Shown piece by piece: positions 1 through 64,000 of a DNA stretch of 64,000 nt. The DNA comes from an uncultured virus (IMG/VR IMGVR_UViG_3300027851_000026). Lineage: Duplodnaviria > Heunggongvirae > Uroviricota > Caudoviricetes. The notes under the pieces are model-generated. The model saw only the letters and a program-made list of their open reading frames with translations, was not told the DNA's origin and made no database searches. Within the stretch, counting starts at the first letter, position 1; each line of letters begins with the position of its first letter. Position numbers and translations under genes: made by a program. The stretch lies in the IMG/VR virus record IMGVR_UViG_3300027851_000026; one strand, 5' to 3'.

Positions 1-244
1 GGATACGTATGGCGCCAAGAATGGTGTTGATATGACGCGGACCGTGACCCCCAGCGGAGTGGGCGCCTCGTTGCCGGCCAACGGTCCGTTCGTGGGCGCG
101 TTCAATAACATCGGCACGCCTGCTGTCTTTAAAGCCAGCTCGTATGGATATGCGTCTGTTGGCGCGGCGCTTTCTGGCGCGCAACGCCTCGCGCGCTACA
201 CCAATGTTCAAGCGTGGGCCACCTCCGTGGGAGCGAATGTCTAA
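1..244 (+). repeat. Near-identical copy of 46616..46859 (3' end of the shared 278-aa gene)
   Basis: Manual alignment: mismatches only at 128, 159, 214, 226, 238 and 243. Confidence 0.97.
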
Positions 245-267
245 TATCTACGAAGGAGGAAGATGAA

Positions 268-501
268 ATGGCAATGTTTATTATTCTAACAAGCGGCGAA
301 GCTGATATCGTGCGAGAGAGTATCTACAGTGTGATTCCTCGTTATCAACCGATTCGACGCGCTGATGATAAGTACATTCTTCCAGTAAGTATTCTCTCCG
401 CATCTGCACATGAACAGTGGTGGGAATTTCTCGGCGAACTACCGCAGCTTGATCACAATGATCCTGCATTTCCCGGTCCGTACGAACCGCTGGAAGAGTG
501 A
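268..501 (+). CDS. Small protein homologous to 46859..47092
   Basis: AAGGAGG upstream; MAMFIILT...FLGELPQLDHNDPAFPG vs MAMFILLT...FLGGLPQMDENDPDFPG. Confidence 0.8.
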   Translation: MAMFIILTSGEADIVRESIYSVIPRYQPIRRADDKYILPVSILSASAHEQWWEFLGELPQLDHNDPAFPGPYEPLEE

Positions 502-2048
502 GCGTGTCTGAAAGTAAGACATTCGTATTCGACGAAGAGAAGAATCCGTGGCAACTCGGATTCTTTCTCGACCGCACAACTGTGACTGGATACACAGGTG
601 GATTCGGTAATGGCAAGACTGCAGCACTCGGAGTCATCGCTGTTACACTTGCACGCAACTATCAGAACGCACGCATACTTGTAGGTCGGGCAACTCGTCC
701 AAAGCTGGAAGACAGTACGAAGCCTGAGCTATTGAAGTGGTTCCCTCCTGCATGGGTAGCTCGCTATCCTACAGATCGCCACAACAATCTCATCATGAAA
801 GAGACAAACAGCACAATCGAGTTTCGACACATTCGACAAGAAGGCAAAGGCAAAGGTGAGCAGCAATCGAATCTTCTCTCTGCGACATACGATGCTATCA
901 TTGTTGATCAGCTTGACGATCCTGAGTTTGGCTACAAAGACTTTGAAGATTTGATTGGTCGTCTGCGTGGTACTGCGAAGTTTGTAGGTGACAGAAGCGA
1001 TCCTGTGCTTGCAAACATGCCTGAGTTTGGTCCGCAGTGGTTTCGCTTCGGTGCTAATCCTACACGTAACTGGCTGTATCGTGAACTCGTAGCACCATAC
1101 TTCACGTATCAAGATGCAAAGATTAAATCATCGAAGCTGTTGATTGATCATGAGACTGGTGAATTGCTTATCAAGATATTCAATGCTCCGTCCTCAGCAA
1201 ACCAGCACAACACTGGTGCAGCATACGTCAATCGCATGCGTTCAGTATTCCGCGGAGCTAATGCAAAGCGATTCGTTGATGCAAGCTGGGGTGCATACGA
1301 AGGACTAATCTTTCCTGAATTTGATGAGACTGTGCACATCATTCATGAAGATGAGATGCAGAAGTACATCACTGAGCAACTCGCTGATGACATGCTCGGT
1401 GTGATTGAAGGATATGACTACGGTCAAGCGAGTGCATCGTGCTATCTGCTAATGTTCCACAACTCTGCTGGCGACATCTTTCTTGCTGATGGCTACTATG
1501 AGCCGATGTTGAAGATCAAGTCACAAGTCAAGCAAGTGAAAGATATCCGCAAAGAATGGAACATCATTCCAACAGAGCGTCCGTTTGCAGACCCACAGAT
1601 ATTCAAGAAGACAAATGCAGCAGCAGACAAAGTAGCAGAGCCAATCGCAACGCTGTTCTCGCAGCAAGGGCTAGAGTTTCAGCGAGGTGCCAACGACATC
1701 GCTTCCGGATTGCAGAAGTGTGCGAGCTATCTAACAGTAGACAAGCTGCACAAGCATCCAATCACAGGCAACTACGGTGCACCTCGATTCTTCGTGTCAA
1801 GCAAATGCGAATTCTTTACGAATGAGATCGTTGACTATTACTGGAACAAGAACGTACTTGGTAACAATGTAGACAAGCCACAAGATCGCAACGACCACGC
1901 AATGAATGCATGGAAGTATGGACTCACACGTAGACCGAATGTAGTTGGTGCTGTTGTTCGTAGATCACGACTCATCAATCCTATCGCATTTCAGTGGCAC
2001 GAAGCACAAGACGACGCACGCGGTAAAACTCTCCCTAGACACACGTGA
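498..2048 (+). CDS. terL: Terminase large subunit
   Basis: Walker A GGFGNGKT, Walker-B-like IIVDQ, GANP coupling motif, RNase H-like GYDYG and C-terminal KPQDRNDHAM. Confidence 0.9.
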   Translation: MSVSESKTFVFDEEKNPWQLGFFLDRTTVTGYTGGFGNGKTAALGVIAVTLARNYQNARILVGRATRPKLEDSTKPELLKWFPPAWVARYPTDRHNNLIMKETNSTIEFRHIRQEGKGKGEQQSNLLSATYDAIIVDQLDDPEFGYKDFEDLIGRLRGTAKFVGDRSDPVLANMPEFGPQWFRFGANPTRNWLYRELVAPYFTYQDAKIKSSKLLIDHETGELLIKIFNAPSSANQHNTGAAYVNRMRSVFRGANAKRFVDASWGAYEGLIFPEFDETVHIIHEDEMQKYITEQLADDMLGVIEGYDYGQASASCYLLMFHNSAGDIFLADGYYEPMLKIKSQVKQVKDIRKEWNIIPTERPFADPQIFKKTNAAADKVAEPIATLFSQQGLEFQRGANDIASGLQKCASYLTVDKLHKHPITGNYGAPRFFVSSKCEFFTNEIVDYYWNKNVLGNNVDKPQDRNDHAMNAWKYGLTRRPNVVGAVVRRSRLINPIAFQWHEAQDDARGKTLPRHT

Positions 2049-4177
2049 GCATCATGGCAATTGAACCGACAAACATCGACCCGAACATTCAGCGCTCCAT
2101 TGAAGAACTCGATGATGGCATGCGTGTTGAAGCACCACCTCCTGTGCGTGAGGAAGTGTATCGACTCATGCCGGAGACGAAAGTTCCGGTGTCGAAGTTT
2201 GAAGGTCCGGTGTGGCAAGGGCGCAAGAAAGCTGCACAGAAGCAACTCGAATCGCTGATCAGTGCGTGGGATGAAGCTGAGTATTACTACGACAATACAC
2301 AGGATTCGCATCGCAAAGAGACACAGGGCACACAGCAGGGCAATCGTAACTACGGCAAGGATCGACGTGACTCGTTCTCGATGACAGAGAACGTCGTGTA
2401 CGCCACTGTGAATGCAGTAGTACCGAACACGTATGCTAAGAATCCGAATGTCGAAGTGACAATGAATGATCCGCAGTTGGAGAAGTTCGGTGTCATGCTT
2501 GAGACGCTACTCAACAAGATCGCATCCACACACTACGCACCGGGCATCCATCTCAAGCCGAAAGTGAAGAAGTCAATCGTTCGCTGTGAGATCATGAATG
2601 AAGCATGGATCATGGTGGGATGGACAAAGAAGGAAGATAGCGCAGAGGGTGCGCGTGAAGACATCGCACGCATTGGCAAAGAGATGGTCGATGCGAAGGA
2701 TGAAGCTACGCTGACACGTCTCGAAGGTGAACTCATGGCGCTAGAGGAGAGCATTGACTTGCTTGATCCTGCAGGGCCATGGATCAAGACATTGCAAGCA
2801 AAGCAAGTGCTCGTCGATACTGCTGCAGTTGAAGATGACTACAGCGATGCGAATTGGATGATGGTGGAGGTACTACTTCCTACCAACTATCTCAACGCAC
2901 GCTTTCGTATCAAGCAGAAAGACGGCAGCTACACAAGCGCGTACAAGCCGACACACGTTGTCGATGCATCTCAGCCGAGCACTGGTGATGGGGTACAACA
3001 AGAGATCGACAGCTTCAAGATGTTCGACAACAGCAAGGACAATGCCAACGACTACGGCTACAGCGATCGTCGTACGTATGAGCGTGCCAAGCGTACGAAG
3101 TGTTTCTACGCATTCGATAAGATCAAGCGTCGATACTATCTATACGCTGACAGTGATTGGACATTTCCGATCTGGTGCTTTGATGATCCGTATCGACTGC
3201 CGACATTCTTTCCGCTCACACGTTTGACGTATCATGCAAGTCCGAAAGCTACTCGTACGAAGGGTGAAGTGTCGTACTATCTTGATCAGCAAGATGAAAT
3301 CAACGTCATTGCTGATGAATTGAACCGTGCTCGTGTGTCTCTACGTGACAACACGTTGTTCAACAGTACAGTGCTGACACTGAAAGATGTTGAAGACATC
3401 GTATTGAACAGCAACAAGAAGATGAAAGGCGTCAAGGTTCCAGAAGGCCAGAAGCTCACTGACATCATCATGGGACCGCCTATGCCGACACTGCAGTACG
3501 AGCATCTGTGGGACAAGTCACGTGCAATGGGCGCGATCACACAGATCAGCGGTGTCATGGATGCAATGCGTGGTGAACAGTTCAAAACGAATACCACGAA
3601 CGATGCTATTGCTAACTACAACAGCATCTCAGGCGTACGACTTGATGAGAAGCGTGATGCCATCGAAGACTTCGTTGGCGCTATCATGTACAACATCATG
3701 TTCATGTGGCTACAGTTCGGTGATCAAGAAATGACGCTGGACATGGTGGGCAGTTCGTTTGCTGCAGAAGTGCAAGCGTGGCAACCGGGCATGGACCCAC
3801 GTGAGATTCGACGCAAGGTGCAATGCAGTGTTGAAGGCGGTAGCACACAGAAGCCGACAAGTGCAGCTAAGAAAGCCGAAGCACTACAGATCGGACAGAT
3901 TCTCGGACAGTTCGCAAGCGCATCACCAGCGGTGGTGCTACTCTTGCTCAAGATATTCCAGCGTGCATTCGATGGTGTTGTGATCACCGATGCAGATTGG
4001 ACAGAGCTTCGTCAAGGTATCATGATGCAGATGCAACGTGGTGCAAGTGGTGAAGGTGGTGGTGAGCCACAAGCGGAGAGCGATGATGAAGCAGTCGTCG
4101 CAGATATGGTCAAGAAAGGCGTACCTGAGCAAGTCGCTCGTGAAAAGGTCGCCGCTTCAAAGAAGCAGCAACAGTAA
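2045..4177 (+). CDS. Portal protein
   Basis: 710 aa directly after TerL; DQQDEIN and QISGVMDAMRG...T portal-like segments. Confidence 0.8.
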   Translation: MSIMAIEPTNIDPNIQRSIEELDDGMRVEAPPPVREEVYRLMPETKVPVSKFEGPVWQGRKKAAQKQLESLISAWDEAEYYYDNTQDSHRKETQGTQQGNRNYGKDRRDSFSMTENVVYATVNAVVPNTYAKNPNVEVTMNDPQLEKFGVMLETLLNKIASTHYAPGIHLKPKVKKSIVRCEIMNEAWIMVGWTKKEDSAEGAREDIARIGKEMVDAKDEATLTRLEGELMALEESIDLLDPAGPWIKTLQAKQVLVDTAAVEDDYSDANWMMVEVLLPTNYLNARFRIKQKDGSYTSAYKPTHVVDASQPSTGDGVQQEIDSFKMFDNSKDNANDYGYSDRRTYERAKRTKCFYAFDKIKRRYYLYADSDWTFPIWCFDDPYRLPTFFPLTRLTYHASPKATRTKGEVSYYLDQQDEINVIADELNRARVSLRDNTLFNSTVLTLKDVEDIVLNSNKKMKGVKVPEGQKLTDIIMGPPMPTLQYEHLWDKSRAMGAITQISGVMDAMRGEQFKTNTTNDAIANYNSISGVRLDEKRDAIEDFVGAIMYNIMFMWLQFGDQEMTLDMVGSSFAAEVQAWQPGMDPREIRRKVQCSVEGGSTQKPTSAAKKAEALQIGQILGQFASASPAVVLLLLKIFQRAFDGVVITDADWTELRQGIMMQMQRGASGEGGGEPQAESDDEAVVADMVKKGVPEQVAREKVAASKKQQQ

Positions 4178-4189
4178 AGGACACACATC

Positions 4190-5368
4190 ATGGCTACCGA
4201 AATGGACCTGAACGACGACACACTGCAGCAGGATGACAACTCGCAGCAGGATCAGCAGAACAACGACACGCAGGACGTTAGTAAGGAAGTTGAGAAGTCA
4301 TCTAGCTGGCTCGACAAGCAGCTTGGTGAATTTCAGGAGAACACAGATGACGAGCGTGGAAAGGCCGCTGCGGCTAAGAGTAAAGAAGGTGCTAAAGAAA
4401 CGGACGAACAGCGTGACGCGCGAGTCGCTAAAGAGCGTGGTGGTAACAAAGACCAACAGCAGCAGGACGGACGTGGCTCTCAGCAGGATAACCGCGTTCA
4501 ACAGAATGCACCGCAAGCGCCTCGCAAGTTCGGCAATCACTTCATCACCAACTCGCGTGGAGACGTAGTTGATGCGAATGGCACAGTCGTAGCCAAGAGC
4601 GGCGGCGAACGTGCTGTATTCCACAAGCTATGGCCGATGATGGATCGTGCGTACACAGAAGCTGCACAGAACGCACAGAAGATCAAGACATACGAAGAAG
4701 CGAACGCACTTGCTAAGACTGCAGGACTGAACATCAACGAACAAGCTGCGGGCATGTCGTTCATGGTGCAGTGGAAGAAAGACCCTAAAGCTGCGATCAA
4801 AACGATGTTGTCGTTGGCACAGGAAGGTGCTATAGATGTAAGTGACATCGTGCAAGGCGGTGGAGGGTTCAATCAGTCAGCCGTGATGGAAGCTATCAAC
4901 GGTTTGCTGGAAACAAAGCTCGCTGCATTTGCACCAATCTTGAAGCAGTACGCCGACATTGAGCAGCAGAACGAAGTACAGAGTGAAGTGCAGCAAGAAT
5001 ACGCTGCATTCATGGAACGCTTCCCTGATGCTAAGACACACGAAGAATCCATTGCCAATGTCATGCGTGACAAAGACGTGGATCACCAGACCGCATACTT
5101 CATTACGCGGACATGGGCAGCAGAGAATGGACTTGATTGGAGCAAGCCTCTAGCTCCGCAAGCGATTGCTCTGCAGCAGAAGAACGGACAGCATCAACAG
5201 CGACCTTCCGGTGGTGGAAACAACCGTCAAATGCCGAACATGCGTAGTGGTCGGCAGCAGTCCAACGTAGACACTGACACGAAGAAGACAGTGTTTGCAG
5301 ACCCGAATGACTCGTGGGAGCAGATCGCTCGCCAGACACTCGCGGAACACGGACGTACGGTACAGTAA
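4190..5368 (+). CDS. Capsid scaffolding protein
   Basis: Acidic, Q-rich, coiled-coil protein between portal and MCP. Confidence 0.7.
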   Translation: MATEMDLNDDTLQQDDNSQQDQQNNDTQDVSKEVEKSSSWLDKQLGEFQENTDDERGKAAAAKSKEGAKETDEQRDARVAKERGGNKDQQQQDGRGSQQDNRVQQNAPQAPRKFGNHFITNSRGDVVDANGTVVAKSGGERAVFHKLWPMMDRAYTEAAQNAQKIKTYEEANALAKTAGLNINEQAAGMSFMVQWKKDPKAAIKTMLSLAQEGAIDVSDIVQGGGGFNQSAVMEAINGLLETKLAAFAPILKQYADIEQQNEVQSEVQQEYAAFMERFPDAKTHEESIANVMRDKDVDHQTAYFITRTWAAENGLDWSKPLAPQAIALQQKNGQHQQRPSGGGNNRQMPNMRSGRQQSNVDTDTKKTVFADPNDSWEQIARQTLAEHGRTVQ

Positions 5369-5395
5369 TGTTTCACATAATCACTGGAGAAAGTA

Positions 5396-6373
5396 ATGCT
5401 TAGTTCGTATGCGTCTGGCACACTGGATACAATCATCCATTCGATGCTGGATAAGAGTCGCAAGAAGCTGATCATGGCTGCTATCAAGTCCAACGCTCTC
5501 GTGGCGTGGGCGTTTGCTAGCAACCGTGTTGAGACGGAAACTGGTGCGAACATCACCAATCCGCTCATCGTCGGCCGCAATCCCAACATCAGTGCAACGC
5601 AGTATTACAACCCGATTCCCATTGGCCAGACCAACGAATTCGACACCGTGCGCTATGGCTGGTCGCGTGTTGTCGGTACTGTCATCATCTCCGAACAGGA
5701 AGAAGATGAGAATCAGGGCGACACGATGATCTTCAAGCTGATGAAGGCGAAGATGCAGGTGCTTGAAGAGAGCATCACTGAACGCTTCTCGTCTTATCTG
5801 TACAGCACAGGTACAGGTCTTGAGCCGAACGGTCTCGGTAACTTGATTCCGGATGATCCCACGACTGGATCGCTCGGTGGCATCTCGCGTTCGGCACAGA
5901 CACAGTGGCGTACGTCTGCGTATCAGTTCTCCGGTGGTCTCGACTCGTCGAACATCGAGGAAGCATTCGATGACATTCTCATGGACCTTACGCTCAAGAG
6001 TGAGAAGCCGACGATCATCGTGTGCGGCCGTAACATCATGCGTCTGTATCGACAGGCTGCACGTGACCGCACCATGTTCGCGCTGCAGGATACCAAGAAT
6101 GGTTCCCGCATGTACGATCTTGGGTTCAACGGTGTCACGCACAACAACATTCCCATGATCTACGATGAAGACTGCGGTACGAACCGTGCGTACTTCATCA
6201 ACGACAAGTACCTGCGTCTGCACATGCTCAAGGGCGTGAACATGCGTACGAAGAAGCTGAACTCGCCGTGGAACCTCGATGCTTCTGGCTCGCGTGTTAC
6301 ATGGCAGGGACAGTTCTGTCTCTGGAAGGCGTATCGTACTCACGCTGTCCTGCGTAACGGCACGACCGGCTAA
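5396..6373 (+). CDS. Major capsid protein
   Basis: 325 aa after scaffold; strong codon bias; GL..LI, GGISR...QW and YFIN..YL motifs typical of HK97-fold MCPs. Confidence 0.85.
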   Translation: MLSSYASGTLDTIIHSMLDKSRKKLIMAAIKSNALVAWAFASNRVETETGANITNPLIVGRNPNISATQYYNPIPIGQTNEFDTVRYGWSRVVGTVIISEQEEDENQGDTMIFKLMKAKMQVLEESITERFSSYLYSTGTGLEPNGLGNLIPDDPTTGSLGGISRSAQTQWRTSAYQFSGGLDSSNIEEAFDDILMDLTLKSEKPTIIVCGRNIMRLYRQAARDRTMFALQDTKNGSRMYDLGFNGVTHNNIPMIYDEDCGTNRAYFINDKYLRLHMLKGVNMRTKKLNSPWNLDASGSRVTWQGQFCLWKAYRTHAVLRNGTTG

Positions 6374-6387
6374 TAGAAGGAACACAC

Positions 6388-6600
6388 ATGACTACTACAA
6401 TCAAAGTCACGTCGCACAACTATCCTGCACGTGTTGAGATTGTTGATCATTATGCAGAACGAGATAGCGTGGTAGAAACACGCATTCTCGTTCCGGAAGA
6501 TGGTGAACAGTCTTTTCACTGCACTACAACTCGCGAACTTCGCATCACTGATTTGGATTACAATGATCCTGCAGTGCTTGCTCTCAAGAGTAAGGAGTAA
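6388..6600 (+). CDS. Hypothetical protein
   Basis: ORF with RBS, in operon. Confidence 0.6.
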   Translation: MTTTIKVTSHNYPARVEIVDHYAERDSVVETRILVPEDGEQSFHCTTTRELRITDLDYNDPAVLALKSKE

Positions 6601-6605
6601 GCAAC

Positions 6606-7055
6606 ATGGGCGTTCGTGTAGAATATACGGTGACGAAGCTTCCTGAAAGCTACGTCACACTTGAGACACAGTATGCTTTCGAGCAGGACGGTGATCGCAA
6701 GGACAAGAACGGTAGTCCTAAGATGAAGATGGAATCCAAGCAGGTTGAAGTGCGTGGAGGTTACATCATCAAGGTGAAGGGCAATCCGGGGCACAGCTTT
6801 CGTGTCATGAATGAGGAACAGGCTAACGCACTCAAGCTGTCCCTCAAGCCGCGTCTCATCAACACTGAGACAGGTGAAGAGTGCAATCAGCAGGGCATTC
6901 CGCTTTCGGTTGCTGCTGCTGTTGGACATGATGACACCGGACGCATCGAGACTGATGTTGACGTGTCACGAAACGACGATCAGCTTGATCTTGAGTTGGA
7001 CATGTCCGACAAGGGTGAAGCTGCAGTCGGTGATGCTGTAGCGAATCTGGAGTAA
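6606..7055 (+). CDS. Hypothetical protein
   Basis: AAGGAG RBS, in operon. Confidence 0.65.
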   Translation: MGVRVEYTVTKLPESYVTLETQYAFEQDGDRKDKNGSPKMKMESKQVEVRGGYIIKVKGNPGHSFRVMNEEQANALKLSLKPRLINTETGEECNQQGIPLSVAAAVGHDDTGRIETDVDVSRNDDQLDLELDMSDKGEAAVGDAVANLE

Positions 7056-7061
7056 TTCATC

Positions 7062-7793
7062 ATGACTATCGCACGTCCCTATGCCGAATACTATCCGTAC
7101 GGCATCAATCTCTTTGTTCCCAACTGTGCACTTGCTGCTGATGTAGAACTCGGTCAGTCGCTGTACGTTGCGAACTTTGGAGCACCGCTTGCATTGAGCG
7201 CGAGTGGTCTTATCAATAGCGTGGTCATGGTGAACGGCTCTGCTGTCACTGTTACTGCGTTCACTGCTGGTGCCGGTACTGCTACAGAGATTGGCTACAA
7301 CGGCATGGTTCCGTTCACCTCGCTAACGAAGCGTGATGGTTGGGGCCGAAACATCACTGCTGTTGCGTCGAGCACGAATACTCGCGTGATGACAGTGACA
7401 GGCTATGACTATCTCGGCCAGCCTATGCAGGAGACTATCACTCTCACGAGCGGTAGCACAGCGCAGGGCAACAAGGCGTTCGCGTGGGTCACTTCGATCT
7501 CGTTTGCTTCGGCTGCGGACACTACGACAGTGAACGTTGGTTGGGGTAACAAGCTCGGCCTGCCGTTTGCTGGCAATGCGATGGTGAATGAAAGCAAGAA
7601 CGGTGCGATTGCCGCCAATGCTGGTACATTCACTGCCGCACTTGTTGATGGTACTGCTGCGACAATCAGCAACGCTGACACGAAGGGCACGTACCTGCCA
7701 TCGACGGTGATCCCTGACGGTACGAATACGTTTGAAGTGGTCTACACACTTCGACGTGGCAACCTCCACGGCAACCGCGCGTACAGCGCCTAG
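7062..7793 (+). CDS. Putative virion structural/decoration protein
   Basis: T/A/G-rich beta-type protein in head module (TVTGYDYLGQPMQETI). Confidence 0.6.
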   Translation: MTIARPYAEYYPYGINLFVPNCALAADVELGQSLYVANFGAPLALSASGLINSVVMVNGSAVTVTAFTAGAGTATEIGYNGMVPFTSLTKRDGWGRNITAVASSTNTRVMTVTGYDYLGQPMQETITLTSGSTAQGNKAFAWVTSISFASAADTTTVNVGWGNKLGLPFAGNAMVNESKNGAIAANAGTFTAALVDGTAATISNADTKGTYLPSTVIPDGTNTFEVVYTLRRGNLHGNRAYSA

Positions 7794-7799
7794 CTAGGA

Positions 7800-7854
7800 G
7801 TGGGTTGACAGCGAGTGCATTGTGTGTTCTGCACTCGCCGTTGACTTACTTTAT
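7800..7854 (+). terminator. Long hairpin plus T run after head genes
   Basis: GCGAGTGCA/TGCACTCGC core, extendable with GU pairs, followed by TTTT. Confidence 0.6.
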
Positions 7855-7868
7855 AACAGGAGGATTGC

Positions 7869-8558
7869 ATGGCTCTGACATTCAAAACAATTCAAGATGC
7901 GATCCGCGAAACGGCGAAGTGCATGGGCCTGACTAACGGCGAAGGCATGACCCCGTACTCGAACGAACTTGTCATTTCGTATCTCGCTGGCGCACATGTT
8001 CTCATTCGTGATGAGCATGAGTGGGGTGAGATGCAGCGTTCATTCGTGCGTACTCTCGACGGTGTGACAGGTAAGATCACACAAACGATTGAAGGATGCA
8101 CTGACTGGAAGCAGATTCGTCGTATCTATCAAGATTCATTCCAGACACCACTGCCGATGTTGACGAGTTACACGAATCCTCTCAACTCACCGCTGTTGAT
8201 TGGATACAGTGCACTAGCTCCGGAAGATGACTTGCAACCGCCTGCTACTGGCCGGTACTTGGTGCAGTTCTTTCCACTGAACAACACAGCACAGGTAGTG
8301 TTTCAGATTGACTATGAGTTTGATGTCACTGCTGTCGAAACACTCGTGCCTATCGACTTCTGGCTGCATGTGTGGGGAGCCGCTATGCAATACGCTGCAG
8401 ATGATGGCACGAATCCAGCACAGTTGACAAAGTACAGTGGCTTGTTCAACAAGCGCATGCTGCAAGTCACCGCACGTGAGAACAGCCGACCATCGTTTGC
8501 ACAACCGAACCAGTTGATTCCGAACGACTGGTGGGAGCAGGACGCACCGTATGCTTAA
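7869..8558 (+). CDS. Putative head-tail adaptor (tail tubular A-like)
   Basis: Position and size before nozzle-like gene. Confidence 0.6.
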   Translation: MALTFKTIQDAIRETAKCMGLTNGEGMTPYSNELVISYLAGAHVLIRDEHEWGEMQRSFVRTLDGVTGKITQTIEGCTDWKQIRRIYQDSFQTPLPMLTSYTNPLNSPLLIGYSALAPEDDLQPPATGRYLVQFFPLNNTAQVVFQIDYEFDVTAVETLVPIDFWLHVWGAAMQYAADDGTNPAQLTKYSGLFNKRMLQVTARENSRPSFAQPNQLIPNDWWEQDAPYA

Positions 8559-10329
8559 GACACCAACCGCACGCGATTTCAGTGGTGGACTGAACCTTGC
8601 CGACAGTGAATTGAATCTGTCGAGTAAGTACGCGCGTGAGTTGACTAATTTGTACGTGGACATTGATGGATCAATCTGGCTCCGTCAAGGCACGCAGTTG
8701 TTTGCTGATATTGCTCCGTTGAGTGACTACAACATCTCGAATACTCATTACTTCGTGCAGTACATCATTGTAGTGAATACTCGTGGTGAAGTGTTTGCAG
8801 TTGATGGACAAGGCAACATTGCAAAGATTTGGGACAGTATCATTGCAGCAGCAAAGCGTCCCGGTCTCACGATTTGGGCAAGCGCAGAACATGTCACGTT
8901 TGAGGAATTCAAAGGTGCATTGATCATCAGCAATGGACAAGACAAGCCTCTTGAAATCACTGCTGATCTTACAGTTGATTACCTTGCCGACGTGACGGGC
9001 AGCAATATCAACGTGCCTATTGGCCTGATCATGGAGTCATTCGCGAATCACTTGTTCATCGCATCTGGCTACATGCTCAATGTCAGCGAGCGTAATGCTG
9101 CAGGTACATGGCCCGGTGATCCTGGTGTACAGTTCACGAATAGCTTTGATATGCGTTCGTATGTTTCAGTGGGTGATACTGAAATCATTGCACTGCATGC
9201 ATTCAAGAACTTCTTACTTGTGTGCTTCCGTGAAGTGATTGTGCCTATCCAAATCATCGAAGATGCAACAGCTACACCGAAGCTGAACATCAACGTGTCA
9301 CAGGATAGTGTCATTAATAACTACGGAGCATTCTCGTATCGCACTGCTCAGGACTTGGGAGAGGCAATCTACAACGCTGATATTGTTGGTGTGTCAGAAC
9401 TCTCGCTGTCTAGTTTCACAAAGATTCTCTCACCAGATCGTCCGTCGAGGTTTATCGATCCTGTGCTACAGCCTGCTATCAATGCACTGTCTACAGAAGC
9501 ATTGTTGACAGATACGTTCAGCATCTATGATCGTCGTCTTGGTACGTATGCGTTGTTCATTCCGAATGCTGCGTCACAGTACCAGACAGAGAGCGTTGGA
9601 TACTCGTACCGCACACTTGAGAAGTTCAAGATTAGTGCGTGGTGTGTTCTACGTGGATGGAATTGGCATGGTGCTTGTCGCAGCAGCGAAGGCAACGTGT
9701 TCTTCAATCGCAACAACTGCACCAAGATATTCGTCAAAGGTGATCGTGTATCCAATCCTCTGTGGGCTGACTTCATTGGAGAGCAAGAGACGTTCAGCGA
9801 TGGTACATACTTCACAGACAACACAGGATTCGGCCCTGTAGCGAATGTGAATGACAGCGGTCTACCGATTGAATGGGCATGGGAATTGCCGTGGGCTGAC
9901 TTCAAGCAGCGTATGTTGACAAAGACATTGCGCTATCTTGTTCTTGATACAGAAGGTGATCAGCCTATTCACTGTGAAGTATTTGTGGACGACATCTATT
10001 ACGCACGGGATCTCGTCGGTGAAACATTCAGTGATGGCACGACATTCACGGATGGTACAGGTTGGACACCGTACACAACAGTTCCACGTACACCTGCACT
10101 GGTGATGGACTACATCGGACGCGACGCTGGTGGCTATGGCATTCAGCAGTACGGCAATTCTCAGTATGGCGGTGGCAACAATACACGACTTCGTACGCTG
10201 ACACTCATGCCAACGAAATTCACAACAATGAAGCAGCGTTACTCTGGTCGTGCGAAGGGACCGCTGCGGTTCGTGTCGATTACACCAGCGTACATGGAAG
10301 GCACAATACGGAGGTTATTCAGTGGCTAG
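8551..10329 (+). CDS. Putative tail nozzle/stabilisation protein (tail tubular B-like)
   Basis: N-terminal DFSGGLN...N motif, NG.D.P motif, beta-propeller-like, 592 aa. Confidence 0.7.
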   Translation: MLKTPTARDFSGGLNLADSELNLSSKYARELTNLYVDIDGSIWLRQGTQLFADIAPLSDYNISNTHYFVQYIIVVNTRGEVFAVDGQGNIAKIWDSIIAAAKRPGLTIWASAEHVTFEEFKGALIISNGQDKPLEITADLTVDYLADVTGSNINVPIGLIMESFANHLFIASGYMLNVSERNAAGTWPGDPGVQFTNSFDMRSYVSVGDTEIIALHAFKNFLLVCFREVIVPIQIIEDATATPKLNINVSQDSVINNYGAFSYRTAQDLGEAIYNADIVGVSELSLSSFTKILSPDRPSRFIDPVLQPAINALSTEALLTDTFSIYDRRLGTYALFIPNAASQYQTESVGYSYRTLEKFKISAWCVLRGWNWHGACRSSEGNVFFNRNNCTKIFVKGDRVSNPLWADFIGEQETFSDGTYFTDNTGFGPVANVNDSGLPIEWAWELPWADFKQRMLTKTLRYLVLDTEGDQPIHCEVFVDDIYYARDLVGETFSDGTTFTDGTGWTPYTTVPRTPALVMDYIGRDAGGYGIQQYGNSQYGGGNNTRLRTLTLMPTKFTTMKQRYSGRAKGPLRFVSITPAYMEGTIRRLFSG

Positions 10330-10489
10330 TCAAATCAATCCCAATGTTTTTCCTGACAATGCTCTAGTTGATAAATCAGCATTGCGAGAACAGTTTATAA
10401 TTGCAGCGGCTGAAATTACAGCGCTGCAGCAAAGCACATCAACAATTCGCAAGATGGCATTCGATGATCATGCCTTCGACGAACTCTAG
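10322..10489 (+). CDS. Small virion-associated protein
   Basis: GTG start with GGAGG upstream, fills gap in operon. Confidence 0.55.
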   Translation: MASQINPNVFPDNALVDKSALREQFIIAAAEITALQQSTSTIRKMAFDDHAFDEL

Positions 10490-10498
10490 GAGGTAGTG

Positions 10499-10906
10499 AT
10501 GGCTGACAATATTGGCGTTCTCGGTGAAAGCAGTGCAACTGTTCTCGGTACTGCTACGATCTATACATGTCCCGCGAACAAGCGTGCAAAGTTTCGTTTC
10601 TTCGGACGCTTTCAGGGTGACACGAATAGCGTAGTTGCTCTGCTTGTGAATGGTGTGGAAGTAGCACGCAATACTGCGATGACTACTACTCACTACAACT
10701 ACACGATCAAGGGCGGCGGCATGTTCGCGTATGCTTCCGGTAATGCAACACCTCCGACCGGCTTGGCGAATGCTCTGACATGTGCACCTGCTGATCCTAT
10801 CTACTATCTCAATCCCGGCGACACTGCTCAGTACACAGTTGCTGGTGCGGCACTGCTTGCTTGCAACTTGCAGGCTGTTGGCGTGGAACTCGATCTCTCT
10901 GCGTAG
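10499..10906 (+). CDS. Putative tail/virion protein
   Basis: AGGAGG RBS; beta-rich. Confidence 0.65.
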   Translation: MADNIGVLGESSATVLGTATIYTCPANKRAKFRFFGRFQGDTNSVVALLVNGVEVARNTAMTTTHYNYTIKGGGMFAYASGNATPPTGLANALTCAPADPIYYLNPGDTAQYTVAGAALLACNLQAVGVELDLSA

Positions 10907-10918
10907 TGGAGTAAGAAC

Positions 10919-12436
10919 GTGGCTGATCCTGATCTGACACCAAATCTCAAGCTAGAGCGTGTTCCTGCAAATAGTCTCGCTTGGACTGATCGCATGAACA
11001 CGAACATGACACTCATCGATGCTACAGTGGGTGCATACTTTGCGTTGCAGAACTTGCAAGGACCTTGGGAGAATAGTCATGCGTATGGTGTTGGAGAAAC
11101 TGTCATCGATGTGGAATCGGCTACGGTGTGGCAGTGCCAAGTTGCTCACATCAGTTCGATGCTTCCTACGACATTTGCTGAGGATCGTGTAGGATATAGC
11201 ACGTACTGGACTGTCTACTCGTCTCCGGCTCGTGCTCGTGGTGCATGGACAGGTCCGGGAACAAGCTACAGCATCAACGATTTCGTAGTGAATGGGTCGC
11301 AATATGCAGTGTGCATCTCGTCGCACACTTCATCCATAACATTTGCTGATGATGTGTCATTGTCTCGTTGGTCTATTCTCGTTGATCTGTCTCTTGTTGG
11401 ATCACAAGTTCTTCCAGTTCTTAGCGGTATTCTGGATGCGAATAAGTTTGTCATCACAAACTCTGCCGGCACTGGATATGACATCTATGATCAAACAGGA
11501 GCGTTCAACACACTTGGAGCAACATCACTCGGTATTGCGTTGCTCCAAGCAGTAAGTGCGGCAGCAGCACGTACAACAATCAATGCTCAGATAGCCGGAA
11601 GCTATCAAAACAGTTCCGCATTCTTGACAGCAATCTCTGGTCTGACATCAACAGCAAACAGCTTTCTTTACTTCGACGCCAGCAACGCTGCAGCAATTGG
11701 TGTTATTACTCCGTTTGGCCGCAATTTGGTTGACGATACGAATGCATCAACAGCTAGAACGACACTTGGACTTGGTACTGCTGCGGTAGCTAATACTGGC
11801 ACAAGTGCAGGTAACGTCGTTGTCTTAGACGGTAGTGCAAAGTTGCCTGCTGTTGATGGTTCTCAACTCACTAATCTTCCTGTAGGCAGTAGTGGGTGGG
11901 AAATTGGTGATGTAAAACTGCGATACGGTACTACAGCCGGTGCAGGCTGGCTGCTGATGAATGATGGAACCATCGGCAATGCAAGCAGTGGAGCTACTTA
12001 TGCAAATGCTGCATATTTAAGCTTGTACATCTATCTATACAGCGTGATTAGTGATACTTGGGCACCTGTTTCAGGTGGTCGTACTGGTAATGCGACAAAT
12101 GACTTCAACTCTGGCAAGACTTTGACGTTAAGCAAAATGCTCGGACGCACACTTGCTGTTGCCGGAGCTGGAAGTGGTTTGACTTCTCGTGCTATCGGTG
12201 AAAACCTTGGAACCGAAACTGTGGCAGCAGAAATGCCTGCTCACACACACAGCACTACCCGTGTTATAGGAACGGTTGAAGTGGCAGAGAGTATTGGAGG
12301 AACTTACCTCGTTGCATATAGTCCTACAGGCTACGATAATGGCGGCACTACAGGCAGCGCGTCTAGTGGCGATGGGAACATGAATGTGATGCAGCCTTCA
12401 ACATTCTTGAATGCATTCATTCGATATACAACGTGA
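10919..12436 (+). CDS. Tail fibre protein
   Basis: TPNLKL N-terminus, W..Y..G-D-V-type repeats, ARTTLGLGTAA repeat, collar-like IGDVK...GWLLMND, C-terminal MPAHTH and NVMQPS. Confidence 0.85.
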   Translation: MADPDLTPNLKLERVPANSLAWTDRMNTNMTLIDATVGAYFALQNLQGPWENSHAYGVGETVIDVESATVWQCQVAHISSMLPTTFAEDRVGYSTYWTVYSSPARARGAWTGPGTSYSINDFVVNGSQYAVCISSHTSSITFADDVSLSRWSILVDLSLVGSQVLPVLSGILDANKFVITNSAGTGYDIYDQTGAFNTLGATSLGIALLQAVSAAAARTTINAQIAGSYQNSSAFLTAISGLTSTANSFLYFDASNAAAIGVITPFGRNLVDDTNASTARTTLGLGTAAVANTGTSAGNVVVLDGSAKLPAVDGSQLTNLPVGSSGWEIGDVKLRYGTTAGAGWLLMNDGTIGNASSGATYANAAYLSLYIYLYSVISDTWAPVSGGRTGNATNDFNSGKTLTLSKMLGRTLAVAGAGSGLTSRAIGENLGTETVAAEMPAHTHSTTRVIGTVEVAESIGGTYLVAYSPTGYDNGGTTGSASSGDGNMNVMQPSTFLNAFIRYTT

Positions 12437-12443
12437 GGCTGAG

Positions 12444-12686
12444 ATGTTCGATCAAGCATTTCTAGATACAATGCTAAAGAGTGCCGGAATCGGTGCAGCT
12501 ATCGGCTGGGCAATTCAGTATCTCATGTGGCATGGTGAACGTGAAGAACGCAAGACAGCACACGCTTTCATTCTCACCATGCTCGACAAGGTAACAACTG
12601 AACGTGTGCAAGGTACGAATGCTATTACTACACTGACATCAGCCGTGAATGCAATAATCGACATTGTTCGTGGAGAAAGGAAATGA
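12444..12686 (+). CDS. Putative holin-like membrane protein
   Basis: N-terminal hydrophobic helix at start of lysis cluster. Confidence 0.45.
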   Translation: MFDQAFLDTMLKSAGIGAAIGWAIQYLMWHGEREERKTAHAFILTMLDKVTTERVQGTNAITTLTSAVNAIIDIVRGERK

Positions 12687-12877
12687 GTAGCTCACTTGCA
12701 GCCCTAGTAGCTCTCACATATCATAGACTGCCTGGAAAACGCGAAAGTCCCATCGAGCCATTCGTACGTACTGCGAAGCTCGCAGAAGAAGAACAGCAAC
12801 GGGCTGTGCAAGAATTGCAGCGTGTCACAGAGAAGCTTGTCAACACACTAGCGGAGAAGATTCCCAATGGCGATTAA
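12683..12877 (+). CDS. Hypothetical protein
   Basis: ATGA-coupled ORF. Confidence 0.5.
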   Translation: MSSSLAALVALTYHRLPGKRESPIEPFVRTAKLAEEEQQRAVQELQRVTEKLVNTLAEKIPNGD

Positions 12878-13088
12878 AGTGTATGTGTACATCGCAATTG
12901 CTGTTGTACTCGCTGGCATTGCTGGTGGCATCTATTACAAGATATACAACAGTGGCAAGCAAGCTGTGTACATTGAGCAAGAGAAGAAGCTGAACACACT
13001 CAAGGACAAGACACATGATGCGCAAACTGATGCTCTTACCACTCCTGCTCCTCGCAACGGCTTGCGGGAATACGCCCGTCCCGACTAG
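12867..13088 (+). CDS. Putative i-spanin (Rz-like)
   Basis: N-terminal TM helix plus coiled coil; overlaps lipoprotein gene. Confidence 0.65.
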   Translation: MAIKVYVYIAIAVVLAGIAGGIYYKIYNSGKQAVYIEQEKKLNTLKDKTHDAQTDALTTPAPRNGLREYARPD

Positions 13089-13215
13089 CAAAGTTGTGCC
13101 GTGTCAATCATTGCTGATCGTGCGACCTACGAATGCAGAGATTGACATGATGACAGATTTCACAGCGAGCATCATTCTCGCTAACAACGCAGTAATCACG
13201 GTGGCTTGCAAATGA
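13015..13215 (+). CDS. Putative o-spanin lipoprotein (Rz1-like)
   Basis: Signal peptide with lipobox-like LATAC. Confidence 0.7.
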   Translation: MMRKLMLLPLLLLATACGNTPVPTSKVVPCQSLLIVRPTNAEIDMMTDFTASIILANNAVITVACK

Positions 13216-13718
13216 GCGATGCAATCGAGAATCTCATCACTGATGTAATCCGTCGTGAAGGTGGATTCGTCAATGATCCAACTGACCTTGGCGGTGCTAC
13301 GAACTTCGGCATCACTCGTGCGACGCTTGCATCATATCGCATGAAGCCTGTCACTGTAGAAGAAGTGCGTGACATGAAAGAAGATGAAGCACGTGCAATC
13401 TATCGTGCTAACTACTTCCGTGGCATTGAAACGATCACTGATCCGAAGACACTTGCGTTCTTGTTTGACTACAGTGTGAATGCTGGTCCAGGTAAAGCAG
13501 TGAAAGCGGTACAGAGTGCAATCGGTACATCTGTTGATGGTGCATGGGGACCTAATTCTCAGAAAGCACTTGACAAGTTTGGGGATCAGAGTAAGCTGTA
13601 CTGGCCGTGCGTATGCTATCGCTTTGACGATTACATGCGAATCATGGGCAACAATCCATCACAGACGAAGTTCGCACACGGTTGGGCGAATCGCATGAAA
13701 GAATTCTGGAGCAAGTAA
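13212..13718 (+). CDS. Endolysin, glycoside hydrolase family 108
   Basis: EGGFVNDPTDLGGATNFGIT motif; C-terminal F..GW.NR. Confidence 0.92.
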   Translation: MSDAIENLITDVIRREGGFVNDPTDLGGATNFGITRATLASYRMKPVTVEEVRDMKEDEARAIYRANYFRGIETITDPKTLAFLFDYSVNAGPGKAVKAVQSAIGTSVDGAWGPNSQKALDKFGDQSKLYWPCVCYRFDDYMRIMGNNPSQTKFAHGWANRMKEFWSK

Positions 13719-14197
13719 TGTACAAGCTGCGTGATGCTCACAAGAACTACGCAGAAATCGAGTGTCTTGCAGGAATTGCTGAACGTGTGTTGAAAGAAGC
13801 TCCAACGTACACACACGTTTCGTTCAACAAGAAACGCACGATGAGTTTCATTGTTGACGCGATGACTCGCAAGGACATGTTCTTGAAAGTCATTGCTCGT
13901 GTTGAAGATGACGTTGCAGTAGGTGGCATCATTTGTTTTGTCGAGCGGATCGTGACAAGCGATGATCTACAGGCATACGACTTAACGATCATGCTGGATG
14001 AAGAACATCGTGGTCGTTGTGTTAAAGAGATAATCGAACTGGTTAGTGACTACAAAGTGTGGGCACGTAAGCAGGGCGCCAAGATCATCAAGCTAGGCGT
14101 ATCATCAGGTATCAACATTGATCGTGCTGCGACGTTCTTTGAGAGACTTGGATTCTCTCGGATCGGTAGTATGCACGCATACGTGATGGAGGCTTAG
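13718..14197 (+). CDS. GNAT-family acetyltransferase-like protein
   Basis: EHRG and A..FFERLGF motifs; position before ejection proteins. Confidence 0.75.
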   Translation: MYKLRDAHKNYAEIECLAGIAERVLKEAPTYTHVSFNKKRTMSFIVDAMTRKDMFLKVIARVEDDVAVGGIICFVERIVTSDDLQAYDLTIMLDEEHRGRCVKEIIELVSDYKVWARKQGAKIIKLGVSSGINIDRAATFFERLGFSRIGSMHAYVMEA

Positions 14198-15124
14198 ATG
14201 AGCGGTGGTGGCGGCGGTGGCTATCAAGTGCAGGATAATTCACTGCAGCTTGAGATGATGCGTCAGCAACAGGCACGTGAAGCACAAGCACGTGCGGATG
14301 CTGAGAAAGAGCAAGCCAAGACTGATTTCCAGAACAAGTTTAGCACTGCAAAGCAAGCTGCAAAAACAACTGGCACGAATTATCTTGGTCAGCGTGGTCT
14401 CTCCACTGACATGTACGGCAGCTTGATTGATAGCATCATCAATGATGCATCGCTGCGTGTGCCTGAGCTTGATGCAAATCCGGGACAGTATTTCACAAAT
14501 GACACGTTCGCGAGCGGGCTGGACAACTACCAGACCATGCAGCGTAACAACTACACTGGCAAAGTGAATAGCACATTCACTCCAGGATTCGATACGTCAC
14601 TGCTTGAAGACACTGCAGATGATGGCATCCTCAACAGCATTCTCGGTAGCCAGCGCACGAACGCAGAGACACAGCTTGACTTCAATCGCAAGCGTGGACT
14701 GCTGAATGACAGTGGCTACAACGAAGCGTTGAATGACTTGAATCGACAGGGTAGCGCTGGCATGGCTACACTCACAGGCATTGGTGACAGTGTGCTTGGT
14801 AAGGGTCGCCAGCAGTTGAGCAATATCAAGGGTGAAGCTGGAACGGCTGCAAGTGGGTACACACTCGGCATGCCTGAATTCAGTGTTGATCCGTACTACA
14901 CACGTGCAACTGAGAAAGCGAACACACTCAAGGGGTCGCTTGAAGGTGACATTCGCAGTGCTCTTGGTGGCACGAATCTCTTCGATGTCGCATCCGCAAT
15001 CGGCAAGGGTGGCACAGCGCAGGGACCAATTAATCTCACGACTGCTGACACAACGCCGGGCGTACCGTTCGCACAGAAGAAGACACAGACAGGTCGTGGA
15101 CTCGGCTCGACAGGAGCATTCTAA
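14198..15124 (+). CDS. Putative internal virion (ejection) protein
   Basis: MSGGGGGG start, Q/A/G-rich helical protein. Confidence 0.6.
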   Translation: MSGGGGGGYQVQDNSLQLEMMRQQQAREAQARADAEKEQAKTDFQNKFSTAKQAAKTTGTNYLGQRGLSTDMYGSLIDSIINDASLRVPELDANPGQYFTNDTFASGLDNYQTMQRNNYTGKVNSTFTPGFDTSLLEDTADDGILNSILGSQRTNAETQLDFNRKRGLLNDSGYNEALNDLNRQGSAGMATLTGIGDSVLGKGRQQLSNIKGEAGTAASGYTLGMPEFSVDPYYTRATEKANTLKGSLEGDIRSALGGTNLFDVASAIGKGGTAQGPINLTTADTTPGVPFAQKKTQTGRGLGSTGAF

Positions 15125-16101
15125 TGGCATTCGGATGGAGTGAAGCCATTGGTGCTGGCAGTGCACTAGGAGGCGGTATCCTCAATCTGTTCTCACAAGG
15201 ACAGCAGCAACAGAATCAGCAAGGCGCTCTGCAGATGGCGATGCAGAACTACTTGCTCAACAAGCGCATCGCTGATCAGCAGTACGAGCTTGCTACTGCA
15301 GGACAGACAGATGCTCGCGGTAACAAGACACGCTACGTACCAGGACAGGGTTGGGTAACTGACACGACACCGGAAACAGCATCACTCATCAAGCAGAGTG
15401 ATGCAATCGCACGCAATCGTGGTACTGATGATCTAACACGTGGTCAGGACGAGCGTAGTCGCAACTACAATCGCCGCATGACAGAGGGCAGTGCTGCATC
15501 GCCGTTGCTTGCTCAGATGCAGTATGGCTACGGAGCACCTACACGTGAAGGTGTTGTCGGAGCGAACAAGATCGCTGGTGTTACAAGTGCTGCGGAGAAT
15601 GCTGATAATGTTAAGTCAGGATACACCACTGCCGCACTTCGTACAGGAACAGGTAACAACAACCTTGGTCCCACTCTCGCATCTGCTGATCGCGGAGCAA
15701 CAGCAGGCATCCGTACAGCACTCGCTCGTGGGGATGCGGAAGGTGGTCCACTCTACGATGAAATGCTTGCGAAGTTCAATGGCAGCAAGCTTGATCCGTA
15801 CAACATGCTTGCGACTCGTGCAAGCAATGCGGAGGGTAGCAGCTTCCAGCCGGAGAGCATTAGCAGTGGTCTTGATAGTAGCATGCTGCAGCGCGCTGGC
15901 ATTGGTGCTAATGTTGCGGGTCGCGGTGCTGCCGGACTTAATTCGAGCATGTCGCCGGTACTGGCGATGATGGCATCGCAACGTGGTCCTAACTATGACA
16001 CGTTCGCTGCAGGACTTGGTAAGCAGCTGCAGTCATTGTTCCCATCGAAGAAAGATGGAAGCATCGTTGACTACGCTGGCGGTAGTGGTTCAAGCTGGTA
16101 G
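15124..16101 (+). CDS. Putative internal virion (ejection) protein
   Basis: Gly-rich hydrophobic N-terminus then Q-rich segment. Confidence 0.65.
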   Translation: MAFGWSEAIGAGSALGGGILNLFSQGQQQQNQQGALQMAMQNYLLNKRIADQQYELATAGQTDARGNKTRYVPGQGWVTDTTPETASLIKQSDAIARNRGTDDLTRGQDERSRNYNRRMTEGSAASPLLAQMQYGYGAPTREGVVGANKIAGVTSAAENADNVKSGYTTAALRTGTGNNNLGPTLASADRGATAGIRTALARGDAEGGPLYDEMLAKFNGSKLDPYNMLATRASNAEGSSFQPESISSGLDSSMLQRAGIGANVAGRGAAGLNSSMSPVLAMMASQRGPNYDTFAAGLGKQLQSLFPSKKDGSIVDYAGGSGSSW

Positions 16102-16108
16102 GTGACAC

Positions 16109-16747
16109 ATGGCTAAGGCAGCAATTACTACTCCAAACTACGGAGCATATGCAAGCGATCCTATTCAGCAGATATTTGCTCGTGGGATACTTGATCGTGA
16201 CATGTCTGGACTGTCTGCAATGTTTCTTGATGCAGCAGATCGCAATAAACAGCGTGGCATTGATTCGTACGAGAGTGGTGTACGTGAAGCAAATGCTTTG
16301 TCTGGCAAGCTTGCTCAAGAAGACATGCAGAATGAGCAAGCGATTGAATTGCTCAAGGCAACAGCTGGACTTGTGAAAGAAGGCATTGCACCATCTGGCA
16401 TGCGTGGCGAAGGTATGCTGTTCAATCAGCCGGGAACGAATGATCAATTCAGTCAAGCAACGATTGGAAAGTTGTTGGCTGATGCGGCTGCGTCGAGTGC
16501 TTCTGCATCTGGAGCAAGCGGTGAGAAGTACGAATACAATGTTGATACATCGCCAAGCGGTGTAACAACAGGTACGTGGAAAGGTAAAGGCGGTGATCCT
16601 ACCAAGCTGCAGGCAGCAATTCAGCAGCGCGTTGAAGCTGAATTGCGTGCACGTGGCTTGACACCAAGTAGCCGTGGACCACTTGCATTGCCTGCATCTA
16701 AGACAGATGTGCAGCGTGCAGAGGATGCCAAGAGCAAGTATAAGTAG
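16109..16747 (+). CDS. Putative internal virion protein
   Basis: Helical protein in ejection cluster. Confidence 0.55.
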   Translation: MAKAAITTPNYGAYASDPIQQIFARGILDRDMSGLSAMFLDAADRNKQRGIDSYESGVREANALSGKLAQEDMQNEQAIELLKATAGLVKEGIAPSGMRGEGMLFNQPGTNDQFSQATIGKLLADAAASSASASGASGEKYEYNVDTSPSGVTTGTWKGKGGDPTKLQAAIQQRVEAELRARGLTPSSRGPLALPASKTDVQRAEDAKSKYK

Positions 16748-16755
16748 AGGATCAC

Positions 16756-19700
16756 ATGGCTGACTCTCTTGAAGATGTCTTCCGACGTGTAAGTGATGCT
16801 AACATTGGTGCACCGAAAGTAGCACAACCTGAGCCAGCGTTGCAGAATCCTATGCCACGCTGGCAACGTGTGCTTGCTACGACGTTGCCGGAAGTAGGTG
16901 CGAGCATTGCTGCAGCACCGACGACGTTGTACGCACTCGCAGGTATGGGCGCGAATTACTTGTCGAACAAGATGGGCACTGGTGAGGTAGACATCGGCCA
17001 AGATGCAGCACTGAACGTATCCAAAGCTATCACTGATCCTGTGCGTGAGATGAGCAACAAGATTGCTGGTGAGAAGATGAGTGACAATCTTCTTGGCGGT
17101 GATCCTATGCAAGTTGGAACATCATGGCTGCGTCTTGCTCTAGGCGCTGGCATCTCTGCACCTGCACCGATGGCTGCTGCGATCACTCGTGGTGCTGCAG
17201 CGTTGAAGACTGGCACGAAGATGGTCGATGACATCGGTGCAGGTGGATTGAAGGTACTGGAAGCACTCACACCTATCACGATTTCAACAAAGCCCAGTAT
17301 GAAGGTAGCAGCTACGAACATGGCTGTTGCCGGTGCTCTCGGCTCAACATTGGAGGGTGTTCTTGGCGGGGATACAACAGTCGCGGAAGCCAAAACACTT
17401 GTTGACGAGAAAGCAAAAGGCGCGCTCGACGTTGCAGCCGAAGGAGCCTCGGAAGTACAGCGGAGTGACCCGAAGCTCGTACAAGCAGGATTCACAGGTG
17501 ATCCTGCGTACGATGCGATGGGCGTGGGACTGCTCGGTGCGGCGGCCCTAGCGTACTGGCGTCGTGGCGCTGTGAGTGACGCATGGACAGGTGTGAAGAA
17601 CAATCTTGAGAAGCGATTCACAGGATACGATCCAGCTGATCCTACGAACAAGACGTTGCTGAACGCTGCCAATGCTGGTGAGCAACAGTTTCTTGATCGT
17701 AACGCTGGTATGCGTGAATCGTTGAAGGCTGCCTTGAAGTCAGAAGGACTCGACAAGAACACTGCAACGAAGCGTGCTGATCAGTTTGCTGAGTACGCTG
17801 CTGCACGTACTGGTGCGTCAGTGAATACACGCAATCAGATATTCATGAACGAAGGACGCATCCCTGACAGTGCTATTCAGATGCCGCCACCGAGTGATTG
17901 GTTTGCTCGGTATCGTGCACTCGATGACGCATCACAGGACTTGATTGATCGTGCTCTGCATTCACGTCGTGAGCTTGATACACGCATGATCGATAAAGTG
18001 TGGCACAATCTCAGTGATACACAGACACGTGAACTCGACAACTACGTTCGACAGGTGCAAAGCAATCCACAGTTGAACCACATCTATGAAGACTTTCTCA
18101 AGATCACACGTGGTCTTGCGGAGTACACACGTGAGCAGAAGCGATTCAGCAATCGTGAGGTGAATGCATTTCTATCTAAGAATCCACACTTTGTACCGGA
18201 GCGTGCTGATCCAGGCAGCAGCTACCTCAACGAACGTAACATCGGTATGGGACGCGGCCGCAAGACGTTTGAAGAACTTGGCAAGCCTGCTGAGTTTCTG
18301 CCTCGTTACATTGATGAAGTAGTACGCTCGACAGAAGGCAAGAAGATTCAGCGTGGTTTCATGACGAACATGGAACGCATGGCAAATCGTGGGAATGCGT
18401 ACGCGACGAAAGTAATTGAGAAGTCTTACACGACACCACCGCCGAACATGAATCCGCGTGAGTATGTACATTGGCGCAATTCACGTGGAGAGAGTCGATG
18501 GACGAAAGTAAACGATGCGATAGTGGGAGACAGCTTGCGCGGAGTGACCAATCCTTCAGCGTTGCAGATGGCGAACGGTGCGATGTCACAGTTGACACGT
18601 CTGTACGAGAGCGGATCAGTGGGATCACTGGCTGCTGCGACAGGCAGTACGTTCTTCGCTCCGACAAGTGCTCTCTACACCGCGACCCTTGCACCTGTCA
18701 TCCGTGATCGTGGCGTTGCTGTTGGCTACCTTGACAAGTACATGCAGGAACTCACTGCGAAGATGCTTGGAAAGGATAAGGCATTCGGTGTGCGCGGTGA
18801 CTTCGTTACGTTCGCACCGGACGTAGCATTACGCATGGCTCAGAATGTGGGTGCTGTACTTGCACAGCGTATCAGCAAGACACTTCACAACAGCGTGATC
18901 ACTGATGGCACAATCTCGCAGATGGTGGGTCCGAAGGCTGCAGCACTTGCTGCGAAGTCTCTGGACAATCACTTCAAGCGTAGCGCTGTTCATGATCTGC
19001 AGACACGTGGTGTGCTGGGTCCTGCGTCGATGATGTCGATTGATCCTGCGAAGTCGTTCAAAGATGCAGAAGCAATGCTACGTGGGCATGGCTTGATCGG
19101 TGGAACATCTTCGTTCTTGACTGATATTCTGCATGCTATCTCGTCTGCACCTGCGATGTCCGTGCGTGCAATGAACAAAGGAAGACTCAATGAAAACGAA
19201 CTATCAGCGGCTATGCGCAACATGGCAGGCGATCCGGCTCGCAGTGGAGCGTTTCGTAAAAGCAGTGGTGGCACGGGTCCGAACATTGCTGCGGAATTGA
19301 CGAACGCTACACCGTGGGGAAACATCTTCCTGCAGAGTACAGCACGTTTCGCTAAGCAGATTCGCAAAGACCCAGCCGGTGCTGCAATGGGCGTGTTCAA
19401 TACTGTAGCCATGCCTGCAATTGGTGTGACTATGTGGAATGCTGCACAAGGTCCGGAGTATGTTGACTATCAATTCAATGTGCGTACACCTGACAAGACA
19501 GCTGCATCGTTGTACATCGCAATTCCTGGCCGTCCTCCTGAGATGGGCGTGGAGATTGCATTCGATCCGTTGATGCGCGGTTTCAAGTGGGCGACGGAGT
19601 TGCTTGCTGCATCACAGCTTGGACTACTTGATGGTAGCTACTTCGGTCCTGACAATGCTGACATGCAGAAAGCATTCAAGGACATGGTTGATCACCGTGC

Positions 19701-20607
19701 TGGCTTCGGTGAAGGCAGTGTCACGAACAGTGTGATCAAGGGATCGATCATTCCACCTGTACCGCCTGCTGCGAAGTTGGTTGGTGCAGTAGGTGGCATG
19801 GACATTCGTGACTACACGGATATTCGTGCGCCGAATGACCGCAAAGAAGGTGGCTTCACAGAAGGCGAAGGCAAGAATCCGCAAGCTACATTCATGGATC
19901 AGTACTGGCCGGGACAGACTGAGTTGATCTTGCGTTCAATCGGCAGTGGTGCATTTGCGAACATTTGGAATGCACTTACTGACACTGAGACGCAGATGAA
20001 AGAGAAGGGATTCGTTGAGGGTGGTAAGAAAGCACTCAGCAATCAAGGTGATCAGTTCAAGATGCGTACCGCTGACAGCACGAAGATGATCGGCAGTGGT
20101 CCACTGTTCGACACGTTCCTTGCTGTGTCGCCTGCTACAGAAGCTTCAGGCAGTATAGTAAAAGGAAAGTTAGAGGGATTGAGAAACCTCCAACAAGCAT
20201 TGCAGCAAGCAACTCTTCCCGGAGGTGTTCCGTCGAACCTGCTAGGAAACAAGAAGCAGGGCTTCCAAGAGCCAATCGGTGCAAATCCATCTGCGCCTGC
20301 ACCTGATCTTGAAATGATGCAACTTGCAGAGATGGCTGGCAAGATATACAAGCAGTTGGCGGATGCGGAATTGGGAGCGAACAAAATTCACTACGATCAG
20401 CAGCAGAGCATTCGCAACAGCACACGTTTCTCTCCTGAGGATAAGCGTGCTCTGCTAAACGAACAGAGCTACGCGATCATTGCTAACAATCGCAAGTTGC
20501 TTCAAGACATCGAGCGTCATGAAGCAATCATTTCGAGTATGTTCGGTCGACCTGTAAAGTTCGACAAGATCGATCTTGGGAAGATGTTGGGACAGCAAGC
20601 TCAGTAG
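16756..20607 (+). CDS. Large internal virion/ejectosome protein
   Basis: 1283 aa, Ala-rich, last gene of late operon. Confidence 0.7.
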   Translation: MADSLEDVFRRVSDANIGAPKVAQPEPALQNPMPRWQRVLATTLPEVGASIAAAPTTLYALAGMGANYLSNKMGTGEVDIGQDAALNVSKAITDPVREMSNKIAGEKMSDNLLGGDPMQVGTSWLRLALGAGISAPAPMAAAITRGAAALKTGTKMVDDIGAGGLKVLEALTPITISTKPSMKVAATNMAVAGALGSTLEGVLGGDTTVAEAKTLVDEKAKGALDVAAEGASEVQRSDPKLVQAGFTGDPAYDAMGVGLLGAAALAYWRRGAVSDAWTGVKNNLEKRFTGYDPADPTNKTLLNAANAGEQQFLDRNAGMRESLKAALKSEGLDKNTATKRADQFAEYAAARTGASVNTRNQIFMNEGRIPDSAIQMPPPSDWFARYRALDDASQDLIDRALHSRRELDTRMIDKVWHNLSDTQTRELDNYVRQVQSNPQLNHIYEDFLKITRGLAEYTREQKRFSNREVNAFLSKNPHFVPERADPGSSYLNERNIGMGRGRKTFEELGKPAEFLPRYIDEVVRSTEGKKIQRGFMTNMERMANRGNAYATKVIEKSYTTPPPNMNPREYVHWRNSRGESRWTKVNDAIVGDSLRGVTNPSALQMANGAMSQLTRLYESGSVGSLAAATGSTFFAPTSALYTATLAPVIRDRGVAVGYLDKYMQELTAKMLGKDKAFGVRGDFVTFAPDVALRMAQNVGAVLAQRISKTLHNSVITDGTISQMVGPKAAALAAKSLDNHFKRSAVHDLQTRGVLGPASMMSIDPAKSFKDAEAMLRGHGLIGGTSSFLTDILHAISSAPAMSVRAMNKGRLNENELSAAMRNMAGDPARSGAFRKSSGGTGPNIAAELTNATPWGNIFLQSTARFAKQIRKDPAGAAMGVFNTVAMPAIGVTMWNAAQGPEYVDYQFNVRTPDKTAASLYIAIPGRPPEMGVEIAFDPLMRGFKWATELLAASQLGLLDGSYFGPDNADMQKAFKDMVDHRAGFGEGSVTNSVIKGSIIPPVPPAAKLVGAVGGMDIRDYTDIRAPNDRKEGGFTEGEGKNPQATFMDQYWPGQTELILRSIGSGAFANIWNALTDTETQMKEKGFVEGGKKALSNQGDQFKMRTADSTKMIGSGPLFDTFLAVSPATEASGSIVKGKLEGLRNLQQALQQATLPGGVPSNLLGNKKQGFQEPIGANPSAPAPDLEMMQLAEMAGKIYKQLADAELGANKIHYDQQQSIRNSTRFSPEDKRALLNEQSYAIIANNRKLLQDIERHEAIISSMFGRPVKFDKIDLGKMLGQQAQ

Positions 20608-21059
20608 CCACCGACATTAGCTGATTGTCTCGGTGAATTATCTAACTCACGTTCTTTGAACCAGTCACGCAATCCGAGAGAGTCGATTAGATTCTCTCTG
20701 AATGATTGCTGCTTCTTTTCTTCTTCTTCATCACGTTTCATCTGCATGAGAATCTTGTGTTGAGGACTTACTGACTTCAACGCAACGATGTTCATGTTCA
20801 TGTTGTTTTGATTACGTCGATATTCAAGCATGCGATAGTGGTTGCGCTGGAATTTATGAGTTGATTCCATTGCTTCGTAATACTGCTTCAATTGTGGTGG
20901 AGCAACAGCACGTACGATCTTGTTGCCCATCATTCCAGCAAGTGATGGATTCGATGGATATGCTTCTGCCATCTTCTCACCGAATTGATTGATGCCATGC
21001 ACAGCAACAGCAGGAGCAGCAGGTATCAGTGATGCAAACAGTCGTCGTGTTAGTGTCAC
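20601..21059 (-). CDS. Hypothetical protein with twin-arginine-like N-terminus
   Basis: MTLTRRLFASL; GTGA-coupled to upstream gene. Confidence 0.6.
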   Translation of the reverse strand: MTLTRRLFASLIPAAPAVAVHGINQFGEKMAEAYPSNPSLAGMMGNKIVRAVAPPQLKQYYEAMESTHKFQRNHYRMLEYRRNQNNMNMNIVALKSVSPQHKILMQMKRDEEEEKKQQSFRENLIDSLGLRDWFKERELDNSPRQSANVGGY

Positions 21060-21247
21060 AGCAAGTCCTCCTTCTCAAGCCACCATGTCGGCAGGTCTAT
21101 CTCTTTCTCATTGTCGGATAGCACACCGATAGACTTCGGCACCCATCGTTCTTTGTCATCGCTGAATATGAGTAGCCATACTTTGTCGGTCTCGTGCTTT
21201 GCTTCGACATCGACGGTGACTATTTCGTTGCGATAGTTTGGCATCAC
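21056..21247 (-). CDS. Small phage protein (ETDK...WVPKS type)
   Basis: ETDK.WL...WVPKS...P.W motif. Confidence 0.65.
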   Translation of the reverse strand: MMPNYRNEIVTVDVEAKHETDKVWLLIFSDDKERWVPKSIGVLSDNEKEIDLPTWWLEKEDLL

Positions 21248-22500
21248 GTCACTCCAAGTTTGCGTGCAACATCTTCAAGGAACAGTTCATTCTTCAAGAA
21301 CTCAGTGGCCACGTACATGCGACGTGGTCTACTGCGTGGATTCTCAATCTCATACATCTTGATCAAGTCAAGCTCGTGGAATGTTTCTACAAGTGTTCTC
21401 AACTCATTAGCAGCGCGCCCGCTAATAGAACAAGAACGATACAAGTGGCTATGAGAGATTCCAGCATCACCAGCTTCCAAGATAACTGTGCGAATGCGTT
21501 TAGCCAGCTTGAGAGACGTGACATTTTCTTTGGCTCCTGTGAAGAGTTCTGTTCCGTAGTGCTTGATGGAATCGACAAAGCGGATAGCTCTCTGAATATA
21601 ATCATCGTCGATTGACCATGCTCGTTCATTGCACGCCATGAGACCTGCAATTCGCAAGACATGTCCGTCCTCACGGGATTCAAAACTTTCACGGTATACG
21701 TCTCGATGTGATTGACGTTGGCTATACCACCGAGTAAACGTTCTAAGCGCCGCATTGTTGATGCCGATACGGTTATAACTTCTGCTCTCATCAACTAACT
21801 CCGTGAGTTGTTTCACAAGTGCATCTTGCGTAACACGTGGTGCTTCTTCACCCCACGCTACAAGTCTTTTGCGATTTCGCCCGTGGATGAAATAACAGCG
21901 AGACGTGAAACCACCTGCAATAATCTCTGGCCGTACCGCTGTTGCAAGCCACGACGGTGTTGATCCAGCCAGAAAACTGCAGTATACATTTTTGAAGTTA
22001 AGCTCTCCAGTGCGCAGAGACCCACCACCGCTCCGCTCATCAGGACAATCATACAAATCAGTAAGCAAAGCAGGGATGCCAGCAATCTGAGTACCGCGTC
22101 CGAGCATAGCTGCAAGCTCAGATGCCACCAGTACAATCTGTGCAGCACCATGCTCTCGCGTAGCAGTTGATAATTCATTGAGAAGGTGTCCTATCGTCAC
22201 TTTGGATTCGATTAGAAGTGTAGTAGACTGCACTTCCGTCATGTATCGACGCAATAACGAAGTTGCCGCCCGGATAGAAGATGACTTGCGCAGTATCCCG
22301 CTCTCTGAGACAAGTATGCAGTACATATTTAGATGTACAGGTGCACTCGGGCGAGCGACAACGATCTGTCTTCCCAGAGCCGCTGATAACGTCCACAGTG
22401 CACATGTGTAATCATAGATGAGCGGTGTTTCAGTCTCGCTCATCCCTTCCATGTAGTTAGAGATGAATGTGTTAGGCGGTGAGTACGGTACTGTACTCAT
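21244..22500 (-). CDS. DUF3987/YfjI-like ATPase (helicase-like) with C-terminal winged helix
   Basis: NMYCILVSESGILRKSS P-loop variant, LTDLYDC, STP.W, GGFTSR. Confidence 0.75.
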   Translation of the reverse strand: MSTVPYSPPNTFISNYMEGMSETETPLIYDYTCALWTLSAALGRQIVVARPSAPVHLNMYCILVSESGILRKSSSIRAATSLLRRYMTEVQSTTLLIESKVTIGHLLNELSTATREHGAAQIVLVASELAAMLGRGTQIAGIPALLTDLYDCPDERSGGGSLRTGELNFKNVYCSFLAGSTPSWLATAVRPEIIAGGFTSRCYFIHGRNRKRLVAWGEEAPRVTQDALVKQLTELVDESRSYNRIGINNAALRTFTRWYSQRQSHRDVYRESFESREDGHVLRIAGLMACNERAWSIDDDYIQRAIRFVDSIKHYGTELFTGAKENVTSLKLAKRIRTVILEAGDAGISHSHLYRSCSISGRAANELRTLVETFHELDLIKMYEIENPRSRPRRMYVATEFLKNELFLEDVARKLGVT

Positions 22501-22503
22501 ATC

Positions 22504-24975
22504 TTAACCTTTCCACTTCTGCGTGATCGTGCTCCAGCGATGGATACCATTGTCGTCTGGGACGGAAAGCTTGATGTCCGCTGGGATAACCAACTCTTGA
22601 TCTCTGACAATGAGCGGCTTTGCAGCATGTCGCTTAAATATACTTGCGACTGTGGGCATGTCCTCAAGTCGCGCAAGAGCGATGAGTGCGTCGTGGATAT
22701 TGAGAGTGACCGCAGCCTCAAGCCCGTTGCGACTACGTGGCCATTCGGGGTCTTCGTGAGAGAGATAGATGATCTCACATACCTTGTCTCCAATAGACGA
22801 TTGAGGTTCAAAGGCGACGATTGGCGTAAGGATTTCATCATCGATGCGGGATAGTAGTACCCAACGACGACCGTACGCATTGTATAGCTTCTTGTCACGC
22901 TCAACACGCATACGTAAATCTTGCCATGCAATTCCAATTTCTGGAAAGGCAGCGTGATAGAGTCTGTGTGCACGTGTTGCCTCCGCTACTGAGACACCGA
23001 ACTTTGCTGCTGCGGTGTCTGGCATGAGTCTGTAATTAAAGCCATGTACTGAGCGTTTACCTTGATATCGCAAGGTGGGTTTGTGATCAGCGGTCCAGTC
23101 TTCTTTTGGCACTGTGTCGTATGGAACGTTAAAGATACGTGCTGCATTGAGACGATGTACATCATAGTTGTCAGGGTCCGTTGCTGCTAGTCTGAAGTTC
23201 TCAATCAATCCCTTAACGCCCCAAGCAATTGCAACGTAGCGTGCCTCTGCTTGTGACAGATCGAAGTACACGAAGCCATAGCCGGGCGGTGCAATGAACA
23301 TCGAACGAGCACGCTCTGGCTGGTTCTGCAAGTTCATGCCGCTTTCCCACATCACTGCACCAGATGAGAGTCGTCCCGGTGCTGATGTAGTGCCCCACTG
23401 ACGCCACTCACAACGCATGCGATCATCATCGTCTGTGCGTGAGCGTGCGTATGTGGTGAGAAACTTGTGTTCTTCTTTGTACTTGTCGAGTGCTGCAAGC
23501 ATCTCTTTGCTAGCTGCACTTGTGTTCGGATGCGAGCCAATGCGACGGCGATTGTCTTCATCTGTTGACTTACCAATGCCGACGAGCTTGAGCTTGTCAA
23601 AGAACAGTTCGCGCATCTGCTTCGGACTGTTCGGATTGATCGTGAGTGTGGGGTCGCTCACTGCAAGCTGTGCTTTGTGAACGAAATCAGCTTCGAGCTT
23701 GTCAACATCTTCAGCGAGTGTGACAGCGAGATTCTTCTTCAATTCTGTGTCGATGAGAATGCCGTTGCTTGTCATCTCTACAAGATGTGGCTGTAGACGC
23801 ATCACGTGGTTGAAGAAGAACTTGTCTAGCTGCTGTGCTCTCAGTTCTTTATGAGTTTCCGACGCAACTTGGTGAGTGATGCAACAGTCCTTGACATTAT
23901 ATCGCCAGAAGCTATCGATGTCACCAACGTCCTTCCATCCATCCTTGTCATCTTTATAGAACGGGTGTTCGGTGTACGCTGTAGTGAGAAAAGCAAGACT
24001 GTGAGGTAGTGATGGATATAGAGTGTGATGTGCCAGAAGAGTGTCATAGTCTACCCTCGTCTTGATTCTGTCCTTGTATCGCATCCAGTAGCTATCGAAG
24101 TTACCGTTCTGCGCTACGAATTGAATGTCTGTACGCTTGAACAGTTCGGCAATCTCCAGTCGCACGGCAATCTCTTCGTGGATATCAAAGCGAGACGTGC
24201 TGTGGAAGGTACGAAAGTTGATGCACATGCCTTCGTGTGGATCGTTAGCGAATCCGATGCATGCTGTTTCGTTGTTGATGGTTTCGATGTCGTAGGATAC
24301 AGGCTTCCCATCAGCGGCCATCTTGCGAAGGAAGTCAATTGCTTCACGCTTCGTTGGGTTGATGATGTGATTGATCAGATGTGGTTTGTACTTGCCAGTG
24401 AGCAGTCTGTTGAATCGTGCAACGTCGATCGAGAAATGCACTTCTACAGTAGGATCGTGAATCATAAACGCAGGGTTGTAGCTGATCAGCATGTGCCCGT
24501 TGTTCTGGAAACCCATCATCTTGTCGAATTCCAGCACAGAACCACGCCACTTCTTGATACCTGTGTGACCTGTGATTGCTTCAAGTGCGACGTTTCCAAG
24601 CACGAGAATGTACTTGAGATTGGGAAGCGAGTTCAACTCTTGACGTAGCACTGTCGCCCACTTCGCTAGTTCTTCCTTGCTCACTGCCGACTTCTCGCGT
24701 CCACCGTCGTTGTCTTTCTTCAACAGTGGACGCTTCACTACATTGGTAATGTAACAGTGTTCGCGGCGTACATTGATCTTGCCAAGCTTCTCCCACAGCA
24801 GGCGACCTGAGTTGCCGATGAGTGGTTGCTTCAAGATCACTTCTGTCTCGCCGGGAAACTCCGCTATCACTGCGATCTGTGATGACGGAGAACCCGAGCC
24901 GAGAACAGCATACTCAAGATGCAGAGACTCGCAATGTGCTACTGTCTGCTGCTGTAGTGGTGTCATGTGTTGCAT
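22504..24975 (-). CDS. polA: DNA polymerase A with N-terminal uracil-DNA-glycosylase-like domain
   Basis: UDG4-like AEFPG..E...P.IG.SG..L and TNVVK; exonuclease YDIET, QNGNFD, YNVKD; polymerase GRLSS, NLQN, DLSQAEAR, IHDA. Confidence 0.93.
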   Translation of the reverse strand: MQHMTPLQQQTVAHCESLHLEYAVLGSGSPSSQIAVIAEFPGETEVILKQPLIGNSGRLLWEKLGKINVRREHCYITNVVKRPLLKKDNDGGREKSAVSKEELAKWATVLRQELNSLPNLKYILVLGNVALEAITGHTGIKKWRGSVLEFDKMMGFQNNGHMLISYNPAFMIHDPTVEVHFSIDVARFNRLLTGKYKPHLINHIINPTKREAIDFLRKMAADGKPVSYDIETINNETACIGFANDPHEGMCINFRTFHSTSRFDIHEEIAVRLEIAELFKRTDIQFVAQNGNFDSYWMRYKDRIKTRVDYDTLLAHHTLYPSLPHSLAFLTTAYTEHPFYKDDKDGWKDVGDIDSFWRYNVKDCCITHQVASETHKELRAQQLDKFFFNHVMRLQPHLVEMTSNGILIDTELKKNLAVTLAEDVDKLEADFVHKAQLAVSDPTLTINPNSPKQMRELFFDKLKLVGIGKSTDEDNRRRIGSHPNTSAASKEMLAALDKYKEEHKFLTTYARSRTDDDDRMRCEWRQWGTTSAPGRLSSGAVMWESGMNLQNQPERARSMFIAPPGYGFVYFDLSQAEARYVAIAWGVKGLIENFRLAATDPDNYDVHRLNAARIFNVPYDTVPKEDWTADHKPTLRYQGKRSVHGFNYRLMPDTAAAKFGVSVAEATRAHRLYHAAFPEIGIAWQDLRMRVERDKKLYNAYGRRWVLLSRIDDEILTPIVAFEPQSSIGDKVCEIIYLSHEDPEWPRSRNGLEAAVTLNIHDALIALARLEDMPTVASIFKRHAAKPLIVRDQELVIPADIKLSVPDDNGIHRWSTITQKWKG

Positions 24976-24995
24976 GAGCTTGCTGCCCTGTGTTT

Positions 24996-25253
24996 CTACG
25001 AATGCATCTCATTGTGGAAGTGTTGCCACAATGTGCGATGTCTCTCACGCAATCTCTTAGCAATGATCTTGCGTTCGCGGCTATGCTTAGCAGTATCACG
25101 TTCAACTTTCCCAGTGTACAGACTAAACGTGAATACTCGATCACGTCCGTCGAGCGTCTGACCAAGTGGAGAGATTGAGAAGTGATACTGCAACAGCGTT
25201 CCGTATTCTGTCGCAGTAGGTTTGTTGATTGAGCCTTTGATGATCAGTTGCAT
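24996..25253 (-). CDS. Hypothetical protein
   Basis: ORF filling operon gap. Confidence 0.5.
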   Translation of the reverse strand: MQLIIKGSINKPTATEYGTLLQYHFSISPLGQTLDGRDRVFTFSLYTGKVERDTAKHSRERKIIAKRLRERHRTLWQHFHNEMHS

Positions 25254-25255
25254 GA

Positions 25256-25843
25256 CTATCGAAAGTCCTTCTCCCAATCGATTGTTTTCATTGTCTCTAC
25301 TGCAGGAAACTTGTTCATTATAACACGTAATCCTTGCAATGTCAACCAATGCAGCGTTCCATCGTTGTGTATGTCTACAGTCTCGCAGACACCGTCTGGT
25401 AGATAGCTACGACTGTCGCCGCTGAAGTCAGTTCCAGCACGATGAATACGCACAATAAGACAGTTGGCTTTTCCAGCAGAAGCCACCACGCGATTAACTT
25501 CGCTGACAAAACCACAATCAGACACAACAACAAGCTTGTTAGCAGCATTCTTTGCCTCCTGCCATAGTAGTGATCCGAAGATGTCATTACCGTAGCGTGG
25601 CTTCATGAACTCTTCGGATAGCCTAATCAATGTATATCGAATCGTCTCATCGCGGAGTGTCTTGACAGGCATCTCCTTGAACTCTTCGATATATCGCATG
25701 TCCACATTCAACAAGCCTGCAACCATGCGCTTGATCGGTGCTGCAAACTTGAGGTGTGAGAACTTGAGATACGGTACGAGTTGCTGGACGAGAGTGTCCT
25801 TACCGCAGCGAGGCGGTCCGTTGAGTAGTACCAACTGTGTCAT
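25256..25843 (-). CDS. Deoxynucleoside monophosphate kinase-like
   Basis: NGPPRCGKDT P-loop, FAAPIK, VSDCGF..E, DSR. Confidence 0.8.
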   Translation of the reverse strand: MTQLVLLNGPPRCGKDTLVQQLVPYLKFSHLKFAAPIKRMVAGLLNVDMRYIEEFKEMPVKTLRDETIRYTLIRLSEEFMKPRYGNDIFGSLLWQEAKNAANKLVVVSDCGFVSEVNRVVASAGKANCLIVRIHRAGTDFSGDSRSYLPDGVCETVDIHNDGTLHWLTLQGLRVIMNKFPAVETMKTIDWEKDFR

Positions 25844-25844
25844 G

Positions 25845-26231
25845 TTAGTACGCCTTTCCACCATCCTTGACGCGATTCTCAAGCTTGTGATCAGCACGCT
25901 GCTCGTTGTACTTCAACTTCTCAGCAACTGCTTCACCAAGTTCGAGCTTCATCCACTGAGCAAGTGATGCAATGCGAATAATAGCATCAGCAAGTTCAAC
26001 TTCTACACCCTTGCGATGTGGGAGATGATCGTCCATCTTGTTCTTGCGGTGTGCTTCAAGAGCTTCGGAGATTTCACTGTGAATCAGTGCGATCTTTGTG
26101 CCGAATTCTTTGTTGACATCAAGCTCCTGCTTTGTAACAGGATCGAGGCGCCAACCAGCTTTGTCTTCTGCGTGTCCACAGAACTCGACAATCGTATCAA
26201 CTGCAAGCTCTAGATGATCCATCGTTCGCAT
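25845..26231 (-). CDS. MazG-like NTP pyrophosphohydrolase
   Basis: LIHSEISEALEA.RK...VELADAIIRI...K..YN..R. Confidence 0.85.
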   Translation of the reverse strand: MRTMDHLELAVDTIVEFCGHAEDKAGWRLDPVTKQELDVNKEFGTKIALIHSEISEALEAHRKNKMDDHLPHRKGVEVELADAIIRIASLAQWMKLELGEAVAEKLKYNEQRADHKLENRVKDGGKAY

Positions 26232-26232
26232 C

Positions 26233-27507
26233 TCAAACACTCCGTCGCTGGGTTGACACTGCACTCTGCAAGCTACGCAAATCACTGATGATCGTGGTGT
26301 GCTTACGTGCACGTGTGATCGCTGTGTAGAAATTGCTGCGATCTTGCAGCATGAACACACTCTTATCCATCAGGTACACCACGTTGAAGTATTCACTGCC
26401 CTGTGATGCATGTGTCGTGATCACGTACGCATGAGCAATTACAACACGAGGATCATAGCCCTTCACGCTGCCATCTGCCATCTGGTACTCGACCCACGGT
26501 GGTACTGCAATCGTGCGATCACCGAAGTCAATGACGATTTGGTCATGGATGAATTCCTTAACGATGCCTGTCTCACCGTTGAAGATTTCGAGATTGTAAT
26601 CGTTCTTACGCCACAGAATCTTGTCGCCGGGAACGAGTACGAGTTGCTTGATCTTGTCGTATCGAGTGCGCGGCATGACCTGAGCCATGTGCATCTTGTC
26701 GCCATGCAGCAGCTTCTGGATGCGTTCGTTCATCGAAATCGTACCAATCCATCCCTTGTGCGTGGGAGAGATGATCTGATTGTCGAGAGTGGTGAAGTCA
26801 ACATCACCAGCCATGATAATGTCTTCGATGGTGGTGACTGGATTCTTGCCAATCATCATCTTAAAGTCATCAGTCTGCGTCGGCATCATGCCTTTGAGAA
26901 TACGTGCGCCGTTCGTGACGATGCCGCTGCCTTCACCCTGTCGGTAAATCTTCTCAAGCGTTACACTCGGAAACACTTTGAGATGCTTCTGGAATGGTGA
27001 CGGTTTCGGCACAGTGTTGAAGCCACCTTCTTCGATCGGAGGAAGCTGATTCACGTCACCGAACACACGCACGAGTCCACCGTTGGGGATAGCGTCGAGC
27101 AAGTTGCGATCAAGCTCTGAGTTGACCATGCTGTATTCATCGACGAGTACGACACTTGCATCGAGTCGATTGTCAGGCTTGCGCTTCGGGACAGAGATGC
27201 CGAGAATCTTTCCTGTCTTCTCATCCGGATCACCGGGATGCGTGTACTCTAGAAGACGGTGAAGCGTAGTAGCGGGTAGCCCTGTGGCCTCGCTAATACG
27301 CTTCGCTGCTTTGCCGGTCGGTGCGGCTACTGAAACTGTATGTCCGGCTTCGATGAATGCTTCTGCAATCTGCTTCATCAACCGCGTCTTGCCTGTGCCT
27401 GCGCTACCAGTGACGCCTACGATGCGATCAGTGGTGCCACATCCAAGCGTTACCGCTTCCTGCTGCTTTGCGTCCGGCAGCATGGGTGTATCGGATTCCG
27501 TACTCAT
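26233..27507 (-). CDS. RecD/Dda-like SF1B helicase
   Basis: GSAGTGKT, APTGKAA, DEYSM, GD..QLPPI, YRQ, T.HASQGSEY, YTAITRA. Confidence 0.92.
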   Translation of the reverse strand: MSTESDTPMLPDAKQQEAVTLGCGTTDRIVGVTGSAGTGKTRLMKQIAEAFIEAGHTVSVAAPTGKAAKRISEATGLPATTLHRLLEYTHPGDPDEKTGKILGISVPKRKPDNRLDASVVLVDEYSMVNSELDRNLLDAIPNGGLVRVFGDVNQLPPIEEGGFNTVPKPSPFQKHLKVFPSVTLEKIYRQGEGSGIVTNGARILKGMMPTQTDDFKMMIGKNPVTTIEDIIMAGDVDFTTLDNQIISPTHKGWIGTISMNERIQKLLHGDKMHMAQVMPRTRYDKIKQLVLVPGDKILWRKNDYNLEIFNGETGIVKEFIHDQIVIDFGDRTIAVPPWVEYQMADGSVKGYDPRVVIAHAYVITTHASQGSEYFNVVYLMDKSVFMLQDRSNFYTAITRARKHTTIISDLRSLQSAVSTQRRSV

Positions 27508-27623
27508 TGTGTGTGTTCCTCTGTGTGTTCAGCGTGAAGTGATGGTCATACGCATCACGTCCGTGTACCGTCTCGACAGTTACAGAACCGTCGTCGTGCT
27601 CAGTAGTGATCTGGAAAACGTCA

Positions 27624-27896
27624 TCATCTACTTCGATTACCTGCGTTGTCATTGTCCTTCTCCTGTTCCTTAGATGCTACGGCTGCTCTGTTCTCTAACG
27701 CGCGAGCCATGTTATAGCTGCTTGCTCTCATGAATTCTGACTCCGATAGTCCTAGGATTCCTGCCCATTTCGAGGTGAGCAATCGACTTCTTTCGTTGGT
27801 GCGGATAGTGACTCGACTGGCGCTGCTGTGTGACTTGGCATGTACTCCGTGGTTAGGTTCATGTGGTTCTGGTATCATCACTTCGATGCGATCCAT
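27624..27896 (-). CDS. Putative ribbon-helix-helix DNA-binding protein
   Basis: RVTIR...LGLSESEFMR pattern. Confidence 0.5.
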   Translation of the reverse strand: MDRIEVMIPEPHEPNHGVHAKSHSSASRVTIRTNERSRLLTSKWAGILGLSESEFMRASSYNMARALENRAAVASKEQEKDNDNAGNRSR

Positions 27897-27911
27897 GTAC
27901 TCTCCTGCGTG

Positions 27912-27986
27912 TGGTGCCGGGTGAGAGGATCGAACTCCCGACCGTCGCCTTACAAAGACGCTGCACTACCGCTGTGCTAACCCGGC
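27912..27986 (-). tRNA. tRNA-Thr(UGU)
   Basis: Cloverleaf: GCCGGGT/ACCCGGC acceptor stem, GCAC/GTGC D arm, loop TTTGTAA, TTCGA T-loop, encoded CCA. Confidence 0.92.
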
Positions 27987-27998
27987 TGATCACAGATA

Positions 27999-28032
27999 CA
28001 AAACAGGCCGGGAGTTGTGCGCTCCCGGCCTG
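27999..28032 (-). terminator. Intrinsic terminator-like hairpin
   Basis: CAGGCCGGGAG/CTCCCGGCCTG stem followed by TTTT on - strand. Confidence 0.7.
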
Positions 28033-28056
28033 CCTAGCTCACGTAGTGTGTGCTAG

Positions 28057-28308
28057 TTACGCAGACGCAGCAAGCGGAGCATCAGCGGCGGTACGCGGCT
28101 TGCGGACCTTCGGCTGAATCGTGATACGCTTGTACTGCAGATCGCGGTCGCCCATCATACGATCAACGAACGCCGGACCGAAGTCTTCAACAATCTCGAC
28201 CTCGCCGTCGATGGTGCCCTTGTAGACGAGAGCAATCTCACGCGGCTTCGGGGCACGAGCAACGGCCTTGCGCTTCGGCTTCGCAGTCTGAGTGGTGGGA
28301 GCAGCCAT
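28057..28308 (-). CDS. Small basic protein
   Basis: AAGGA RBS, strong codon bias. Confidence 0.7.
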   Translation of the reverse strand: MAAPTTQTAKPKRKAVARAPKPREIALVYKGTIDGEVEIVEDFGPAFVDRMMGDRDLQYKRITIQPKVRKPRTAADAPLAASA

Positions 28309-28408
28309 GGTATTAGTCCTTCTAATGTGTGTTGATTAAACTCGCATCGGACAGGACCATCCCTGTCCGATGCGTACTCTTTACTCTAGTCTATCCAGTA
28401 CGTCAAGC

Positions 28409-28837
28409 CTACGCAGGCTCAACAGCCTGAATTTCCGCACGCTTCTCGCCGTTGTACTCGCTCTCACCGACCTTGAGATTGGCGCTCTTGCCAATGAAGT
28501 CATTGAGATCGACGCGACGGCCGAGAGAGACGCGCATAGCCTCACCGAACTTGCGAAGCTGGTAGCGGCTACGCATGTCATCAGAGAGGGGAACGCGGCG
28601 GAAGATGAGCTTCACGGCATCCTTCTGCACAGCCGCGAAGTCAGGCGGGAACTGATCCGGAGCAATCGTGAACTCAACAGCAGCGTACATGCTGCCCTTC
28701 TGCGACTGCTTCTGTTCAGCGCCGGTGCACGTACCGAGATAGGTGCGAGTAGGCAGCGGCGGCGGGGCTTCTGCAGTCGAGATGTCCTGCGAGAAGTCAA
28801 TAACGCTGCCGAACTGCGTCGTGTTGTCATCAGCCAT
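28409..28837 (-). CDS. Putative ssDNA-binding protein (DUF669-like)
   Basis: PLP...Y, DFIG...YNGE.R..I motifs; next to AAA ATPase. Confidence 0.65.
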   Translation of the reverse strand: MADDNTTQFGSVIDFSQDISTAEAPPPLPTRTYLGTCTGAEQKQSQKGSMYAAVEFTIAPDQFPPDFAAVQKDAVKLIFRRVPLSDDMRSRYQLRKFGEAMRVSLGRRVDLNDFIGKSANLKVGESEYNGEKRAEIQAVEPA

Positions 28838-28878
28838 AGTGTGTTCTCTCTTTCAACGTTGATGTTACCAGTAGTGCA

Positions 28879-29664
28879 CTACTTGGGTAGTTGCAGCTTC
28901 TCGTAGTTACTCTCTTGCCACTGCTTGAACAGCATTTCGAGAGTGACTTTGTTCGGCTGCGTCTTGGTGCTGCTGATGAAGTCGTAGCCTGACTGTGTGT
29001 CAAACATGCGAGTCTTCATCGGCTTAGCCAAGCCTATCTGGCGTACTGTGACGCGGCGCTCAGTGCCGGTGTCTTGCATACGCCAAACCTCTGAAAGCTG
29101 TTTCGGTACGTCAACCTGTAGAGTGCCGCCAAGCATGACAGCAATTGATTGGATGACGCCAGCTTCGTTTGTTTGTGGTGGTCCTTCGTGACCGATCATG
29201 ATTAGATGTCGATTCATCTTACCTGTGGCAATGAGTAGGCCGTTAACAAGTCCATTCGTGAATCTATTGCGATATCCATATCCTGCGGGACCAGGGTTCT
29301 CGAATGTACTACCCGGTGCGCGTCCGACACTGTATGACACGCAATTGTTGACGAACTGAGTGATGCTGTCGACAACGACTGTGGTGATATCGGGGTCATC
29401 TCTCAATATCCCTTCTATGTTGAACGGGTTGACTGTCTTAGCTTGCTCGACATAGTTCACCGCTTCTGTGCTGTAGTCAAGCACGGTTACGTTGTCTCGT
29501 TGTTCTTTCGCTACACCCGCAGTGCCTTCATTGTCGAAGTTGATCCACAACTTCTTACCCGGTGCAGTAGATGCGAGATGTGTCTTGCCGCATCCAGGTA
29601 GTCCCCATAGGAACATGGAGACACGTTTGTTACTTGATGCAAGTGGAGTAAGCGTGACGACCAT
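28879..29664 (-). CDS. AAA_24/Sak4-like ATPase
   Basis: WGLPGCGKT, VVVDSIT, IGHE. Confidence 0.8.
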   Translation of the reverse strand: MVVTLTPLASSNKRVSMFLWGLPGCGKTHLASTAPGKKLWINFDNEGTAGVAKEQRDNVTVLDYSTEAVNYVEQAKTVNPFNIEGILRDDPDITTVVVDSITQFVNNCVSYSVGRAPGSTFENPGPAGYGYRNRFTNGLVNGLLIATGKMNRHLIMIGHEGPPQTNEAGVIQSIAVMLGGTLQVDVPKQLSEVWRMQDTGTERRVTVRQIGLAKPMKTRMFDTQSGYDFISSTKTQPNKVTLEMLFKQWQESNYEKLQLPK

Positions 29665-29814
29665 TTATGACAACTTATTCAAGAGTGCAGCGATCTTATC
29701 TGCGGTCTGTTGATTGTCGCAGAGGCATTCGATAGCGTCATCTTCTGACTTCGTTGTATCAACGACTGCATAGTCCCAACCGTCCATGTCAACTTCTTCA
29801 ACTACGTATCGCAT
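29665..29814 (-). CDS. 49-aa acidic hypothetical protein
   Basis: MRYVVEEVD...; fills gap exactly, AAGGAAG upstream. Confidence 0.55.
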   Translation of the reverse strand: MRYVVEEVDMDGWDYAVVDTTKSEDDAIECLCDNQQTADKIAALLNKLS

Positions 29815-29815
29815 G

Positions 29816-30955
29816 TCACACTTCCTTCTCTTGTAGATGATTGAGTGGCGACCATTCTTCTACGCGCATACTTTCAACAGCGTCGCTCTGTTCCTCGCGA
29901 GTAAGACTGCAAAAAGGGATGAACTCACACGCGGAGAAGTATCGGTTGCAGGAATGACTATATCGGGGTGCCTCATGAGGGCGTGACACGTAGCTTTCAT
30001 ACGTGGCGATTCCTTGGAAAAACCATTCGCACCATCTAAGGCGATCAGACTCGGTGCGCGACTCAGGCTGAAACACAACGCCGTTGTAAGCATCGCGCGG
30101 AAGCGGTATCTGTGTTCCCATGACTTCTGCATTGAATACGTCCTCGTTGAGAATGCATGTACCTGCGATAGTGTAGCCTGTCACTTGATGTGAGATGGCG
30201 AAGCTGTTCTTCCATGACTGCGAGAGTTGTGCAGCAGTCTTGTTCTCACCGACGATGGCGTGTGAGCCGTACTGGTGGATGCCGTCGATGCGTCCGCAGT
30301 AGTATTGCACTTCGTTTTTTGTCCATGCAGGACCGTCACCAAAGCTTACCTTACTGTTCCGCATCTTCGTTACTTCCAACACGAACGGTATCTCAATGCC
30401 TATGATGCCATCACGAACAAGTACAGGCTTATCGCTAGCAAGGTAACGATCCGCATAGGCCAGACAAGCGGTCTCCATGTTGGACATCGTTCGCTTACGA
30501 TCACTAGGATCATCGTAATAACCGCTAGTATGAAGAGCACTAAGAGCAAATAGCTGTGCATTGTTCACTCGATCACTGTCTTGTGGTACGGCGAGCATCT
30601 CTGCCATACGCTCATCACCGAATAGATGCATGCCATGCTTGTAGATTTCAGGAGCAAGTAGCAGCTTGCCGTTCTGAATCTCGCCTAGTGACCACAATCT
30701 GAGAGCAGCAAAGAAATCATGGCAAGCGCTACCACACTCAACAGCCAACCTACGGCCACCAGAGGTAAGAGGATAATCAGTGCGATGCAAAGCGTAGCGT
30801 AGTACACCAAACGTGGGACAAGTGTTGATCGCCGTGAGTTTGGTGAAGTCATAGAACACCTGCCCCGCAAGTCTCAACTTGTCCGCATCCTCAAGTGAGA
30901 TATTGCGTATGTGATACTCGATGCTATGCGGTTCGTTTTTGATGATCAATGTCAA
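29816..30955 (-). CDS. PD-(D/E)XK (Cas4/RecB-like) exonuclease
   Basis: CP, G...H, GRIDG, ENKT, Q..GY, C-terminal C....C.F...C. Confidence 0.82.
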   Translation of the reverse strand: MTLIIKNEPHSIEYHIRNISLEDADKLRLAGQVFYDFTKLTAINTCPTFGVLRYALHRTDYPLTSGGRRLAVECGSACHDFFAALRLWSLGEIQNGKLLLAPEIYKHGMHLFGDERMAEMLAVPQDSDRVNNAQLFALSALHTSGYYDDPSDRKRTMSNMETACLAYADRYLASDKPVLVRDGIIGIEIPFVLEVTKMRNSKVSFGDGPAWTKNEVQYYCGRIDGIHQYGSHAIVGENKTAAQLSQSWKNSFAISHQVTGYTIAGTCILNEDVFNAEVMGTQIPLPRDAYNGVVFQPESRTESDRLRWCEWFFQGIATYESYVSRPHEAPRYSHSCNRYFSACEFIPFCSLTREEQSDAVESMRVEEWSPLNHLQEKEV

Positions 30956-31266
30956 GAAAGCCTCCCGCGTGTTTGTGTGTCATCGGGATCGTCATCTTGA
31001 GCATCAACAGCAGCAACACCGCTGCTCATGTTCTTGACCATTTCTTCAACGCCGAGCTTGTTCAACATGTCATCACGTACGCCGAGCTTGCGAATCATCT
31101 CGGTTGTCAAGTCGATCAGCTTGTTGAATTCAGTCGCGAACAGCATCATCTGATCGTGTTGGATGCGAAGACGTTCGTGCATTGCACAGATCACAGAAGT
31201 CTCACGCGGGTCCTTGTGCATCTGTTTCCACAGTTCCTCGACTTGCCGTACCTTCATCAGTGCCAT
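30952..31266 (-). CDS. Hypothetical protein
   Basis: ORF in operon. Confidence 0.6.
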   Translation of the reverse strand: MALMKVRQVEELWKQMHKDPRETSVICAMHERLRIQHDQMMLFATEFNKLIDLTTEMIRKLGVRDDMLNKLGVEEMVKNMSSGVAAVDAQDDDPDDTQTRGRLS

Positions 31267-31268
31267 GA

Positions 31269-31496
31269 CTATTCTCCCACAACATCATTAGACTCTTCAA
31301 AGACACCGATACTGAAGTGCCTAGACAATGCTCCACGTGGAATGAGTTTGAGAAAAGTGTCTACTTTTTCCATAGTAAATGCGTCTCGATTCCATGCATC
31401 TTCACCACGATTGCAGAACGCAATCTCAAGAACGCTACGTGTCTCACCATCTGTGTACTTGAGACGCAGCATCTTAGCTTTCTTTTGAATCGTCAT
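31269..31496 (-). CDS. Hypothetical protein
   Basis: GGAG upstream of MTIQKK. Confidence 0.5.
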   Translation of the reverse strand: MTIQKKAKMLRLKYTDGETRSVLEIAFCNRGEDAWNRDAFTMEKVDTFLKLIPRGALSRHFSIGVFEESNDVVGE

Positions 31497-31869
31497 TTTC
31501 AATCTCCGTGTGTTCGATGCGTACTTCGCCGTCGCTTGCAATGAAGATGAGTGAACGTGCTTCGTTCATCAACTCTTCACAGTCGCGTGTCTCAGCTTCT
31601 AGTGTAGTGAGCAAGCGGTCAAGCTTTTTCAAGATGCGATCAAGTGACTTGTGTTCCTTCGCTGTCTTCGCAATCTTGCTCGATGTCTTTGCGCGTGTGA
31701 CCTTCTCTACGACGGCATTGCGCCGAGCCTGTAGAGCGGTGATCCATGTCTGGAATTCGTTGATGGTGATCTGTGCAATGTGTGTGCGGTGTGTGGGGGA
31801 GTCGCCAGCGAGTGTGTTTTGGGGAGTGGGGAATGCGGCAACGTGTGCCGTGGGTGCAACTTCGGACAT
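31474..31869 (-). CDS. Hypothetical coiled-coil protein
   Basis: ORF in operon. Confidence 0.6.
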   Translation of the reverse strand: MSEVAPTAHVAAFPTPQNTLAGDSPTHRTHIAQITINEFQTWITALQARRNAVVEKVTRAKTSSKIAKTAKEHKSLDRILKKLDRLLTTLEAETRDCEELMNEARSLIFIASDGEVRIEHTEIENDDSKES

Positions 31870-31871
31870 GT

Positions 31872-32111
31872 TTAGTCCCTTGAACTGACATTCTTGTTTT
31901 TGCCAGCGAGAGCGGTTTCTATTTGCTTCTTGATATCAAGTTCTGCCGCTGCCTCGGTTGCGTGCTCGTTCTTGTAATCGATAGGATAGACGAGCCGTAA
32001 AACAGCCTGCCATACTTTGAGGGCAGGACGGTATTCGATAGTGCCATGTAGACCTTTCCACCGAATGATGCGTCGTCGCGGTGGTACTTTTACTACGTTA
32101 TGTTGTGACAT
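31872..32111 (-). CDS. Hypothetical protein
   Basis: GGAG RBS before MSQHN. Confidence 0.6.
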   Translation of the reverse strand: MSQHNVVKVPPRRRIIRWKGLHGTIEYRPALKVWQAVLRLVYPIDYKNEHATEAAAELDIKKQIETALAGKNKNVSSRD

Positions 32112-32299
32112 GTTCTCCGCGTGTGTTAGAATAAATGTGGCACTGCCGCCACCCGCCTCACCACTACTATACACGCTCCGGGGAGTGCAGCGCGATAGCG
32201 TTCTGTTTATCAAGCCGCCTCAACAGATGGTAGGTGACACCTGATCTCTCCGCAGCTACCTTCACAGGTCAGGGCTACGCCCAGCAGAGAGACATTTAC

Positions 32300-32773
32300 T
32301 TACTCTGACACTACGGACGGAGTAAGGTAGATCACAGGAGAACCAACGTTCTCGCATGCCGTGACGAATGTAGACGCAGCATCAAGTGACATCTTCTGAT
32401 CCGTCATGAGTTTGGACAGTAGCTTCTGTCTGTCCACGCGAGTCTGTCCATTCTGCGCACGAGCATTGAGTGCAACATTATCCATGACATACGACTCATT
32501 CGTACCGGGAGAGAGTTGCTTGATCTTGGGAATGCACGTGTACAGCTTCGCTTTGGCTTTCTCGTAGCGAGCTTCGGCATGCTTCTTCACAAGACCGGAC
32601 ACGAGTAGTTCAGCGACGGCACTGTGCTTCGCCATGTATTCATCACGCTGTTCATTGTTCGTCGCAATCTCAGCGGGAACAGTAGGATCAGCAAGCTTCG
32701 TGCCGTTGAATGTACCGATCTTGTCAACAGCGTCAGTGACACGCTTGCTGTACGGGAGAGTGCTCTTTGCCAT
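32300..32773 (-). CDS. Hypothetical protein
   Basis: AAGGA RBS. Confidence 0.65.
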   Translation of the reverse strand: MAKSTLPYSKRVTDAVDKIGTFNGTKLADPTVPAEIATNNEQRDEYMAKHSAVAELLVSGLVKKHAEARYEKAKAKLYTCIPKIKQLSPGTNESYVMDNVALNARAQNGQTRVDRQKLLSKLMTDQKMSLDAASTFVTACENVGSPVIYLTPSVVSE

Positions 32774-32814
32774 AGGTAGTATCCTTGTGTGTTCAGGCGT
32801 CTACTGGTAGTAGA

Positions 32815-33036
32815 CTAGGAGTTGGCTACGGTACGGGCAGCTTCTACCATAGCACGCTTGGCTACGTCAACAGCATTCGCAGCTTCTTTGAACTTTCTCA
32901 TCGCACGTTCTTTCGATTCGGCTGCGTTGTCGTACTTCGTGTATGCAGCAGTAAGCGCAGCACTCGCATTCTTAGCTACAGCTTCAGCTTTCTGCACGTC
33001 GTTCTGTAGCTTGCCTAGATCGATTGACTTATCCAT
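32815..33036 (-). CDS. Ala/Lys-rich coiled-coil protein
   Basis: GGAG RBS. Confidence 0.6.
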   Translation of the reverse strand: MDKSIDLGKLQNDVQKAEAVAKNASAALTAAYTKYDNAAESKERAMRKFKEAANAVDVAKRAMVEAARTVANS

Positions 33037-33601
33037 CTTTGATCACTCCACTTTCAGTAAGCTCTCTGTCACGTGCGTCGAGAGCATCACGCAACTCTTT
33101 GTGTCGTGCACCACTCAACAAATCAGTGACTGCTTGCCGTGACACATTGATCTTGTGTTTGTACGCTACTCTGTCTGCGACTTGCTTCTGTGTCCACTCT
33201 GGGAACCTGTTTGATATGTCTATTATATCACGGATTACGTCAACTGTCAAGCCTTTGCGACCATGTAGCATCGCATCGAGCATGTTTTGCTCATGTGTGC
33301 CAGGAAGTAGATGATCAGGACGGCAACAGAGTGGATTGTCTACGTGTCTACCGAGTGCGTCCTTGCATTTGTGTCGAATTACTTCACGTGAATTGTCAAT
33401 GTCCCAGTCAGGATGAACACATTTGTACGCAGCACGATACGCGATGATCTTCTTGCCACCTACGCTGATGTACGGAATGCCCTTACTGCTTACTCCTGCG
33501 GTCCACAGCCAACATGTAACCGGATGGACCGGCTTCAAGTTGAGATGTCGAAACACGTCCGTCAGTGTGTTTTTGGCTGGCACGATGTTTCTCCGCGTCA
33601 C
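33029..33601 (-). CDS. HNH (His-Cys box) endonuclease with C-terminal HTH
   Basis: CWLW...Y, RH.C...NPLCC.P.HL..GT...N..D. Confidence 0.8.
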   Translation of the reverse strand: MTRRNIVPAKNTLTDVFRHLNLKPVHPVTCWLWTAGVSSKGIPYISVGGKKIIAYRAAYKCVHPDWDIDNSREVIRHKCKDALGRHVDNPLCCRPDHLLPGTHEQNMLDAMLHGRKGLTVDVIRDIIDISNRFPEWTQKQVADRVAYKHKINVSRQAVTDLLSGARHKELRDALDARDRELTESGVIKDG

Positions 33602-33633
33602 GTATCCATTCGTCTTGCTCTTTCAGTTCACCG

Positions 33634-34095
33634 CTAGCGTCCCGCTGTAACCAAGTTCGCTCTGCATGTGCCTGTGCTAATGCACTGAGCAGTCGATAGG
33701 CAGCGTCCGCATCCTCTTGGCTTCGGAATGCTAAAACGATTTGCTTGTTCTCTGGACTTCTCACGTACAACGGCGTCGGCATATTCTCGCGGGACGATTC
33801 TGTTGCCGACGATGGTAAGCTTGGTCGGGTCGTAAGAGCGCGTGACATGTTTCTCACCTTTCTTCCTCAACTCAATGTGCACTTCATAGCCACATGCCGT
33901 GATCCATGACAAGATGCGATCCCAGCTAACACGCCATTTGTTGCCGTTTGTTTGTGCAATGTGATAGCGTGTGTCTCTCAGCATGCGTGGTTCATCGATA
34001 TCAGCGAGCACCATGATATCGAGTTTGTCTTTGCCTTGCTCTGCCATTGCATCGATCAGAGCAATGCGGAGGTCATCGCGTGATTTGAGTTTCAT
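33634..34095 (-). CDS. Hypothetical protein (possible HTH); 3' end uncertain
   Basis: ATGA-coupled ORF; competing frame over the 3' half. Confidence 0.45.
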   Translation of the reverse strand: MKLKSRDDLRIALIDAMAEQGKDKLDIMVLADIDEPRMLRDTRYHIAQTNGNKWRVSWDRILSWITACGYEVHIELRKKGEKHVTRSYDPTKLTIVGNRIVPREYADAVVREKSREQANRFSIPKPRGCGRCLSTAQCISTGTCRANLVTAGR

Positions 34096-34313
34096 GGATC
34101 ACACTTCATACCGTTATCACGCCACCACTTCGGAATGTTGGCACACTTGCGAGAGTCAGCGACCATTTCTTGAATAGAACGCTCACGGTATGGTGTGACG
34201 TAGCCATTGCTGACAGGTGGCGTGGGTCGCTGTGTCTGTGGAGTGATCATAGCTACAGGTGGACCACTGTTGCCGCAGTATAGCATCACGCCGATCATGA
34301 AACAGTTGAGCAT
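34092..34313 (-). CDS. Hypothetical small protein
   Basis: AGGAG RBS. Confidence 0.5.
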   Translation of the reverse strand: MLNCFMIGVMLYCGNSGPPVAMITPQTQRPTPPVSNGYVTPYRERSIQEMVADSRKCANIPKWWRDNGMKCDP

Positions 34314-34762
34314 GTCATTCTCCTTTGACTTCTTTCATGTTTGGCTGCACGATCGTATAACACGACGTTGACTGTAGCAGCAAGGTTCATACAGTTACGA
34401 GTTGGGACCATCACGCTATACTTACACCAACTCAGCACGGCTTTACCTAGTGTACCGTCTTCTGGGCCAAACACATAGAAAGCTCGAATAGGATGCTGAA
34501 AAGCTGCTAGAGATGTTGCCCCTTCTACTAAGTCAACAGCAATCGGTACACAATCATATGGAACAAGATCATGTAGATTCTCACCGCGTAAAACAGGAAT
34601 GTGCTTGAATGTGTTCGTAGTATCAAGAGATGATTTGATAGGTGAGCGTTCACCTTGAATAGCTACCATTGCCGCTTCGTAGCAATATGCTGCCCGCAAT
34701 ACTGATCCTACGTTGTGATGCGATTTTGGACGAATCAATCCGATAGCAGCATAGCCACGCAT
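34295..34762 (-). CDS. SpoU/TrmH-family RNA methyltransferase
   Basis: NVGSVLRAA, YVFGPEDG, MNLAATVNVVLYDR SPOUT motifs. Confidence 0.88.
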   Translation of the reverse strand: MRGYAAIGLIRPKSHHNVGSVLRAAYCYEAAMVAIQGERSPIKSSLDTTNTFKHIPVLRGENLHDLVPYDCVPIAVDLVEGATSLAAFQHPIRAFYVFGPEDGTLGKAVLSWCKYSVMVPTRNCMNLAATVNVVLYDRAAKHERSQRRMTCSTVS

Positions 34763-34763
34763 G

Positions 34764-34988
34764 TCATGTCTCCACAATGTTCCATACACGACCGAATCGA
34801 CGCACACGCACGATGCATGGATGTGTATAAGGTGTGGTGAACGCGGCACGAGGCACACCGTACCACAGTGACGTGTGTAGCGTGTTCGTCAAGCGATTGG
34901 CACTTGCCACGTCACGCTTCCAGTATTCATTGATGCGATCAGCGAGGCGTACGCTGGATACATCGATTACTTTCTCGCCGTTTCTCAT
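34764..34988 (-). CDS. Hypothetical protein
   Basis: GGAG RBS before MRNGEK. Confidence 0.5.
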   Translation of the reverse strand: MRNGEKVIDVSSVRLADRINEYWKRDVASANRLTNTLHTSLWYGVPRAAFTTPYTHPCIVRVRRFGRVWNIVET

Positions 34989-35071
34989 TTCACTCTCCAA
35001 GTAACCAAGCAAACACTGCAAACACGAATGCAAGCAATGCAAGGAATGCGGCCGCAAGTAGCAGCATTAAG

Positions 35072-35308
35072 CTAAGAGACACGGACACGTTCCTCGCTGC
35101 CATCAGGTCGGATAGTCACACGATCGATGCGGCCATGATAGTGCAACTCTAAGAATGTGCCGTGTTGCAGCTGCCTATCATGATGTATCCACAACACATA
35201 GTGTGGATCGATGTTGTTGCCATCTTCTGTTGCGTGTTCTCCCGGCACATAGTGCAACTTCAACAACTTTGTGCTGGGAGGGATAGCAATTGGTATCGTC
35301 GCTTTCAT
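35072..35308 (-). CDS. Hypothetical protein
   Basis: ATGA-coupled ORF. Confidence 0.55.
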   Translation of the reverse strand: MKATIPIAIPPSTKLLKLHYVPGEHATEDGNNIDPHYVLWIHHDRQLQHGTFLELHYHGRIDRVTIRPDGSEERVRVS

Positions 35309-35499
35309 TTCTTCTCTCGGTCAATCTTATCGAGTTCACGAGATACAGCTACGTGGAACATAGTTGTCTTGAACTTAGGATTACGGCGAGCAAACTCTGC
35401 TGCAATATCCTGACTCAAGTATGTATAGCTGCGATGATGATCGCGTCTCAACTTAGCAATGATGACAGCGATCTCTTCGTAATGACGCTTCTCTAACAT
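35305..35499 (-). CDS. Small early protein
   Basis: First gene after promoter; NPKF....F motif. Confidence 0.65.
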   Translation of the reverse strand: MLEKRHYEEIAVIIAKLRRDHHRSYTYLSQDIAAEFARRNPKFKTTMFHVAVSRELDKIDREKK

Positions 35500-35525
35500 T
35501 GCTATCCCTCTCGTTTTGATGATTG

Positions 35526-35554
35526 ATTATACCACATCAATCAGTGAATGTCAA
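35526..35554 (-). promoter_or_regulatory. Consensus sigma70 promoter
   Basis: TTGACA-17-TATAAT with extended -10 TG. Confidence 0.9.
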
Positions 35555-35559
35555 GTGTT

Positions 35560-35781
35560 TTACCACTTATAATCCTTGTTCAAGCGGTGTCGAATCTTTA
35601 CAACTCCGCTCGGAAAGAGAGTGGTGCACGCTACATATAAGCGACGTGCTTTACCGTTTCTCTCTTTGTGTCGCTCAATCATTCCAATGAGTGTTGGAGT
35701 AAGTGAACTATGACCAACGACTTGCTTTGCTTCGTCAAGCAATTCGATATGTGTGTCGCTAACGATTACTCGGCAGATCAT
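35560..35781 (-). CDS. Hypothetical protein
   Basis: ATGA-coupled ORF. Confidence 0.5.
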   Translation of the reverse strand: MICRVIVSDTHIELLDEAKQVVGHSSLTPTLIGMIERHKERNGKARRLYVACTTLFPSGVVKIRHRLNKDYKW

Positions 35782-36743
35782 CGTGCCATCTCCAATGCAA
35801 GATCGAGTGCTTGCTGCTTCAACTTAAATCCATTGCCGAACCACGTGCTGTTGAGTTGCTTGCTCTTGTCAGCACGTGACTTATCGTGATCGACCATGTA
35901 CGTGATGGCGTTGTATCCATGCCACCATGTGCCTTCGTTGGCTCGCACACTTACCTGGGTAGCAAGTGCTTGGACAGCCTTATCGTAATTGCGGGGACGA
36001 GTTGTTTCCCCTGTTGCGGCATTCGTTGTCTGCGGAAAGAGACGATCAACGAACCGTGTAAACGCAAGGTCGTCCATGCTACGTGACACGAGAAGTTCTG
36101 CGCGCTCCTGAAACTCTGCAAGCTGTCGCGAGGCAAGGCCAAGATGCTGTTTAGCCACTTCAGGATTGAACTTGGTACGGTGGTGGATACGAAATTCGTT
36201 TCCTGATCCACCATGTGCAAGCGCAAGCGTGTTGGCGCATACGACACGAATAGGCGTGAACTTTGCTCGTCCAGCGTGACCGTCGTGGCTATTACTGAAC
36301 AAGAGATATCCGGACACAGTATCACCGTGTCGAAGCGTGAACCCTTCTTTGATAGACGCAAGTGCCCACACGGTCTTACCATAGTTCAGCACTCCACCTG
36401 TTTCCATGTCCATGCTTCCTGCTTCACAGAACTCACGAAAGAAGTCGAACACTTCGCTGTTTTGCACAGGCTTGTACTGGCCGCTCACGATGTTGAGTAC
36501 ATAGTGATTGTCGCTGCGTGCGAGAGCATAGGTGCCATCGACTTCACGAGTAGCGTGAACATCGCTGGCGTTGCTACGCATGTACAGCTTGCGCTTCTGT
36601 GCTTTCCAGTCAGCACCAGCACGCTTCAAGAAGTCATCAGTGGTGACGACTTCATTACGGTCGATAGCTACACCGAGACCATGCCACGGTGTATCAGCAC
36701 GTTCACCAAAGCGATATGCCATCGTTTCTACATTCGCGCTCAT
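35778..36743 (-). CDS. DUF932-family phage/plasmid protein
   Basis: PWHGLG, Y.PVQN, ET.G.L..G, NSHDG, TPIRVVCANTL. Confidence 0.9.
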   Translation of the reverse strand: MSANVETMAYRFGERADTPWHGLGVAIDRNEVVTTDDFLKRAGADWKAQKRKLYMRSNASDVHATREVDGTYALARSDNHYVLNIVSGQYKPVQNSEVFDFFREFCEAGSMDMETGGVLNYGKTVWALASIKEGFTLRHGDTVSGYLLFSNSHDGHAGRAKFTPIRVVCANTLALAHGGSGNEFRIHHRTKFNPEVAKQHLGLASRQLAEFQERAELLVSRSMDDLAFTRFVDRLFPQTTNAATGETTRPRNYDKAVQALATQVSVRANEGTWWHGYNAITYMVDHDKSRADKSKQLNSTWFGNGFKLKQQALDLALEMAR

Positions 36744-36997
36744 TGTACAGGCTTCCCGTTCTTGTTCACAGGCACGCTGCCTTCAGGTGCACGGAACTGA
36801 TTGTGTGGATTACCGAGGATCATCGAAGCATAAGGGAATGTATTGATCCCCTCATCACCTTTGTCATCGACATAGCAGATGATATACGCATCACCTCCTG
36901 TGTCAGCACGCTTTGTCTCAACGAGGCACAGCTTTCCTGCAGCAGCAGCCTCACATAGACCGTGAAAGAGCTTGGTCACACCAGCAGGAATACTCAT
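36740..36997 (-). CDS. Hypothetical protein
   Basis: ATGA-coupled ORF with RBS. Confidence 0.6.
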   Translation of the reverse strand: MSIPAGVTKLFHGLCEAAAAGKLCLVETKRADTGGDAYIICYVDDKGDEGINTFPYASMILGNPHNQFRAPEGSVPVNKNGKPVQ

Positions 36998-38259
36998 GCG
37001 TTCTCTCCTGTGATCAGCTTGAGTACCGTGTCATTGTACTTAGCGATGCGAGTTGCTTCATCTCCACTCTCTGCACTGATACTGATGTACACATCAATGA
37101 GTGCTCGAACTACTCGTGTGCTCCAATTGTGATCTTCAAGCATTTCAGGATTGATGATCACCATGCGATGTCGATAGTTGATCATGGATTCATGTTCTAG
37201 ATCACGTGAGAAGTTGAATTCGTAGCGTGAGAACTTGAGTCCAGCTTTGAGCATGATGTCCATGCTTGTGTTGAACCGCATTTCCTGAGCCTCACTCAAT
37301 GCACACGGCTTGTACATCTTGAGAGGTTCATGATCACGCATATGCTTCTCACAGAACTTCGCAAGACCAGTGGGCATGTCACCCATACGATTCTTGTATA
37401 GAGCAAGTGCACGATCACGGAATAGTGGAGTCGTGCGGTCATCTTCACTGAATGGAAGTAAATGCTCACGCTTGTCTTCATCACATGATGCATCGAGGAT
37501 CGTATCGATGATGCTTTCATCTTTGCAATAGTCTTGCACATACATCAAGATACGGTGATTGAGATAGTACGAATCGACTGTACGATTCTCAGTCATGCTC
37601 AACGAACCGAGAATGTTGTACGTGTACGCGCTTCGAGTAGGCTTCGCGGCCACGTTGATACCACGATAGAACACAGCAAGACTGCTGCCGTTGTACACTT
37701 CAATGAGATGATCTTCAACAGCGATAGGCTTGCGTGCCTTGTTGAGAAAGAAAGAAGCACGTGCTTCCCACTCAGTGAAGATCACGTCGCTGTCTACAGT
37801 GATGAGCGTGTATTCAGCAGGCGCATCGCTGTATCCCAGCTTGCCGTCGATGAGAGCGGGCTTGCGAAGAAGGTATTCACCCTCGACGATCTCACCTTGT
37901 TCATCGATGGTGTTGCTGTATAGCTCGCGGAGATACATCCACGGCTCCCATGTCTTGCCGTAGTCGAGTGTCATGGGACAGCGCATGATCTGTGTGTCTT
38001 TGCCCTCTTCATAGACATCACAGTAGACCATGTCTACATCTGATCCACGCAGAGATTCGGTCTTCTTGTAGAAACCGTAACGCTTGCCTGGCTGATTGAT
38101 GTCAATCTTGCCACCGAGACGTAGCACACCAGCAATTGCGTACTTCAATCCTGTGCCGAAGAAGCCGATGGGATTGTCTGTCTTCTTGATCGAAGCGCCC
38201 ATCGTGAAGATGAATGCTTCGTCGAGGATTGTAGGCGTGAAGAATGTGAGCTTGGACAT
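36994..38259 (-). CDS. GHKL-ATPase-like protein
   Basis: MGAS.K...IGFFGTGLKYAIA and RELYSNT.DE motifs. Confidence 0.7.
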   Translation of the reverse strand: MSKLTFFTPTILDEAFIFTMGASIKKTDNPIGFFGTGLKYAIAGVLRLGGKIDINQPGKRYGFYKKTESLRGSDVDMVYCDVYEEGKDTQIMRCPMTLDYGKTWEPWMYLRELYSNTIDEQGEIVEGEYLLRKPALIDGKLGYSDAPAEYTLITVDSDVIFTEWEARASFFLNKARKPIAVEDHLIEVYNGSSLAVFYRGINVAAKPTRSAYTYNILGSLSMTENRTVDSYYLNHRILMYVQDYCKDESIIDTILDASCDEDKREHLLPFSEDDRTTPLFRDRALALYKNRMGDMPTGLAKFCEKHMRDHEPLKMYKPCALSEAQEMRFNTSMDIMLKAGLKFSRYEFNFSRDLEHESMINYRHRMVIINPEMLEDHNWSTRVVRALIDVYISISAESGDEATRIAKYNDTVLKLITGENA

Positions 38260-38260
38260 G

Positions 38261-38512
38261 TTAACGGCCTCGATTGTGTCGATGAATGCGCTTGAGTTCA
38301 TCAATGCGCTGAGAGATGAGAAACACTTGGTTCGTGCGCCAATGTTTGATGATTGACGTGTTGTGTTGTGCAGGAGCAGCACGATTGAATCGCTTTGCTT
38401 CTGCTTCTAGTGAGTTGATCGATGTCCAGTGTCCGTATGGATTGGAGTAGTCAATCACTTGCTGTAGCTGCTGTTCAGCCATCTCAATCACCATCTTTGC
38501 TCTCTGATACAC
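38261..38512 (-). CDS. Hypothetical protein
   Basis: ORF in operon; start uncertain. Confidence 0.45.
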   Translation of the reverse strand: MYQRAKMVIEMAEQQLQQVIDYSNPYGHWTSINSLEAEAKRFNRAAPAQHNTSIIKHWRTNQVFLISQRIDELKRIHRHNRGR

Positions 38513-38741
38513 ACGCTAGAATGTATCGCTCTTCACGCCAGATGCGTTCAAGTTCAGCGATGCACTCTTTAAGTATGAGCTTGCGGCCTCTGAAGCATGC
38601 ACCTTGTCCTGCATCTTCACAGTACATGACACGCCACATGCGCTCACGTGTACTTGGTCGTGGCTTGTCTTGTCCGAAGACATTTGAAGCCATGATCAAG
38701 ACGCACGTGAGCGCGATGATGTAGGGGAGGTATCTAGACAT
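38484..38741 (-). CDS. Hypothetical signal-peptide protein
   Basis: MSRYLPYIIALTCVLIMA hydrophobic N-terminus. Confidence 0.5.
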   Translation of the reverse strand: MSRYLPYIIALTCVLIMASNVFGQDKPRPSTRERMWRVMYCEDAGQGACFRGRKLILKECIAELERIWREERYILACVSESKDGD

Positions 38742-39327
38742 GGATATTCGATATCCAACGCTGTGGCAGATGAGGCTCCCACGGTGCACAATAGCTCTTC
38801 CGAGTGGCTACAAGATGAAACTTGTTCGGCGTCTTGCACCACAACTTGTAATGAGTGATCTTCATATCACCGTTTCGTGCATCAACTTCATGATTGCACT
38901 GCTCCATAGATACGAAGCGTGGGTAACGCGGCGCGGGTGTAGAAGCACCACGCAATGCAGGTGCGATGCCGCTCATTTCTTCATGTGATACTTCTTCACG
39001 TGCTTCGATCATGTCATCAGCAAGTGTGAAGCCGGTAATACTTCTGACACACCAATCGATGTAGCTTGGATCGATGCGCTTCACTACGCCAGCAGTCTCA
39101 CCAGCGTACTTACCGAAAGGGAACACGAACTCTTCTGTCACCTCGTAATGTACAGGGAGTGCATCGTAGATCGCCTTGCGTAGAAACTCACTCTGATTGA
39201 GAGAGTTACGCTTGCAGTGATCGATGATACGTTCTTCTGTCGTCTTGGGGAATGTCAACTCAATGCGTGAGAAGCCATTCGGCACACGTGCACGACGTAC
39301 AGTGACAGTCTTCTTTCGCTTAGCCAT
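38734..39327 (-). CDS. RHH-like plus FPFGKY.G-domain protein
   Basis: SEFLRKAI; FPFGKYAGE...DPSYIDW. Confidence 0.6.
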   Translation of the reverse strand: MAKRKKTVTVRRARVPNGFSRIELTFPKTTEERIIDHCKRNSLNQSEFLRKAIYDALPVHYEVTEEFVFPFGKYAGETAGVVKRIDPSYIDWCVRSITGFTLADDMIEAREEVSHEEMSGIAPALRGASTPAPRYPRFVSMEQCNHEVDARNGDMKITHYKLWCKTPNKFHLVATRKSYCAPWEPHLPQRWISNIHV

Positions 39328-39338
39328 GTTCTTATTCC

Positions 39339-39740
39339 CTACCACGGAGTTGTGCCATGTTCAGCGATGCGCTTCTTACGAAACTCGCTGGTCTCATCCA
39401 TCATGTTGCACGTGAACTCATAGCCCTTAGCATTGAGCATGCTTCGGATGGATGTGAGGCCGTTCATGGTGTCATCAATCATCATCAGTACATATAGATC
39501 GATCAACTCATCGTCACTGTACGTGATGTTGAGAGCAGCAGCGAACTTGGACTGTTCGCGTACGAACGGTAGCACAGTGTCACGGTTCGTACGTGCGAAG
39601 TTGATGATGCTATCCACAGCATCACGTACGCATATCTGTGAAGATGCAGTTTTCTGACCGTACTCAGTGTGTGCTCGATTGCTCACCATCTCGATCAGTT
39701 CGATTGGCGACATCTGGCGATCAGTCTTCTTGTCTTCCAT
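39339..39740 (-). CDS. Hypothetical protein
   Basis: ORF in operon. Confidence 0.6.
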   Translation of the reverse strand: MEDKKTDRQMSPIELIEMVSNRAHTEYGQKTASSQICVRDAVDSIINFARTNRDTVLPFVREQSKFAAALNITYSDDELIDLYVLMMIDDTMNGLTSIRSMLNAKGYEFTCNMMDETSEFRKKRIAEHGTTPW

Positions 39741-39812
39741 GTTCAGTCTCATTACTTGAAGAGTGTGCTGTTAGTTTAAGCCACACAGCACTGATGACTG
39801 TAGTTGTGAGTG

Positions 39813-40346
39813 CTACTTGTCCTCTACTTCTTCACTCCACACAGGGGAGATGTTGGTGTATGCCTTCTTGTCCCAGTGCCGGGATAGCATATCACGACGC
39901 TGTTTAGCTCGATCTTCTGTGTTGAATTGCTCAAGCATATTCAACTCATCAGAATATGTGTAGCTGAACTTCCACACAGTCTTCATCTTAGGCTTTGGTG
40001 GAGTGGAGAGCGCGGCACGTAGCGCGTGGTACTCAGCACGATACACATCACCATGTCGAAACATGTGATCTTTGGCGTATTCCTTATCACGCTCAAGAAG
40101 ATTGTCGCCATACACACGATGACGTGCGATAGCCATTGTGTGCAGCAATTCATCTGTCGGTTGTTCAGGCATGATGGGCTGTTGCAGTGCATCACGTACA
40201 GCACACAGTAGATCATTACTGACAAGACGAGCCCATTCAGGATCGTTGCCTCGACGGCCGTACTTGATTACATTCTCAAGACGTTCGAGCAATGTCATAG
40301 TGTTGTCGCCATTGACATCTGGCTTTGCATCACCTGCACGCATCAC
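39813..40346 (-). CDS. Hypothetical protein
   Basis: ORF in operon. Confidence 0.55.
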   Translation of the reverse strand: MMRAGDAKPDVNGDNTMTLLERLENVIKYGRRGNDPEWARLVSNDLLCAVRDALQQPIMPEQPTDELLHTMAIARHRVYGDNLLERDKEYAKDHMFRHGDVYRAEYHALRAALSTPPKPKMKTVWKFSYTYSDELNMLEQFNTEDRAKQRRDMLSRHWDKKAYTNISPVWSEEVEDK

Positions 40347-40624
40347 GGCCTCACCACTTCAATGTACATCACATGCGGCACCTTCTCGATGCGGCCATTA
40401 CCCATCATGACAGGGCGTGTCGTGTTGACAGGCGTAGCATCGTAGTACATGCCCTTGCCTTCACCTACGCTAGTGATGCCGCACTTGATATGTGCGATGC
40501 ATCGAGCGAATGCGAATGGATCAGATCGATCAGCAGCAGCGTAGTTGCGTGCGCCGTCGAGCATGCGAGCATTGAGCTTCTTGAGAGCGGTCATTGTTCT
40601 TCTCATCACTACAGGATACAGCAT
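40343..40624 (-). CDS. Hypothetical protein
   Basis: ORF in operon; start uncertain. Confidence 0.5.
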   Translation of the reverse strand: MLYPVVMRRTMTALKKLNARMLDGARNYAAADRSDPFAFARCIAHIKCGITSVGEGKGMYYDATPVNTTRPVMMGNGRIEKVPHVMYIEVVRP

Positions 40625-40665
40625 TGATTAACGTGGTTGCTGTGTTACCCACGAGCGGAGCGAGT

Positions 40666-40878
40666 TTACGTGTCGCTCGGTTTCACATATGAACGAACGA
40701 GCTCGAAATACATGCGACGTGCTTTGCTGTACAATCCCCATCCACTATGAGGTGATCGAGTAGCACGAAACAGTTCGAGTTTGTGTCCATCTAATTCTAA
40801 TAGATGCAGCCCACTTTCCTTATCAAAGCGAACATAGCGATAGCCTGCATCTGCAAATGATTGTTTATCATTGAGCAT
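40666..40878 (-). CDS. Small early protein
   Basis: Follows promoter/RBS cassette. Confidence 0.65.
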   Translation of the reverse strand: MLNDKQSFADAGYRYVRFDKESGLHLLELDGHKLELFRATRSPHSGWGLYSKARRMYFELVRSYVKPSDT

Positions 40879-40904
40879 AGCTATCTCTCCCTCTTTCTGT
40901 ATTG

Positions 40905-40933
40905 ATTATACCACGTGTGCTCGTGTATGTCAA
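40905..40933 (-). promoter_or_regulatory. Consensus sigma70 promoter
   Basis: TTGACA-17-TATAAT with TG. Confidence 0.9.
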
Positions 40934-40947
40934 GTGTTGCAGTACTA

Positions 40948-41148
40948 TTAAGTTGTCGAATACTCGAATTCAATCTCTTCACCCGTTTCACAGTCATATA
41001 TCTCACAACCGCTGTGAAACGGTTGTTTGGCATCTTCTATTAGTTTTGTTTTTACTTCATCTAAATTATTGCTTTTGATGACGCAATCGCTCATTCCTCC
41101 GCCAGGATAATACATCATTGATGAGAAACCAAGATATCGATACTTCAT
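40948..41148 (-). CDS. Small early protein (YYP.GG..D type)
   Basis: Follows promoter/RBS cassette; AT-richer. Confidence 0.7.
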   Translation of the reverse strand: MKYRYLGFSSMMYYPGGGMSDCVIKSNNLDEVKTKLIEDAKQPFHSGCEIYDCETGEEIEFEYSTT

Positions 41149-41171
41149 CTATCTCTCCCTTGTTATGATTG

Positions 41172-41200
41172 ATTATACCACAACATCGCACAACCTGCAA
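41172..41200 (-). promoter_or_regulatory. sigma70 promoter
   Basis: TTGCAG-17-TATAAT with TG. Confidence 0.85.
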
Positions 41201-41440
41201 GTGTGGCAGCCACAATGTGTGTGATACAAAGTCTGCATTATTGGCGATACTCTAGTACAACAAGTTCAATAGAATCTGGGCTATTCGAGCATTGTGCACT
41301 TAGTTGACGCATTGTGCATTGAGGGAGAGTGTCACTACTCTCCAGCGCTTCGCGATTAGCGTAGTTGCATGTGTACGAACGATGTATGTTATTTGGCGTG
41401 GGCTTCGCGGCCTCAGTACATACACAGAAATGCAGACAAC

Positions 41441-41470
41441 AAAAAACCCGATGCACGAATGCATCGGGTT
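41441..41470 (-). terminator. Intrinsic terminator
   Basis: AACCCGATGCA-TTCG-TGCATCGGGTT followed by T run on - strand. Confidence 0.88.
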
Positions 41471-41794
41471 GTTTGTTGTGTTATCGAATTCGTGAATTCC
41501 AAAGGCGCCTCAATGCTGAGACTATATGGAAATATTCAGGCCGTCGCCGTAGTGTATATGCAACATATGCAATGATATGCGCATTTGGTTGTGGCTTTCT
41601 CATGTCATGTCATCCTGTGTAGGTTTGTTGTATTGCGTCAACGATATTCAAGCCAGATGACGAAGATGCCAAATGCTAATACGACTGGCACGATGATGGT
41701 AAACAACTCAGTCATCATGACGTGAACCACGCGACGATGAATACTAAGAGAGTGGCATATGCTGCCACTCCCACCATGTTGCGTATCATCTAGC

Positions 41795-42691
41795 TCACGC
41801 GACCATCTTAAGCGCGTTCTTACGGTCGAGTGCGGTGCGATGATACTTGGTCACTTCTTCGCACGCCTTAGCGAAAGTGTTGCGGAGCTTGACCAACTCC
41901 GGGTCATCGCCTTCCAGTGCAAAAGCGGCGATATCTTCGGCAGTCTCGATTGCCGCGAGCTTGCTTTCGACGCTGCTGAAGTGCACTGCAACAGCAGCAG
42001 GGTCGCCGTTGATGATGCCCTGCACTGCCTTAATAGCACCGAGCGGTGCCTTGCTGGAGATAGTCGCAGTGGTCCGCTTCGTCTGATCTTGTCCACGATT
42101 CATCCACTTGCTTACCATTTCCTCGCACTGCGACCACGACACTTCGCCCATGCCGGTTTGGCTTGCACGCTGCGCAACAAGGATGTCCATGTCAGCGGAC
42201 CGCTTGTCATTCAACGCCTTGCGATCATTCCAGCCACGCGAGAGCCAAACGCGGCGAGCAAGATCAGTGTCGCCTTTGATATGCGCGACGACGCCCTTAG
42301 CAGTCTCGCGAATGATGAGGAATTCGCGAAATTTGAGCGCGTGCAAGTCGAGAGCGAATTGCATGCGCTTGTATTGGCGATTGACGAGATTGCGATAGTC
42401 CGCAGTCTTCCGTTCCTTATCGCCGACTGTCTCGATCAAGTCGTTAGCGCCGATATGCTCAGCAAACTTGATACGCGCGAGATCGCGGAGTTTTTCGTCC
42501 ATGTTGTGATAGTCCTTCAACATGTACGACCACTTTTCGCGCGTCTCATTGTCGTCACTCGCCAGCACGGCATACGCGAGTGCAAGCGATCCCTTCGTCT
42601 CACCCTTGCCCTTGTAGTCAATCTCGCTCAGTCCGGCAGCGAGAAATTTACCGTACACGGTGTTCGCAATGTTGCTGTCGATCTTGGCCAT
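41795..42691 (-). CDS. First early gene, 298-aa helical protein of unknown function
   Basis: AAGGA RBS, own promoter, strong codon bias. Confidence 0.75.
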   Translation of the reverse strand: MAKIDSNIANTVYGKFLAAGLSEIDYKGKGETKGSLALAYAVLASDDNETREKWSYMLKDYHNMDEKLRDLARIKFAEHIGANDLIETVGDKERKTADYRNLVNRQYKRMQFALDLHALKFREFLIIRETAKGVVAHIKGDTDLARRVWLSRGWNDRKALNDKRSADMDILVAQRASQTGMGEVSWSQCEEMVSKWMNRGQDQTKRTTATISSKAPLGAIKAVQGIINGDPAAVAVHFSSVESKLAAIETAEDIAAFALEGDDPELVKLRNTFAKACEEVTKYHRTALDRKNALKMVA

Positions 42692-42882
42692 TTGATTAGT
42701 CCTTTGCATGCGGAGCGGTGTTCGCGTCCGCTGTTAGGTGCGATGGTGCACCGTAATGCAGACAACATTGCATTACGCTACACCCTCACGTGGTGACGCG
42801 AGCATTAGACACAGCTCGCGCCACCACCCAAAGGCGTTGTGTAGACTGATAAACAATGAATAGAGCAAACTCAACTAAGTAC

Positions 42883-42911
42883 ATTATCTCATATTAACTC
42901 CCAACGTTCAA
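42883..42911 (-). promoter_or_regulatory. sigma70 promoter
   Basis: TTGAAC-17-GATAAT with TG. Confidence 0.65.
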
Positions 42912-42949
42912 GCGTTGTAGCTACATACATATACACAACACTTACTAAT

Positions 42950-43060
42950 CTAATCGTTCGTGTACGTACAATAACTATGCACAACAATCACTCATACATA
43001 CATTGACAACACAACAATACTGTGAATGCCAAACACGCTAATCGTTCGTGTACGTACAAT
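42950..43060 (+). repeat. 23-bp direct repeat pair CTAATCGTTCGTGTACGTACAAT
   Basis: Exact copies at 42950..42972 and 43038..43060; contain palindrome TGTACGTACA. Confidence 0.9.
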
Positions 43061-43406
43061 TGCAGTACCGTGTCCGCTGGACGTTGCCGCACCAACACCA
43101 CACGCAGCACCAACCCCCGTACTCCCCCGCCCAAAACCAAAGTGGGGTGGGATTGTGATGGGGAAGTGTAGAGAGCATGTCAGTCGCGTGCACACAAAGC
43201 CCCATGCCGGTATGTTGCTAGTGCACGTATGACATCATGCAATTACGATGGCGATGTGATGAGAGATCGCGCATCGAGTGCCCGCCGTGCTACGCCCGTC
43301 GGGAGAGAGTCGCTATTGTGAGATTGTGTTGCGGTGTGTGATGCTATTATGTAATAGCGTGGCGGACACAGTGCTATATATCACCGCCATCCCCACCAAC
43401 CCACCC

Positions 43407-43435
43407 AGTATATAACAAAGAGAGCACGCTGTCAA
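43407..43435 (-). promoter_or_regulatory. sigma70 promoter
   Basis: TTGACA-17-TATACT. Confidence 0.75.
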
Positions 43436-43484
43436 TTGTAATATAATAACAAAATGACGCTGTTCCCTGTGCAGCTATGAGCTT

Positions 43485-43514
43485 ATTATATCATGAGAAT
43501 CCATAACTTGTCAA
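43485..43514 (-). promoter_or_regulatory. sigma70 promoter
   Basis: TTGACA-18-TATAAT with TG. Confidence 0.75.
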
Positions 43515-43533
43515 GTCATTTCGAGCTTTTCGA

Positions 43534-43561
43534 TTGACTTGCTTCTCACTCTCTATATAGT
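43534..43561 (+). promoter_or_regulatory. Divergent sigma70-like promoter for packaging/late operon
   Basis: TTGACT-16-TATAGT. Confidence 0.55.
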
Positions 43562-43630
43562 ACAGTCTCAGGTGTGGTGACTGACAATGTGCAGACTCAA
43601 CACACATGATGAAATCACAGGAGACATCAC

Positions 43631-44092
43631 ATGTCACTCACTACACCTACAGTTACAGGATGGAGCGGTTTCTGGAATACAGAGAGTGATCGTGCTCCGT
43701 ATTCTATGATGTCCGGACAGGCACGTGCGAACGCTGCGAACTATCTAGCGAAGTTCATGAAGCGCGGTAGTACACGTGCAGAGCGTGCTGCGTTTGCTGC
43801 GTTGATTGGTGCTGCGTCTGGTGGCACTGCTACTGCCACTCACAAAATCGTATCGTCTCCTGCTGCTACAAGTGGCACAGTTCCACAGGCTACAGGTATC
43901 GGTGATCTTGGTGGTGTGCGCACTGTGAATACGTTCACTGATATCAATCGCGCCACAACTGCTGCGGACATCACTGAACTCAAGAAGTGGGTATCGAATG
44001 ATGCACTACTTGAAGCTGGTATTACGTATCCCACAGTGACAGGTCCGAACATCGCTGGCGGTATGCAGATCAACGGCGTGAATCGCTTCTAA
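43631..44092 (+). CDS. Hypothetical (possibly virion) protein
   Basis: AGGAG RBS; first + strand gene. Confidence 0.7.
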   Translation: MSLTTPTVTGWSGFWNTESDRAPYSMMSGQARANAANYLAKFMKRGSTRAERAAFAALIGAASGGTATATHKIVSSPAATSGTVPQATGIGDLGGVRTVNTFTDINRATTAADITELKKWVSNDALLEAGITYPTVTGPNIAGGMQINGVNRF

Positions 44093-44093
44093 C

Positions 44094-44264
44094 ATGGCGA
44101 TCTTGCGTGTGTCCGCTGCACACATTAATAAAGAGCGCGCTGAGAGGAACAAACTTCCTCTCAGCGATGAGTTCGTACTCGATGAATTCGAGAAGTATGC
44201 ATACACAGCAACTGATCCGAGCATCGACACATTCAATGCACGCATGATTCACGAGTTGGAGTAA
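44094..44264 (+). CDS. 56-aa hypothetical protein
   Basis: MAILRVSAAH...; fills gap exactly. Confidence 0.5.
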   Translation: MAILRVSAAHINKERAERNKLPLSDEFVLDEFEKYAYTATDPSIDTFNARMIHELE

Positions 44265-44268
44265 GAGC

Positions 44269-45084
44269 ATGGATGAACCAACACTTGCTCGCTTGATGGG
44301 TACATACGGTGCACCTGTCAACGCACGTAATGCTAACATGGCACGTGAATTCTTTGCAGCTAATCCTGATGTTGCAGAACGTCGTGCAATGGGCATGCGT
44401 GGTAGCGGTAACGAGGATAACAGCGATGTACTTGGTGCAATGCTTGACAAGTTCGTGCAGGATACAGGACCTGCTGCACCACAGATTCAGCAAGAACAGC
44501 TTCCGCCACTAGAGACTGTGCAGAACAGTACAGCACCGACACGTAAGAGTGCGACTGCTGCTCCACGTCAAGCATCAATGCAGCCTGCACATCTTGAGCC
44601 GGGATTCCAAGAAGCGAATGCTGCACCACAGGGTGGTGGATCAGGTAGCAGCGGTTGGATGAATGACTTGCTATTGACGATTCTTGGTGCATCGAGCGTT
44701 GCAGGTCGTACAATGATGGGCGGTGGTAATGCACCACAGACAGGAAACGCACCACAGAAAGCACTTCCTCGCGCTATTGGTAATGATGGAGCACTACTTG
44801 AGAATCCCTATCCAGACGGACAAAAGCGTCTCACATACACACCAAAGCTCGAAGACAATGTTAGCGATTTGTCGCGAGTCCCTACGAACGAACCGCCTGT
44901 GGCAAAGGTTGAAGGCGACAAGGGCCTCACAGAAGAAGCACGCAAGAAACAGTTGCAAGCAGAAGTAGACGCAGAGAATCAATCCGCTGCATCTGTGCGT
45001 GATGAGATGGAAAAGCGTGCACGCGACAAAGCCAACACACGGAAACTGAGCGATGCAGCCAAACGTGCCGTCGGACGAAAGTAG
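44269..45084 (+). CDS. Hypothetical low-complexity protein
   Basis: GGAG RBS; P/Q/A-rich. Confidence 0.65.
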   Translation: MDEPTLARLMGTYGAPVNARNANMAREFFAANPDVAERRAMGMRGSGNEDNSDVLGAMLDKFVQDTGPAAPQIQQEQLPPLETVQNSTAPTRKSATAAPRQASMQPAHLEPGFQEANAAPQGGGSGSSGWMNDLLLTILGASSVAGRTMMGGGNAPQTGNAPQKALPRAIGNDGALLENPYPDGQKRLTYTPKLEDNVSDLSRVPTNEPPVAKVEGDKGLTEEARKKQLQAEVDAENQSAASVRDEMEKRARDKANTRKLSDAAKRAVGRK

Positions 45085-45694
45085 CAAGTCACAATGGCTT
45101 GATACACAGGAAGAAGTAAAGCTGCATCTTCCTGACGGCAGTGTTGTGCTTAGTGATGGCAGAGTAATGAAGCCAGTCACGAAAGCACAACCTGCTGCAG
45201 AGATGTCGCGTGAAATCACTTCTGGACGTGCATCGAAAGTGCTTGTTGAGAAGATGTCTCGCAAGCTGACTGACTTACCTGACACACCTGACAAGATGAA
45301 TGCGTTCGGTGCTCTCATTGTATATCAGATGCTCGGTGTGAGTGATGAAGAAGCAGCACTTGCGCTCGGTACTACAGTAGAGAAGATCAAAGCTGTCAAA
45401 GAACTTGACGCATTTCATCAACTCAGTGCAATGCTTGACAACACGATCATCGATGATGGTAAGCGTGCTGCAAATCTCATGCTATCCAAAGCAGCAACAC
45501 GTGCAACTGAACGAATGATTGAAGGTGTTGAGAGCAATCGTGAAGACATCGCTATTGTAGCAGCACGTGATGTAATGAAGGCTGCAGGTGTTGGGCAGCA
45601 AGAAGAAGCATCGAAACGACTTGGCGGCTTGAACATCGTGATCAAGCGCAAGGGTGAGACAGACGAAGAGATTAGAGTGGAGATGACATCATGA
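45053..45694 (+). CDS. Putative terminase small subunit
   Basis: HTH-like segment, AARDVM.AAG helix and GGLNIVI C-terminal strand; upstream of TerL on the circle. Confidence 0.6.
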   Translation: MQPNVPSDESSKSQWLDTQEEVKLHLPDGSVVLSDGRVMKPVTKAQPAAEMSREITSGRASKVLVEKMSRKLTDLPDTPDKMNAFGALIVYQMLGVSDEEAALALGTTVEKIKAVKELDAFHQLSAMLDNTIIDDGKRAANLMLSKAATRATERMIEGVESNREDIAIVAARDVMKAAGVGQQEEASKRLGGLNIVIKRKGETDEEIRVEMTS

Positions 45695-46020
45695 GCTTTC
45701 AATCGCGTGACATTTCAGTCAACACACAGGGACTCGTTACTCGTGTTCGTGGTTTGATTGATCGAGTAATCACATCACTTACAGGATCGTCGCAGCAAGT
45801 CGTAGGTGCGACGATTCTACGTAAGCGCCTCATCTTCAAGAACGGCGCAAATCCTGTTGCCATCAACCTACTCGGTGGTACTGCAGCGATTGGTGGTGCT
45901 GGCTGCATTACAATGACAGCATACGAAGGACTTGCACTGATCGGTGATGATTGTCCTGATGGAGTAGTGACAGTAATCGGCACAGCAGCGAACTACTTCT
46001 CTTGTCTTGAAGGACGCTAG
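45691..46020 (+). CDS. Small beta-rich (virion?) protein
   Basis: ATGA-coupled ORF. Confidence 0.6.
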   Translation: MSFQSRDISVNTQGLVTRVRGLIDRVITSLTGSSQQVVGATILRKRLIFKNGANPVAINLLGGTAAIGGAGCITMTAYEGLALIGDDCPDGVVTVIGTAANYFSCLEGR

Positions 46021-46022
46021 CC

Positions 46023-46859
46023 ATGACACGCAAGCGTAATGGCATCTTCTTCTTCGGTCCATCCGGAGGTACAGGTGGTCGAGCGTTCGATGCAGATACA
46101 CTTGCGTGGGAAGCAGCAGTCATTAGTAATGGTGGCAGTGTATCACTTGCTCGACGTATCATCGTAGATCAATTCATCTACGATGAGAAAGCGAGTGGTA
46201 CATGGCCGCTCACCGACGACTATTGGGGCTTCTGGGCGGAGAACGCGATCCAGGCGCTTACGAGCCTGAAGCAGCGCCGCCTTGCGACGGCGGTCAACTC
46301 GCCAACCTTTACCGCAGACCGTGACTACACGACCGATGGCACAGCCGGTTATATCAACCTGAACTTCGTGCCATTGACCGATGCGGTGGCGATGACGACA
46401 AACTCTGTCCATGCAGAGGTCTACGAGCGGACCAACGTGAGCGGGGTTGCGGTCGCCTTCGGGGGCACTTCCGGATCAAATCGCTCGATTGCCGTGCAAA
46501 CCCGCAACGGCGGCAACGTCTTGGCGGACGGCAATAGCGCTGCCAGCACGTACACGCTGCCGGCCGCCGACAGCCGGGGGCTGACGCAGTTTGGGCGAAG
46601 TGGGACCCTGACGACGGATACGTATGGCGCCAAGAATGGTGTTGATATGACGCGGACCGTGACCCCCAGCGGAGTGGGCGCCTCGTTGCCGGCCAACGGT
46701 CCGTTCGTGGGCGCGTTCAATAACATCGGCACGCCTGCTGTCCTTAAAGCCAGCTCGTATGGATATGCGTCTGCTGGCGCGGCGCTTTCTGGCGCGCAAC
46801 GCCTCGCGCGCTACACCAATGTTCAAGCCTGGGCCACCTCTGTGGGAGCGAACGTCTGA
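46023..46859 (+). CDS. Putative virion/adsorption protein (ConA/LamG-like), mosaic gene
   Basis: A.VNSPTFTA..GY-like and DG...YI motifs; codon style changes near 46200. Confidence 0.65.
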   Translation: MTRKRNGIFFFGPSGGTGGRAFDADTLAWEAAVISNGGSVSLARRIIVDQFIYDEKASGTWPLTDDYWGFWAENAIQALTSLKQRRLATAVNSPTFTADRDYTTDGTAGYINLNFVPLTDAVAMTTNSVHAEVYERTNVSGVAVAFGGTSGSNRSIAVQTRNGGNVLADGNSAASTYTLPAADSRGLTQFGRSGTLTTDTYGAKNGVDMTRTVTPSGVGASLPANGPFVGAFNNIGTPAVLKASSYGYASAGAALSGAQRLARYTNVQAWATSVGANV

Positions 46860-47092
46860 TGGCCATGTTCATCCTTCTCACAGCCGAACAGGCCGATCAG
46901 GTACGCGGCCCCTCTGAAAGCGCTCCTTACGCCGCACTCAACCCGATCGAGCGGGCGGGTGGCGTCTTCATCCTCGGTGTCGAGGTTCTGCAGGCCCCGT
47001 ACCATGAGGTTCATGCCGCCTTCCTCGGCGGACTTCCACAGATGGACGAGAACGACCCGGATTTTCCAGGGGAGATCCAACCTCCCGAGTAG
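46859..47092 (+). CDS. Small partner protein (phage 2 allele)
   Basis: Homologous to 268..501. Confidence 0.75.
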   Translation: MAMFILLTAEQADQVRGPSESAPYAALNPIERAGGVFILGVEVLQAPYHEVHAAFLGGLPQMDENDPDFPGEIQPPE

Positions 47093-47209
47093 TTCAAGCA
47101 GCGGGCCCCGACCATGCACCACCACGGCCGAGGCCCTGACCACCACCGACCTAAGAAGGAGGCCGGCTATGGCTGAGGCAAGCGTAGGCAGGGAAGTGGA
47201 CGCGAGTCC

Positions 47210-47533
47210 ATGAGCGATATGGGGCTACCCAAGTTCGAGAATCGGCTTTCGGCTGGCAATTTCATCACCATTGCATTCGGTGTGCTGGCGCTCGCCGTCG
47301 CTTGGGGGACGCTCCAAGCCGATATCCGGGCGCTGGCGCAGCGGGTCGACAAGGGCGAAACCCGCGACGACAAGGCCGCCGAAACCCTCGACGCCATGAA
47401 GAGCGCGCTGATCGAGCTACGAGCCGACAGCAAGGCCACCAAGGCCGAGGTGGAGCGCATGGGGCGCCAGCTCGACCGGATCGTGGACAACCGCAACCCG
47501 ACGCCGCAACTCCCCCCGAGAGGCACGCCATGA
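47210..47533 (+). CDS. Membrane-anchored coiled-coil protein (holin-like position)
   Basis: One TM helix plus coiled coil before endolysin. Confidence 0.6.
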   Translation: MSDMGLPKFENRLSAGNFITIAFGVLALAVAWGTLQADIRALAQRVDKGETRDDKAAETLDAMKSALIELRADSKATKAEVERMGRQLDRIVDNRNPTPQLPPRGTP

Positions 47534-48279
47534 AATTCAACGAGCAAGATATCGACATTGCCGCCCGCACCCTCTGGGGAGAATGCCGCGGTGAGCCACA
47601 GGAGGGGCAGATTGCCGTCGCTTGGGTGATCCGCAACCGGGCAGAGCGCAAGCGGTTTGCCGGCACGCTGGCGGGGCTGGAAGGCGCCATAGAGCGCGTC
47701 TGCAAGGCCAAGTGGCAGTTCTCTTGCTGGTGGGACCAGCAGGCGCCCAATCTGAAGGCATTGCCGGCGGAGCGCCTCGAGGTGCAGGCGGACCTTGTGC
47801 GCGGCGTGCTGGGCGGCATCACGCCAGATCCAACCAACGGCGCCGACCACTATCACACCATCGCGCGGCCGGGCTATGCGGACGTGTGGCCGCCCAACTG
47901 GGCGCCGACGATGGCAGAGGTGGCGCGCTTCGGCGGGCATGTCTTCTATGACAGCCGCCTGCCTGCGGGAGCGCCGCCAATGCAGCGGCCGGCGCCGGAG
48001 GTTCCACCCGGCTACGAGGTGACGCCGACGGGCAACGTCATCAACCCCAACCCGTCTCAGGGCACCATCGTCAAGGACGCCAACAAGGGCGAGGTGGCAA
48101 GCTGGGCCAATGCAGCTTGGGGCTTCGCCGCGCCGGTTCTGGGCGCGCTGCAGGGGCTGGACTGGAGGGTCGTCGCCGTTCTCGGGGGCGTCTCAATCGT
48201 GTTCGCTGGCGCCGCCATCCTCTACTTCCGGGGCATCCGCAAGACCCGCATGGAGATGGCCAAGCAGGGGGTCGTCTGA
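47530..48279 (+). CDS. SleB/Hydrolase_2 cell-wall hydrolase (endolysin) with C-terminal TM helices
   Basis: ARTLWGECRGE, AVAWVIRNR, QFSCW, DPTNGADHYH, GGHVFY. Confidence 0.9.
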   Translation: MKFNEQDIDIAARTLWGECRGEPQEGQIAVAWVIRNRAERKRFAGTLAGLEGAIERVCKAKWQFSCWWDQQAPNLKALPAERLEVQADLVRGVLGGITPDPTNGADHYHTIARPGYADVWPPNWAPTMAEVARFGGHVFYDSRLPAGAPPMQRPAPEVPPGYEVTPTGNVINPNPSQGTIVKDANKGEVASWANAAWGFAAPVLGALQGLDWRVVAVLGGVSIVFAGAAILYFRGIRKTRMEMAKQGVV

Positions 48280-48506
48280 TGATGAAGCTCCTGTCCGGCA
48301 TCTGGTCCTATGTGCTGGCTGGGGTTGCCTTCGTGGGCCTCGTGGCGTTCTGGGCTCTCCAGCTCATCGCCACAGGACGGAAGGCAGAACGGGCGGAAGC
48401 CACAGAGAAGGGCGTCGAGGCCATCAAGCGCGCCAACAAGGCCGCACAGAACATCGACCACAGCGCGGAGGCCATCGCCAATGACCCGAATAACCTTGAT
48501 CGCTAG
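48279..48506 (+). CDS. Putative i-spanin
   Basis: N-terminal TM helix plus coiled coil. Confidence 0.65.
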   Translation: MMKLLSGIWSYVLAGVAFVGLVAFWALQLIATGRKAERAEATEKGVEAIKRANKAAQNIDHSAEAIANDPNNLDR

Positions 48507-48672
48507 CCTGCTCCTTCTGGCTGGCTGCGGAGGGCCACCGCCGGCAAATTCGCTGGTGTGCGAGGCCCTGCGGCCCGACCTGCCGGTGAAGTATCACGCC
48601 AAGACGACGGACGCCGAGACCACCGCCAATATCCGGCGAGGCAATGCCCGATTTATGGCGGCTTGCCCCTAG
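48481..48672 (+). CDS. Putative o-spanin lipoprotein
   Basis: Lipobox LAGC; Cys pattern. Confidence 0.75.
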   Translation: MTRITLIASLLLLAGCGGPPPANSLVCEALRPDLPVKYHAKTTDAETTANIRRGNARFMAACP

Positions 48673-48705
48673 GGCGCTAGCCTGTGTGGGTGGAAGTAGC
48701 TGGGG

Positions 48706-49020
48706 TTAGATTGCCCGACAGGGGAGAGTGAGCGCGGCGGCAACCGCGCGCGCGACATATCCCGCCGCCGTTTCCTCTATAAATTCAATCTCGACTCCGT
48801 CAAATCCGTGATCGCGATAAAAGGGGACACCGGCATACACACCGCGATCGCTCCCAGACTCAACCGGGTGGCGTGACAAAGCGCAAACGCCTGCGAGCAA
48901 ATCGGTATATTGCCGGTCGCCAATCCGGAGCGCCTTTATCGGAAAAGCGTCGCCATTCCATCGCCGCGCGACCTCGTGTCGAATGCGGTAAATGAGATCT
49001 GATATTTGGGGCTCGCTCAT
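48706..49020 (-). CDS. Hypothetical protein
   Basis: AGGAG RBS. Confidence 0.6.
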   Translation of the reverse strand: MSEPQISDLIYRIRHEVARRWNGDAFPIKALRIGDRQYTDLLAGVCALSRHPVESGSDRGVYAGVPFYRDHGFDGVEIEFIEETAAGYVARAVAAALTLPCRAI

Positions 49021-49171
49021 CTCTTGCTCCTAAAGATGCGGGCCGGAAGAGGGCGAATTACAAACCGGCCTTTTTGAGGGGTTCGCAGGCCCAAAGCCCA
49101 ATGAAACCGGCACTTTGGCGGTAATTCAAACTTTCGCTGCGGGCCGGTCGCTAGTCCGGCAAATCGGCGTA

Positions 49172-49250
49172 TTCCAGAGGCGGGATTTGAACCCGCATAC
49201 ATAGGCGCTAGGAGCCATCCGCCCTTGCTAAACCGGTCAGCTACTCCAGA
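49172..49250 (-). ncRNA. tRNA-like element with non-canonical anticodon arm
   Basis: Acceptor TCTGGAG/CTCTGGA, TA-GCTG/TAGC D arm with GG, T arm GCGGG-TTCAAAT-CCCGC; 12-nt anticodon loop; no CCA. Confidence 0.7.
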
Positions 49251-49297
49251 TCACGCCGCCGCAGCGCGCTCACTCTACCACACCTTGCGGGAGGAGG

Positions 49298-49576
49298 TTA
49301 GGGGGTGTCTCTGAGTTCTGCCCAGCGCCGGCCGTCTTTCCCACGGAAGCAGACGATGGACAGGCCGCCGCCACCAGTCGACTCCCGGCGCCACATGGTT
49401 CCGTTCTTCCATGTCCTGACAAGCTTGCGCTCGACAAGGGCCCGGATGATGGCAGAGGGCACGCCCGTCAGTGGGACCTTTCCGGCGCCAACGGGAACCA
49501 GAGCATAGACCGCAGCCTGCATCGGCGGCAGGTCGCCCGTCACGCTGGTCATGCTGCCTTCTCTAGCGTCGCTCAT
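49298..49576 (-). CDS. Hypothetical protein
   Basis: AGGAG RBS. Confidence 0.55.
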   Translation of the reverse strand: MSDAREGSMTSVTGDLPPMQAAVYALVPVGAGKVPLTGVPSAIIRALVERKLVRTWKNGTMWRRESTGGGGLSIVCFRGKDGRRWAELRDTP

Positions 49577-49720
49577 CTCTCGCTCCTGAAGGTGCTGCGG
49601 GCCGGGAGATGCTGCGGGAGGGCCGGTCTTAAACGCAGGTTGGCGTCGATTCGCCTTCCAACCAGTCCTTGCGCCGCAGCCTCTCCATTATCCTACTTCT
49701 TTGAGGGAAGGGGAAGGGTG

Positions 49721-49975
49721 TCACGGCTTCGCCGTGCCCTGTTCCCCTCCTGCATCAGGGACCAGCGTGCTATCAATAACCCTCTCAATAGAGTCCATAT
49801 CTTGGGCGAGGTCGAACTTGGACAGGTCGGACCACGGGCCTTTGTCCTCGACGGCGGCGAGCTTCTGGATGGCAAGCAGCGTCCGCTGTAGCCTTTCGAT
49901 CTCATCGGCGGCTAGTCCGCACAGATGCTTGGCTGTGTCGTTGTTGCGAAGTCGCCAAAGCAGATGCTCGCTCAT
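49721..49975 (-). CDS. Hypothetical phage protein (AADEIERL module)
   Basis: AAGGAG RBS. Confidence 0.65.
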   Translation of the reverse strand: MSEHLLWRLRNNDTAKHLCGLAADEIERLQRTLLAIQKLAAVEDKGPWSDLSKFDLAQDMDSIERVIDSTLVPDAGGEQGTAKP

Positions 49976-50010
49976 GCGTCACACTCCTTTCGTTCAGTAG
50001 GCCGGTTGGG

Positions 50011-50241
50011 TCAGTTGATGCGAAGATTCCGCCACCAGACGGTCAGCTTTGCGAGCCAACCGAACGCCGCCGGGATCGTCGTCACGTCGCTGCCGACGAC
50101 GCGCCCGAAAGCGCCGATGCGCTTCACGCGTTCTTGCGCCTCCTCCCAACTCCGCGCCGGGATCGTGAGCGAAAACACTTCGTTGCCGAAACTGTATTCG
50201 ACGAGATAGTTCGAAAAGCCGTCGTCTAGATCGTCAGCCAT
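50011..50241 (-). CDS. Hypothetical protein
   Basis: AGGAG RBS. Confidence 0.65.
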   Translation of the reverse strand: MADDLDDGFSNYLVEYSFGNEVFSLTIPARSWEEAQERVKRIGAFGRVVGSDVTTIPAAFGWLAKLTVWWRNLRIN

Positions 50242-50312
50242 GGGGAACGCTCCTGTTGTTAAAGACGGCCGGTCGGCGCGGTAGGGCCGAAGGCCCGCGT
50301 AGCCTGTTCATC

Positions 50313-50552
50313 CTACCCATTTCCCGTGTCATCTGGAGGAATGGGGAGAGGCATCCAGTGGGTGGGCTCCTCACCAGGCTCGAAATAGAAATCGCTTCCA
50401 GCGTTCGGGCCGCCGTTGGTCCAAAATGACACCTCGGGAGCCCGCACGACGACAACGACCTCACAGGAGTCATGTCCGCGGTGAGCGCGCGGGCAGAACA
50501 CCAAAATCGGGCACGCTTCCGGCGCCGTCTCAATAGGCCTCCATCCGCTCAT
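50313..50552 (-). CDS. DUF551-like protein
   Basis: WRPIETAP...PTHWMPLP. Confidence 0.8.
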   Translation of the reverse strand: MSGWRPIETAPEACPILVFCPRAHRGHDSCEVVVVVRAPEVSFWTNGGPNAGSDFYFEPGEEPTHWMPLPIPPDDTGNG

Positions 50553-51034
50553 TGTCCGTCCTCCTTGAGGGCGGAAGACATCTCGGCTTCAATTTCCTTC
50601 TGCCGTTCAAGCAGGATCTTCATGGCGGCGTTTATGGCGCGCGCCTCTTCCCATCGCCCTTGCCGGGCGTAGTGCATGAACTTGGCGTGCCCTTCATCGA
50701 ACTCCGTGCACAGGCGGTCAAATTCGACCATCATATCACTCTGATGGGGTTCCTTGGGGGAAAGGGCGGCGTCGAAGGACGCCTTATAGGCTCCGGCAAA
50801 CAGCCGGTCGGCAGGTCCGCCGTCTTTCACAAACGGATTGAAGCCGAAGAACTGCCGGAAGACCTGCATTTGCGCCTCCGTAGGCTCCCGCATTGCCTCG
50901 ATAGCCGCTCGGGCGAACATGCGGAACATGTTGCGGGTGATCTCTGGCGCCATAGCCCAGTCGCCACCTCGATCTTTGGCAAACATCGCAGCCGCCACCC
51001 TCTCAATCATTCCGCGCGTTTCCATATCAGCCAT
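50549..51034 (-). CDS. Hypothetical modular phage protein
   Basis: IERVA.A...ARAAIEAMREPT module. Confidence 0.7.
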   Translation of the reverse strand: MADMETRGMIERVAAAMFAKDRGGDWAMAPEITRNMFRMFARAAIEAMREPTEAQMQVFRQFFGFNPFVKDGGPADRLFAGAYKASFDAALSPKEPHQSDMMVEFDRLCTEFDEGHAKFMHYARQGRWEEARAINAAMKILLERQKEIEAEMSSALKEDGQ

Positions 51035-51046
51035 GGTCGGGGTCCT

Positions 51047-52030
51047 TCAGAGTCGAGCCGCTATTTCGTCGGCGGTTTCGCGATAGTAGGTGTTTTGCAG
51101 GATGCGCAAGTCCTTGTGACCGCTGATTTTGGCGAGGGTCATCACGTCGACCTTGCGGGCCAGCCGGGTCAACGCCTCCGCTCGAGAGTCGTGAAAGTGC
51201 AGATCCTCTATCATCAGCCGATCGCGCGCTTTGCGAAAGAGGGCGTCCAGCACGGCGCTCGAGAGCGAGAAGCACTTCTCGAGATGGGCGACGGGCCGGA
51301 GGAGCCGGGCGGCGTGGCGGGTCAAGGGCACGTCTCGAGGCTTGCCGGTCAGGTGCTGGGTCTTGTGCGCCACGGACGCCACCCGGCGTTTAAGGTCCAG
51401 ATTGGCGCTCCCCAAGCTCAGAATCTCACCCGCGCGCATGCCTGACCGCAGGGCGACCATGAAGGCCAAGGCGACCTCCTGCGACCGCGTTTGAGGGGCC
51501 CGGCCGGGTCTGTAGTCGAGGATGCGGCACAGGGCGCGCACCTCGAGCGGGCTGACGCGGCGCGTGCGCGGGGCCGGGTTCTTGGGGATGCGCAGGCCCT
51601 TCAGCGGATTGTGCTCCATCCAGCGCCATTCCTCTCGAGCAAGCCGGAAGGCGTGGCGCAGCCAGTTTAGATTGCGCAGGACCGTGGCGTCGCTGACCGT
51701 CTTCAGCCTCTCGTCACGCCAAGCGGCAAAATCCGGAGTGTCTAGGTCGGCCAGCTTCTTGGCAGCCAGATCAGGAAAGTCGCGCAGGAACGCCCGAGCC
51801 TGCCGAGACTCAAACGCCTCGCCCCGTTTACTGGGCATGACCGTCTCAATGTAGTGCTCGAGCATCTTGCCGAGGGTCTGCTGTCCGGTTGGCGCAGTCT
51901 CGAGTTCCCGTTCCTTCACTACGGCCCATGCGTTGGCCTCGCGCTGCGTCCGGAACACCTTGGAGGCGCGCCGCCCGTTGACGTAGACCTGTGCCCGGTA
52001 TCCGCGACCGTGCTTCCCCACCGATGCCAT
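51047..52030 (-). CDS. int: Tyrosine integrase
   Basis: SGMRAGEI (R), HDSR (HxxR), SGH, catalytic Y in NTYY; AGGGGGAG RBS. Confidence 0.93.
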   Translation of the reverse strand: MASVGKHGRGYRAQVYVNGRRASKVFRTQREANAWAVVKERELETAPTGQQTLGKMLEHYIETVMPSKRGEAFESRQARAFLRDFPDLAAKKLADLDTPDFAAWRDERLKTVSDATVLRNLNWLRHAFRLAREEWRWMEHNPLKGLRIPKNPAPRTRRVSPLEVRALCRILDYRPGRAPQTRSQEVALAFMVALRSGMRAGEILSLGSANLDLKRRVASVAHKTQHLTGKPRDVPLTRHAARLLRPVAHLEKCFSLSSAVLDALFRKARDRLMIEDLHFHDSRAEALTRLARKVDVMTLAKISGHKDLRILQNTYYRETADEIAARL

Positions 52031-52194
52031 GTCGCTCCCCCTGCGTAGTGGCGTGGGGAGATAGTGGGGAGTTTGTGGTAGGATTGTCCAGTTTGCGCGG
52101 CAGGAAGCGGAAAGATGGGGCGTTCTGGAATCGCATCCGGGCCTTTGCTTTCCGGTATCCGCCGGCCGTTGACGGCATAAAGCGGAAGCCGTCG

Positions 52195-52217
52195 TGGTGC
52201 CCCCGGCCGGACTCGAA
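52195..52217 (-). other. attP core: copy of a tRNA 3' end (Leu-like)
   Basis: - strand TTCGAGTCCGGCCGGGGGCACCA between xis and int; rest of the tRNA absent. Confidence 0.8.
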
Positions 52218-52257
52218 AACCCAAGAAATTCAACGATCGCCATGGGGTAGTGCGTAA

Positions 52258-52476
52258 TTATTGGGGAGCCCGCAACGCATCCACGGCCTCGATAGGCACG
52301 CGCCCGCAGCGATTCAGCTTCAGTTTCCCAGCGACGATGTAGTTTCGCACGGTCCGGGTACTCACGCCAAGGATCTCCGCCACCTGCGCCTGCGTGACTT
52401 GTGTAGGCCGGGGGTGCGTCTCGGCGTAGAGCTGGACTGCTCGAGCAGCGATGCGCAGCGTTTGGTCGTCACTCAT
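52258..52476 (-). CDS. xis: Excisionase-like HTH protein
   Basis: QVAEILGVS.RTV....G.L HTH next to attP/int. Confidence 0.75.
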   Translation of the reverse strand: MSDDQTLRIAARAVQLYAETHPRPTQVTQAQVAEILGVSTRTVRNYIVAGKLKLNRCGRVPIEAVDALRAPQ

Positions 52477-52858
52477 CGTCATTCTCCTTCACCACGGCTT
52501 TCCCGTAAGGGGAGGCGGGAAGAAGTGGCCGCCAATGTGTTGGCGCGCTTGATAGAGGCTCTATCGCCGGCTGCGGCCACCAAGTCCACGTAACGTCAAG
52601 GAAGGCCACGACCTGCCCAAGACGTTCGGACCACACCAGAGCCGGGAAATGATCGCGCGGCTTTGTCTCGATAGGCTGCCATCCCTGCACCACCGCCATC
52701 CCTTCTGCCTGGAGGGCGGAGAAAAGGCGTTCGGCTTCCTCGCTGTAGATGCCCCAATGGCGGCAGGGATTGCAGGCAGTAACGCGATGCCCGCGGCACT
52801 CCTCGGCGCAATATCCCCTCGCCATCACCTCTAGGGTCTTGGAGCGGGATTCAGTCAT
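52469..52858 (-). CDS. DUF551-containing protein
   Basis: WQPIET...PTHWRPL. Confidence 0.7.
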   Translation of the reverse strand: MTESRSKTLEVMARGYCAEECRGHRVTACNPCRHWGIYSEEAERLFSALQAEGMAVVQGWQPIETKPRDHFPALVWSERLGQVVAFLDVTWTWWPQPAIEPLSSAPTHWRPLLPASPYGKAVVKENDDE

Positions 52859-53519
52859 GGTGTGCTCCGTCCGATGACGGCCGGAGCCCCTGTTCCCCTC
52901 CGGCCTCGACACCTTCCGCCTTGTCTGCGGCATCCCAGTACGCAAGCGGATTGAGCCAGTCCGGGAAGCGTGCGTTCAGTTCAGCGACGGCGGCTTTTTC
53001 TGCAGCGTTTCCGGAGTTGTAGCTTTCCGGGTCTTCGATGGGGAAAGCGGCGATGGCGACGCCTTGATCGAAGATGCAAGCCCGCGTCGGGCGACTCTTT
53101 GGGTCGCAGTCGTAGTCAATGCCAGCGTGATAGCGATGGTTGAGGCGCGCGTGCGCTTTGCGGTCATAGAACGCAGCCTTGTAGAAAACGGAAACGCGCT
53201 TTCTTCCGTGTTCGTCCAGAATGTCGGACCACATGCTGTGTCCGGTCGCCTCGCGGCGCCAGCCCGGCGGAAGCGTGGCCTGCTGAAACAGGTCGTCGAT
53301 CTTGGCGCCGAAGGTGAAGCCGGCTTGCTCGAACAGGGGCTTCCCGTTCTCGCCGTACTTCATCCCGCTCAATTCAAGCGGCATGTCGGTGGATTCCACC
53401 AATTGCTTTTGACCGGCGGCTTCGGACGCCTCAATTGCGCCTGGTGCACCTGCCGATGCTCCGATGCCGAGCGCTTCGGCAGCCAACATCGCGGGCGTCA
53501 TAATCGGCTTCTTCGTCAT
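52851..53519 (-). CDS. Hypothetical phage protein
   Basis: LP.GW...T.HSMWS...FYKAAFYDR motif. Confidence 0.75.
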   Translation of the reverse strand: MTKKPIMTPAMLAAEALGIGASAGAPGAIEASEAAGQKQLVESTDMPLELSGMKYGENGKPLFEQAGFTFGAKIDDLFQQATLPPGWRREATGHSMWSDILDEHGRKRVSVFYKAAFYDRKAHARLNHRYHAGIDYDCDPKSRPTRACIFDQGVAIAAFPIEDPESYNSGNAAEKAAVAELNARFPDWLNPLAYWDAADKAEGVEAGGEQGLRPSSDGAHHD

Positions 53520-53602
53520 CTGTCACACTCCATCAATTGCAGTAGGTCGGTTGGCGCGGTAGCTCGCCTCTTTGGCGAGCGCGTAGCCTGTTCATAATTC
53601 CA

Positions 53603-53947
53603 CTACCCAACAGGGGGAGAGAGGGCGCGGAACTTGGCGAGCCACGCTTTCGTCCGGCTGAGCGCGCGCTTGACGCGAAACTTGGCGGGAACGTCGCCGG
53701 CCTCAAGGTCAACCTCGATCAGCTCCAGCGCGTCCAGCGCCTCCCGCCTCACTTCCTCCACCCGTGGGGAGGAGAGAGCCCGCAGCAACGCCGGCACGTG
53801 GAAGTCGAGCAACGTTGAGACGGCGCCGCGATTCACGCCCGGCTGATCAAAAATCACGAGCCCAGCTTCGTCTCTTTCGATGCTGTCGAGCAGGAAGTTG
53901 ATGGCTTCAATGTCGATTCCGCTCACTGTTCGATTCTCCTTGTCCAT
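53603..53947 (-). CDS. Hypothetical protein
   Basis: ORF in operon; start uncertain. Confidence 0.55.
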   Translation of the reverse strand: MDKENRTVSGIDIEAINFLLDSIERDEAGLVIFDQPGVNRGAVSTLLDFHVPALLRALSSPRVEEVRREALDALELIEVDLEAGDVPAKFRVKRALSRTKAWLAKFRALSPPVG

Positions 53948-54252
53948 GCGTTGTACCCCGGAGGGGGCTTGGGGAAGCGGCTGGGCTTCTTGATGCCGTT
54001 GTGCTTGGCGGCGCAGCGCTTCGCCTTCGACCACGAGGCCGCGTCGGTTTTGGTCTTCCCGGCGTGGCAGGCCTTGTGAGCCGGGCGCATGTTGGCCTCG
54101 TCATCTACACCACCCAGCGCCAGAGGCCGCACATGCTCCACCTCCCAAGGCTGGCCTACCTGGATGCGCTGCTCACACAGGTGGCAGACGCCCTTGGCAG
54201 CCTCGAACACCTTGAGACACTGCATGGGGGAAAGGGAGCGCCGGGCGGTCAC
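53923..54252 (-). CDS. HNH endonuclease
   Basis: CHLC...EH...GG...N...H..CH..KT. Confidence 0.85.
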   Translation of the reverse strand: MTARRSLSPMQCLKVFEAAKGVCHLCEQRIQVGQPWEVEHVRPLALGGVDDEANMRPAHKACHAGKTKTDAASWSKAKRCAAKHNGIKKPSRFPKPPPGYNAWTRRIEQ

Positions 54253-54446
54253 GGCTTGTCGCCAGCCTGCTTCAGAATGGCTCGGGCCAGCCGCACGGCC
54301 TCGCGTTGCGTTAGAGCAACCTCATTGTGGAGGTCTTCTTTGCAAAACTGGTCCGGCATGAACAAAGCGACGCGCCCCTTGGCGATCGGGTGGACGTACG
54401 CCAGTCGCTTGCCGATCCGGATTCCAAGCACAATTTGCTCGCTCAC
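54249..54446 (-). CDS. Hypothetical protein
   Basis: GTGA-coupled, GGAG RBS. Confidence 0.5.
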   Translation of the reverse strand: MSEQIVLGIRIGKRLAYVHPIAKGRVALFMPDQFCKEDLHNEVALTQREAVRLARAILKQAGDKP

Positions 54447-54770
54447 TTCGTCTCTCCCAAGTCGGAACGGTTGAATGTGACGCCGTGGAGGTCGCCAAAT
54501 ATGAACAGCCACTCGTTGAAGGCGGCGGCCTGCTTGGTGGTCAGGTCGCTCGTGTGAGGCAGGAGGAGGGCGAATTGCAGGCCGTCCAGGCTCTCGACGA
54601 GGTCGGGCGTTTCTCCCGTCTCCTTGAGCCACTGGAGGGTTGCGCGGCGCTTCCACCAGATCACGTCATGTAGCTCGTCCGTTTCCGGGGGCCACGGGAG
54701 TTGGTCGGCGATGTCGCTGAGGGCGGCATGGAGGAGCCGGTTCTGCTTGAGGGTCCGGCTGCGATCCTTG
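54443..54770 (-). pseudogene. ninB: NinB-like recombination protein lacking N-terminus and clear start
   Basis: RTLKQNRLLHAALSDIA.Q, TS.L...F.E....FG...GV.F; 5' end lies inside upstream ORF in another frame. Confidence 0.6.
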
Positions 54771-54930
54771 CCCGCGTTTGCCGGCCGACTTCCATAAGCC
54801 GCTCGCGCTCCCCCTCGCTCAGAGCCGTAATCAGGGGTTTGTGCTGTCGCCACCATGCGTTCAATTCCTCATCAGAGGTTGCCTGCCCGAGCGCCCAGAC
54901 AAGGACGCTCGGAAGGAGGTCAGCCGGCAA
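54661..54930 (-). CDS. Hypothetical protein (3' end runs out of frame into ninB)
   Basis: Coupled to bet stop. Confidence 0.45.
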   Translation of the reverse strand: MPADLLPSVLVWALGQATSDEELNAWWRQHKPLITALSEGERERLMEVGRQTRARIAAGPSSRTGSSMPPSATSPTNSRGPRKRTSYMT

Positions 54931-55855
54931 GCGCGGCCTTGCGGGCCTCGTGTTCTGCCTTCACGTTGAGCGCGTCGGACTTGTGCAGCGCCCAGAAGTG
55001 GCGAAGGGAGACTTCGTTGGTAGCCCACCACCAATCCAGTTCGCCGACGCTTTCGAGGGTGGCGAAGTGGGCGATGCACCGATCGGCCAGCTTGCCCACC
55101 GGCACGGCCTCGATGGCCTCGCCAAGCTTCCACACCATGGCGACGGTGTTGGTGCCGCCGACGCGCTGCAGGCGCTGGGCTTGCTCGTGCTGCTCGACCT
55201 CGGCAGAAGGCGTGATGTCCACCATCTGGCGTTCCATTTCCTCGGGGGCGTAGATACCCGACAGGTCTTCAGGCCAGCCGCGCCGCAGGGCTTGCGCCTC
55301 TGCGACTTTGGCAATCATTACCCGCGCCATCTTTTTCCAGTTGCTGGTGGCGTCAAGAGTGAAGCGGCCCGTAGGAGCGCGCTTTCCGGCTTGCTCGCTG
55401 TAGGCCCATTCCTCCTTCAGGGGCGCGAACTCGTCCCAATGGGCGGTGCCCACGACGGCATGCCATTCGCCATTGGGGGCGAGCTTGTAGGCGCGCACGA
55501 CGGCCTTCACGATGCCGAGCGGATTGGTCTCCAAATCCTTGGCCGCCTCGTCATAGACGATGACAGGCTCCTGGTCGTCTGGACGGTAATCGCGATTACG
55601 CGCAGCAACGGCGCGGAAGCCGTCGATCCCGGTGATAATCGCCATCTTCCGCTTTTCGTGGTCTTTCTTGTTGTAGACCACCGCATAAATCTGCTTGCGG
55701 AACGGGTCCAAACCGACGCGGCGCGCGACCTCCATGTAGAGATCGAACTCCAGATCGTTGCAGTCGGCCGCGACCGTGCGTTTGATCAAGCCAAGCTGGG
55801 AGCCGGTGTAGTCTCGCAGAGAACGCTGGGGCTGTAGGGCGACGACGTTGCTCAT
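54920..55855 (-). CDS. bet: Bet/RecT-family single-strand annealing protein
   Basis: LDPFRKQIY, GIDGFR..A, W...M..KVAEAQALR..WP...G.Y..EEM. Confidence 0.92.
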   Translation of the reverse strand: MSNVVALQPQRSLRDYTGSQLGLIKRTVAADCNDLEFDLYMEVARRVGLDPFRKQIYAVVYNKKDHEKRKMAIITGIDGFRAVAARNRDYRPDDQEPVIVYDEAAKDLETNPLGIVKAVVRAYKLAPNGEWHAVVGTAHWDEFAPLKEEWAYSEQAGKRAPTGRFTLDATSNWKKMARVMIAKVAEAQALRRGWPEDLSGIYAPEEMERQMVDITPSAEVEQHEQAQRLQRVGGTNTVAMVWKLGEAIEAVPVGKLADRCIAHFATLESVGELDWWWATNEVSLRHFWALHKSDALNVKAEHEARKAALAG

Positions 55856-55862
55856 GGGAACC

Positions 55863-56390
55863 TCACTTGATGCGAACGGAAAGGGTCAGGCCGCCGTTTG
55901 AAAGGCTCGCGCCCGGCACGGCCTCGCCAGCCCTCAGGGCCTCGGCCACGGCGGCGCGGTCGAGCTTGGGGTCGCTGGGCTTCCAGAATTTGGCAGGGAT
56001 AATGGCCTCGTCCGTAATCATGGCCTTCGGTGGTGTCGGCCGCGCCGTCATCGTGCCGAGAGGCGAGCGGATGGTCTGCAGCCCCGCCTTGTCCATCGCC
56101 ATGAGGATGATCCCCCGGCGAGACTCGATGGACTTCTCCATGCGGCCCTTGCGCGTCTGCAGTTCCTTGATCTTGGCGTCCAGCCCCTCAATCAGGATCT
56201 CGTCCTCGTGCGTCTGCTCCAGCACGAACGCGCACGCCTCAGCCAGGTTCGTTTCCCCCTCGATGGTGTCGAGAAGGAGCTTCGGATCGCAGTCCTCGCC
56301 CAACTGCTGGCGGAGCTTCATCGCGTCGTTCAGTTCGGCGCCGATTGCGCGGACGGTGACGGACGAGCGCGGGATATGCTGGTCGGGCAT
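55863..56390 (-). CDS. Siphovirus Gp157-family protein
   Basis: DTIEGET, coiled coil, K.D...A..L..G..VPGA.L. Confidence 0.85.
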   Translation of the reverse strand: MPDQHIPRSSVTVRAIGAELNDAMKLRQQLGEDCDPKLLLDTIEGETNLAEACAFVLEQTHEDEILIEGLDAKIKELQTRKGRMEKSIESRRGIILMAMDKAGLQTIRSPLGTMTARPTPPKAMITDEAIIPAKFWKPSDPKLDRAAVAEALRAGEAVPGASLSNGGLTLSVRIK

Positions 56391-56475
56391 CTGTCTGTTC
56401 TCCTGTTGTGTCAGGGGGAGGGTGGAATCTGGCTCGCAACTTCGCCGCTCCGCACCCGCTGCGTGTGAGAGTGCG

Positions 56476-56895
56476 TCAATCGGCGACGACGATTTCCACG
56501 AGTTGGCCGTCGGTGAACTTCGCGCGGTATCTGTGGTCTTTGTAGATCGGCCGACCGCGCGGGCCGTACTTCTCGTCTGGATCGCGCCCAATTTCCTCCA
56601 GCCCACCGAAATGAACCCAGCCGTGAAAAGCGGAATCGTGCAGGCTCTTCACATAGCTGATGCTACCGCAGATCGATTCGAGCGTTCCTGCTTCGGCATT
56701 CGGGAAAGGGCGCTTTTCTTTTGGCACCTCTTCAACTCGGTCAACGCGCTCCAGCATCAGGCGCCCGTCTGCCGTGATTACGTGAGTGACCATTTCGCAA
56801 TCGAAATCCTTCGTTTGCAGGCCGACTACATCGCCTTCCAAGCCCCATCCGTCTGGCAGAGGCTTCTCGCACCGGATGTAATCAAACATTCCCAT
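56476..56895 (-). CDS. Cassette gene X2, 139 aa
   Basis: MGMFD.I....PLP...QTKDF...A.FTDG motif. Confidence 0.8.
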   Translation of the reverse strand: MGMFDYIRCEKPLPDGWGLEGDVVGLQTKDFDCEMVTHVITADGRLMLERVDRVEEVPKEKRPFPNAEAGTLESICGSISYVKSLHDSAFHGWVHFGGLEEIGRDPDEKYGPRGRPIYKDHRYRAKFTDGQLVEIVVAD

Positions 56896-57223
56896 TGGTC
56901 GTGCCTTTCGTGTCAGTGGAGATGGGTGCGGTAGGGCCGTCATCGGCCCGCGTAGCCTGTTCATCCTCCCCCTCTAAGGAGAGGGCGGCTTCTGCACACT
57001 CGCGCGCCTTGATCCGGAAAGTCCGATGGCTCATGTCCTGGTTCTCCGAATGATATCTGATGCTCTCCAGCGCCTCTCTCATCCCCCGTACTGCTGCGGA
57101 GGTGGAGAGAAGGGCGCGGGCAAGGACCAGAGCCTCAAGTGCTGTCGGCGGCTTGGTTTCAAATTCCTCGACCACGCGCCAAGCAATCATACCTTCCACC
57201 TCCGTCATAGGGCGGGCGGTCAT
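56882..57223 (-). CDS. Modular protein Z, allele 2
   Basis: Shares N-terminus with 57913..58245. Confidence 0.7.
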   Translation of the reverse strand: MTARPMTEVEGMIAWRVVEEFETKPPTALEALVLARALLSTSAAVRGMREALESIRYHSENQDMSHRTFRIKARECAEAALSLEGEDEQATRADDGPTAPISTDTKGTTNGNV

Positions 57224-57486
57224 GGGGACACCGAGGCTTCAATCGGAAAGCGTCCGCCGCTGTTGCGGCGTTCCTGCCATCCCGAATAGGTCATGCGCTT
57301 GCGCTTCACGAGGGCTTCAATGGTTGTCGTGCCGCACCACCATTCCGGCGAAGACCCGTTCATCTTCACGCCGACGTGCGTCCAGTATCCTCCGGGAAGG
57401 CGCACTAACTTTGCGTCCGCGCTCTCCATGGCGTGATTGAGAACGCGCTGCATCTCCGGCGACAGTTTGTGTTCCACCTTCATCAT
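57220..57486 (-). CDS. Hypothetical protein Y (copy 2)
   Basis: AGGGAGAGGG RBS; identical to 58242..58508. Confidence 0.7.
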   Translation of the reverse strand: MMKVEHKLSPEMQRVLNHAMESADAKLVRLPGGYWTHVGVKMNGSSPEWWCGTTTIEALVKRKRMTYSGWQERRNSGGRFPIEASVSP

Positions 57487-57643
57487 CCCTCTCCCTTCGT
57501 CTGAGTGGCGGGGGAAGGCACAGGCTCCGCTTCGCTGCGCACCTGTTCCCCGGCGTCGGCGCGACCTTCCGCCTTCGCTTCCCACGTCGGGCACGGCGTG
57601 ATCTGGCTCGCTTCGCTCCGCACCCGCTGCGTGTGAGAGTGCG

Positions 57644-57916
57644 TCATTCCCGACTTTTCATGACGTATGCTTTGGCTTCTTCCTTCGACACGTATTTGCC
57701 ATCCCACTCGAGATAGACCTTCTCGAAGTTGCCTTCGTCGATCAGCTCGCAGATGATCTCTTTCTGGCGCGGCGTGTCGTCCTGCGTCATGGCACCCGCC
57801 GACGCGCCTGCTTCAAAATACTCCTTCAAGAGCGCGCGGCCTTTCTCGGAGTGGAAGTGCCAAGCCTTCATGGTCCCCCACTTCAAGGCCAACTCGTCTC
57901 TGCCGTCGTCGCTCAT
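57644..57916 (-). CDS. Cassette gene X1, 90 aa
   Basis: LKWGT.K.W...Q.DT..QK..IC.LID motif. Confidence 0.8.
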   Translation of the reverse strand: MSDDGRDELALKWGTMKAWHFHSEKGRALLKEYFEAGASAGAMTQDDTPRQKEIICELIDEGNFEKVYLEWDGKYVSKEEAKAYVMKSRE

Positions 57917-58245
57917 TTGGTCGTGCCTTTCGTGTCAGTGGAGATGGGTGCGGAGCCCGAAGGGCGAGCCTGTTCATCCTCCCCCTCTATTAAGGAGAGG
58001 GCGCGGAGACGCTTCCGAATGTCCCGCATCAGCTCAAAGTCCTTGTTCGCGGCGGCGAGAAAAGCGTTCTCGACTTCATCGATAGCGCTCTGCGGAGTTA
58101 TCATCCCCCGTACTGCTGCGGAGGTGGAGAGAAGGGCGCGGGCAAGGACCAGAGCCTCAAGTGCTGTCGGCGGCTTGGTTTCAAATTCCTCGACCACGCG
58201 CCAAGCAATCATACCTTCCACCTCCGTCATAGGGCGGGCGGTCAT
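57913..58245 (-). CDS. Modular protein Z, allele 1
   Basis: ATGA-coupled; same N-terminus as allele 2, different middle. Confidence 0.7.
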   Translation of the reverse strand: MTARPMTEVEGMIAWRVVEEFETKPPTALEALVLARALLSTSAAVRGMITPQSAIDEVENAFLAAANKDFELMRDIRKRLRALSLIEGEDEQARPSGSAPISTDTKGTTK

Positions 58246-58508
58246 GGGGACACCGAGGCTTCAATCGGAAAGCGTCCGCCGCTGTTGCGGCGTTCCTGCC
58301 ATCCCGAATAGGTCATGCGCTTGCGCTTCACGAGGGCTTCAATGGTTGTCGTGCCGCACCACCATTCCGGCGAAGACCCGTTCATCTTCACGCCGACGTG
58401 CGTCCAGTATCCTCCGGGAAGGCGCACTAACTTTGCGTCCGCGCTCTCCATGGCGTGATTGAGAACGCGCTGCATCTCCGGCGACAGTTTGTGTTCCACC
58501 TTCATCAT
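58242..58508 (-). CDS. Hypothetical protein Y (copy 1)
   Basis: Identical to 57220..57486. Confidence 0.7.
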   Translation of the reverse strand: MMKVEHKLSPEMQRVLNHAMESADAKLVRLPGGYWTHVGVKMNGSSPEWWCGTTTIEALVKRKRMTYSGWQERRNSGGRFPIEASVSP

Positions 58509-58807
58509 CCCTCTCCCTTCGTCTGAGTGGCGGGGGAAGGCACAGGCTCCGCTTCGCTGCGCACCTGTTCCCCGGCGTCGGCGCGACCTTCCGCCTTCGC
58601 TTCCCACGTCGGGCACGGCGTGATCTGGCAGAGGTCACGAACGTGCATGTCGGCCGTCCGCCAGTTCACCATTGCGGGATCGCCCGGCCTCCACTTCGGC
58701 GTCTTGTCGAGCGTGACTGGGTGGCCGCAATCCACAAACTCGGTGATCTGCGGAGAGCCGCCGTAGGTGTTGTGTTTGCACGTGCGGCAGTCTTGCTCGT
58801 CTGTCAT
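58505..58807 (-). CDS. Cys-rich hypothetical protein
   Basis: CRTCKH...C...CP.WE. Confidence 0.65.
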   Translation of the reverse strand: MTDEQDCRTCKHNTYGGSPQITEFVDCGHPVTLDKTPKWRPGDPAMVNWRTADMHVRDLCQITPCPTWEAKAEGRADAGEQVRSEAEPVPSPATQTKGEG

Positions 58808-59166
58808 CTCACGCTCTCCCAGAACGCATGCAGTTCAGACAGATCCAGAGGCTCGACGGGGTTGCAGCCGTTCGCCTCCAGATCCTTGTCGATGGCGCCC
58901 ATGACGTTGCCGAGCTGGTCGATTGCGCCGCCGGCTACTTCGTGCAGCCAGCCGTTCATTTCCTGCCTGCGGTTCGTGGGGAGAGCCTGGAACCGCCGCA
59001 GGACGCGCAGCAGATCGTCGGCAGCAGCGAACGCCTCTTGGCAATCGTCGTGAGCCGAGGCGAGGGCGAGGCCCTGAGAGCGGCGCGTCGCGCTCACAAG
59101 GTCCAGCCTGCTCACACGTCCCGGCGCGCTCTCGCGGATCAGGGCGGGGATATAGGTGGTGTCCAT
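58804..59166 (-). CDS. Hypothetical protein
   Basis: AAGGAG RBS. Confidence 0.65.
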   Translation of the reverse strand: MDTTYIPALIRESAPGRVSRLDLVSATRRSQGLALASAHDDCQEAFAAADDLLRVLRRFQALPTNRRQEMNGWLHEVAGGAIDQLGNVMGAIDKDLEANGCNPVEPLDLSELHAFWESVR

Positions 59167-59167
59167 G

Positions 59168-59737
59168 TCAGGACTCCTTCGCCTTGATGGATGCGACAGC
59201 CAGTTGCGCCTTATGCCGCTCAATCTCGCGCTCGCAGCGCTTGATTTCCTTGCGGTGATACGAGGCGTTCCAAGCCCATGTCCGCGTGTCGCGTTCCTTG
59301 CGATAAACGCGGGCCATTTCTTCCTGTTTGGCAGCCTCGGCAAGCTCCACGCCCTTGGCCTCGGCCTCCTCGCGAGAGGCAAATACGTCTTTTGACAGGA
59401 ACGTATACCCGCCGACCAAATCAGTGACGCGGTACTCGACACCCTCAGCATTCATCTCGATCCCGGTCACACGAGCAAGCGCCGCTCTAGCTGCTCGCTT
59501 ATGGACGATGATCCGGCCAGTGGGGGGCTCCCAGCCGCGCGAGCAATTTGCGCAGTGGATCGATACCTGCGTCTCGTCATGGAATGTGACGCGCAGCCGG
59601 CCAGTGCCGCCGCAGTCGGGGCACTCGACGCTCGACTCAGTTGTATCGAAGCGAGCCATCCAAACCGTGTCGCCAATGTTGAATGCAGGGCGAGATTGGT
59701 GCGAGGCCATCGAGCCGAGCCCGTTCATGTCTTCCAT
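59168..59737 (-). CDS. Zn-finger (CPDCGGTG) phage protein
   Basis: FNIGD.VW, CxxCxGxG, VFASREEA. Confidence 0.75.
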   Translation of the reverse strand: MEDMNGLGSMASHQSRPAFNIGDTVWMARFDTTESSVECPDCGGTGRLRVTFHDETQVSIHCANCSRGWEPPTGRIIVHKRAARAALARVTGIEMNAEGVEYRVTDLVGGYTFLSKDVFASREEAEAKGVELAEAAKQEEMARVYRKERDTRTWAWNASYHRKEIKRCEREIERHKAQLAVASIKAKES

Positions 59738-59783
59738 ATCTCACACTCCTGCTTTGGAGAGGGCGCGTCGAAAGCGGCCGGGG

Positions 59784-60107
59784 TTAGTCTGTGGGCGGTT
59801 CATAGGTCGCGTTCGCCATGTTCACGATCCAGTTGGCGATATCTCGCTCAAGATCGGCAGCCACGATGATCTCAAGCTTATTGCTGAGGATATTGACGAA
59901 CGGCGGCTTTGATCCGTCACCCCACGGCTCGATATGCCAAGGCAACCCGAACCTGTCCGCATGGCGTTTGGCGAGACCCGTCTCAAACACGGCCATAGCC
60001 TTCCGCACTCCGGGGCTCCAGTGGTCGGAGCAGTGCGAGTACCCGCTGTCGCCGGGGCCAAATTCGCCGCCGCACTGACTGCAATACGTTTTCTCAAATT
60101 TACTCAT
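59784..60107 (-). CDS. Hypothetical protein (CSQCG..FGPG..G.SHC module)
   Basis: GAGG RBS. Confidence 0.65.
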   Translation of the reverse strand: MSKFEKTYCSQCGGEFGPGDSGYSHCSDHWSPGVRKAMAVFETGLAKRHADRFGLPWHIEPWGDGSKPPFVNILSNKLEIIVAADLERDIANWIVNMANATYEPPTD

Positions 60108-60172
60108 TGCACTTGTCCTCTGATGAAGTTCGAAGCGGGTGCGGAGCGATGCGAAGCAGAGCGAGCCCGCGT

Positions 60173-60463
60173 CTACACTCCTGCTTTGGAGAGGGCGGCG
60201 CGGAGAAGTTCGACGCCCCAGAGGCAGCCTTCGTCGCCGACAAGCGCTTTGCCTTCGGCGCTCTCCAGCATGGCAAGTGTGCGCTGGCACGCCTCCACCA
60301 GATCAGGAGCGGCGGAGATCAGGCGGGCGTTGGCCCCCATGCGTGCGTCGTACTTGCATTCTGGGTGGTCGCCGTAAACGGCAGCGATCATCTGGTCGTT
60401 GGCCGCGTGAACGGAGGTTCCGTTCTCAGTCCAAGGCCCCGGCGTGTACTTCGCGTCTCCCAT
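60173..60463 (-). CDS. TPGPW/ANARLI.AAPDL-family protein
   Basis: Motifs; paralog of 60490..60789. Confidence 0.75.
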   Translation of the reverse strand: MGDAKYTPGPWTENGTSVHAANDQMIAAVYGDHPECKYDARMGANARLISAAPDLVEACQRTLAMLESAEGKALVGDEGCLWGVELLRAALSKAGV

Positions 60464-60489
60464 TTCCCTCTCCTCTATCCCGGTGTGCG

Positions 60490-60789
60490 TTAGGACGAAG
60501 CCTTGGCGATGGCGGCATTGGCCTTCACCCACCACGCGGGGCGCGTATCATCGCCAAGAGGACCGTGTGCAACGACGGCTTCTGTCAAAAGGGAAAGCAG
60601 GTCAGGCGCGGCGGCGATGAGGCGGGCGTCCGCAATGCGGGCTTGGAGCGCCGGCCCTGCGTAAGCTCTAGTGGGCATGTTGACGACGGTCAGAACCTCG
60701 GGGCCGCCGTTGATATGCGGGCCGATCCAGATGTCGCCTTGGTTGTAGTCAATGCGCCAAGGCCCCGGTGTGTGCTTCGCGGCTTCCAT
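60490..60789 (-). CDS. TPGPW/ARLIAAAPDL-family protein, first gene of PL operon
   Basis: Motifs; GAGGAG RBS. Confidence 0.75.
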   Translation of the reverse strand: MEAAKHTPGPWRIDYNQGDIWIGPHINGGPEVLTVVNMPTRAYAGPALQARIADARLIAAAPDLLSLLTEAVVAHGPLGDDTRPAWWVKANAAIAKASS

Positions 60790-60832
60790 CTTCCTCTCCT
60801 CTATCCCCGGCGCGTTTGCGGGGGCGAGGAGG

Positions 60833-60876
60833 AAGGTAATGGGAGGTTTCCCATTCGTCAATAGGAAACATCCCAA
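60833..60876 (-). promoter_or_regulatory. PL promoter with two operators
   Basis: TTGACG-17-TACCTT; ATGGGAGGTTTCCCAT (60839..60854) and ATAGGAAACATCCCAA (60861..60876). Confidence 0.8.
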
Positions 60877-60993
60877 TCTTTTGACGTCCGTTATCTCCCG
60901 GCGTATTCTGCCGTTATGTCATCGAGCTGCCTGAAGGGGTTGCCCGCCAGCCTACTGCCCGACGCTACGAACTTCTTCGTGGAGAAGGCAAGC

Positions 60994-61395
60994 CTAGGCT
61001 CGGCTGCCTTTTATCCCCTCTTCGAATGCCATCGTGGCTTCGGCGTTGCCGACACGAAAACGGTAGGTGGCTCTACTCCCGCCGCCTCCGGGCAGATCGT
61101 CTCGGCGGCCGGAAATGAACAGGGTTCCGGCCCGGTTGTGAGCCCGAAGCGAAGCCGCCGAAAGGCCTAGTTGTGCAGCCAACCGGTCGGCGTCCACGCC
61201 GACCGCATTGCCTCCGTCTGTTCGCTCAAGTCTGATCGTCAACGCCGCGCCGGGCTGCGGCGCCCCGCCGCCGGACTGATACAGGAACAGGTAGTTGCGC
61301 CAAATCCATTCGCCGTCGACCTTGGCGAAGTCGGGTAGCGCCTCGCCTTGTCCCTCCGGTGGCCATTCCTCGGGGCGCCTGCTATCCGCCATCAC
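60994..61395 (-). CDS. Hypothetical protein co-transcribed with repressor
   Basis: Coupled to cI stop. Confidence 0.6.
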   Translation of the reverse strand: MMADSRRPEEWPPEGQGEALPDFAKVDGEWIWRNYLFLYQSGGGAPQPGAALTIRLERTDGGNAVGVDADRLAAQLGLSAASLRAHNRAGTLFISGRRDDLPGGGGSRATYRFRVGNAEATMAFEEGIKGSRA

Positions 61396-62072
61396 ATCCT
61401 CGCCCAGACGCCGACGACGCGGCCGTTGATGTAGGCCTCGCCAAGGTTGCGCTCGTAAGCCTGGAAAGCCGCGTTGGCGCTGCTGATCCGCACCCGTAGC
61501 GGGTCGCTGTTCGGCACGACCTCGACATATTTAAGAACGAGGGCCAGCCCGTCCCAAACGACGAAAATACCGGGCGGAGAGGGAACGGTATCCTCGATGT
61601 CGACCATGACGCGCTGACCCGGCCACAGCTTAGGCTCCATGCTGTTGCCCTTGACCGCTAGTATCTTGATCCGGTTCGAGGAAATGCCGTAGGCCTCGCG
61701 AAAGCTCGCAGTCGGCATGGTGTGGACGCCGACAATAGCAACGCCTTCATCGCTCGCCATCAGTGTCCCGTCGCCGTCGATCCCCATTCCGGCACTCGCG
61801 TGAACCTCCAGCTCGGCGATCTCGACCGTGTCGCCGGTCATTGACCGCTTCTGTGGCGGAGGCGGCGGGCGCTCGCCGGTCAGGTCGGCAAGCGTGCAAC
61901 CCAGCACTTTTGCAATTTTTGCCAGCGTATCGTGCCGAGGGTTTTTTGAGCGCCCTTCGATGATGTCGCGCGCCGCAGTGTCATTGAGGCCGGCCTTCTT
62001 CGAAAGACTCTTGGCGTTCATGCCCAACAAGGTCATGCGCCGTTCGATTTGTTTGGCAACGATGGAACTCAT
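61392..62072 (-). CDS. cI: CI-like repressor (XRE HTH plus S24 peptidase)
   Basis: N-terminal HTH, AG cleavage site, VKGNSMEP, LKY, GRVV. Confidence 0.92.
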   Translation of the reverse strand: MSSIVAKQIERRMTLLGMNAKSLSKKAGLNDTAARDIIEGRSKNPRHDTLAKIAKVLGCTLADLTGERPPPPPQKRSMTGDTVEIAELEVHASAGMGIDGDGTLMASDEGVAIVGVHTMPTASFREAYGISSNRIKILAVKGNSMEPKLWPGQRVMVDIEDTVPSPPGIFVVWDGLALVLKYVEVVPNSDPLRVRISSANAAFQAYERNLGEAYINGRVVGVWARM

Positions 62073-62107
62073 CCCCTGAAGATGCATCGGCAGCCGCAAT
62101 CGAGATA

Positions 62108-62151
62108 ATGGGAAGTTACCCATTGACCATGGGATTTTTCCAACTTATCTT
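62108..62151 (+). promoter_or_regulatory. PR promoter with two operators
   Basis: TTGACC-17-TATCTT; ATGGGAAGTTACCCAT (62108..62123) and ATGGGATTTTTCCAAC (62129..62144). Confidence 0.8.
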
Positions 62152-62159
62152 CCGTCTCC

Positions 62160-62399
62160 ATGACAGGCACCGCATCACTTCTCGCAGAGATCGAGAGCTT
62201 CCTTGCCGAGACCGGCATGAAAAAGACCGTCTTCGGCCGCGCCGCGTTGAACGATGGAGCTTTCGTAAAGCGCCTCCAAGACGGCGCGGACGTTACGCTC
62301 GGCACAGCCGACAGGGTGCGCGCCTACATCGGCGCACAACGCGCGAAGGCCGCGCCCAAGCGTCGCCGCTCTGCCGCGGAGCAGAGGGCCACCCCATGA
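62160..62399 (+). CDS. cro: Cro-like protein
   Basis: Divergent from cI; IE.FL...GM..T.FG..A.ND..FV.RL..G. Confidence 0.8.
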   Translation: MTGTASLLAEIESFLAETGMKKTVFGRAALNDGAFVKRLQDGADVTLGTADRVRAYIGAQRAKAAPKRRRSAAEQRATP

Positions 62400-62707
62400 C
62401 CATAGACCCGGAGAAGCTGGAAGAGGCGGCCGAACACTTGAGCAAGCAGGCTCAAACCGAACACGATTGGATTCATGTGCGGCGCTCGCAGGTTGTCATT
62501 GCGGTTGAAGCCGCCCGCATCACGCTCAATTCCCTCCCCCGATACAAGGAGGTGGAAGTGGAAAGCTGGGCGACGTTCTTTCATGACGGGCGCATCTGCA
62601 GTTCTGGCCTGACAGAAAAGGAAGCGCGAGGGGCAGCGGCTCGCAGCCCTCTTGAACAGGTCGCCGTCCGCCTCACCGGCACAGCCAAGGTGACGGTGAC
62701 GCCGTGA
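62396..62707 (+). CDS. Hypothetical protein
   Basis: ATGA-coupled ORF. Confidence 0.6.
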   Translation: MTIDPEKLEEAAEHLSKQAQTEHDWIHVRRSQVVIAVEAARITLNSLPRYKEVEVESWATFFHDGRICSSGLTEKEARGAAARSPLEQVAVRLTGTAKVTVTP

Positions 62708-62871
62708 GCACTTGGGAGGACGCCTGCGACCCTGTGCCGGCAAGGCGGGAACTGACGGACATGGAAAAGCGCCGTCTGGCCGCCCTCATGGAGCTTCGAC
62801 GCCGGCAAAGGATTGCGCCCGCCGATTCGGTGTCGGGCGTTGACCGCGACTTCGAAGACATGGGTGCTTAG
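62704..62871 (+). CDS. 55-aa hypothetical protein
   Basis: GTGA-coupled; fills gap. Confidence 0.5.
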   Translation: MSTWEDACDPVPARRELTDMEKRRLAALMELRRRQRIAPADSVSGVDRDFEDMGA

Positions 62872-63435
62872 GTGGAGCGCGACGGCATCGGGTACTTCGA
62901 GGAACTGCAGGCAGAGCGAGAGGCCATACTCGCCAACGTGGCGCCGCGGCATCGCGAGAGGCTTCGCGGCTGGGCGCCCCCGCAGGTGCAGCCCAAGACA
63001 CACCAGATCACGGTCAACCTGAAGACGGGCGAGCGCGAGGTTTCCGAGGTTGACGCCCGGCCTAAGCGCCGCCGTCCCGCTCCCAAACTGGCCGATGTCG
63101 GCATCTACGTGGCCCGTGGACTTCCGCGAATCCCGAGACAGGAAGCGTTCCGCCTCATCGCCGCGGTGGGTTCCGAGTGGGAGGTGTCGCAGCACGCCCT
63201 GGTGAGCCCGAGCCGGACGCACCGCACATCTCGCCCGCGCTTTGCCTGCTACTGGCTGCTTGCCGAGCGCCTGCGGTTCTCCCTCCCGCGCATTGGCCGC
63301 CTGATGGGCAACCGCGATCACACCACCGTTTTGTCGGGAATCCGCCGCGCCAAGGATCTGCTTGAGAGCGATTGCGGATGGCGCGCCAAATACGAGGCCG
63401 TCGTGGCAAAGCTCGACGCGGCAGGTGCGCCATGA
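62872..63435 (+). CDS. DnaA C-terminal-domain (HTH) protein
   Basis: SLPRIGRLMGNRDHTTVLSGIRR. Confidence 0.8.
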   Translation: MERDGIGYFEELQAEREAILANVAPRHRERLRGWAPPQVQPKTHQITVNLKTGEREVSEVDARPKRRRPAPKLADVGIYVARGLPRIPRQEAFRLIAAVGSEWEVSQHALVSPSRTHRTSRPRFACYWLLAERLRFSLPRIGRLMGNRDHTTVLSGIRRAKDLLESDCGWRAKYEAVVAKLDAAGAP

Positions 63436-63771
63436 CCGCATCACTCGCCCGAATGGAAGAGGGGAAGCCGTCGGCCTTGGGGCGCTGCTTGTTGGCGACC
63501 AACGACTTCCCCCTGCGGCAACCGCGCCGCATCTCGATTCATCCGGGCCTCGTCTCGATTCCTGGCAGTCAATCCGTTCTCGAAACTCCCTCCCAGCCTT
63601 GCCCCCTCGGCTGGGAACCTTGCGGCAGCGTCCGTCATCCCACTGGTGGGCGCTGCCGCACTTTCATTTCCCTCACGAAGCACGATCAGCTTGGCGGCGA
63701 TTTGCTTCGTGAGGGAGCCCAGCGGCTTCCATGTTTCGACCTTCGTCATGGGTCTCAACATGAGGGAAGCC

Positions 63772-64000
63772 ATGATCGCGAAGTCGTCAAAGCCTGCCGG
63801 GAGTTTGGCAATGTCTGCCGCGTATTCGGCAATTGAGAAAGTGCGCCCCATGCTGGCCGCCATCGGCGGTCCGCGCTCGTGGGACGACACCAAGGACCAC
63901 TGGCGAAACAAGCTCGCCCGCAAGGTCGGAATCAACGCCCGGCGCATTCGGGCAATCCTCTCTGGCACCGAAGAAGTAAGGCTCACAGCCGATGAATATC
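63772..64000 (+). CDS. Putative HTH regulator (CII position), truncated by window end
   Basis: GAGGG RBS; LARKVGINARRIRAIL. Confidence 0.55.
   Translation, partial: MIAKSSKPAGSLAMSAAYSAIEKVRPMLAAIGGPRSWDDTKDHWRNKLARKVGINARRIRAILSGTEEVRLTADEY

Follow-up and report, generated by a model that had tools for sequence, protein, structure and literature searches.

INTRODUCTION

How phages initially gain whole, unrelated genes with clean ends is still debated, the options being homology, random joining followed by selection, or dedicated sites (PMC3945230). Among described systems, the likest to the locus reported here are PeSL cassettes and the linker mosaicism of lambdoid phages. Otherwise different lambdoid phages have short conserved sequences at gene boundaries in common, and Clark et al. 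reportedly described 'linker' sequences at such boundaries in 2001. PeSLs, as presented in the accessible parts of their descriptions (PMC2839356, PMC4122927), are units of ~100 bp with a sigma-70 promoter and a terminator that occur in lytic T4-like phages, where these short conserved hairpin elements precede variable genes of no known function and exchange is ascribed to recombination from one element to another.

Here we analyzed a window of 64,000 nucleotides from an uncultured Caudoviricetes virus (IMG/VR record IMGVR_UViG_3300027851_000026, a single contig of 64,158 nt) and found a real multi-allele gene slot bordered by a hairpin element, called E below. E is apparently undescribed so far, as the literature searched, mostly open-access articles without supplements, held no description of E or of the slot. 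We regard the slot as a form of linker-mediated phage mosaicism. Because it combines short, defined flanks with at least five alleles and an adjacent annealing gene, the acquisition question becomes directly testable, and the slot suits the study of how phages gain new genes. Whichever mechanism applies, any role that E has in expression or as single-stranded DNA would be new.

The slot shares with PeSLs the hairpin elements before variable genes, but it differs from the units in the accessible parts of PMC2839356 and PMC4122927 in that E measures 19-38 nt, gave no promoter and no T-tract terminator when scanned, is arranged as inverted pairs around genes and is joined by a trailer that starts on the stop codon; moreover, judging by its CI, RecT, NinB and integrase genes, the phage is temperate and of the lambdoid type, not T4-type. 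With lambdoid mosaicism it has in common the temperate background, the early operon, the adjacent annealing protein and flanks longer than the minimal pairing segment, which is 23-27 bp for Red-beta (PMC3945230). However, a recurrent structured element at fixed spacing from start and stop is not described in the accessible text of that source, nor is first capture covered there.

The first-pass annotation had likened the slot to integron cassettes. Its fillers are gene-sized, apparently promoterless (by consensus scan only), mostly of no known function and bounded by imperfect hairpins, as are the units in the accessible account of integrons (PMC2674596). Relative to that account, however, the slot has no AAC...GTT core pair, its sites are shorter than 55 nt, each gene has two inverted sites instead of one direct site, and genes are replaced instead of stacked. 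Neither the attC inverse core (RYYYAAC) nor the core (GTTRRRY) was present on either strand of the four flanks, and Pfam searches of the window part and of 88 ORFs from genomes G006 and G008 found only ordinary phage integrases and no integron integrase; a likeness beyond analogy is not supported. REP/RAYT and IS200/IS605 elements, in the accessible part of PMC6006769, resemble E in their imperfect hairpins of 20-40 nt and their inverted pairs; as for the GT(A/G)G-type guide 5' of a hairpin, GTAG or GGAG stands before the stem in most copies of E, though not all. E is not repeated in the chromosomes searched and is so far confined to phage early operons. No HUH (Y1) gene was found beside E in the window part or among ORFs of >=130 aa in G006 and G008. 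In pdif modules, genes lie between inversely oriented short sites and are swapped between replicons; E, by contrast, has a high GC content, varies in length and does not resemble a Xer site, and the exchange points fall inside the flanks.

RESULTS

The GC content of the window shifts from ~50% to ~62% near 46.2 kb, and the gene content of the right part is that of the left arm of a lambdoid-type temperate phage, with a CI gene (61392-62123), a run of small genes, and then Gp157/Gam-like, RecT, NinB, HNH, excisionase-like and integrase genes. The slot immediately precedes the recombination module, both here and in loci L031 and L140 of other viral records. In the window, a Gp157/Gam-like gene (55863..56390, minus strand) is directly downstream of it, ahead of a RecT/Bet-family single-strand annealing protein (54920..55855, minus strand), and the same place is held by a Rad52-like protein in L031 and by ERF in L140. 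The closest match of RecT among isolated phages is in a Rhizobium phage (43%) and GapR-like genes occur in related records, suggesting that the host is probably alphaproteobacterial.

The record seems to join two phages (50% and 62% GC) via a common 245-nt stretch, 98% identical, at window positions 1-245 and 46616-46860, at the end of gene 46023-46859, whose own GC content climbs midway; the join at 46.2-46.9 kb is either an assembly chimera or recent gene sharing. We also noted a tRNA-like gene near the integrase (49172-49250, minus strand; Rfam, 36.3 bits).

The slot occurs twice in the window. The 33-nt trailer A is identical in its two copies (56446..56478 and 57614..57646, minus strand) and consists of TGA, 19 nt and then the first arm of an inverted hairpin, E-R; for the second copy, identity with loci L030 and L031 extends over 44 nt. 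Leader B (56895..56931 and 57911..57953, minus strand) is identical over 37 nt (56895-56931 and 57917-57953), and its second copy includes the ATGAGC common to most fillers. Leader B is also in frame as the C-terminal tail of an upstream gene, Y, its first copy being the coding tail of Y2. The stop codon of Y1 overlaps the start of X1 (ATGA); the first copy of the leader is one A shorter before the ATG, and this overlap is therefore lost at X2. The sequence GCTCCGCACCC is on the plus strand at 56447 and 57615, with its reverse complement at 57946 and 60137. Thus, the identical 33-nt and 37-nt flanks reported previously were exact in extent, and the oppositely oriented hairpins said to bracket each slot were found as inverted hairpins around each filler.

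Gene X2 (56476..56895, minus strand; 139 aa), the left-slot filler, belongs to an uncharacterised phage family with 310 relatives, and gene X1 (57644..57916, minus strand; 90 aa), the right-slot filler, to an uncharacterised family with 745. The two are not homologs: they are unrelated by sequence (BLASTP E=24), by family profile (hhalign of two 120-sequence family alignments, probability 0.07%, E=0.69; best cross-HMM E=0.89) and by predicted secondary structure, as the AlphaFold model of X1 is mixed helix and strand (pLDDT 80) and that of X2 nearly all strand (pLDDT 82). The dissimilarity noted at first pass is thus borne out by every comparison. Neither protein matched Pfam, PADLOC or a named Atlas family; X2 had a single weak PHROG match. 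The predicted model of X1 found no PDB fold, and the fold matches of X2 were only uncharacterised phage proteins. Relatives of X1 and X2 in 28 viral loci had neither hairpin E nor the slot flanks. Separately, some X1 relatives are in low-GC phage contigs and are bordered by imperfect palindromes with TAAC...GTTA ends (L013 2840-3450, where they stand on both gene sides, and also L014, L017, L020 and L021), which look like attC sites in a phage record.

Searching for the flanks and tabulating the ORFs between them revealed leader B together with trailer A around at least five unrelated fillers, three of them fully seen, which upholds the slot system proposed at first pass: X1 and X2 showed no remote homology, and they are not the only two fillers. 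All-pair comparison without L045 found no similarity between fillers at E <0.05. In L031, an unrelated ORF of 132 aa stands between copies of B and A identical to those of the window, and after it come a different gene and the Rad52-like protein. A 33.6-kb contig from sequencing run X7 reads A, 756 other letters, then ATGAGC and B, a filler of 765 nt or 255 codons including both ends (known only as a contig joint). A loose contig end from run X6 falls exactly at 56478. Run X2 has gene X1 directly adjoining the Gp157 leader and two joints to other fillers, one with 12 nt in common with the start of X1 and the other departing from A within the stop codon, at 57644. Trailer A is likewise present behind ORFs of 98 aa in L030 and 156 aa in L140 (with ERF next), and a variant of it follows an 85-aa ORF in L114; altogether, it was found with four different leaders. 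The entry L029/L044 ends inside the trailer and was left out of the filler count. The 37-nt leader had no exact match in the viral contig collection, isolated-phage records gave chance matches only, and trailer A was absent from 401 sampled genomes.

Exchange exact from ATG to stop codon, as first claimed, was confirmed at the stop and not at the start. In each of the six trailer-A fillers seen in full, the reading frame runs precisely into the trailer TGA. The last codons differ, no codon is common to the fillers ahead of TGA, and the joins carry no donor spacer; the patterns used to retrieve the loci did not include the stop codon. The other two frames are open through trailer A, and E is translated through elsewhere. 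Each stop codon stands directly after an 18-19-nt spacer from E-R. Six such joins by random frame would be expected about 1 time in 700, by arithmetic that ignores tail selection and TGA microhomology, and TGA ends 126 of the 197 ORFs here. By reading of the sequence, the first bases after TGA can pair with the first arm of E-R, suggesting that the structured element may start right at the stop codon and leave no room for a join beyond it; an element starting there may account for half of the precision.

At the start, ATGAGC opens five of six leader-B fillers, against a background of 25 of 197 ORFs, with three of the five known only from contig joints, and it keeps the ATGA overlap with the upstream gene. 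X2 stands on its own family's start (109/120 relatives begin MG), and one joint has the 12 nt in common with X1. In L031, another, unrelated upstream ORF runs in frame into B and the first arm of E-L is gone; in L045, too, E-L is read through to an ATGA overlap. The C-termini of the filler families are uneven: X1 is without a tyrosine found in 101 of 120 relatives, and a relative of the L031 filler, 84% identical, carries a different C-terminal tail. Also at odds with strict precision are the leader doubling as the tail of Y, a second trailer type entered in varied frames, and P0267, a mid-gene chimera of an N-terminus like that of a neighbouring gene and the second half of the L031 filler.

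Element E is found in the sense orientation before start codons (E-L) and inverted after genes (E-R). Its G-rich strand reads GG(T/C)GCG, G(T)A, a variable stem-loop and then GCG(T)AGCC. Nine copies occur in 46.2-64 kb, against a mean of 0.115 and a maximum of 1 in 200 dinucleotide shuffles, a figure that favours E, as the search pattern was drawn from the same copies; the left part of the window has none. E-R lies on the plus strand after X2 (56431..56456) and after X1 (57605..57624). The minus-strand E-L copies are at 56925..56957 (29 nt before the ATG of X2), 57947..57970 (30 nt before that of X1), 60138..60167 (30 nt before an ATG at 60107) and 50275..50304 (33 nt before an ATG at 50241). 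E recurs in L030, L031, L044, L045, L067/L069, L068, L114, L117 and L122, and is also found in other alphaproteobacterial-type temperate phages.

A strict pattern run over all phage records in the set gave 22 distinct matches, of which 13 are followed at 29-34 nt by an ATG that starts an ORF of >=45 aa (background, 844 of 21,000 positions, or 4%); the remaining nine are inverted copies after genes. In a set of 21 distinct copies curated by hand, a C[GNA]G loop is present on the G-rich strand of 12, where all four bases occur at N, and on the other strand of none; the stems vary in sequence yet stay paired. Since copies of E are related, the loop and spacing counts are not independent events. 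In single-stranded DNA, loops of this kind are exceptionally stable, and GNA triloops favour DNA over RNA. The G-rich strand has the lower folding energy, which can follow from base composition and was not counted as evidence. Inverted pairs of E surround gene blocks in the window, L030, L114 and L140.

Further scans delimited the element. Chromosomes of 221 alphaproteobacterial-class genomes, a sample outside which the host may lie, gave five single matches, against 15 for the reversed control. A consensus scan of 55800-60500 found no sigma-70 promoter-like site, although alphaproteobacterial promoters may escape such a scan; no intrinsic terminator was found at the slot, where a hairpin is present but the sense strand has no T-tract; and Rfam had no match there. 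Reading E and TGCA as a sigma-54 promoter fails on the GG-N10-GC spacing of the consensus. In a genome-contig scan, none of 12 loci had the slot flanks in common beyond the pattern by BLAST, and in a GTAG-type scan only L078 and L097 (records of L046 and L045) were real among 36. A GA-type scan of 32 loci, with a perfect stem and common flanks as retention criteria, kept seven (L109, L113, L114, L115, L117, L122 and L125), three of them new, and dropped 25, including L110, which has a different repeat type. A looser pattern had 40 matches, against 18 in shuffles, and was excluded from the counts.

A second hairpin type follows GGGGAACAGG (window 49700-49747 and 52860-52898; L141, two copies; L148); it mostly has GAA or GCA loops on the sense strand and closes gene blocks opened by E-L. 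E-L is also found in a rightward early operon (L142 2261-4868, L143 3783), with no inverted partner identified, where it precedes a T5orf172-domain gene and a nuclease-like gene.

The two slots are the halves of a 1-kb tandem duplication (56895-57607 and 57917-58629), of which leader B is the edge. A block of 529 nt is identical in the two copies: that at 57079..57607 holds part of Y, gene Z (57220-57486) and an E-R with the second trailer type (57523-57543), and that at 58101..58629 has its E-R at 58545-58565. The junction (57601..57607, plus strand) is a 7-nt microhomology, ATCTGGC, at the outer foot of E-R, and the same letters were read at 56427 and 58623. Gene Y2 (56882..57223, minus strand; 113 aa) reads through E-L and leader B, and Y1 (57913-58245; 110 aa) is its counterpart. 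Contigs from runs X1 and X7 have 291 other letters in place of gene Z and the start of gene Y (window 57119-57480 and 57225-57481) between conserved ends, so that gene Y is itself a mosaic.

It is very unlikely that the side-by-side arrangement is an assembly artefact made of two alleles in a mixed phage population, and this would concern the tandem only, leaving the slot unaffected. The apparent chimerism of the record at about 46.2-46.9 kb, a run X7 contig with a single unit and the fact that, among the contigs listed, none spans the Z-to-A junction are consistent with an artefact; the depths of the run that is the likely source, ~9-13 for the Y2-specific part but 35 for the Y1-specific part, also misfit a pure tandem. 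Against it, the duplicated block has a depth of 53.7, compared with 15-25 in the Gp157/RecT flank and 21-28 in each filler, and the slot itself is present in the independent records L030, L031, L114 and L140.

Other boundaries in this operon are exchanged as well, and joins at other linkers of the region are uneven too. A second slot has its E-L at 53553..53588 (minus strand), in the leader before a 222-aa gene (52851-53519), and behind the same leader type L030, L045 and L122 have genes unrelated to it. L044 lacks this slot, and its empty site shows no clean join. ORFs run into the second trailer type in different frames. The Gp157/Gam-like gene is replaced at its ATG in two runs (loose ends at 56388) and gene Z at its start codon (loose ends at 57484), both without E-L directly before them. 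We also observed another common leader without a full E before unrelated genes (window 49973-50010, L122 1137-1174).

DISCUSSION

We lean, with confidence a little better than even, towards the linkers being homology arms for the annealing protein of the phage, while new genes come in through microhomology joins under selection; it is the option of Bet-mediated short-homology exchange plus selection raised at first pass. In the early-left operon, short conserved linkers would connect small genes, and the slot would be one pair of these linkers, leader B with E-L and trailer A with the inverted E-R. Flanks, fillers, hairpin element and the annealing genes next to the slot are observed, whereas every enzymatic step is inferred. 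First, a foreign gene would be taken in through a rare join, non-homologous or at a microhomology, close to its start and stop codons; there the resident linker would supply ATG(AGC) and TGA, and selection for translational coupling, an intact linker and compactness would retain only tight joins. The 33-44 nt of identical flank per side would then let the annealing protein, RecT here, swap whole genes between relatives; the outcome of this step is seen in the unrelated fillers within the same flanks. Finally, as the assembly shows, X1-type and X2-type units were joined at the 7-nt microhomology at the foot of E-R, leaving two alleles side by side in the window. E itself would be retained for a putative role of its own, a hairpin in single-stranded DNA or a regulatory site being the most likely candidates.

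In addition to the shared flanks, homology-arm exchange is favoured by the annealing genes that adjoin the slot, by flanks that exceed the Red-beta minimum, by joins that are not uniformly precise, by neighbouring genes exchanged at their ATG even where no E-L stands directly ahead, and by the lack of reverse transcriptase, Y1/HUH transposase and integron integrase families among the 88 ORFs of G006 and G008. However, homology arms cannot account for first capture, and arms alone leave the fixed 29-34-nt spacing and the strand-specific GNA loops unaccounted for, while the six exact stop joins with other frames open also stand against it.

These same observations would be explained by dedicated cassette machinery, which we consider unlikely but deserving of weight. 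A phage or host enzyme would recognise the G-rich strand of E as a single-stranded hairpin and cut and join at a set distance 5' of it, which falls at the start codon for E-L and at the stop codon for E-R, much as HUH transposases act on IS200/IS605 ends and REPs, and integron integrases on attC. Besides the stop joins and the two spacings (29-34 nt to ATG, 18-19 nt to the stop), the one-stranded C[GNA]G loops with all four N, the stems that differ yet stay paired, the inverted pairs around gene blocks and the duplication breakpoint at a hairpin foot all fit such an enzyme, and HUH enzymes cut away from 20-25-nt hairpins according to the accessible part of PMC6006769. On the other hand, the joins at the start end are uneven, L031 has a broken E-L, the spacing ranges over 5 nt, the 221 genomes do not have E as a chromosomal repeat, and the 88 ORFs of >=130 aa in G006 (rated complete) and G008 held no candidate enzyme family: no reverse transcriptase, Y1/HUH transposase or integron integrase. 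That E is specifically the recognition site of an undescribed single-stranded-DNA capture system of alphaproteobacterial temperate phages, which would install foreign ORFs with the stop set exactly at the trailer, is similarly doubtful, if slightly more so; if true, phages would have their own version of integron cassette formation, acting on a substrate that is defined and can be cloned.

The spacing could also mean that E is purely an expression element, acting in RNA processing, in antitermination or as a template-strand hairpin promoter of the kind known from phage N4, with swapping as ordinary mosaicism and exact gene ends following from fixed distances required on both sides. We hold this to be improbable. 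The constant ATG distance fits it, as do a recurring TG(C/A)A ~10 nt after E-L, the position of the E-L GNA hairpin on the template strand, and pairing of the E-L and E-R flanks as RNA at -36 to -56 kcal/mol, values that stand without a shuffle control. Nevertheless, E occurs in both orientations, its GNA triloops favour DNA over RNA, the slot showed no sigma-70 promoter, intrinsic terminator or Rfam match in the scans above, and trailer A combines with four different leaders and thus has no obligate partner.

Finally, it is highly improbable that E-L...E-R units are non-autonomous transposons with passenger genes and E as terminal inverted repeat, since, despite the inverted ends around gene blocks and the absence of the second slot from L044, target duplication is at most 1 nt in all seven inverted pairs, the L044 empty site is not clean, exchange points lie inside the ends and not at them, and no transposase family was found in the 88 ORFs of G006 and G008.

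A few minor observations concern the operon of the slot and other E-bearing phages. Many small genes end in CCCTCTCC just before the next ribosome-binding site (window 53600-53620, 56960-56990, 57975-58005, 59743-59765 and 60175-60197), and pairing of CCCTCTCC with that site could couple translation. Two adjacent genes (60173-60463 and 60490-60789) both belong to phrog_1273 and have start regions similar over 51 nt. Two E-bearing phages have matches to Pfam Acb3, a CBASS inhibitor (L146 10060-10881 and L142 6629-7450).
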